NCBI GenBank assembly: GCA_046760225.1
Contig: JBHIDR010000020.1
Location: 1 to 14,168, forward strand
Length of the DNA: 14,168 nt
Source of the DNA: Candidatus Aenigmatarchaeota archaeon
GTDB lineage: Archaea; Aenigmatarchaeota; Aenigmatarchaeia; Aenigmatarchaeales; JACQIB01
Direction of reading: 5' to 3'
The first letter of the stretch is position 1, and the number at the start of each line of letters is the position of its first letter. A program made the position numbers and the translations under genes. The notes below the pieces were generated by a model. That model worked only from the letters and a program-made list of their open reading frames with translations. It had not been told where the DNA came from and searched no databases. Positions 1 through 14,168 of this stretch are shown in pieces.

Positions 1-52
1 CGAGAAGAACGTGGGTCTTACAGTCGGAAAGACTGAAGCAAAGGGTGAGTAG
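1..52 (+). CDS. 3' end of an upstream CDS, probably 30S ribosomal protein S5 (uS5)
   Basis: Frame 2 reads EKNVGLTVGKTEAKGE* with TAG at 50-52. Identity is inferred only from the conserved archaeal order rps5-rpl30-rpl15-secY. Confidence 0.55.
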   Translation, partial: EKNVGLTVGKTEAKGE

Positions 53-53
53 G

Positions 54-470
54 GTGTATGCAGCTATAAGAATCAAGGGAAGGGTGCACAGAAGAAAGGA
101 GATAGAAGACACCCTTGCAATGCTCAGGCTGCACAGGAAGATGCATTGTGTTGTATTGAAGGAGGAGCCGAGTGTTAAGGGAATGCTGCAAAAAGTGAAA
201 GACATGATAACATGGGGAGAGATTGATGATGAAACACTCAGCAGGATGATTATAAAAAGAGGAAGAAAAGGGCAGAAGAGACTCAGCAAAGAAGAGTCTG
301 AAAAAGCACTTGCTGACATAAAGGAGGGAAAGAAGCCGGAGATAAAGCCTATTTTCAGGCTTACCCCGCCTAGTAAGGGCTTCAGGAAGAGCATAAAGCA
401 ACATTACCCAAACGGAGAGCTTGGTTACAGGGGAGAAAAGATAAATGATTTATTGAAGAGGATGATCTGA
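54..470 (+). CDS. rpl30: 50S ribosomal protein L30 (uL30, archaeal long form)
   Basis: YAAIRIKG...DTLAMLRL...GMLQKVKDMITWGEID...FRLTPPSKGF...GELGYRGEKINDLLKRMI. GTG at 54 follows the SD GGTGA (44-48); GTG at 45 is an alternative start. Confidence 0.96.
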   Translation: MYAAIRIKGRVHRRKEIEDTLAMLRLHRKMHCVVLKEEPSVKGMLQKVKDMITWGEIDDETLSRMIIKRGRKGQKRLSKEESEKALADIKEGKKPEIKPIFRLTPPSKGFRKSIKQHYPNGELGYRGEKINDLLKRMI

Positions 471-745
471 TGAGGACAATTTTTCATAAGGGTATGACAA
501 GTGCCGGGCGCTTAAGAAAAACAAGAAAAGGCATGAAGATAGTTGTGCAAGGAACAAGGGGCGGCATGGATTTCATTGATGATGGTGTGCTAGACAGCAT
601 CTATCAGGCTGATGGAACAGAATACATGGACTATACAGCAATTGTTGGTGGAGAAAAATATAAGCGAAGAATAGATTTGAAAAATTACAAAGGAGAGCTT
701 GCCATATACAGTCCATCACCTCCTGTGGGCGTGTTGCGACGCTAG
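470..745 (+). CDS. hypothetical protein (91 aa) inserted in the ribosomal operon
   Basis: ATG overlaps the rpl30 stop (TGATG). The ORF fills the gap to the next gene. No family recognised. Confidence 0.7.
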   Translation: MRTIFHKGMTSAGRLRKTRKGMKIVVQGTRGGMDFIDDGVLDSIYQADGTEYMDYTAIVGGEKYKRRIDLKNYKGELAIYSPSPPVGVLRR

Positions 746-754
746 GTGAAAAAA

Positions 755-1231
755 ATGAAAAAAGCTGTAATCGTTATTGATGCGATAAAGGGAATGGAGA
801 AATGGGTTCCTGCCAGCAGGATGAAGAAGATACTTCCCAACATAAAGAAGGTTCTGGACAAGGCAAGAGCAAAGAAGATACCTCTTATTTACATTGTGCA
901 CACTCCGCTGGGCAAGAAAGGCACTATCATATACGATACTATCAAGCCGGCCAAAGGAGAGAGGAAGATATTCAAGAAAAAATACAGTAGCTTCTACAAC
1001 ACGAGCCTGGACAAGACGCTCAAAAAAATGAGAGTGAAAAGGCTCGTGCTTACAGGTGTAAGCACGCATTGGTGTGTGCTCGCAACAGCGCTTGATGCCC
1101 ATTACAGGGACTATAAAATAACAATCTTGAAGGACTGCGTTACAGCCCCGACCGAAAAAGACCACAGGCTTGCACTGGACTGGCTGGAAGGCACAATAGA
1201 CATGACTCTGGCAAGCTCCAAAAGATGGTGA
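755..1231 (+). CDS. isochorismatase/nicotinamidase-family cysteine hydrolase
   Basis: Catalytic-triad motifs AVIVID (Asp), FKKKYSSF (Lys) and LTGVSTHWCVLATALDA (Cys). SD GGTGA precedes ATG 755. Confidence 0.9.
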   Translation: MKKAVIVIDAIKGMEKWVPASRMKKILPNIKKVLDKARAKKIPLIYIVHTPLGKKGTIIYDTIKPAKGERKIFKKKYSSFYNTSLDKTLKKMRVKRLVLTGVSTHWCVLATALDAHYRDYKITILKDCVTAPTEKDHRLALDWLEGTIDMTLASSKRW

Positions 1232-1236
1232 AAAAT

Positions 1237-1653
1237 ATGGTGCAAAGGTTCAGGAAAAAAATAACAAGGCAGAGAGGAAGAAGATGGCATGGCTGGGGCA
1301 GCAAGAAGAAGCACCGTGGCGGTGGAAGCAGAGGCGGCAGGGGCAAGGCAGGCATGTTCAAGCACAAGAAGTCATGGGCACTGAAACACGGTTATGTCTT
1401 TGGGAAGAGGGGATTCAAGTTGCCTGAGGTTGTCAAGAGAGCAGTAAAATCAATAAACGTGCAAGACCTGGACGAGCTTTGCAGGAAGAGAGGGATAAAG
1501 GAGGTAGATGTGGGGAAGCTGGGATATGGAAAGGTTCTTGGTTCAGGAAAGATAACGCAAGCGATTACTGTCAGGGCAATGATTGTAACACCAAAGGCAA
1601 AGGAGAAAATAGAAGCAGCCGGAGGAAAAATAATTTTACCGGAGAGCGAATGA
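1237..1653 (+). CDS. rpl15: 50S ribosomal protein L15 (uL15)
   Basis: RGRRWHGWGSKKKHRGGGSRGGRGKAG...GYGKVLGSG...AKEKIEAAGG. SD GGTGA at 1227-1231; alternative start at 1225. Confidence 0.97.
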   Translation: MVQRFRKKITRQRGRRWHGWGSKKKHRGGGSRGGRGKAGMFKHKKSWALKHGYVFGKRGFKLPEVVKRAVKSINVQDLDELCRKRGIKEVDVGKLGYGKVLGSGKITQAITVRAMIVTPKAKEKIEAAGGKIILPESE

Positions 1654-1654
1654 C

Positions 1655-3166
1655 ATGGACATAAGCGATATTGCAGCAAGACTGCCGAGCATAGTGAAGT
1701 CAGAGCAAAAGCTGACCTTTAGAGACAAGTTAAAATGGACAGGAATCATACTCGTGCTCTTCTTTGTTCTGGGCTCTGTTACTGTTTGGGGGATTGATGC
1801 TGGTGCAGTTGCACAGTTCGAGTTCCTGGAGATAGTGTTCGGCTCCAAGTTCGGGTCACTAATTACCCTGGGAATAGGGCCAATAGTGACAGCATCCATT
1901 ATACTGCAGCTTCTTGTGGGAAGCAAGATACTGGACTGGGACACCAAGACAGAGGAAGGCAAAAAGAAATTCATGGGCACACAGAAGGTGCTCGCTGTTC
2001 TTTTCTGCGTGTTCGAGGCTGCTGCATATGTTTTTGCAGGTGCAGTGCCTCCTGCTGGCGGGGGCCTGGGCCTTGCCCTGATTGTCGTGGCACAGCTCAC
2101 CCTGGGCGGCATAATAATCATTCTCATGGACGACATGTGCCAGAAATGGGGAATCGGTTCAGGAGTGTCGCTGTTCATTGCAGCAGGGGTCTCAAAGACA
2201 ATATTCGTGAGGACATTCTCACCTCCCTTGGGAGAAGCAGGAGGGGGAATAATATCCTCGTTCCTTGCTTCGCTGACAGCAGGGCAACCGACAATGGCGA
2301 TAATATCACTTCTTCCACTTATAGCAACCCTCACGGTCTTCGTGATTGTGGTCTATATGCAGGGAATAAGAGTGGAGATTCCAATGGCATTCTCCCTTCC
2401 ATTCGGCAAGTTTGCAGCAAGAAGATGGCCGCTCAAGTTCTTCTACACCTCAAACATACCGGTGATTCTGACAGCTGCTGTTATTGCGAATGTCCAGGTC
2501 GTAGGAAAGATAATGTCACAGAAGGGGATAGGTATATTCGGGCAGTATGACGCCAACGGGCGGGTTGTCGGAGGGCTGGCATACTACCTCACTGCTCCGC
2601 AGTCTATAGGGCTCATGATAATGGTGGTGCTTGCAGGCCTTATTGCATTGGGATTCGCGCTGTTGGCAGTAAGTATATGGAAGAAATTCGCGCTCAGGAT
2701 GTCGATTCTTGGTGTAGCTGTGGGACTGCTGATAGGCCTTTTCATTGTTACGAACGTGGCTGAGATACCAGCTGTTGCACCAGGTGATTATGTAAGGGGG
2801 CTGACATACATGCTTGCAATGATAATAGGGTCCATAATATTCTCGATATTCTGGATGAGCACTGCCGGCATGGATGCAAAGAGCGTTGCTGAGCAGTTCA
2901 AGTCATCATTCTTAATGATTCCTGGTTTCAGAAGAGACCCCAGGATAATAGAGCATGTGCTGAACAGGTACATACCCTCTCTTGCCGTGCTGGGCGGGGC
3001 ATTTGTTGGTTTCCTTGCAGGGTTTGCTGACCTGACAAATGCTCTTGGAACAGGAACAGGAATACTGCTGGCTGTTATGATAGTCTATCAGTTTTACGAA
3101 ACAATTGCACAGCAGCACATGGAGGAAATGCACCCTGCTGTAAGAAAATTCATGGGAGGAAGTTAA
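1655..3166 (+). CDS. secY: preprotein translocase subunit SecY (Sec61alpha), with an extra hydrophobic insert
   Basis: KLKWTGIIL, GSLITLGIGPIVTASIILQLL, KWGIGSGVSLFIAAGV, PLKFFYTSNIPVIL, IPGFRRDPR, GTGTGILLAVMIVYQFYE. Confidence 0.98.
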   Translation: MDISDIAARLPSIVKSEQKLTFRDKLKWTGIILVLFFVLGSVTVWGIDAGAVAQFEFLEIVFGSKFGSLITLGIGPIVTASIILQLLVGSKILDWDTKTEEGKKKFMGTQKVLAVLFCVFEAAAYVFAGAVPPAGGGLGLALIVVAQLTLGGIIIILMDDMCQKWGIGSGVSLFIAAGVSKTIFVRTFSPPLGEAGGGIISSFLASLTAGQPTMAIISLLPLIATLTVFVIVVYMQGIRVEIPMAFSLPFGKFAARRWPLKFFYTSNIPVILTAAVIANVQVVGKIMSQKGIGIFGQYDANGRVVGGLAYYLTAPQSIGLMIMVVLAGLIALGFALLAVSIWKKFALRMSILGVAVGLLIGLFIVTNVAEIPAVAPGDYVRGLTYMLAMIIGSIIFSIFWMSTAGMDAKSVAEQFKSSFLMIPGFRRDPRIIEHVLNRYIPSLAVLGGAFVGFLAGFADLTNALGTGTGILLAVMIVYQFYETIAQQHMEEMHPAVRKFMGGS

Positions 3167-3168
3167 GT

Positions 3169-3849
3169 ATGAGGATAATAATGCTCGGGCCACCTGGTTC
3201 AGGAAAAGGCACATATTCGAAAAGAATGAGCCCAGAGCTGGGAATACCACATATATCAACAGGTGATATTTTCAGGGAGCACCTGAAGAAGGAGACGGAA
3301 ATAGGCAAGAAAATAAAAGAGGTTATGAGGTCAGGAGGTCTGGTTCCCGATGATATTGTCATGGAGATTGTGAAGGACAGGCTTTCAAAGGAGGATGCGC
3401 AGAAAGGGTTCATATTCGATGGATTTCCAAGAACACTCTTCCAGGCAAAGGAACTTGAGAAGACGGTGAAAGTGGATGTTGTGGTGAACCTCTATCTTCC
3501 GGACGATGTTCTGATAGAGAAGCTGAGTGCGAGGAGAATATGCAAGGAGTGCGGTGATATCTATAACATAGCTGACATAAACCGCGAAGGGATAAGGATG
3601 CCTGCAATGAACCCGAAGGTCCAAGGAAAATGTGACAAGTGTGGCGGTGAGCTGATTCAGAGAAAGGATGATACAGAAGAAGTGATAAGGGAAAGGCTCG
3701 AAGTATACAAAAAACAGACAGAACCGCTGATAAAGTTCTACAGGGATAAGGAGCTTATCCTTGATATAAAGGTCACAGACCCGCCAGGGATAATGGTACC
3801 GAGAATATTGGGAGAAATCAAGAAATTTAGAGGTGAGAAATATGGTTGA
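3169..3849 (+). CDS. adk: adenylate kinase (bacterial-type, Zn-binding LID)
   Basis: GPPGSGKGT P-loop, HISTGDIFR, GFIFDGFPRT, LID CKEC...CDKC, QRKDD. Confidence 0.96.
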   Translation: MRIIMLGPPGSGKGTYSKRMSPELGIPHISTGDIFREHLKKETEIGKKIKEVMRSGGLVPDDIVMEIVKDRLSKEDAQKGFIFDGFPRTLFQAKELEKTVKVDVVVNLYLPDDVLIEKLSARRICKECGDIYNIADINREGIRMPAMNPKVQGKCDKCGGELIQRKDDTEEVIRERLEVYKKQTEPLIKFYRDKELILDIKVTDPPGIMVPRILGEIKKFRGEKYG

Positions 3850-4324
3850 CTTTTATTTTGGAATATTGAACGCGCTGTTCGCGCCAGTACTGGTGTTGCC
3901 TCCGATACTAGCAGAGATGGTAATAGCTGCAGTAATAGCCTTCATAATAACAATCTTTTACAAGAAGATGGTCAATCAAAGTGAACTCAAGGAGCTGAAA
4001 GAGGAGCAGAGGAAGCTTCAGGAAAAGGTAAAGGAGCTCCAGAAAACAAACCCGGACGAGGCGAACAGGCTCACAAAGGAGATGCTCAAGCTCACGAACA
4101 AACAGATGAAGATGAACTTCAAGCCAATGCTGCCCACGCTGCTACTTGTAATAATACTGTTCCCATGGATAGCATCGGTCTTTATGAGCAGTGAGCATCT
4201 TCTGAGGGCCATGCTTCCCTTCACCCTTCCGTTCTTTGGTAATGACTTTGGATGGCTGATGTGGTACATAGTGGTTTCAATACCGTTTTCACAGATATTC
4301 AGGAAACTGCTGGGTGTTCAATAA
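3842..4324 (+). CDS. DUF106 / EMC3-TMCO1 (Oxa1 superfamily) membrane protein
   Basis: TM helix, coiled coil, MKMNFKPM, then TM helices with FGWLMWYIVVS...RKLLG. Conserved position between adk and rpl34e. SD AGGTGA precedes ATG 3842. Confidence 0.9.
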   Translation: MVDFYFGILNALFAPVLVLPPILAEMVIAAVIAFIITIFYKKMVNQSELKELKEEQRKLQEKVKELQKTNPDEANRLTKEMLKLTNKQMKMNFKPMLPTLLLVIILFPWIASVFMSSEHLLRAMLPFTLPFFGNDFGWLMWYIVVSIPFSQIFRKLLGVQ

Positions 4325-4581
4325 TGAGAAGAGCTCAAAGAACAAGAACAATGAAGAAGACAAGGGTCAGGACCCCTGGTGGAGAGACAGTTATCAGGAT
4401 AAAAAAGAGGAGGCCTGGCTACCATGAATGCGGAAGATGCGGTGCAAAGCTGAACAGGAGAAGGATGAGAGCAAAGGAGATAAGGAAACTGCCAAGAACA
4501 CAGAGAAGGCCTGAGAGGCCATTGCCTGAACTTTGTTCCAGATGCATGAGGGAGGCAATGAAAGCAAGGGTGAAAGGATGA
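4324..4581 (+). CDS. rpl34e: 50S ribosomal protein L34e
   Basis: RVRTPGG...CGRCGAKL...RRPERP...LCSRCMR. ATG overlaps the upstream TAA. Confidence 0.95.
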   Translation: MRRAQRTRTMKKTRVRTPGGETVIRIKKRRPGYHECGRCGAKLNRRRMRAKEIRKLPRTQRRPERPLPELCSRCMREAMKARVKG

Positions 4582-4757
4582 TTAAAATCGATGAAAAAGA
4601 GTATGAGCTTGCATGCAAGGCAATGAGGGAGATAGAGCTAGCTAACGACTCATGGGAGAACCTGAACTTTCCGGGTTATTTTTACCATTCAGGCAAGGCA
4701 ATGTACATCACATTGGTGGGGATCGCCTACGACATAAAGAAAGCGGTGAGAGGATGA
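4578..4757 (+). CDS. small hypothetical protein (59 aa) in the usual cmk position
   Basis: ATGA overlaps at both ends (rpl34e stop and rpl14e start) and an SD GGTGA upstream. Reads MIKIDEKEYELACKAMREIEL... Confidence 0.7.
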   Translation: MIKIDEKEYELACKAMREIELANDSWENLNFPGYFYHSGKAMYITLVGIAYDIKKAVRG

Positions 4758-5107
4758 TGGAAAGGGGCAGAGTGTGCATGAAGATTGCTGGCAGGGAAGC
4801 TGGCATGTACTGCGTAATAGTTGAAGAGCCTAAGGAAGGCTTTGTCATGATTACTGGACCGAAGAGCGTAACAAGGGTGAAGAGGAGGAAGTGCAACATC
4901 ATGCACATAGAAGTGACAGAGCACGTGCTGGACATAGGAAAGGGCGATGATGACTCTATTGAAAAGGCATGGAAATCATCCAATATGATAGAAAAGCTCA
5001 ATATTTCTTTGCCAAAAAAGAAGAAGGAAAGGAAGGAGAAAAGAGAAAAGCCCAAGAGAAAGCGGAGGAAAAAGGCCAGGCCCAAAAAAGTTGAGGCAAG
5101 AAAATAA
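4754..5107 (+). CDS. rpl14e: 50S ribosomal protein L14e with Lys/Arg-rich C-terminal tail
   Basis: GRVCMKIAGREAGMYCVIV...VMITGPKSVTRVKRRKCNIMHIE. SD GGTGA precedes ATG 4754/4757. Confidence 0.95.
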   Translation: MMERGRVCMKIAGREAGMYCVIVEEPKEGFVMITGPKSVTRVKRRKCNIMHIEVTEHVLDIGKGDDDSIEKAWKSSNMIEKLNISLPKKKKERKEKREKPKRKRRKKARPKKVEARK

Positions 5108-5133
5108 ATAGAATAACGCCCATTATTTCTCTA

Positions 5134-5421
5134 ATGACAAAGGCCAAACAACCTTCTCTGCGTGCTACACTATTCGGTATCTCAGATGAAAACACCACCC
5201 TTATGAAATATATCAGACTGGCTCAGCCGCTCAGTGAACCTGAGCATCTGAAGTTAATGTTGGGGGCAGCATCCAAATTCGATGGTTCTTTATCTGCTTT
5301 GAAAGGATGTGAACAGCGACTTGAAACAGAAGATAAAAAGGAAAAGATAGTTAGAGATTATAAGGCCTATATGCTGCATCCAGATATGGTTGGAGTATCA
5401 ATTAGGCACAATAAATGCTGA
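5134..5421 (+). CDS. hypothetical protein (possibly the N-terminal half of a frameshifted gene)
   Basis: 95-aa ORF that overlaps the next ORF in the +1 frame. No family recognised. Confidence 0.5.
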   Translation: MTKAKQPSLRATLFGISDENTTLMKYIRLAQPLSEPEHLKLMLGAASKFDGSLSALKGCEQRLETEDKKEKIVRDYKAYMLHPDMVGVSIRHNKC

Positions 5422-5815
5422 TTTACCAGAAAGGAAGGAATCTTCGCAAACAGTTTATCTTAACAGTTTCAACGCCTGGACAGACAATACAGAAAAAGTA
5501 ATAGACGAGCTTGCAATGAGATATTCTGCTAAAGGAGGGAACGTTTATCCCAGGCGCAATCTTACTTATGATGAAATCAGGGCATGTGCATTAGCATCTG
5601 GAATGAGTGAAGAGGAATTTTCTGGAGGCATGGATGTTGCCCCTGATACTGAATATATAGTAATGGGCGGTCTTGTAGAAAGGATAGTTGATGGTAAAAA
5701 GGTTATGGTCCAATCATATGATATCACTCCAGATGTTGCCAAATCATTGGACTGTCTTATGTGGCTATTAAAGATGGAGCCAAAACCTAAAGAAGTTTTA
5801 CCAAGACATTATTGA
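5390..5815 (+). CDS. hypothetical protein (possibly the C-terminal half of a frameshifted gene)
   Basis: 141-aa ORF with a TTG start and no obvious SD. Its frame is open from 5351. Confidence 0.5.
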   Translation: MEYQLGTINADLPERKESSQTVYLNSFNAWTDNTEKVIDELAMRYSAKGGNVYPRRNLTYDEIRACALASGMSEEEFSGGMDVAPDTEYIVMGGLVERIVDGKKVMVQSYDITPDVAKSLDCLMWLLKMEPKPKEVLPRHY

Positions 5816-5850
5816 CAAATGTTTCAATTTCTTTCATATAATTCTATGCA

Positions 5851-5977
5851 GCCTCCTTCGCTTTTTCCGCAGCTACCGCTCAGTTCCTTCTTAAGCCTCG
5901 CTGCCCTTCGGGCCGCTTCGCTAGCTCGGCTAAGAGGAACCTTCGCTAAAACGCTGCTCAAAAAAAGCTTCGGAGGT
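5851..5977 (+). repeat. long imperfect GC-rich inverted repeat / structured element with TTCG-type bulges
   Basis: Nested pairs: GCCTCC 5851-5856/GGAGGT 5972-5977, GCTTTTT 5860-5866/AAAAAGC 5962-5968, GCAGC 5869-5873/GCTGC 5953-5957, GTTCCT 5883-5888/AGGAAC 5935-5940, CTTA/TAAG, GCC/GGC, and an apical GCCC-TTCG-GGC. Confidence 0.8.
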
Positions 5978-5983
5978 GTTTAT

Positions 5984-7483
5984 ATGAAGCTCCCAGAAAA
6001 TTTATATCATACTAAACTCAATAGTAAATTTAGGAGAACCATGAATATAAAAAATAAGGTGTTTTACAGGGAGATAATTCATCCAAATATCTTGCAGGAA
6101 TTTTTGAAGCTAGAGAAGCCAATAATGGTCTTTGAGACAGAAATCAATAATGTCGATAAGAGTGCTTTCGCAACCTTTCTGGCCAAGCAGAGAAAGGAGG
6201 CAAAGATTGAAATAGGTAGCATTGTGCTTTTCAGGGCAAAGAAGAACAAAAAGACTTTTGAGTTCACTTCCAAATTGGGAAATTGGGGGAAATTCCATAT
6301 TCCAAAGGAACTTGTTGAAACATTGAGAATCAAAAACCATGAAAGAATTGTTTTTGAGACTATCGCAAAGAACTCCAAACCGATTCCGAGGGCGCAACCT
6401 ATAGATTTAGCCGATATTACAAGTATGGATAGCAGACTAAAAATTATATTACGCCCAAAAGGGTTTGTAACCATATGGAAAAAAGCGCATACACCTATAA
6501 CCGTGCCTAGATTCCTAGAACCTTCAGAGGATTTATTTGTTTTTGCTTACTTAATGCATGGAGATGGGCATTATAAAAGTAAATTTTTCTTCTCTAATGC
6601 TAGTTATAGATTGCATAGATTCGTTATGGAAAAGTTCGAAGAGATATTTACTCTCCCTAAAAATATGTGGAGGTGCAGGGTTTCCCATCATAAAGAGGAT
6701 CCAGCTGTTAAAATTTACTGGAAGAAGGCACTTGGTTTTAGCGAAGAGCAATTCTACCCAAAAATATCAAGGACACGCTTCGGAATGTTAAAGCGTGGTA
6801 ATGCAAGAACAACAATTGATTATAAACTCGTTGCTACTGTCTTCCGATTTGTCTTTGGCAAACTGAATGACATGATTGATGAAGGCAATGCTTTGCATGC
6901 GCTCGATGGCATACTAAATGCAGAGGGTAGTGCTGGCATATACAAGAATGGCCTTCACAAGTTAACTATATCCTTTAGTCAATCTGAGAAGGATATGTTT
7001 GCAAAAATATTGAGAAAGTGTGGATTTCTAGGGTTATGTAATTGTTTGAATGATAGGTTTGTAATGGGAGACTGGAATAATTTCTATCAGCTCATAAGGA
7101 AATTTCATGAGAACAGGCTTGTGCCCTTTAGTCAAAATCCTGTGAGAAGCGCAAATGTCGTTAATGGTCTCTTAAATCATAGATATACTAAAACTATTAC
7201 AAAATACTTGAAAGCTATAGATGATGATGGACGTACATTTGCCGAAATAGCCAAAGGATTGGGTCATAAAAGGGCGTCTGTTGCCAAGGAACTGAGAAAC
7301 AAGAGATTTGATGATTTTATTAAAATAGAAGGTAGAGGCATAAACAGAAGCCCTTTAAGAGTTTCTATCTCTAAAGAGGGTCTGGGATTTTTAGAAGTTA
7401 TTAAGTGGTTGGAGCAACAACGTCCAATCATAAATAAACTATTAATTGAAGATGAACAACTTGAAAGGAGGTGGATAAGCTGA
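5984..7483 (+). CDS. free-standing LAGLIDADG-like endonuclease with N-terminal AbrB-like and C-terminal winged-HTH domains (499 aa)
   Basis: SD GGAGGTG (5972-5978) precedes ATG 5984. AbrB-like FTSKLGNWGKFHIPKELVETLRIKNHERIVFE; LAGLIDADG-like motifs FAYLMHGDGH and ALDGILNAEGS; HTH-like RTFAEIAKGLGHKRASVAKEL followed by ISKEGLGFL. Confidence 0.72.
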   Translation: MKLPENLYHTKLNSKFRRTMNIKNKVFYREIIHPNILQEFLKLEKPIMVFETEINNVDKSAFATFLAKQRKEAKIEIGSIVLFRAKKNKKTFEFTSKLGNWGKFHIPKELVETLRIKNHERIVFETIAKNSKPIPRAQPIDLADITSMDSRLKIILRPKGFVTIWKKAHTPITVPRFLEPSEDLFVFAYLMHGDGHYKSKFFFSNASYRLHRFVMEKFEEIFTLPKNMWRCRVSHHKEDPAVKIYWKKALGFSEEQFYPKISRTRFGMLKRGNARTTIDYKLVATVFRFVFGKLNDMIDEGNALHALDGILNAEGSAGIYKNGLHKLTISFSQSEKDMFAKILRKCGFLGLCNCLNDRFVMGDWNNFYQLIRKFHENRLVPFSQNPVRSANVVNGLLNHRYTKTITKYLKAIDDDGRTFAEIAKGLGHKRASVAKELRNKRFDDFIKIEGRGINRSPLRVSISKEGLGFLEVIKWLEQQRPIINKLLIEDEQLERRWIS

Positions 7484-8456
7484 ATAAAAGGAAATGGTTG
7501 ATAAGATCTCATGAAGTTTCGCTGCCTGAATACGGAAAATATCCTGGGGCAAGGACAGACGAGGAGATGCTCAAGAACGGCATAATAATTCTTGACAAGC
7601 CACCAGGACCAACATCACATCAGGTGGATGTCTGGATAAAGGAGATTATTGACGTGCACAAATGCTCACATGGTGGGACCTTAGATTTTAGCAGGTTGAT
7701 ATAACACTGTTATATAAAGGAAATCCCCGTGTGAGTGGAGTTTTAATACTTGCTTTGGAAAACGCCACAAAGCTCATGCCTATTCTTCTTTCCAGCAGAA
7801 AGGAATATGTGGCCCTGATAAACCTCCACAGGGAGGTGGAAGAAGGCAAGATTAAGAAGGTGCTGCAGAAGTTCAGGGGAAAGATAAAGCAGCTTCCACC
7901 AAAAAAGGCTGCTGTTGCGCGGCGTGTGCGCGAAAGGGAGATTTATTATCTTGAGGTTCTTGAGATTGACAAAAGAAACATTCTTATAAAGGTTGGTTGT
8001 GAGGCAGGCACATACATAAGAAGGCTGGCTGATGATGTTGGTAAGGAGCTTGGTATTGGCGCACACCTGCAGGAGCTGAGAAGGACCAAGAGCGGCACAT
8101 TTACAGAGGAGCAAACAGTGAAAATGCAGGATGTTGTTGATGCTGTGGCTGAAGACAGGATAAGGGATATTGTGCTTCCAATGGAGAGTATAGTTGAAGA
8201 TATAAGGAGTGTTGTGATAAAAGACAGTGCTGTTGATGCAATATGCAACGGCGCTCCACTGAGTTCAGGCGGAATATCAAGACTGGAGGAAGGAATAGTG
8301 AGAGGTGAGTGGGTAGGCATCCTTACGCTCAAGGGAGAACTGGTTGCAATTGGCAAAGCTACCATGAACAGCAAGGACATGAAAAGAAAGAAGGGAATAG
8401 CAGTAAAAACAGACAGGGTGCTTATGAAGAAGGGAACCTATCCTAAGATGTGGTAA
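7471..8456 (+). CDS. cbf5: H/ACA RNA-guided pseudouridine synthase Cbf5, spliced: join(7471..7684,7723..8456), 315 aa
   Basis: Exon 1 has GIIILDKPPGPTSHQV...HGGTLD. Exon 2 has PRVSGVL...KEYV...QLPP...GTYIR...QELRRTKSG and a PUA domain (VIKDSAVDAICNGAPL). Removing 38 nt gives 948 nt in frame. The start could be GTG 7471 or CTG 7480. Confidence 0.95.
7685..7722 (+). other. 38-nt BHB mRNA intron within the catalytic Asp codon (G|AT) of cbf5
   Basis: Exon helix GGGA 7675-7678/TCCC 7724-7727; central helix CCTT 7679-7682/AAGG 7717-7720; bulges AG|A 7683-7685 and AA|A 7721-7723. Internal hairpin ATATAAC-ACT-GTTATAT at 7699-7715. In-frame TAA at 7702-7704 if unspliced. Confidence 0.93.
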
Positions 8457-8976
8457 GTTTCTCTATTATCTTGTCTGCTACTTGTTCTGCTGTAAGGTTT
8501 GATGTGTCAATAACCATGTCTGCTTCTTTTTCAAGGTCAGAAGGTGTAAAACCATAAATCCTTTTGAAATTCTTTCTTTCTAGTTCCTCTTTTTCCTTTA
8601 GTTGTCTGAGCGCTGTTTCATAGTCTATTCCTTCTTCTCTTTGCGTTATTCTCTTTGCTCTTACTTCTATTGCTGCCTTTAGCCATACCTTTAGGTCAGC
8701 TTTCTTTACAAACCTGATTGAGAGCTTTCCATCTATCACTATGTTGCCCTTGTCTGCAAGCTCTTGCTGTTTCCTGTCTATTTCCTCATGGAATGACTTG
8801 CTTGAGCCCTTTTCTGTTCTCCAGACATCCACTGCTGCTTTTGTCTCCTTTCCTGCTCCATGGGACTTGAAGAATTTTCCAGGTGAGAAATAACCGATGC
8901 CCAATTTTTCAGAAACAAGCCTTGACACTGTGCTTGTGCCGCATCCTGGCTGGCCGGATATCACTATAACTGGCAT
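8443..8976 (-). CDS. cmk: cytidylate kinase (archaeal type)
   Basis: IVISGQPGCGTSTVS P-loop, IDRKQ, NIVIDGKLS, ADLKVWLKA...RAKRI..RE, RIYG, DMVIDTSNL. Confidence 0.92.
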   Translation of the reverse strand: MPVIVISGQPGCGTSTVSRLVSEKLGIGYFSPGKFFKSHGAGKETKAAVDVWRTEKGSSKSFHEEIDRKQQELADKGNIVIDGKLSIRFVKKADLKVWLKAAIEVRAKRITQREEGIDYETALRQLKEKEELERKNFKRIYGFTPSDLEKEADMVIDTSNLTAEQVADKIIEKLTTS

Positions 8977-9009
8977 AGTTATAAATAACTATTTACAAAT
9001 AAAACCATT
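8977..9009. promoter_or_regulatory. 33-bp AT-rich divergent promoter region for cmk and trm112 (probably leaderless)
   Basis: TTATAAAT at 8979-8986 lies 31 nt before ATG 9010. The reverse strand is also AT-rich, upstream of the cmk ATG at 8976. Confidence 0.55.
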
Positions 9010-9174
9010 ATGCCAGTAAGCGAAGAACTGCAAAAAGTAATGGCCTGCCCAAAGTGCAAGGGCGAGCTGGAGTTCGGGAAAAATGATATAAAGTGCCCTG
9101 CATGCAGGCTGAAGTTCAAGATTCTAGAAGGCGACATACCAGACATGCTCCTCGAGGACGCTGAGAAGTATTAA
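9010..9174 (+). CDS. trm112: Trm112-family methyltransferase activator (54 aa; not in the ORF track)
   Basis: MPVSEELQKVMACPKCKGELEFGKNDIKCPACRLKFKILEGDIPDMLLEDAEKY*, matching the Trm112 ACPxCKGxL...CxxC...IPxML signature. Confidence 0.9.
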   Translation: MPVSEELQKVMACPKCKGELEFGKNDIKCPACRLKFKILEGDIPDMLLEDAEKY

Positions 9175-9176
9175 GC

Positions 9177-9184
9177 TTTAAATA
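9177..9184 (+). promoter_or_regulatory. TATA box for tRNA-Ser
   Basis: TTTAAATA begins 32 nt upstream of tRNA G1. Confidence 0.65.
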
Positions 9185-9222
9185 TTCTAGGACTTTACTA
9201 ATCATTAAGCCGGTGTAGCGAA

Positions 9223-9253
9223 TGGCTTTGTATTTCGTTACAAGACCCGCGAA
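9223..9253 (+). other. tRNA-Ser intron 1, position 14/15 (31 nt, relaxed BHB)
   Basis: Flanked by a GCGAA direct repeat. Central helix (A)GCG 9217-9220/CGC(G) 9248-9251 pairs 3 of 4; bulges AA|T and AA|G; intron stem GG/CC plus TTTGTA/TACAAG. This was the only one of the six possible registers giving a near-BHB. Confidence 0.8.
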
Positions 9254-9272
9254 GCCAGGTTCAACGCGCCAG

Positions 9273-9310
9273 TTTTCAAGTTTTGAGGCCAATGGCCTGT
9301 GAAAGGCGAC
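9273..9310 (+). other. tRNA-Ser intron 2, position 30/31 (38 nt)
   Basis: Central helix CGCC 9267-9270/GGCG 9305-9308; bulges AG|T and AC|A; intron helix TTTCA/TGAAA; internal hairpin AGGCC-AAT-GGCCT. Confidence 0.9.
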
Positions 9311-9317
9311 ACTTGAG

Positions 9318-9390
9318 AACCTTAGGTTAAATGAATGAATGGCTTGACTCTGAAATGCGGCGGAGGATGTAGAGTCCTTTAAGTCATGAT
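9318..9390 (+). other. tRNA-Ser intron 3, canonical position 37/38 (73 nt)
   Basis: Central helix CTTG 9312-9315/CATG 9385-9388 with one U-U mismatch; bulges AG|A and AT|A; intron stem CTTAGG/TTTAAG. Confidence 0.88.
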
Positions 9391-9422
9391 ATCTGGTGTC
9401 CTTCGGGACGCGCAGGTTCGAA

Positions 9423-9457
9423 GCACTGCCCTCGGTGCACGAGGGTGGAAGCGAAAC
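9423..9457 (+). other. tRNA-Ser intron 4, position 59/60 (35 nt)
   Basis: Exon helix GCAGG/CCTGC; central helix TTCG 9417-9420/CGAA 9452-9455; bulges AA|G and AC|T; internal hairpin CTGCCCTCG/CGAGGGTGG. Confidence 0.93.
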
Positions 9458-9474
9458 TCCTGCCGCCGGCGCCA

Positions 9475-9490
9475 TTCCTTCTTTTAATTT
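9475..9490 (+). terminator. T-rich putative archaeal terminator after tRNA-Ser
   Basis: TTCCTTCTTTTAATTT directly follows the CCA. Confidence 0.5.
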
Positions 9491-9553
9491 ATACAGCAAT
9501 TGTTCTCTCCAGGAATCTATCAATTTAAATGTTTTTGGGTCGCTATATCACAC

Positions 9554-10879
9554 ATGGGGTCCAAAGTGTCTCATCCAGATATATCAGAGTATTACAAAGA
9601 CATTCTTGAGATGGCTGATGCCTACAGGATGAGGAACCTCATAAACCCAACCAAACAGGCACAAAAGATACGAGAGAAAGCAGTGAGGAAAAAGCATGGA
9701 AAGATAGAGTTCCGCTCTACTAATTTTGCAGGAACACTGCAGGAAATAGATATTAAGAAAAGGACAGAGATGCCTCTTGATGCAATTACAAATACACACC
9801 CTTACAGATTCAAAATAGACACAAAGGAATTTGATCCCAAGGAGCGCGTGAAAAAGGCAAGGGATGAGTCCCTGCCCAAGCATGTGCGAGGAGAATATAG
9901 TGAACCATTTGACTTCAATGACATAAAGGGGATATTCAAGTCCCTTGGGCTCAAGTACAACTTTGACATGCCACTGATAAGTCTGCGCAGAACAGATCGC
10001 CCCCTGAAGGACATAAGGCACTTTGACATGGCTCTGATAACGCAGCTTCAAGGCTGTAATCTTCATGACTTTGGGCCTGGTGGCGGATGCATATTCTGCT
10101 ATGTGGATGCTGAGAGCAACTGTCCGTATACACCAAACAGGGGAGTATGGCTAGGGGTTGAGAATATACTTACCACAGTGAAAGAACTAAGGGATGATCC
10201 CACGATAAGAGCGGGCCTTGAGTTGCATAGGGTAAGGCTGAGCGGCGGAGAACCCACAGTGATGCTGGACTTTGCACTGGAGCTTGCTGAAACAATAGAG
10301 AAGGAAAAGATTGACCAGCTACATGTTTGGTTTGATACAAACCTGAGCGCAAAGACATTCATCGACAACATGATAAAGGAGAACAAATATCCAAAGGACA
10401 TACTTCAGCAGCTTGCATCGCATGATGTGTGCGTCTATGCTGCATTCAAAGGTACAACAGACAAGAACATAATACACAACGCCCAGGCAGAGCTCTCAAC
10501 TAATGAGCAGATGGAAGCGCTTGGGCAACTTGTGGATGCAAGGCTTGAGGCATATCCTTGTATATACAATCCTGATTACAAATCATTCCCAGATTTCATT
10601 GACAAGCTCAATGAGAACTTCACAAATGCCTCAAAGATTCTTAGAATAGAGGGTATTAATTGGACATATGAGCCCACGAAGCTAAGAATCAGGAAAATTG
10701 CAGAGGCCATAAATGTGCCAGAGGAATATCTGTACAATGCATATGTGCAGGAGGAGGCCCTAAATTATAACAAGTGCGAGGAGTTCATGCTGCACTACGT
10801 AGGTGATAAGTACGGCCTGCCGTACAAGGAGTTTGACAGGACACAGTTCAAGGTAGAGAGAAGGATTGTAGAGGCCTAA
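9554..10879 (+). CDS. radical SAM protein with an atypical CX10CX2C motif (441 aa)
   Basis: QGCNLHDFGPGGGCIFCYVD, VRLSGGEPTV, FDTN. TATA-like TTTAAATG at 9524-9531 supports a start at ATG 9554. Confidence 0.85.
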   Translation: MGSKVSHPDISEYYKDILEMADAYRMRNLINPTKQAQKIREKAVRKKHGKIEFRSTNFAGTLQEIDIKKRTEMPLDAITNTHPYRFKIDTKEFDPKERVKKARDESLPKHVRGEYSEPFDFNDIKGIFKSLGLKYNFDMPLISLRRTDRPLKDIRHFDMALITQLQGCNLHDFGPGGGCIFCYVDAESNCPYTPNRGVWLGVENILTTVKELRDDPTIRAGLELHRVRLSGGEPTVMLDFALELAETIEKEKIDQLHVWFDTNLSAKTFIDNMIKENKYPKDILQQLASHDVCVYAAFKGTTDKNIIHNAQAELSTNEQMEALGQLVDARLEAYPCIYNPDYKSFPDFIDKLNENFTNASKILRIEGINWTYEPTKLRIRKIAEAINVPEEYLYNAYVQEEALNYNKCEEFMLHYVGDKYGLPYKEFDRTQFKVERRIVEA

Positions 10880-10880
10880 T

Positions 10881-11315
10881 TTAATAAATAGGAAGTCTTT
10901 TGAGCTCTTCCATCATTTTTTCCCATTGTTCCTTTTCTTCTGGTGGTCCTTTGTAGTCAACTTGTGTGATGTAGGGCTCTTCAGACAGCTCATCTCCAGG
11001 GCATACCTCAACCACACATATGTCCCTTCCTGCTCCATCCTGTACCATAAAATATGAGTGTGGCATCTCTATGTAATCGATATCATTTTCATCATAGGTC
11101 TCTTCACCGGTTTCCTCATTATATCTCGGTTCCCAATCAAAAACATGTGATGTCTTGGTGTCTTCTGGTGGTACATATTCTATGTACTTGCATCCATATT
11201 TCAGACAAAAACCTTTCAGACCTAGGAATGGCTCCATAACTACAGTATCTACTATCTCCTCTATGGACCTGTTGTCCTCAAGCTCTACAGGGAATTTGTC
11301 CTTCTCCTTTTCCAT
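10881..11315 (-). CDS. acidic hypothetical protein (144 aa)
   Basis: Starts MEKEKDKFPVELEDN and is Glu/Asp-rich. TATA-like TTTAAAGA on the minus strand at 11335-11342. The longer ORF-track version runs into the rps13 promoter and leader. Confidence 0.7.
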   Translation of the reverse strand: MEKEKDKFPVELEDNRSIEEIVDTVVMEPFLGLKGFCLKYGCKYIEYVPPEDTKTSHVFDWEPRYNEETGEETYDENDIDYIEMPHSYFMVQDGAGRDICVVEVCPGDELSEEPYITQVDYKGPPEEKEQWEKMMEELKRLPIY

Positions 11316-11366
11316 AGATTCTAATACAATCTTATCTTTAAACAATTTTCTGGTAATTGAAGAAGC

Positions 11367-11374
11367 TTTATAAA
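11367..11374 (+). promoter_or_regulatory. BRE/TATA promoter of the rps13-rps4-rps11-rpoD operon
   Basis: Purine-rich GAAGAAGC followed by TTTATAAA. Confidence 0.6.
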
Positions 11375-11446
11375 GGTTCATTTGCAATAGGAAATATACT
11401 TTCCAGCGCAGTGCTGGTTGCCGTGGAGGGCACAAAAAGTGATACA

Positions 11447-11959
11447 ATGGTCAAGGAAAAGAAAAAGTTCGAAAAAAAACCAGAGGTCAAGAAAGTAGAG
11501 GAAGGAGTGCGGGGAATTGTAAGGTTTGCTGAAGCTGACCTTGACGGTACTAAAAAGATACGGGTTTCTCTGCTCAAAGTCAAGGGAATAGGACAATCAC
11601 TTGCTATTTCTCTTCCCAGGGCAGCCGGGATTGACCCTGAAGCAATAACAGGAAAGCTCACAGACGAGCAGGTCAAGAGGATGGAGGAGATTCTGAAAAG
11701 CCTTACCAGAGCAGGCATACCGGGATTCATGCTTAACAGGAGAACAGACCCTGAAACAGGTGAGGACAGGCACATAACAAGCTCAGACCTCACGCTGAGA
11801 AGGAAGTTCGACATAGACTTCCTCAGGAAGATAAGATGCTACAAGGGCATAAGGCATGAGCAGGGCCTTCCAGTAAGGGGGCAGAGGACAAGGGGAAGCT
11901 TCAGAACAGGCGTAAGAGTAGGTGTCCAGAAAAAGGCACTGAAGAGAAAGAAGGAATGA
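11447..11959 (+). CDS. rps13: 30S ribosomal protein S13 (uS13)
   Basis: IVRFAEADLDGTK...VKGIG...LNRRTDPETGEDRH...YKGIRHEQGLPVRGQRTR. Confidence 0.97.
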   Translation: MVKEKKKFEKKPEVKKVEEGVRGIVRFAEADLDGTKKIRVSLLKVKGIGQSLAISLPRAAGIDPEAITGKLTDEQVKRMEEILKSLTRAGIPGFMLNRRTDPETGEDRHITSSDLTLRRKFDIDFLRKIRCYKGIRHEQGLPVRGQRTRGSFRTGVRVGVQKKALKRKKE

Positions 11960-11963
11960 TTCC

Positions 11964-12440
11964 ATGAAGAGGCAGAGAAAGAAATACTCGAGGCCGAAGA
12001 GGCCATGGGACAAGGACAGAATAAAGGGGGAGAAGAAGCTGCTCCAGGAATTCGGTTTACGGAGGAAAAAGGAGATATGGAGAGCAGAGGCCATACTAAG
12101 GGACTTCAGAAGAAGGGCAAGGGAGCTTGCAGCGCATGAGAACAAGGAGCAGGAGGCGCTCCTGCTCAACGGCCTTTTCAGGCTGGGGCTAATAAAAAAG
12201 GATGCCAGCCTTGATGATGTGCTGGGCCTTACAGTTGAAAGGCTGCTTGAAAGAAGGCTGCAGACACTAGTACTCAAAAAGGGTCTTGCCAACACACAAA
12301 AACAGGCAAGGCAATACATTGTACACGGCCATATTGCTGTCAAGGGGAGGAGGACAAGATGGCCGAGCATCTTGGTCACAACAGAAGAAGAGGCAACAGT
12401 GAAATTTTACAGCAAGAGCCCGATAGGTGTTAAGAAATGA
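11964..12440 (+). CDS. rps4: 30S ribosomal protein S4 (uS4)
   Basis: [16 protein letters not shown]...[11 protein letters not shown]...LERRLQT...[11 protein letters not shown]. Confidence 0.97.
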
Positions 12441-12835
12441 AGCCGAAAAGGGAAATAAAATGGGGAATAGCTCATATATTCAGTTCATCAAATAATACAA
12501 TAGTTCATGTTACAGATCTGACAGGTGCTGAGACAATTTCAAGGATAAGCGCTGGCATGATGACTGACAAGGACAGGGAAGGGGGAAACCCCTATCCTGC
12601 AATGATGGCTGCAACCAAGGTTGCAGAAGAATCTCTTGCAAAGGGGATAACAGGCGTGCACATAAAGGTAAGGGCTCCTGGAGGAATAAAGAAAAAGAGC
12701 CCTGGTGCAGGAGCCCAGCCAGCAATAAGGGCGCTTGCAAGGGCAGGCATGAGGATAGGAAGGATAGAGGACGTGACACCAGTCCCACATGACAGTTGTC
12801 GAAAAAAAGGGGGCCGACGTGGCCGCCGAGTTTGA
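12437..12835 (+). CDS. rps11: 30S ribosomal protein S11 (uS11)
   Basis: [25 protein letters not shown]...[14 protein letters not shown]...[10 protein letters not shown]...GGRRGRRV. Confidence 0.98.
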
Positions 12836-12844
12836 GGTGAATAG

Positions 12845-13630
12845 ATGAAGGTAAAAATGCTTTCGAAAACCGATAGGGAAATAAAATTTATTGTTGAAGG
12901 CGTGAATGCACAGTTTGTCAATGCCCTCAGAAGGATAGCAATGGCTGAGACACCGGTCCTTGCCATTGATACAGTAGACTTCTACTACAATGACTCTGTT
13001 CTTTATGACGAGATTATTGCACACAGGCTCGGATCCCTGCCGCTTGAGTTCGATATAAAGGCACTTGACCTGAGAGCTGACTGTGACTGCGAAGGAAAGG
13101 GCTGTGCCAACTGCCAGATAGTGCTGGTGATTGACAAGAAAGGCCCGGGAATGGTGTATGCAAAGGACATAAAGTCAGCAGACCCTGAGGTTGCAAAACC
13201 ACTCTATCCTGAGACGCCCATAGTTGAGTTGTTTGAGGGGCAGAAGCTGAAGGCAGAATCAACTGCCATACTTGGCTTCGGGAAGGACCATGCCAAATGG
13301 AGTGCTGCAAGGGCATGGTACAGGAACTACCCGAAAATAACACTGACAGGGAACATAAAGAACCCTGAGGAGGCTGTCAAGGCATGCCCCAAGAACGCAC
13401 TGTCAATAACAGGCAACAAGGTCACAGTAACAGAAGCATGCGACTTATGTGGTGAGTGCGCAAAAGTAGCCCGTCCAATAGGTGTTCTGAAGGTTGGTGG
13501 TGAGCCTGAGAAGTTCATATTCGACATTGAGTCGATCTCAGGGCTTTCAGCTGACAAGATAGTGCTTGCTGCATTGAGCATCCTCAAGAAAAAGGCAAAG
13601 GAATTCGAGAAGCAGACCGGTAAGCTTTAG
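12845..13630 (+). CDS. rpoD: DNA-directed RNA polymerase subunit D (Rpo3) with ferredoxin-like Fe-S insert
   Basis: FVNALRRIAMAETPVLAID...NDSVLYDEIIAHRLGSLPL...GKDHAKW; CP...CDLCGEC insert. SD GAGGTGA upstream. Confidence 0.97.
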   Translation: MKVKMLSKTDREIKFIVEGVNAQFVNALRRIAMAETPVLAIDTVDFYYNDSVLYDEIIAHRLGSLPLEFDIKALDLRADCDCEGKGCANCQIVLVIDKKGPGMVYAKDIKSADPEVAKPLYPETPIVELFEGQKLKAESTAILGFGKDHAKWSAARAWYRNYPKITLTGNIKNPEEAVKACPKNALSITGNKVTVTEACDLCGECAKVARPIGVLKVGGEPEKFIFDIESISGLSADKIVLAALSILKKKAKEFEKQTGKL

Positions 13631-13968
13631 TCGTGGTTGTCCAATTTCACGACCTTGCCTTCCTCTTTCAGCCTTTCCCTCATTTTCCTTTTCCTCTCTT
13701 CATCAGTTATCAGCCTGCTCAGATAGCTTCTGAAATCCTCTACTTCGCCGTGCTCCCCATGGACTGACATGTCCCTGACCTCAGCTTCTGTGTACCTTCC
13801 GTTCCTGACATCAGCCCCGGTCTCGCCCAGGTATATGGGCGTCCTGCCATCGTCGTGGATTCTTGTTGCGATTTTGTCTGCCCTGCTTTTCTCTACAATA
13901 AAGAACCCCCTTTCTCCCTCTTTGGGTTCAGGGCTGTCTGAATCAAGGCTGTACATGACCACTTTCAT
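13627..13968 (-). CDS. hypothetical protein (113 aa)
   Basis: Starts MKVVMYSLDSDSPEPKEGER. GGTG SD-like element and TTTAAATG on the minus strand (13991-13998) upstream. The longer ORF-track version overlaps tRNA-Leu. Confidence 0.65.
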   Translation of the reverse strand: MKVVMYSLDSDSPEPKEGERGFFIVEKSRADKIATRIHDDGRTPIYLGETGADVRNGRYTEAEVRDMSVHGEHGEVEDFRSYLSRLITDEERKRKMRERLKEEGKVVKLDNHD

Positions 13969-13999
13969 ACACCAGAGTAGCGTGCAAAGGCATTTAAAG

Positions 14000-14007
14000 T
14001 TTATAAA
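14000..14007 (+). promoter_or_regulatory. TATA box for the tRNA-Leu transcript
   Basis: TTTATAAA lies 30 nt upstream of G14030. Confidence 0.6.
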
Positions 14008-14048
14008 CTTCTCAACCAAATCTTTTAATGCGGGGAGTTTGCGGGGGT

Positions 14049-14062
14049 ATATAATGCCCCAA
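14049..14062 (+). other. tRNA-Leu intron at 8/9 (14 nt)
   Basis: Exon helix TTTGC 14038-14042/GCAAA 14064-14068; central helix GGGG 14043-14046/CCCC 14057-14060; bulges GT|A and AA|A. Confidence 0.82.
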
Positions 14063-14093
14063 AGCAAAGCCTGGAAACTGCGCAGGGCTTAAG

Positions 14094-14133
14094 CTCACGT
14101 AGCTTAAGAATTGAGCTTATGCTGTGATAAGAA
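14094..14133 (+). other. tRNA-Leu intron at 37/38 (40 nt)
   Basis: Perfect BHB: CAGGG/CCCTG, CTTA 14088-14091/TAAG 14128-14131, bulges AG|C and AA|A, intron helix TCAC/GTGA. Confidence 0.93.
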
Positions 14134-14168
14134 ACCCTGTCCCTTAGTGGGTCCGAGAGTTCAAAGGA

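Follow-up and report, generated by a model that had tools for sequence, protein, structure and literature searches.

Introduction

Watanabe et al. are said to have described, in 2002, an intron in the cbf5 pre-mRNA of Desulfurococcales and Sulfolobales. Archaeal rRNA introns encode LAGLIDADG endonucleases of the I-DmoI type. According to Yokobori et al. 2009 (PMC2738675), the crenarchaeal cbf5 intron, with published lengths of 16-44 bp, follows base 1 of the catalytic Asp codon; where that paper touches on a nuclease, it considers only that so short an intron could not encode one. The relevant lines of a 2023 review give archaeal protein-gene introns as cbf5 in a small related group and one Haloferax gene (PMC10485636). 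Two further systems are close. Splicing endonucleases of the (alpha-beta)2 and epsilon2 types cleave tRNA introns that have a relaxed bulge-helix-bulge (BHB) or a bulge-helix-loop (PMC5829648), and in the collaborative or trans homing of phages a free-standing endonuclease is paired with an ORF-less intron, as for F-CphI with the psbA intron (PMC6083498) and for T4 mobE (PMC2790892).

Here we analyse a stretch of 14,168 nt of archaeal DNA (the window, taken at its full length), in which positions 7685-7722 are very probably an archaeal BHB intron in the pre-mRNA of cbf5, the gene of an RNA-modifying enzyme; introns of this kind are removed by the tRNA-splicing enzyme. This confidence covers the intron reading; the idea of a mobile cassette, discussed below, lies outside it. 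The type of intron is already known from other archaea, and its occurrence in cbf5 extends to the DPANN group. As far as the published accounts describe the crenarchaeal intron, ours shares with it the gene, the position in the Asp codon, an outer helix made of exon codons, a 4-bp helix in which exon 1 pairs with the 3' end of the intron, and two 3-nt bulges; its 38 nt fall within 16-44 bp, and the host has a two-subunit endonuclease, here read from its genes. It differs in its DPANN host, which lies outside Desulfurococcales and Sulfolobales and far from Crenarchaeota, in its patchy occurrence within the class, and in the LAGLIDADG-type gene directly upstream. With the relaxed tRNA introns, to the extent that their description covers these features, it shares a strict 4-bp helix and 3-nt 3' bulge next to a relaxed 5' side, as well as two EndA genes in the host, whereas its substrate is an mRNA and its outer helix consists of protein-coding codons.

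Results

The interrupted cbf5 gene and its host

The host is a 0.85-Mb DPANN archaeon from a vent, represented by a metagenome bin that is 83% complete. Nine of its 16 related records are Candidatus Aenigmatarchaeota, which bears out the view in the initial annotation that the genome is not crenarchaeal. Its identification of the gene as cbf5 also stands. On the forward strand, exon 1 (7471..7684) runs from a putative GTG start at 7471 to the first base of the Asp codon and matches Pfam DKCLD (E 7e-12); exon 2 (7723..8456) matches TruB_N, TruB_C_2 and PUA, and is 71% identical over 244 aa to its counterpart in G001, a genome of the same genus.

Excision of 7685-7722 joins G7684 to A7723, restoring the Asp codon and the frame. 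The resulting 315-aa Cbf5 contains the catalytic motif and is 72% identical to the uninterrupted protein of G001. The intron lies between the first and second bases of the catalytic Asp codon (G7684|A7723). Left unspliced, the frame ends at a TAA at 7702-7704, five codons past the Asp, as had been pointed out.

Within the assembly TruB_N is confined to cbf5, and no other TruB-family gene was seen. This sole TruB-family gene would depend on splicing, because the unspliced message yields only a 77-aa fragment. Since the metagenome bin is only 83% complete, a second intact cbf5 on unassembled DNA is possible. Nop10 is encoded in the genome; Gar1 was not found in the assembly. The protein record P0007 fuses cbf5 to its upstream neighbour.

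A BHB structure at the exon-intron junctions

The whole BHB structure spans 7665..7735 (forward strand) and is backed by folds, shuffled controls, covariation in the central helix and an excess of exon-exon complementarity. Its pairings, bulges and frame restoration are those of the initial annotation, which had proposed a 38-nt BHB intron splitting the catalytic Asp codon. In the outer helix, exon codons at 7665-7678 face those at 7724-7735: inspection of 7665-7737 places GGGA (7675-7678) opposite UCCC (7724-7727), and the helix, strong at 12-13 bp, extends beyond its first description to pair 7665-7673 with 7727-7735. The 4-bp central helix, CCUU/AAGG, joins 7679-7682 to 7717-7720. Two 3-nt bulges on opposite strands flank it in both the sequence and the strict fold, AGA at 7683-7685 on the 5' side and AAA at 7721-7723 on the 3' side, and an inner hairpin completes the structure. 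Because A7685 and A7723 are the same base, the cut is ambiguous by 1 nt: cleavage at 7684/7722 (intron 7685..7722) or at 7685/7723 (equivalently, intron 7686-7723) leads to an identical product.

The RNA fold of the region reaches -27.0 kcal/mol (z -4.85); 200 dinucleotide shuffles give -13.8 +/- 2.7, and none of them is as stable. Constrained to a strict BHB with two 3-nt bulges, it reaches -24.9 kcal/mol, 2.1 above the minimum-energy fold. In the latter, an internal loop of 2 nt and 1 nt replaces the clean 3-nt bulge at the 5' side. Next to the 5' bulge the inner helix amounts to one or two weak pairs, beyond which the hairpin is stable; this gives the motif a somewhat relaxed 5' side.

The 38 nt are present in contigs from four DNA runs of one study, free of indels and never in a joined form. 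The assembly may derive from two of these runs; the remaining two are from other samples. The insert is therefore no assembly artefact, a concern raised at the outset. By blastn the genome holds no second copy of the intron, the sole match being a 17-nt palindrome, and an Rfam scan of the window gave no family reaching its gathering score.

The host encodes both a splicing endonuclease and an RNA ligase. Two EndA genes on contig C2 (PF01974 twice), for proteins of 163 and 177 aa, correspond to the two halves, N- and C-terminal, of a two-unit EndA model of 350 aa. They resemble an alpha-beta splicing endonuclease, with competence and subunit arrangement predicted from their sequences. The ligase gene, rtcB, lies on contig C35 and is itself split by a 32-nt BHB-like insert, which is a second protein-gene BHB intron in the same genome.

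Inserts at the Asp codon in relatives

At least 14 species-level genomes from seven families of the class carry inserts of 12-38 nt at the catalytic Asp codon. The number is a lower bound, as about 150 weaker matches in the class lie outside the junction reading. Tblastn aligns through short in-frame inserts, and interruption was therefore scored by reading the junctions; by this measure two of 29 cbf5 loci of relatives are interrupted at the Asp codon. The open-frame screen of the class tables misses in-frame inserts that lack a stop and is uninformative in the second order, where 20 junctions were read directly. Metagenomes add 36 loci with inserts at the same codon, and together the two sets span 12-44 nt.

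One of these loci, L114, has a homologous 38-nt intron, whereas cbf5 of the same-genus genome G001 is uninterrupted; the distribution in the class is patchy. The survey of relatives that the initial annotation had called for thus found presence as well as absence. That annotation had also equated the site with the known crenarchaeal one, and the two do coincide: a Sulfolobaceae locus (L066), compared directly, has a 32-nt insert of identical site and layout, at the position given by the placement rule in PMC2738675. As to whether the intron was gained independently or is simply more widespread than thought, the second view is upheld by the class genomes and metagenome loci, and the same data are compatible with gain, transfer and old inheritance. 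The crenarchaeal and DPANN introns are so short and constrained that no phylogeny can be built from them, and they have only position and layout in common.

Covariation supports the structure across these inserts. Scored over 43 distinct junctions, the central helix has 171 of its 172 cells paired, whereas 1000 partner shuffles average 151.2 and never exceed 159; as the sequences are related to one another, the comparison does not amount to a probability. Double compensatory changes occur at pair 2 (U-A in 24, C-G in 17) and at pair 3 (C-G in 30, U-A in 12), and the helix covaries between exon and intron. The exons are co-adapted as well: 13.0 of 18 in-register exon-exon pairs form where an intron is present, compared with 9.0 in the 47 alleles that lack one. 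In relatives with inserts of 12-13 nt, the 5' cut falls in a loop; those with 12 nt belong to genus g65.

A LAGLIDADG-type gene upstream of cbf5

The ancestral upstream neighbour of cbf5 is rpl14e (4652..5107, forward strand, with a weak Pfam Ribosomal_L14e match). Its homolog lies about 49 nt from cbf5 in G001, and also immediately 5' of cbf5 in several other relatives. In the window the two genes are separated by a 2.36-kb insertion (5108..7470, forward strand) that is absent from G001. It carries two small ORFs (5134-5421 and 5390-5815) without a Pfam match and an intact free-standing gene, homing-endonuclease-like, on the forward strand (5984..7483, 499 aa; frame open from 5819). The intron begins 200 nt 3' of this gene. 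The cbf5 loci of 29 relatives contain no homolog of any of the three ORFs. Across the class, 366 of 371 genomes lack the homing-endonuclease-like gene, and four others give weak matches.

The N-terminal domain of the protein is AbrB/MazE-like and its C-terminal one a winged helix; the central region between them contains two LAGLIDADG-like motifs (L.HGDGHY and L.G.L.AEGS). D194 and E314 are invariant in alignment A1 and, by analogy with I-DmoI, putatively catalytic. On its own, the protein has no Pfam or NCBIfam LAGLIDADG match at E up to 0.1. Just one of ten close relatives matches PF14528 (E 0.09), as do 33 of 69 distant relatives (best E 1.7e-10), and hhalign aligns A1 with the distant set A2 at a probability of 100% (E 1.4e-43) with the motifs in register. 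Through these intermediates the protein is homologous to LAGLIDADG proteins, with the acidic residues of both motifs kept. It resembles the I-DmoI type in being a single chain with two motifs, in the acidic residues of GDG and AEG and in being associated with a BHB intron; it differs in lying outside the intron, in its extra AbrB-like and winged-helix domains and in the missing direct Pfam match.

Against the PDB, the single sequence found no match, and the family profile gave only weak AbrB-like and MarR-like matches (2glw, E 0.008, in the N-terminal part). Atlas feature matches, a lead only, all fall in LAGLIDADG_3 clusters with scores of 0.82-0.87. Contig C9 carries another free-standing LAGLIDADG gene, without a split neighbour.

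A palindrome inside the intron

Positions 7699..7715, within the intron, are a perfect copy of the palindrome ATATAAC-N3-GTTATAT. The genome has five exact copies, compared with none in each of 20 Markov simulations, and among 42 genomes of the order 24 have exact copies. Apart from that of the intron, they are always intergenic and near promoters. We considered whether the other copies lie inside tRNA introns and rejected this, as Rfam gives no tRNA or other real match around them. This operator-like palindrome, spread throughout the order, may place the binding site of a putative regulator within cbf5; a candidate for this role is a 128-aa HTH/Cys-rich regulator encoded at C6:20989-21375.

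Association of the LAGLIDADG-type gene with the intron

Fifty-two metagenome loci carry the LAGLIDADG-type family, every copy intact and free of stops. Wherever the neighbourhood could be assessed, cbf5 is adjacent (43/43). It is interrupted at the Asp codon in 36 of these 43 loci (29 of 35 distinct sequences), a raw frequency counted over gene-bearing loci alone, and uninterrupted in seven. Conversely, 13 other intron-bearing genomes of the class are without the gene, and no remnants of it were found within the examined flanks of their cbf5. The gene is polymorphic in presence and absence at a syntenic locus.

Between the window and L114, the LAGLIDADG-type proteins are 81% identical and the adjoining Cbf5 merely 63%, with a sharp drop at the gene boundary. 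At the DNA level, 90-nt windows give 73-87% (about 79%) in the endonuclease-type gene and 61-66% in exon 1. Exon 1 accordingly has no raised identity to L114 that would indicate co-conversion, and nothing unusual relative to G001. No duplicate of the cbf5 start was found 5' of the endonuclease-type gene as a scar of arrival (best E 0.1). Nor were inactive copies seen beside intron-less cbf5, all motifs being intact; this check is biased, because the loci had been found through those very motifs.

Discussion

A link between the LAGLIDADG-type gene and the intron is plausible; its likeliest form would be a mobile endonuclease gene together with an intron that interrupts a conserved DNA site. We tentatively suggest that the two could form a selfish cassette in two halves, although the chances are somewhat against it. 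The putative endonuclease would cleave cbf5 DNA that lacks the intron, at the invariant codons for the catalytic motif; by splitting this site the BHB intron would shield it, and a copy of the palindrome would have been acquired in addition. The target would be unable to mutate because it encodes the active site, and its exon codons would already provide half a BHB. As far as the phage reports describe collaborative homing, the locus has in common with it an intact endonuclease-type gene outside the intron and beside the interrupted gene, an intron in the most conserved coding DNA, and a gene whose presence is polymorphic at a syntenic locus. It differs in that the intron is a protein-spliced BHB and not a group I ribozyme, that the host is archaeal, that endonuclease activity here is putative, and that the exon in between lacks the co-conversion one would expect.

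The main alternative for the origin is that the protein has been domesticated as a DNA-binding or regulatory protein and that the intron is old, vertically inherited and often lost, so that the two are neighbours without homing. We regard this as unlikely, although several observations speak for it: the intactness of all 52 metagenome copies, the two extra DNA-binding domains, the absence of a scar or co-conversion signal, and the 13 class genomes with an intron and no gene. Across distant hosts, moreover, identity to the window copy (31-43%) is about that of Cbf5 (33-51%). A domesticated gene fits poorly with its near-absence from the class, with its place on an insertion missing from a same-genus genome, with the excess of its identity to L114 over that of the adjoining Cbf5, and with the retention of putative catalytic acidic residues.

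The remaining alternatives concern the intron itself. A random 38-nt insertion that turned cbf5 into a pseudogene would agree with a frame ending after 77 codons, with the reduced genomes of DPANN and with the missing Gar1. It is very improbable given that both exons are intact and keep their identity to the uninterrupted ortholog, that length and position of the insert exactly restore frame and motif while a BHB is formed, that 43 distinct sequences have inserts at the same codon, with covariation, and that Nop10 is kept beside the only TruB-family gene found in the assembly. We give equally little credence to a split gene, in which a 77-aa polypeptide that terminates shortly after the Asp and a 241-aa one that starts at GTG 7731 would assemble as do the products of Nanoarchaeum split genes. 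The unspliced frame of exon 1 does by chance still encode Asp at the right place, and a GTG-started ORF does cover 7731-8456; yet the 12-16-nt inserts of relatives contain a stop and offer no start codon from which a second piece could be made, the break would run through the catalytic loop, and the BHB, its covariation with the 3' end of the intron and the exon-exon helix would be left unexplained.

In gene 60 of phage T4, a bypassed insert has a free-standing endonuclease gene adjacent to it. That the ribosome likewise skips the insert without RNA splicing is hardly credible even with this T4-like arrangement of a hairpin-forming, early-stop insert adjoining a free-standing endonuclease-like gene, since no matched take-off and landing codons are seen around 7684/7723, the conserved features are those of a BHB (4-bp helix, two 3-nt bulges, A-rich 3' bulges), the genome encodes endonuclease and ligase, and the same site is described as experimentally spliced in Sulfolobus (PMC10485636).

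For the BHB intron, we infer cleavage and ligation of the cbf5 transcript. Exon codons flanking the catalytic Asp would pair with each other in the transcript to form the outer helix, and the last bases of exon 1 would pair with the 3' end of the intron in the 4-bp central helix. This pairing would expose the two 3-nt bulges to the two-gene splicing endonuclease. Cleavage at both, followed by ligation of the exons by RtcB, would then restore the Asp codon and the frame.

Introns in archaeal protein genes have been treated as a rarity, and the relatives with 12-44 nt now extend the cbf5 intron to DPANN. In these genomes, gene callers will either break cbf5 in two or fuse it to the gene upstream, as in P0007. 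The neighbouring, mobile-looking endonuclease-type gene may account for the spread of such introns, and its tight association with the intron opens to bench testing the question of how non-coding, endonuclease-dependent introns reach one codon in distant lineages. If the selfish cassette proves true, it would explain why the same codon is occupied from Sulfolobales to DPANN, and it would offer, for the first time, a concrete way for tRNA-type introns to get into archaeal protein genes, whether by homing or as cleavage-resistant repair products.

The cbf5 gene and its intron

The genome under study (G000) is a bin of 0.85 Mb on 83 contigs, 83% complete; the window is its complete contig C20 (14,168 nt). 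The context formed by ribosomal-protein genes, secY and long-form adk is archaeal. An isochorismatase-family gene (746-1231) lies between rpl30 and rpl15 within the ribosomal protein cluster.

Annotated by reading frame, cbf5 falls into two ORFs: 7471-7704, matching DKCLD, and 7731-8456, matching TruB_N, TruB_C_2 and PUA (all Pfam). The initial annotation proposed that a bulge-helix-bulge (BHB) intron at 7685-7722 splits the catalytic Asp codon between them, and every element of that claim is found in place. The outer helix pairs GGGA (7675-7678) with UCCC (7724-7727), the central helix pairs CCUU (7679-7682) with AAGG (7717-7720), and the bulges are AGA (7683-7685) and AAA (7721-7723). Excision of 7685-7722 in silico rebuilds the Asp codon and brings exon 2 back into frame, giving a 315-aa protein; since 7685 and 7723 are both A, cutting one base to the right yields an identical product. 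Left unspliced, the frame stops five codons past the Asp, also as proposed.

The RNA fold of 7665-7737 reaches -27.0 kcal/mol. Its 200 shuffled versions give -13.8 ± 2.7 (z -4.85), and not one was equally stable. The computed fold lengthens the outer helix (7665-7673 with 7727-7735) and relaxes the flank of the 5' bulge; a strict two-bulge BHB, when forced, is 2.1 kcal/mol weaker than the unconstrained fold.

Presence in DNA from several samples

That the 38 nt are an assembly artefact is ruled out by Logan contigs from four DNA runs of one hydrothermal-vent study, all of which contain the intron region free of indels and never in a joined form. The two possible source runs of the bin provide contigs of 22,913 and 12,693 nt, identical across 7300-8500. 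Runs from other samples provide an 826-nt contig spanning 7372-8197 with zero differences, and a 1,521-nt contig spanning 7537-8500 without gaps, differing by 3 substitutions.

Distribution of the intron

We read junctions directly, as tblastn alignments run through short in-frame inserts. In the order to which the genome belongs, 3 of 30 cbf5 loci are interrupted, namely those of G000 (38 nt), G027 (15 nt) and G024 (30 nt); cbf5 of the same-genus genome G001 is uninterrupted, and 9 more genomes of the order have long open cbf5 frames. For the rest of the class (319 of 371 class genomes match cbf5), 150 matches were listed, and the 12 genomes with short open frames among them were examined. 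Ten of these proved to be interrupted: all six of genus g65 (12 nt each), G044 (12 nt), G072 (13 nt), G124 (15 nt) and G216 (15 nt). A second order has a 30-nt insert in one of 18 assessable junctions (G330).

Between independent gain and a much wider distribution, the two options initially offered, it is the wider distribution that is borne out, with at least 14 species-level genomes from 7 families of the class carrying the intron. This is a lower bound, because about 150 weaker matches were left unread and in-frame inserts without a stop escape the open-frame screen. The position, within the catalytic Asp codon, is also the one published for the crenarchaeal cbf5 intron (Yokobori et al., PMC2738675), and a Sulfolobaceae locus (L066) carries 32 inserted nt at this point of cbf5, with the same layout as in the window. 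For DPANN, a search of titles and abstracts found no report of a cbf5 intron.

Covariation and exon co-adaptation

We pooled 14 junctions from the class, 1 from Sulfolobaceae and 36 from metagenomes, giving 51 parsed junctions (43 distinct sequences), all with one common layout. Of the 172 cells of their central helix, 171 are paired, whereas 1000 re-deals of the partners average 151.2 and reach at most 159, a descriptive comparison since the sequences are related. Among the 43 distinct junctions, pair 2 is U-A in 24, C-G in 17, A-U in 1 and U-G in 1, while pair 3 is C-G in 30, U-A in 12 and a C·A mismatch in 1; this alternation shows the intron changing in step with synonymous substitutions in the Thr and Leu codons. 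AAA forms the 3' bulge in 37 of the 43, and the outer helix is almost invariant, hence uninformative for covariation. In-register exon-exon pairs number 13.0 of 18 in intron-bearing alleles versus 9.0 in 47 distinct intron-less ones, again descriptive given the relatedness of the sequences.

Covariation and exon co-adaptation reveal selection on the BHB structure, and comparative support for the intron is good. The reading as the known cbf5 BHB intron, with predicted splicing, stands; it extends the intron to a lineage beyond its published range, as one among many such cases.

Processing machinery of the host

Two splicing endonuclease genes lie on contig C2 (22790-24355; 238-729 and 1270-1803 of locus L001), encoding 163 and about 177 aa and separated by a nitroreductase-like ORF. 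Against a two-unit EndA model of 350 aa they cover the N- and C-terminal halves, and each has N- and C-terminal EndA domains. The His at the position that we take to be catalytic is present in the second protein only. The pair looks like the two-subunit type, which is reported to tolerate non-canonical motifs (PMC5829648).

RtcB and Nop10 are encoded as well; Gar1 was not found in this 83%-complete assembly, and TruB_N matches no gene of the genome other than cbf5. rtcB is itself split by a 32-nt insert (C35:1646-1677, locus L067) with a clean BHB (UAGG/CCUA central helix, 7-bp inner helix); once this insert is taken out, the GGIGYDINCG motif is whole. Run in intron mode, ARAGORN finds no more than 21 tRNA genes. 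Introns are present in 13, some odd in position or size, and this points to many tRNA genes that carry non-canonical introns or went undetected.

A palindrome inside the intron

At the intron's core (7699-7715) lies the palindrome ATATAAC-N3-GTTATAT in perfect form. Exact copies number 5 in the genome, and none arose in any of 20 Markov simulations; apart from the intron, sites of the palindrome in this genome lie at C6:21393, C11:7759, C11:7876, C13:1073, C26:1504, C26:2898 and C55:3168. Across the order, 24 of 42 genomes have 1-6 copies, whereas a reversed control pattern occurs in 3 genomes with one match each. All checked copies outside the cbf5 intron are intergenic, mostly directly upstream of TATA-like boxes, and their neighbours include a 128-aa HTH/Cys-rich regulator (in four genomes), ThiI, a class-V aminotransferase (IscS-like), LigT, an NYN protein, orc1/cdc6 and ProRS. 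The homologous intron of metagenome locus L114 has no perfect palindrome. Overall, the element resembles the operator of an RNA-modification/processing regulon.

The upstream insertion

While rpl14e and cbf5 are about 49 nt apart in G001 and several other relatives, 2.36 kb separate them in the window. Two small overlapping ORFs on this insertion (5134-5421, 95 aa; 5390-5815, 141 aa) have no Pfam match, and no homolog in relatives' or metagenome loci. The third ORF (5984-7483, forward strand; frame open from 5819) has no direct family match, but it contains two LAGLIDADG-like motifs, the acidic residues of which do not vary across 10 close relatives. A profile built on these relatives recovers 148 cluster representatives; LAGLIDADG_3 (Pfam) is found in 33 of 69 distant full-length ones, some of which have MazE/AbrB and winged-helix domains. 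Profiles of close and distant relatives match at 100% probability (E 1.4e-43) with the motifs in register. We therefore read the ORF product as a divergent LAGLIDADG protein, a putative nuclease, that is single-chain and has two additional DNA-binding domains; its Atlas feature matches agree, but score under the counting level.

LAGLIDADG_3 matches in the genome number 20 at E ≤ 1e-8 (e.g. C9:16146-17066, and on C8, C18, C14, C15 and C46), compared with 0 in G001. Since most lie in very long open frames, these are likely inteins; a few are free-standing.

Association of the LAGLIDADG-type gene with the intron

No close homolog of this gene exists among the other 370 genomes of the class. Weak matches occur in 4, none beside a known cbf5: three are on contigs without cbf5, and the fourth genome (G110) has no cbf5 match. 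A profile scan of metagenome contigs found 52 loci with the gene, and it adjoins cbf5 in all 43 with enough flank. In 36 of these 43 (29 of 35 distinct sequences) the Asp codon is interrupted by 13-44 nt, a frequency drawn solely from gene-bearing loci of these lineages. The other 7 are uninterrupted, and 3 of these alleles (two distinct sequence types) are unusual just past the Asp. Protein P0007 is a gene-caller fusion of a LAGLIDADG-type gene of this kind with cbf5 exon 1, ending directly after the Leu codon. At metagenome loci L115, L123, L139 and L141 the match to cbf5 breaks off near residue 174 and picks up again 1.3-1.5 kb downstream, pointing to a further, large insertion, perhaps an intein, in these mini-intron-bearing genes.

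At L114, with its homologous 38-nt intron, the LAGLIDADG-type protein is 81% identical to that of the window, and Cbf5 63%, compared with 72% for G001. DNA identity between window and L114 is 73-87% in the LAGLIDADG-type gene and drops to 61-66% precisely at its boundary. The LAGLIDADG-type gene therefore has a separate history.

Several observations argue against simple homing. Exon 1, between gene and intron, has no raised similarity between window and L114 and nothing unusual relative to G001; no scar of the gene's arrival was found; 13 other intron-bearing genomes of the class do not have the gene; and every copy is intact, including those next to an uninterrupted cbf5, an outcome biased by the loci having been found via their motifs. 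Taken together, the data suggest a mobile LAGLIDADG-type gene closely tied to the cbf5 intron, and with it a candidate route for the intron's spread. The evidence of a selected structure and this tie are the main additions to what is known of the cbf5 intron.

Follow-up and report, generated by a model that had tools for sequence, protein, structure and literature searches.

A tRNA-Ser(UGA) gene with four introns and a seven-nucleotide exon in an Aenigmatarchaeota genome bin

Positions 9209-9474 (+) of the window, the whole 14,168-nt stretch of DNA that was analysed, hold a real tRNA-Ser(UGA) gene composed of five exons and four introns. The host is an Aenigmatarchaeota (DPANN) genome bin from a hydrothermal-vent community, with a genome of about 1 Mb that is 83% complete. 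The gene, its upstream neighbour and its flanking signals are arranged as follows.

9010-9174, + strand: Trm112p-like zinc-ribbon ORF of 54 aa, the upstream neighbour (Pfam PF03966, 25.7 bits, cut-off 22)
9177-9184, + strand: TATA-like box TTTAAATA, lying some 25-32 nt before position 1 of the tRNA
9209-9222, + strand: exon 1, positions 1-14 (5' strand of the acceptor stem, U8, 5' strand of the D stem, A14)
9223-9253, + strand: intron 1, 31 nt, inserted at 14/15; a relaxed BHB, HBh' type (three of four central pairs, 3-nt 5' bulge, long intron hairpin, without exon helix)
9254-9272, + strand: exon 2, positions 15-30 (D loop, 3' strand of the D stem, 26, 27-30)
9273-9310, + strand: intron 2, 38 nt, at 30/31; BHB with CGCC/GGCG (4/4), two 3-nt bulges and a 5-bp intron helix
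9311-9317, + strand: exon 3, the 7-nt micro-exon, positions 31-37, with the anticodon UGA inside
9318-9390, + strand: intron 3, 73 nt, at the canonical site 37/38; three of four central pairs, the outer helix being the anticodon stem, split by intron 2
9391-9422, + strand: exon 4, positions 38-59 (3' strand of the anticodon stem, long variable arm, 5' strand of the T stem, T loop to A59)
9423-9457, + strand: intron 4, 35 nt, at 59/60; strict hBHBh' with TTCG/CGAA (4/4), the outer helix being the 5-bp T stem
9458-9474, + strand: exon 5, positions 60-76 (3' strand of the T stem, 3' strand of the acceptor stem, G73, encoded CCA at 9472-9474)
9475-9488, + strand: T-rich tract right behind the CCA, as read from the sequence

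The exons measure 14, 19, 7, 32 and 17 nt and the introns 31, 38, 73 and 35 nt, the latter sitting at 14/15, 30/31, 37/38 and 59/60 in tRNA numbering and making up 177 of the 266 nt. Splicing in script yields a molecule of 89 nt that ARAGORN reads as tRNA-Ser(tga). The cloverleaf is complete, the variable arm is long and the CCA is encoded; the stems are free of mismatches and all five exons are intact in this call. The traits of a class II tRNA-Ser are present, including the long variable arm, a 3-bp D stem, G73 (9471, directly before the CCA) and the anticodon UGA. An earlier note on this DNA had described a tRNA-Ser(UGA) with four introns at these sites and a 7-nt micro-exon; its coordinates and lengths proved exact, with ARAGORN, the orthologues and an alignment to an independent template in agreement, and the spliced 89-mer is indeed recognized as a tRNA. 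The same note held that standard finders would probably miss the gene, and this is true of both ARAGORN and the Rfam tRNA model. Whether or not its intron option was set, ARAGORN made no tRNA call at the locus, in runs on the window and, with introns allowed, on 9150-9530 and the whole genome. At the gathering score Rfam gave no match in the window, tRNA model included, and at E values up to 10 returned noise only for 9150-9530 (HLE, E 5.4). No other tRNA-Ser(UGA) was found in the 83% complete assembly, as UGA occurs in none of the 21 ARAGORN calls or 18 RF00005 hits, and blastn-short across the assembly matched this locus and Ser(CGA) only. Because the genome is 83% complete, an uninterrupted second copy could still exist. 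A minus-strand ORF that overlaps the tRNA gene (9116-9523, 135 aa) has no Pfam match and is taken as spurious.

The splice junctions are, by comparison of sequences, set independently of the BHB motif, through the contiguous exons of orthologues. In the same-genus genome G001 the orthologue lies in the same neighbourhood and has the 37/38 intron only; exons 1-3 run uninterrupted in both G001 and G012, as do exons 4-5, and the first 40 nt of the G011 gene form a contiguous, gapless match to exons 1, 2 and 3. Spliced products are identical to the present one at 76 (G001), 73 (G012), 83 (G011), 80 (G020) and 76 (G006) of 89 positions. Both G020 and G006 have four-intron orthologues; the exons of the former were set by hand, and ARAGORN reads the resulting 90 nt as Ser(tga). 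Among relatives the tRNA-Ser gene carries two to four introns, with an identical layout of a 7-nt exon between the 30/31 and 37/38 introns in several of them. The end of the upstream ORF (…IPDMLLEDAE…) is likewise found upstream of the orthologous gene in G001, G020, G011 and more distant Aenigmatarchaeota loci, and G001 has TTTAAATATTC at the same distance from the tRNA start as the TATA-like box has here. This box is probably an archaeal promoter and the T-rich tract a probable terminator. A scan of genome contigs with 15-mers gave at least 80 loci, 12 of which are titled Aenigmatarchaeota or 'uncultured archaeon'; the remaining loci among the matches listed looked like chance and were mostly bacterial.

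A BHB or relaxed BHB had been claimed for every intron, which holds in full for introns 2 and 4 and in the relaxed form, with three of four central pairs, for introns 1 and 3. As a null for these motifs, 20,000 boundaries were drawn at random for each intron length. All four central pairs are present in introns 2 and 4, together with 5-bp flanking helices, and the class defined by 4/4 central pairs plus a flanking helix is reached at 0.47-0.60% of random boundaries. The relaxed class of introns 1 and 3 is reached at about 14%; the accessible part of a preprint on Asgard archaea puts it at about two-thirds with slack in placement allowed (10.64898/2026.10.13.758758). None of the four central helices appears in minimum-energy folds, whether of the complete precursor or of the four forms with a single intron, but since nearest-neighbour energies disfavour 4-bp helices between bulges, this miss is not counted against the introns, nor do they gain support from it. 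Owing to a GCGAA repeat, the boundaries of intron 1 can slide up to 5 nt upstream with the product unchanged, giving six equivalent registers, and a BHB-like motif occurs in the 14/15 register only. Intron 1 is not found in the orthologues of G001, G012 and G011, whose D arm is contiguous. Intron 2 is also missing from these three and has homologues at the same site in six other genomes, G020 among them; the word TCAAGTTTTGA within it recurs in introns that other families have at 30/31. Nucleotides 27-31 are used by the motifs of both intron 2 and intron 3, which cannot form together, and the outer helix of the intron 3 BHB forms only once intron 2 has been removed.

Intron 4 belongs to a family. 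At least four further tRNA-like genes, on contigs C1, C3, C37 and C32, carry 87-93% identical copies at this T-loop site, and the central helix covaries among them, with G57-C, G57-U and A57-U all represented. Intron 4 is not found in G001 and G012. In sequencing run X2, from the same vent community, a 47-nt contig reads from exon 4 straight into exon 5. The presence of intron 4 seems still to vary in the population, likely as a presence/absence polymorphism.

Two EndA paralogues are encoded on a single contig (C2:22790-23281 and C2:23747-24355), both with PF01974 and PF02778, and RtcB is encoded on another (C35). One of the paralogues is alpha-like and one beta-like. The alpha-like protein has a basic insert of 7 residues ahead of its catalytic His, comparable to the basic insert before the catalytic His in the EndA alpha subunit of Nanoarchaeum. 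At the position of the M. jannaschii catalytic Lys156 it has Ala, and 30 of 30 relatives have Ala or Ser. The subunit type is that of separate alpha-like and beta-like paralogues; the broad specificity that the earlier note had ascribed to the endonuclease is partly supported by this pair and by the insert, and is itself a prediction from protein sequence. In the proposed pathway EndA would excise the four introns and RtcB ligase would seal the five exons. The overlap of motifs at 27-31 and the 7-nt length of exon 3 suggest stepwise splicing, in which one intron would be cut and sealed before the next motif folds.

The locus is very probably a functional, single-copy tRNA-Ser(UGA) gene, which would be expressed as a precursor of about 266 nt with four BHB introns cut by EndA. 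It could instead be a dead gene riddled with insertions, the working tRNA-Ser(UGA) lying in the unassembled 17%. The genome is, after all, 83% complete, the motif is no more than relaxed in two of the four insertions, and the short X2 contig without intron 4 means that an uninterrupted form of at least one junction exists in the community. The five exons are nonetheless intact and give a cloverleaf with no stem mismatch, and the promoter-like box and the neighbourhood are kept. A BHB or relaxed BHB can form at each of the four insertions, and two of these motifs are of the class reached at about 0.5% of random boundaries. Relatives also have two to four introns in this gene, and the assembly yielded no second copy. 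A dead gene is improbable.

We know of no archaeal pathway other than EndA for removing tRNA introns. That the gene is real and EndA is not the remover of all four introns, intron 1 being handled otherwise or the cuts not falling at 14/15, is more improbable again. Such a reading draws on the 3/4 central pairs of intron 1, the missing exon helix at its 3' cut and its six equivalent registers, as well as on the finding, in the portion of the Asgard preprint available, that insertions in the D arm frequently have no canonical motif (10.64898/2026.10.13.758758). Against it, a working tRNA demands removal of the 31-nt D-loop insert, and in the 14/15 register a 3-bp helix and a 2-pair intron helix flank a proper 3-nt 5' bulge; the intron helix, read by eye, extends six more pairs past one mismatch. 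The HBh' form is moreover reported, in what is accessible of two papers, to be cut by broad-specificity EndAs (PMC4033280, PMC5829648).

An independent template is provided by the mature tRNA-Ser(UGA) of G001, whose gene ARAGORN detects by itself, with a single intron of 76 nt. Aligned to 9000-9700 of the window with introns free, it scores 90 with four long gaps, and 150 random 701-nt pieces of the genome give 19.1 ± 6.7 (maximum 36). Contigs of two runs span 9050-9650 with no differences, one of 22.9 kb in X1, possibly the run from which the window DNA derives, and one of 2.2 kb in X3, a different sample of the same study; in all, four sequencing runs carry the stretch, all of DNA and from one vent study. 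A chance carve-out, for which it may be said that four free gaps make many sequences look tRNA-like, or an assembly artefact is refuted by the score of the template, about 10 standard deviations above its null, and by the identical contigs, and orthologues exist without exactly these inserts.

Within the four-intron gene, intron 3 is the one element found in every orthologue examined and conserved across the order. Its region is 85% identical to that of G001 and 78-80% identical to those of other families over query 98/103-214/230, a span that also covers exons 3-4 and part of intron 4. To judge from its sequence, intron 3 most likely doubles as a box C/D guide RNA with the following candidate elements.

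9331-9337, + strand: C-box-like AUGAAUG, its first four letters AUGA invariant in the alignment
9338-9349, + strand: D' guide, 12 nt, invariant in 18 of 18 aligned orthologues
9350-9353, + strand: D' box CUGA; the letter before GA covaries with its C' partner
9367-9373, + strand: C'-box-like AUGUAGA, which with D' closes the hairpin GACUC/GAGUC
9374-9385, + strand: D guide, 12 nt; TTAAGT is kept in the six closest intron types
9386-9389, + strand: D-box-like AUGA, overlapping the 3' strand of the BHB central helix

The boxes are exactly spaced, with 12 nt from C to D', 13 nt from D' to C' and 12 nt from C' to D. D' is CUGA; the others, AUGAAUG for C, AUGUAGA for C' and AUGA for D, are degenerate. 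The consensus D'/C' hairpin has 5 pairs, one of them covarying (UA 10, UG 3, CG 3, AU 1, UC 1), and the genome encodes the box C/D proteins fibrillarin, Nop5 and L7Ae. Rfam, at E up to 10 over 9150-9530, gave no match for the candidate guide RNA. Within the D' guide, 9339-9348 (ATGGCTTGAC) is an exact 10-nt complement of GTCAAGCCAT in the 16S of the same genome, at the start of helix 44 (C1:41048). The 16S pieces were located with RF01959 on the whole genome and with short conserved words; an Rfam gathering scan of C1:39300-42800 found no rRNA. When the genome was scanned for targets of the D' guide, the one exact site was the intron's own antisense strand, and of 13 sites with one mismatch C1:41043 is the only one in rRNA. 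The target word is also read in five other Aenigmatarchaeota 16S loci. The guide core itself is found inside 16S rRNA insertions at five other Aenigmatarchaeota loci, at four of which there is a second guide, complementary to the 16S 3' end.

The fifth-letter rule points at a 16S A that we take to be E. coli A1408. The 3' part of the D guide could form 8 pairs with positions 30-37 of the host tRNA, 2 of them G-U (read by eye), and the fifth letter from its box would stand opposite U34. The predicted 2'-O-methyl sites would be the 16S A of GUCAAGCC and U34 of the host tRNA. Alternatively, the D guide may pair with the anticodon loop simply as an element of the structure in which the intron is spliced. 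A target at position 39 of the host tRNA was rejected, the 73-nt intron having no such complementarity.

As to origin, the 37/38 intron is old and most likely carries the guide for the base of 16S helix 44, with a second guide (D) that could pair with the anticodon loop of its own tRNA opposite U34. Introns 1, 2 and 4 came later, 1 and 4 being missing in the same-genus relative, and the family of intron 4 has been copied into the T loops of several tRNA genes. A more ambitious reading joins ordered-round maturation, a working 37/38 guide and still-spreading introns with a Lys-replaced EndA, and we offer it tentatively, considering it doubtful that all of its parts hold together. According to this joint reading, the four-intron tRNA with its 7-nt exon would mature solely through ordered rounds of cutting and sealing. 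The ancient 37/38 intron would guide methylation of the 16S decoding site and of its own U34, its guide module having moved between tRNA-Ser and 16S rRNA BHB introns across lineages. Introns of the 59/60 type would be spreading today, with presence and absence in one vent community, and the EndA that removes them would have its canonical catalytic lysine replaced.

In the literature searched for multi-intron tRNAs of archaea and DPANN and for tRNA introns in Aenigmarchaeota, no report of tRNA introns in Aenigmatarchaeota was found. Three introns, named in the earlier note as the usual ceiling, is also the maximum for an archaeal tRNA gene in the accessible parts of two peer-reviewed papers (PMC4033280, PMC8450103); the ceiling does not stand against the Asgard archaea, for which the preprint, as far as it is accessible, gives up to five introns in one tRNA gene (bioRxiv, October 2026, 10.64898/2026.10.13.758758). 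Several known systems come close. In Thermoproteales (Pyrobaculum, Thermofilum, Caldivirga), as portrayed in the available portions of later papers (Sugahara et al., 2008, via PMC4033280 and PMC8450103), introns with a BHB or relaxed BHB occupy both canonical and non-canonical sites, among them the D arm, 30/31 and 59/60. Their EndA has two subunits, and related introns recur across the tRNA genes of one genome ('intron transposition'); splicing there has to be iterative, since the removal of one intron is what allows another motif to form. They differ in their maximum of three introns against four here, in being crenarchaeal rather than a DPANN host with a genome of about 1 Mb, and in that the alpha-like EndA here is without the canonical catalytic Lys. 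Asgard archaea, again going by the accessible text of the preprint (10.64898/2026.10.13.758758), resemble the present case in having many introns per gene that standard finders miss, repeated lineage-specific gains, and canonical BHB boundaries commoner than by chance. They belong, however, to another superphylum, and intron families across tRNA types are nearly absent from them (1.5%). Intron 4, by contrast, has copies at 87-93% identity in four or more further tRNA genes of its genome, as in Thermoproteales.

ARMAN-1 and ARMAN-2 (Ca. Micrarchaeum), in the parts of the reports at hand (PMC3239211, PMC3488258, PMC4033280), are likewise DPANN hosts with non-canonical and multiple introns, and their EndA has an extra loop thought to widen specificity. 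That enzyme is an epsilon2 three-unit fusion, in contrast to the two separate paralogues here, and introns per gene are higher here. The intron of euryarchaeal pre-tRNA-Trp, home of the box C/D sRNA sR50 that guides Cm34 and Um39 (PMC7994747, seen in part), is also a 37/38 intron and, like the candidate guide here, has C, D', C' and D boxes; it can pair with the anticodon arm of its host, and its BHB and box C/D folds compete. Here, by contrast, the host is tRNA-Ser(UGA), one guide matches 16S helix 44 and not tRNA, the boxes are degenerate, and the guide core also occurs in 16S rRNA insertions of sister lineages.

With this four-intron gene and its orthologues in two other genomes of the order, DPANN archaea of about 1 Mb exceed the three introns of the peer-reviewed literature. 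Since finders miss such interrupted genes (21 ARAGORN and 18 Rfam hits here), 'missing tRNAs' in bins of this kind would be an annotation gap and not biology. The 266-nt precursor, with its 7-nt exon and mutually exclusive motifs, is a test case for splicing order, and the 59/60 family, with near-identical copies and a likely polymorphism, offers a system for the spread of BHB introns. The conserved 37/38 intron, finally, presents a testable candidate guide RNA with a target at the ribosomal decoding site.

The gene for tRNA-Ser(UGA) lies on the forward strand of the window, in the genome bin of an Aenigmatarchaeota (DPANN) archaeon (851 kb, 83 contigs, 83% complete), and the sequencing runs containing this organism's DNA are hydrothermal-vent metagenomes. 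The earlier note had divided the gene into five exons and four introns, and its coordinates proved exact when the window was sliced at the following boundaries:

9209 to 9222, forward strand, exon 1
9254 to 9272, forward strand, exon 2
9311 to 9317, forward strand, exon 3
9391 to 9422, forward strand, exon 4
9458 to 9474, forward strand, exon 5

The introns (31, 38, 73, and 35 nt, at tRNA positions 14/15, 30/31, 37/38, and 59/60) make up 177 of the 266 nt. The claim that the spliced product is a tRNA also held, the joined exons being called tRNA-Ser(tga) of 89 nt by ARAGORN, with an acceptor stem of 7 bp (one G-U), a D stem of 3 bp, an anticodon stem of 5 bp, a variable-arm stem of 4 bp, a T stem of 5 bp, G73, and an encoded CCA. 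The unspliced DNA gave no ARAGORN call, with or without the intron option, and no Rfam match.

Because four free gaps let much sequence resemble a tRNA, an independent template was used, namely the mature tRNA-Ser of the same-genus genome G001, which owes nothing to the earlier reader's model and was aligned with free long gaps. ARAGORN alone calls tRNA-Ser(tga) in G001, with one 76-nt intron, and in another relative, G012, with an 82-nt intron. The G001 template scored 90 on window positions 9000-9700, against 19.1 ± 6.7 (maximum 36) on 150 random 701-nt pieces of the window's own genome. An assembly artefact is ruled out, since positions 9050-9650 are spanned without any difference by contigs of two runs from one vent study, X1 (22.9 kb; possibly the source of the window DNA) and X3 (2.2 kb; a different sample).

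Three of the four junctions are fixed by orthologues that are contiguous there. The G001 gene, which likewise has the Trm112p-like ORF and the TTTAAATATTC box upstream, is uninterrupted over positions 1-37 and from 38 to the CCA, with an intron at 37/38 only, and G012 shares this layout. In the relative G011 the first 40 nt are uninterrupted and align without gaps to window exons 1+2+3. Junctions 1, 2, and 4 are thereby set; junction 3 is the canonical site, occupied by an intron in all orthologues examined. The spliced window product is identical to the mature G001, G012, G011, G020, and G006 sequences at 76, 73, 83, 80, and 76 of 89 positions, respectively. Boundaries are unique for introns 2 and 4, with a slack of 1 nt for intron 3 and up to 5 nt for intron 1, since exon 1 and intron 1 share the ending GCGAA. 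At seven or more Aenigmatarchaeota loci from several families (in G001, G020, and G011, and at L054, L060, L102, and L134), a Trm112p-like ORF, as at window 9010-9174, lies directly 5' of tRNA-Ser(UGA). Trm112 activates methyltransferases that act on tRNA and rRNA.

The bulge-helix-bulge (BHB) motifs are of unequal quality:

Intron 1 (14/15): central pairs 3 of 4, in the 14/15 register only; no exon helix
Intron 2 (30/31): central helix CGCC/GGCG, 4 of 4; intron helix 5 bp; one exon pair only
Intron 3 (37/38): central pairs 3 of 4 (one U-U); outer helix the anticodon stem; intron helix 2 bp
Intron 4 (59/60): central helix TTCG/CGAA, 4 of 4; outer helix the 5-bp T stem

For intron 1 the scored intron helix is 2 bp, with six further pairs visible by eye past one mismatch. 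Among 20,000 random boundaries for each intron length, the relaxed class was reached by about 14% and the class to which introns 2 and 4 belong by 0.47-0.60%. Since a preprint on Asgard archaea cautions that relaxed motifs come cheaply (bioRxiv 10.64898/2026.10.13.758758), only introns 2 and 4 were counted as motif-supported; the predicted introns 1 and 3 rest on comparison with relatives, not on motif. The central BHB helices are absent from the minimum free energy folds. The central helix of intron 2 (positions 25-28) overlaps the outer helix of intron 3 (positions 27-31), so the two motifs are mutually exclusive, and were both flanking introns cut before sealing, the 7-nt exon 3 would become a free heptamer. 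On these two grounds splicing would have to be ordered, in rounds of cutting and sealing one after another, and the tRNAscan-SE 2.0 paper applies the same logic to two- and three-intron tRNA genes (PMC8450103).

Contig C2 encodes two paralogues of the splicing endonuclease EndA, separated by a nitroreductase-family ORF, and most relatives likewise have two EndA matches near each other on one contig. The 202-aa alpha-like protein (C2:23747-24355, equivalent to L022:2254-2862) has its best match in the Nanoarchaeum alpha subunit (3IEY_A, E 6e-35). Compared with Methanocaldococcus jannaschii (M. jannaschii), the catalytic Tyr and His are retained, a 7-residue Lys/Arg-rich insert directly precedes the His, and Ala stands at the position of catalytic Lys156 (AHNIRAN vs AHSVRKK). 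Among 30 aligned alpha orthologues (L143-L172) this position is Ala in 26 and Ser in four; an intron-rich phylum seems, from these alignments, to rely on an EndA that lacks the canonical lysine. The 163-aa ORF, which has neither the His nor the Lys, resembles a structural beta subunit. The predicted (alpha-beta)2-like enzyme would fit broad specificity (Kaneta et al. 2018; PMC5829648). The frame of the RNA ligase gene rtcB (C35:1477-2834) is itself interrupted twice near its start, by 30 nt in frame after GHEGY and, ahead of DINCGVRL, by about 38 nt that bring in stop codons and shift the frame. Both inserts resemble BHB introns, in this case within the mRNA of the very ligase that seals such introns.

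Within the order, tRNA-Ser orthologues carry one to four introns each, the counts being approximate save for the window, G001, G012, and G020:

37/38 intron only (free-gap alignment): L002, L003, L014, L016, L018, L103, L129
Two introns (free-gap alignment): L005 (= L036), L010, L012 (= L112)
Two introns (by eye): L060, L075, L141, with L060 and L141 split otherwise by free-gap alignment
Three introns: L007 (free-gap alignment); L008, L009, L054 (= L095), L102, L134 (by eye)
Four introns: the window, L004 (G020), L013 (G006)

Of 24 spliced sequences submitted to ARAGORN, 22 were called tRNA-Ser (21 tga, and one aga after a mis-splice), and those of L054 and L134 were not recognized; the G020 gene with hand-set exons is Ser(tga), 90 nt. 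The 30/31 intron is absent in same-genus G001. Its TCAAGTTTTGA word and (G/A)GCGA(C/T) end are common to the window, G020, G031, and G015; G039 keeps the word but ends in AGCGTT, and G007 and G022 also have an intron at this site. The word (window 9276-9286) is kept in introns of G020, G031, G015, and G039 that are otherwise divergent. Its CUCAAG/UCAAGU complements the anticodon loop (exon 3), and the fifth letter from UUGA again falls opposite U34; in minimum free energy folds the word is paired to exon 3. The word may hold the micro-exon or be guide-like.

Copies of intron 4, 87-93% identical and at the same T-loop position, occur on contigs C1, C3, C37, and C32 of the genome, in hosts that by eye are other tRNA genes (acceptor stems, T arms, encoded CCA). 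Among them, position 57 and its partner in the intron covary (G-C, G-U, A-U). A 47-nt contig of run X2, shorter than the length needed to count as bridging, joins 9393-9422 directly to exon 5 (17 nt), terminating at CCA; its depth is 12.2, that of the main contig 21.6. The short contig fits an intron-4-less allele of a co-occurring strain. LAGLIDADG_3 ORFs lie within or beside tRNA genes at C3:24967-25736 and C3:44824-45768. On C3, one of 222 aa occupies the 693-nt canonical intron of an ARAGORN-called tRNA-Tyr(GUA), and a 314-aa HTH+LAGLIDADG ORF ends just upstream of a 3' tRNA part with an intron-4-family copy. Homing-endonuclease ORFs are unusual in tRNA introns. The pattern of the intron 4 family is the one that, for Thermoproteales, two sources call intron transposition (PMC4033280; 10.64898/2026.10.13.758758).

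Intron 3 is conserved to a degree that suggests a function of its own. Over query positions 103-230, which cover exons 3 and 4, intron 3, and the first part of intron 4, identity is 85% with G001 and 78% with G012; with G020 it is 80% over positions 98-214. Across 18 aligned orthologues the (near-)invariant letters are ATGA; A(T/C)GGCTTGACTC-GA, four or five letters later; and, further on, GGCGG-like, ATG, and GA-T words. A single consensus helix emerges, ACTCN/N'GAGT, in which one pair covaries. The following boxes can be recognized:

9331 to 9337, forward strand, C-like box
9350 to 9353, forward strand, D' box (CUGA)
9367 to 9373, forward strand, C'-like box
9386 to 9389, forward strand, D-like box (AUGA)

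The spacers of 12, 13, and 12 nt (C-D', D'-C', C'-D) equal archaeal box C/D sRNA spacing. Letter for letter, the D' guide (9339-9348) complements GTCAAGCCAT, a word found at C1:41048 within the 16S rRNA of the same genome, where it is embedded in CCGCCTGTCAAGCCATCTGAG. Under the fifth-letter rule the predicted target is the first A of GUCAAGCC, taken here to be E. coli A1408. Of 41 genomes of the order, 17 have the motif, each once, against 0 matches for the reversed control; fibrillarin, Nop5, and L7Ae are encoded in the window's genome. We lean toward reading intron 3 as a working guide RNA. The D guide could form 8 pairs (2 G-U) with host tRNA positions 30-37, placing U34 opposite the fifth letter; U34 as its target is the less probable proposal, as this pairing with the anticodon loop may merely be part of the splicing fold. 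The guide reading of the intron has a known parallel in euryarchaeal pre-tRNA-Trp, whose intron is of box C/D type (PMC7994747).

The guide core also occurs in insertions near the 16S rRNA 3' end at five other Aenigmatarchaeota loci (L059, L069, L074, L087, and L094, positions 451-465; public Aenigmatarchaeota or "uncultured archaeon" records). All five match RF01959, the motif lying inside the match in three and at or just past its end in two, and in all five the core is upstream of a terminal GGATCACCTCC. In all but L087, which differs beyond the D' box, the C' box is a clean ATGATGA, a second guide GGAGGTGA complements the 16S 3' terminus (UCACCUCC), and the box C/D unit is cleaner than in the tRNA-Ser intron. 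The module seems, from these shared sequences, to have moved between tRNA introns and rRNA introns. The genome's own 16S gene is fragmented, on the minus strand of C1 from about 46861 to 40500:

C1:46861-45927, 45240-45168, and 43448-42935, minus strand, RF01959 matches
C1:41048, minus strand, helix-44 start
C1: about 40512, minus strand, 3' end

Pieces so placed mean that the gene spans about 6.3 kb and must contain several large insertions.

Multiple BHB introns in archaeal tRNA genes are already known, with three as the maximum in two peer-reviewed sources (PMC4033280, PMC8450103) and up to five reported for Asgard archaea in the October 2026 preprint (10.64898/2026.10.13.758758). No report of tRNA introns in Aenigmatarchaeota was found in the literature searched; Kaneta et al. 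(2018; PMC5829648) take incomplete DPANN tRNA sets to hint at unidentified disrupted genes and go no further. The genome, 83% complete, yields 21 ARAGORN calls and 18 matches to RF00005 only, and several calls have odd introns or anticodons (e.g., "Ser act," "Asp atc," "Pro agg"). Many of its tRNA genes are probably multi-intron, and hence mis-read or missed. The four-intron tRNA-Ser gene is well supported and of a kind already known rather than categorically new; its interest lies in the number of introns, the micro-exon, the guide-like intron, and an intron family that is perhaps still spreading.

Follow-up and report, generated by a model that had tools for sequence, protein, structure and literature searches.

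An interrupted tRNA-Leu(UAA) gene with introns at 8/9 and 37/38 and a very likely third intron at 59/60 in a small archaeal genome

Genetic organization of the tRNA-Leu(UAA) locus

The analyzed DNA ends within a leucine tRNA gene with the anticodon UAA, which is interrupted by a 14-nt intron at junction 8/9 and a 40-nt intron at 37/38, and very likely by a third cis intron at 59/60 of which the opening three nucleotides are present. The window, that is the whole stretch of 14,168 nt, is the entire contig C20 of a bin of 851 kb (83 contigs, 83% complete). The gene is a genuine leucine tRNA gene of a tiny-genome archaeon. With considerable confidence we regard it as the single assembled Leu(UAA) gene of a small-genome DPANN archaeon, giving one precursor with three cis introns, whose 3' exon remained unassembled. 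What the initial annotation had seen in the sequence letters was confirmed, and its interpretation is supported. The coordinates of all features are compiled in Table 1.

Leucine identity and the UAA anticodon, as assigned initially, are in agreement with the letters of the window, the scan for splicing motifs and the alignment with orthologues. Exon 1 (GCGGGGGTAT) aligns with GCGGGGGT in 8 of 10 orthologues, the remaining two reading GCGGAGGT and GCGGGGAT. Exon 2 reads AGCAAAGCCTGGAAACTGC followed by G, CAGGG and CTTAAG, and 19 of 20 letters of its D arm match the orthologue of genome G017 exactly. The variable arm in exon 3 consists of TCCCTTAGTGGGTC and a C and forms a CCC/GGG stem; the exon 3 block TCCCTTAGTGGGTCCGAGAGTTCAAA is the same in the orthologues of G034 and G009. 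Leu-type 5' parts for UAG, CAG, GAG, CAA and UAA were found in the bin, where the gene described here is the only Leu(UAA) candidate.

The tttataaa motif of the TATA-like box is also present in the orthologues L013 and L014, located 30–32 nt before +1 compared to 41 nt in the C20 gene. This larger distance is due to the 11-nt stretch GCGGGGAGTTT, which adds about 10 nt. The stretch nearly duplicates exon 1 directly upstream of the gene and may be a leader or the trace of a duplication. An alternative 5' end at 14030 (GCGGGGA and G8, with an intron of 25 nt) permits a hand-drawn splicing motif with the same CCCC. It was rejected, since nucleotide 8 would then be a G, in disagreement with the GCGGGGGT that 8 of 10 orthologues have in common. 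A permuted tRNA was rejected as well, because the 3' strand of T stem and acceptor was absent upstream in the window and elsewhere in the bin.

Standard gene finders passed over the locus. ARAGORN reported no tRNA here, neither on the window nor, with the intron option, on the genome. Likewise, no tRNA was found at the locus with Rfam at gathering and E<=10 thresholds, the sole row being a chance match of nos_TCE to an intron hairpin. This silence is expected because the gene is so interrupted and cut off.

Table 1. Features of the window (contig C20) and of further contigs of the same genome (G000)
Feature	Position	Strand	Remarks
rpoD/Rpb3	12845-13630	+	Pfam RNA_pol_A_bac, RNA_pol_L; upstream of tRNA-Leu(UAA)
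113-aa ORF between rpoD and tRNA	13627-13968	-	without Pfam match
TATA-like box TTTATAAA	14000..14007	+	likely archaeal tRNA promoter, judged by sequence
11-nt stretch GCGGGGAGTTT	14030..14040	+	probably 5' leader, from sequence
tRNA-Leu(UAA), 5' part, nt 1-59	14041-14168	+	window letters and orthologue alignment
Exon 1: acceptor 5' strand GCGGGGG and U8	14041..14048	+	U8 = 14048
Intron 1, 14 nt, ATATAATGCCCCAA, junction 8/9	14049..14062	+	strict hBHBh' (4,2,2)
Exon 2: A9, D arm, G26, CAGGG anticodon stem, loop CUUAAG	14063..14093	+	UAA = 14090-92
Intron 2, 40 nt, canonical 37/38	14094..14133	+	strict hBHBh' (4,6,5)
Exon 3: A38, CCCUG, variable arm, T stem GAGAG, UUCAAA (nt 54-59)	14134..14165	+	A38 and CCCTG 14134-39; variable arm 14140-54; GAGAG 14155-59; TTCAAA 14160-65
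GGA, putative opening 3 nt of 59/60 intron	14166..14168	+	contig stops there
tRNA-Ser 59/60 intron, 35 nt, GCACTGCCCTCGGTGCACGAGGGTGGAAGCGAAAC	9423-9457	+	gene about 9210-9474
GGACC-family intron copies	C6:13892, C30:2937, C30:3815, C47:944(-), C71:2122		59/60 of five tRNA genes
tRNA-Ile GAU with 8/9 intron	C12, start 4008	-	acceptor GGGCGGG
tRNA gene with 8/9 intron	C4, start 24830	-	acceptor GGGCGGG
Leu(GAG) gene (L043)	C3:44836-45826	-	991 nt
Tyr(GUA) gene (L044)	C3:24967-25736		693-nt 37/38 intron (ARAGORN)
EndA genes (L020)	C2:22790-23281 and 23822-24355		163 aa and about 177 aa

Bulge-helix-bulge motifs of introns 1 and 2

In the archaeal bulge-helix-bulge (BHB) motif, each strand of a 4-bp central helix is followed on its 3' side by a bulge of 3 nt, and an outer helix flanks the motif at either end. 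It is cleaved between the second and the third nucleotide of the bulge. We defined a strict motif (hBHBh') by a 4-bp central helix, two 3-nt bulges and at least 2 bp per outer helix, and scored every placement within the gene region, written as (H,h1,h2). In this exhaustive scan 2 of 5215 placements were strict, namely 14048|14049..14062|14063 and 14093|14094..14133|14134, compared to 15 of 55568 placements in the remaining window. The cuts of both are exactly those which restore colinearity with the orthologues. Once both inserts are taken out, the exons can be aligned gaplessly with orthologues in which the 8/9 site is uninterrupted. The 14-nt intron at 8/9 and the canonical intron at 37/38, for which the initial annotation had claimed a perfect BHB, are therefore borne out.

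The central helix of intron 1 is formed by its CCCC and G3-G6. It is accompanied by the bulges G7-U8|A and A-A|A9, and G1-C2 is paired with G10-C11. The 9/10 register breaks the motif (3,1,0), and thus 8/9 is the correct one. When the 14-nt insert was shuffled 100000 times, H=4 together with h2>=2 occurred in 0.17% of the shuffles. The outer helices of this intron are minimal with 2 bp each, and RNAfold favours a slipped helix of 7 bp (G4-U10 with A14-C20), in which the 3' bulge is retained and the 5' bulge is lost.

Intron 2 has the central helix CUUA:UAAG, the bulges A-G|C and A-A|A38 and an inner helix UCAC:GUGA. Each of the 10 aligned orthologues has a homologous intron, in which the blocks CTTAAG and GATAAGAA are conserved.

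The interrupted T-loop

Behind TTCAAA the expected U60 and CUCUC are replaced by GGA, after which the contig ends. A break at this point had been described initially and was found again in Logan contigs of two sequencing runs: record 1 of X1 and record 7 of X2 read GGA without differences and continue 20 nt beyond the window, although X1 and X2 are possibly the source samples and their support for GGA is not fully independent. The visible 5' half of the presumed motif comprises the T stem as outer helix, the UUCA strand of the central helix and the bulge A58-A59|G. GGA is moreover identical to the opening of the GGACC intron family that occupies 59/60 in five other tRNA genes of this genome.

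As the 3' exon is unassembled, we infer the rest of the third intron and the exon behind it. A cis intron at 59/60 is nevertheless very likely in view of the Leu paralogues of the same genome, the GGACC family, the orthologous and public genes and synteny, all described below. It is probably a copy of about 42 nt of the GGACC family. The ending TGAA-NN|T followed by the T stem, which had been predicted for the continuation, is present in the complete 59/60 introns of the G017 and G009 orthologues. Within the GGACC family it is found in 4 of 5 copies, and the fifth ends with TGAG-AA|T.

Orthologous and public Leu(UAA) genes

A BLAST search with the locus in 40 related genomes yielded Leu(UAA) genes from members of the same taxonomic order, to which two more, from the same family and genus, were added by a motif search. 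None of the 10 aligned orthologues contains an insert after U8. A longer insert of the G009 gene is located further 3', within the D arm and not at 8/9. The site 59/60 was interrupted in 5 of 13 relatives inspected (G002, G017, G007, G009 and G014) and uninterrupted in 8. The inserts behind TTCAAA measure 71 nt in G002, 53 nt in G017, 19 nt in G007 and 164 nt in G009, and each is followed by T, the 3' strand of the T stem, a CCCCCGC-like acceptor strand and ACCA. In G014 the gene is broken at the same site and the contig stops 63 nt later. The Leu(UAA) gene of G001, a member of the same genus, carries the canonical intron only, so that the introns at 8/9 and 59/60 do not represent old, conserved features in this case.

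The 164-nt intron of G009 (L007, on its contig C6) and the spacer behind that tRNA contain repeated units of the form ATAAGGGAAGG.GCAGA...CCCTTATCAACCCTT...GAGCATGAAAA. The GAGCATGAAAA ending of these units was also found in the G017 intron.

Public genome contigs were searched with a gapped Leu(UAA) pattern requiring a purine after TTCRAA, which yielded 20 matches. Two of them were discarded, one being a chance match in Roseibium and the other having an intact T-loop. The other 18 are Leu(UAA) genes with cis inserts of 11-164 nt at 59/60, with H=4 in 13, H=3 in four and H=2 in one, and h1=5 throughout. They are labelled Aenigmatarchaeota, Woesearchaeota, Nanoarchaeota, Micrarchaeota, 'Methanosarcinales' or simply archaeon; L026, labelled Aenigmatarchaeota, is identical to the orthologue of G017, a genome of the same order.

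Three of the 18 (L023, L037 and L041) additionally carry an insert of 29-30 nt exactly at 8/9; a motif with H=4 and h1=2 results only if the insert has the length needed to restore 8|9. L023 (CAYPXA010000008.1) and L037 (JAHJDK010000005.1) are interrupted at 8/9, 37/38 and 59/60, with a BHB at each junction and the 3' exon in cis. As they share the three sites, they are complete public examples of the three-site architecture. Their introns show no sequence relationship to those of C20 and are of greater length, with 29-30 nt at 8/9 and with 27 and 162 nt at 59/60; their acceptor reads GCGAGGG. L041 (JBBSVT010000019.1) combines its 30-nt 8/9 insert with an apparent fourth insert (sites 8/9, D loop, 37/38 and 59/60). 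This is apparently one more than the maximum of three introns per tRNA gene given in the accessible text of a 2014 review.

Repeated introns in other tRNA genes of the genome

All four other Leu genes (UAG, CAG, GAG and CAA) contain 59/60 introns, which range in size from 35 to 56 nt with H=4 and h1=5; the 5-bp T stem forms their outer helix. Two families of T-loop introns could be distinguished. The first, of 35 nt (GCACC...GGAAGCGAAAC), is present in tRNA-Ser, Leu(CAG), Leu(GAG) and a gene on C37, with a variant on C12. Use of the same site by the tRNA-Ser of the window, as noted in the initial annotation, is correct: its intron ends with CGAA-AC|T, and compared to the Leu(CAG) and Leu(GAG) copies it shows a compensatory change from T-A to C-G in the hairpin. 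The second family, of 42-43 nt (GGACCTTTTTGG...TCTGAAAN, starting with GGACC), occupies 59/60 of five tRNA genes, in each case with a BHB of (4,5,4). In total, at least 9 tRNA genes of this 0.85-Mb genome carry repeated T-loop introns.

Introns at 8/9 were found in a tRNA-Ile GAU gene on C12 and in a tRNA gene on C4. Both inserts are identical, 23 nt in length (AGTTCGTGCGAACGGACCCGCAA) and form a BHB of (4,0,6) without an outer exon helix, and both genes have the same acceptor. The scan of the genome for 8/9 introns was noisy, so that the statement is limited to these two genes, which were checked by hand. The junction 8/9 had initially been called unusual. The junction itself is upheld, yet the adjective needs tempering, because two other tRNA genes of this genome and three public Leu(UAA) genes use the same site.

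Two ORFs were noticed in 37/38 introns on C3. The Leu(GAG) intron contains an ORF of 314 aa with an N-terminal HTH and a LAGLIDADG_3 domain, and the Tyr(GUA) intron a LAGLIDADG_3 ORF of 222 aa. From their domains, both look like homing-endonuclease-like genes in protein-spliced introns.

The contig end and the missing 3' exon

We compared the end of the window with Logan contigs of four runs (X1-X4) from one vent study. The reading U60-CUCUC was absent from the contigs of all four. Depth doubles from 14133 onward, which indicates that exon 3 is common to other organisms. Three continuations were found past G14166: the GA of the window with 20 further letters (record 1 of X1, record 7 of X2), a hairpin AAGCTTTTTAGAAAAAAGCTTC (X2), and AACCCTTTCATCC... 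(X3 and X4). The contig of X3 is identical to the window across 398 nt (13769-14166) before it continues with different sequence. The hairpin found in X2 is a variant of the GGACC-family hairpin with compensatory changes. Two motifs of primer length, taken from the alternative continuations of X2 and X3/X4, were absent from the bin.

The X1 and X2 contigs end 30 nt past the final position at which they deviate from the copies of the GGACC family. If the k of the Logan assemblies is 31, as we assume, this length equals k-1, the value that a repeat boundary should give, which is suggestive. The last 12-31 nt of C20 are unique in the bin. Patterns for exon 3 with the T-loop and for the 8/9 intron gave no matches in metagenome contigs, and among the sequencing runs matching the locus there were no RNA runs.

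The predicted 3' exon (T-CTCTC-CCCCCGC-A) was absent from the 83%-complete bin even when one mismatch or G-U pairs were allowed. This search matched only noise in coding sequences and, on C3, the Leu(GAG) 3' exon, which fits its own GCGGGAG acceptor. Gene order offers an indication of where the exon may lie. Several orthologues are followed by rpl18e-rpl13-rps9. The rpl18e of this genome is located at the end of contig C72, whose reverse complement begins with CCA, 12 nt and ATG, and this spacing equals the one after ...GCACCA in the relatives. Spacing and synteny make it most likely that the missing piece falls into a short gap between C20 and C72 that was left unassembled, and we propose on these grounds that the tRNA gene sits between rpoD and rpl18e.

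Splicing enzymes and proposed processing

Genes for a splicing endonuclease and an RNA ligase are both present in the genome. Contig C2 has two matches to PF01974, with scores of 85 and 66 bits, and C35 one to PF01139 (RtcB) with 497 bits. Of 17 genomes of the order, 14 contain the EndA pair; in the present genome an ORF of 189 aa lies between its two members. Among solved structures, the longer, alpha-like EndA best matches 3iey_A (E 4e-35), which we take to be the catalytic subunit of the N. equitans EndA. The EndA sequences compared were those of L020 and of 28 loci of relatives. In the alpha-like EndA the motif AH[NT]IRA[NHQ]ML is conserved in all 17 sequences of the order. Where the M. 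jannaschii EndA (RKK) has its presumed catalytic Lys, an Ala is aligned, and Tyr and His are retained. The beta-like paralogue is without the His as well.

According to the proposed mechanism a single precursor would be transcribed with introns of 14 nt at 8/9 and 40 nt at 37/38 and a further one at 59/60. Each intron would fold locally with its flanking exon into a BHB, and the three motifs would form without overlap: intron 1 would pair with nt 3-6 of the acceptor, intron 2 with nt 32-35 of the anticodon loop and intron 3 with nt 54-57 of the T-loop. Cleavage within the bulges would be due to the two-subunit EndA, and ligation of the exons to RtcB. The contig would stop 3 nt into intron 3 as the assembly graph branches there, with the gene itself continuing.

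Alternative explanations

A split tRNA would provide nt 1-59 as a 5' piece, with a transcript ending soon after GGA, and nt 60-76 as a 3' piece encoded elsewhere and joined through a trans BHB. The absence of the 3' exon from the bin would fit this arrangement, which is known from the DPANN archaeon N. equitans (PMC3218864, PMC4090602), the species whose EndA type best matches the alpha-like gene. However, all 22 complete Leu genes interrupted at 59/60 are cis genes (four paralogues of this genome and 18 public genes including four same-order orthologues), and the rpl18e contig opens with CCA at the spacing of a cis gene. The split sites reported in the accessible text of PMC4090602 and PMC3218864 are 25/26, 29/30, 30/31, 32/33 and 37/38, with 59/60 not among them. 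We consider a split gene improbable. An assembly artefact at the contig tip has an equally small chance. The T-loop would then be intact, and GGA would be mis-joined from the intron of another tRNA gene sharing GTTCAAA. Such a mis-joining is conceivable given that the break consists of 3 nt only and contig tips are error-prone, that GTTCAAAGGA is present in four other tRNA genes of the bin, and that depth is doubled over exon 3. Against this, the X1 and X2 assemblies, possibly from the source samples, read GGA and 20 further nt, and the diverging contigs of X2, X3 and X4 leave after G14166 into other non-tRNA sequence, none of them reading T-CTCTC.

The least probable of these readings, by a small margin, is a decaying pseudogene or non-functional 5' remnant of a tRNA-Leu(UAA). 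Heavy interruption, the unseen 3' end and the odd near-duplicate of exon 1 would all be compatible with decay. Yet the locus is the sole Leu(UAA) candidate in the bin, its exons are near-identical to those of the orthologues, both complete introns have a strict BHB, and promoter box and rpoD/rpl18e position are retained. A single cis gene with three introns thus stays our preferred explanation. Only tentatively would we go further and suggest that its 59/60 site has been caught in active intron turnover, a reading which is based on the divergent X3 continuation, the variant hairpin of the GGACC type, the two families in at least 9 genes and the G001 Leu(UAA) gene without any such intron. If true, the locus would give a population-level snapshot of mobile BHB introns that move from one T-loop to another within a DPANN lineage. 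According to the accessible text of PMC4033280, snapshots of this type are needed to work out the gain of tRNA introns.

Implications and comparison with known systems

The locus provides a checkable case of a tRNA gene that is wholly overlooked by standard finders. Genes of this kind would explain 'incomplete' tRNA sets of DPANN bins, in line with Kaneta et al. 2018, where, in the accessible text, incomplete DPANN tRNA sets point to unidentified disrupted genes (PMC5829648). For annotation, a search that is aware of BHB motifs and of synteny (rpoD-tRNALeu-rpl18e) should recover missing decoders. In this lineage the T-loop site 59/60, and to a lesser degree 8/9, appear to be recurrent landing sites for short repeated BHB introns, and these repeats would break assemblies right inside tRNA genes. 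The repeated families together with the contrast within one genus offer material on the evolution of intron gain.

The closest parallel is found in the Thermoproteales (Pyrobaculum, Thermofilum). As far as the accessible text of three articles goes, up to three BHB introns per tRNA gene occur there, near-identical introns in different tRNAs are read as intron transposition, and such multi-intron and non-canonical-site features are also noted for ARMAN and N. equitans (PMC4033280, PMC4090602, PMC3218864). Our genome resembles the Thermoproteales in having several protein-spliced introns per tRNA, canonical and non-canonical sites including 59/60, and repeated introns. It differs in being a DPANN-type genome of 0.85 Mb rather than a member of the Crenarchaeota, and in an EndA alpha subunit of the N. 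equitans instead of the crenarchaeal type. The non-canonical sites named in the accessible text of PMC4090602 are 3/4, 20/21, 22/23, 25/26, 29/30, 30/31, 45/46, 53/54, 56/57 and 59/60, followed by 'etc.'; 8/9 is not named in this open-ended list. A literature search by title and abstract likewise found no archaeal tRNA intron at positions 8 and 9.

With ARMAN-1/2, N. equitans and other DPANN archaea, which have disrupted tRNA genes and an EndA of broad specificity, the genome shares the DPANN lineage, a raised level of tRNA disruption and genes that are missed by standard tools. Its EndA is encoded by two separate genes of about 165-177 aa conserved across the order, unlike the three-unit epsilon2 enzyme of ARMAN. 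The split tRNA genes of N. equitans and Caldivirga are similar with respect to the BHB at the junction, the two-subunit endonuclease and the small-genome archaeon as host, whereas the complete relatives of the gene described here are all cis. Genes for tRNAs with many interruptions are an established peculiarity of archaea, and the Leu(UAA) gene of C20 is a good example of it and not a new kind.
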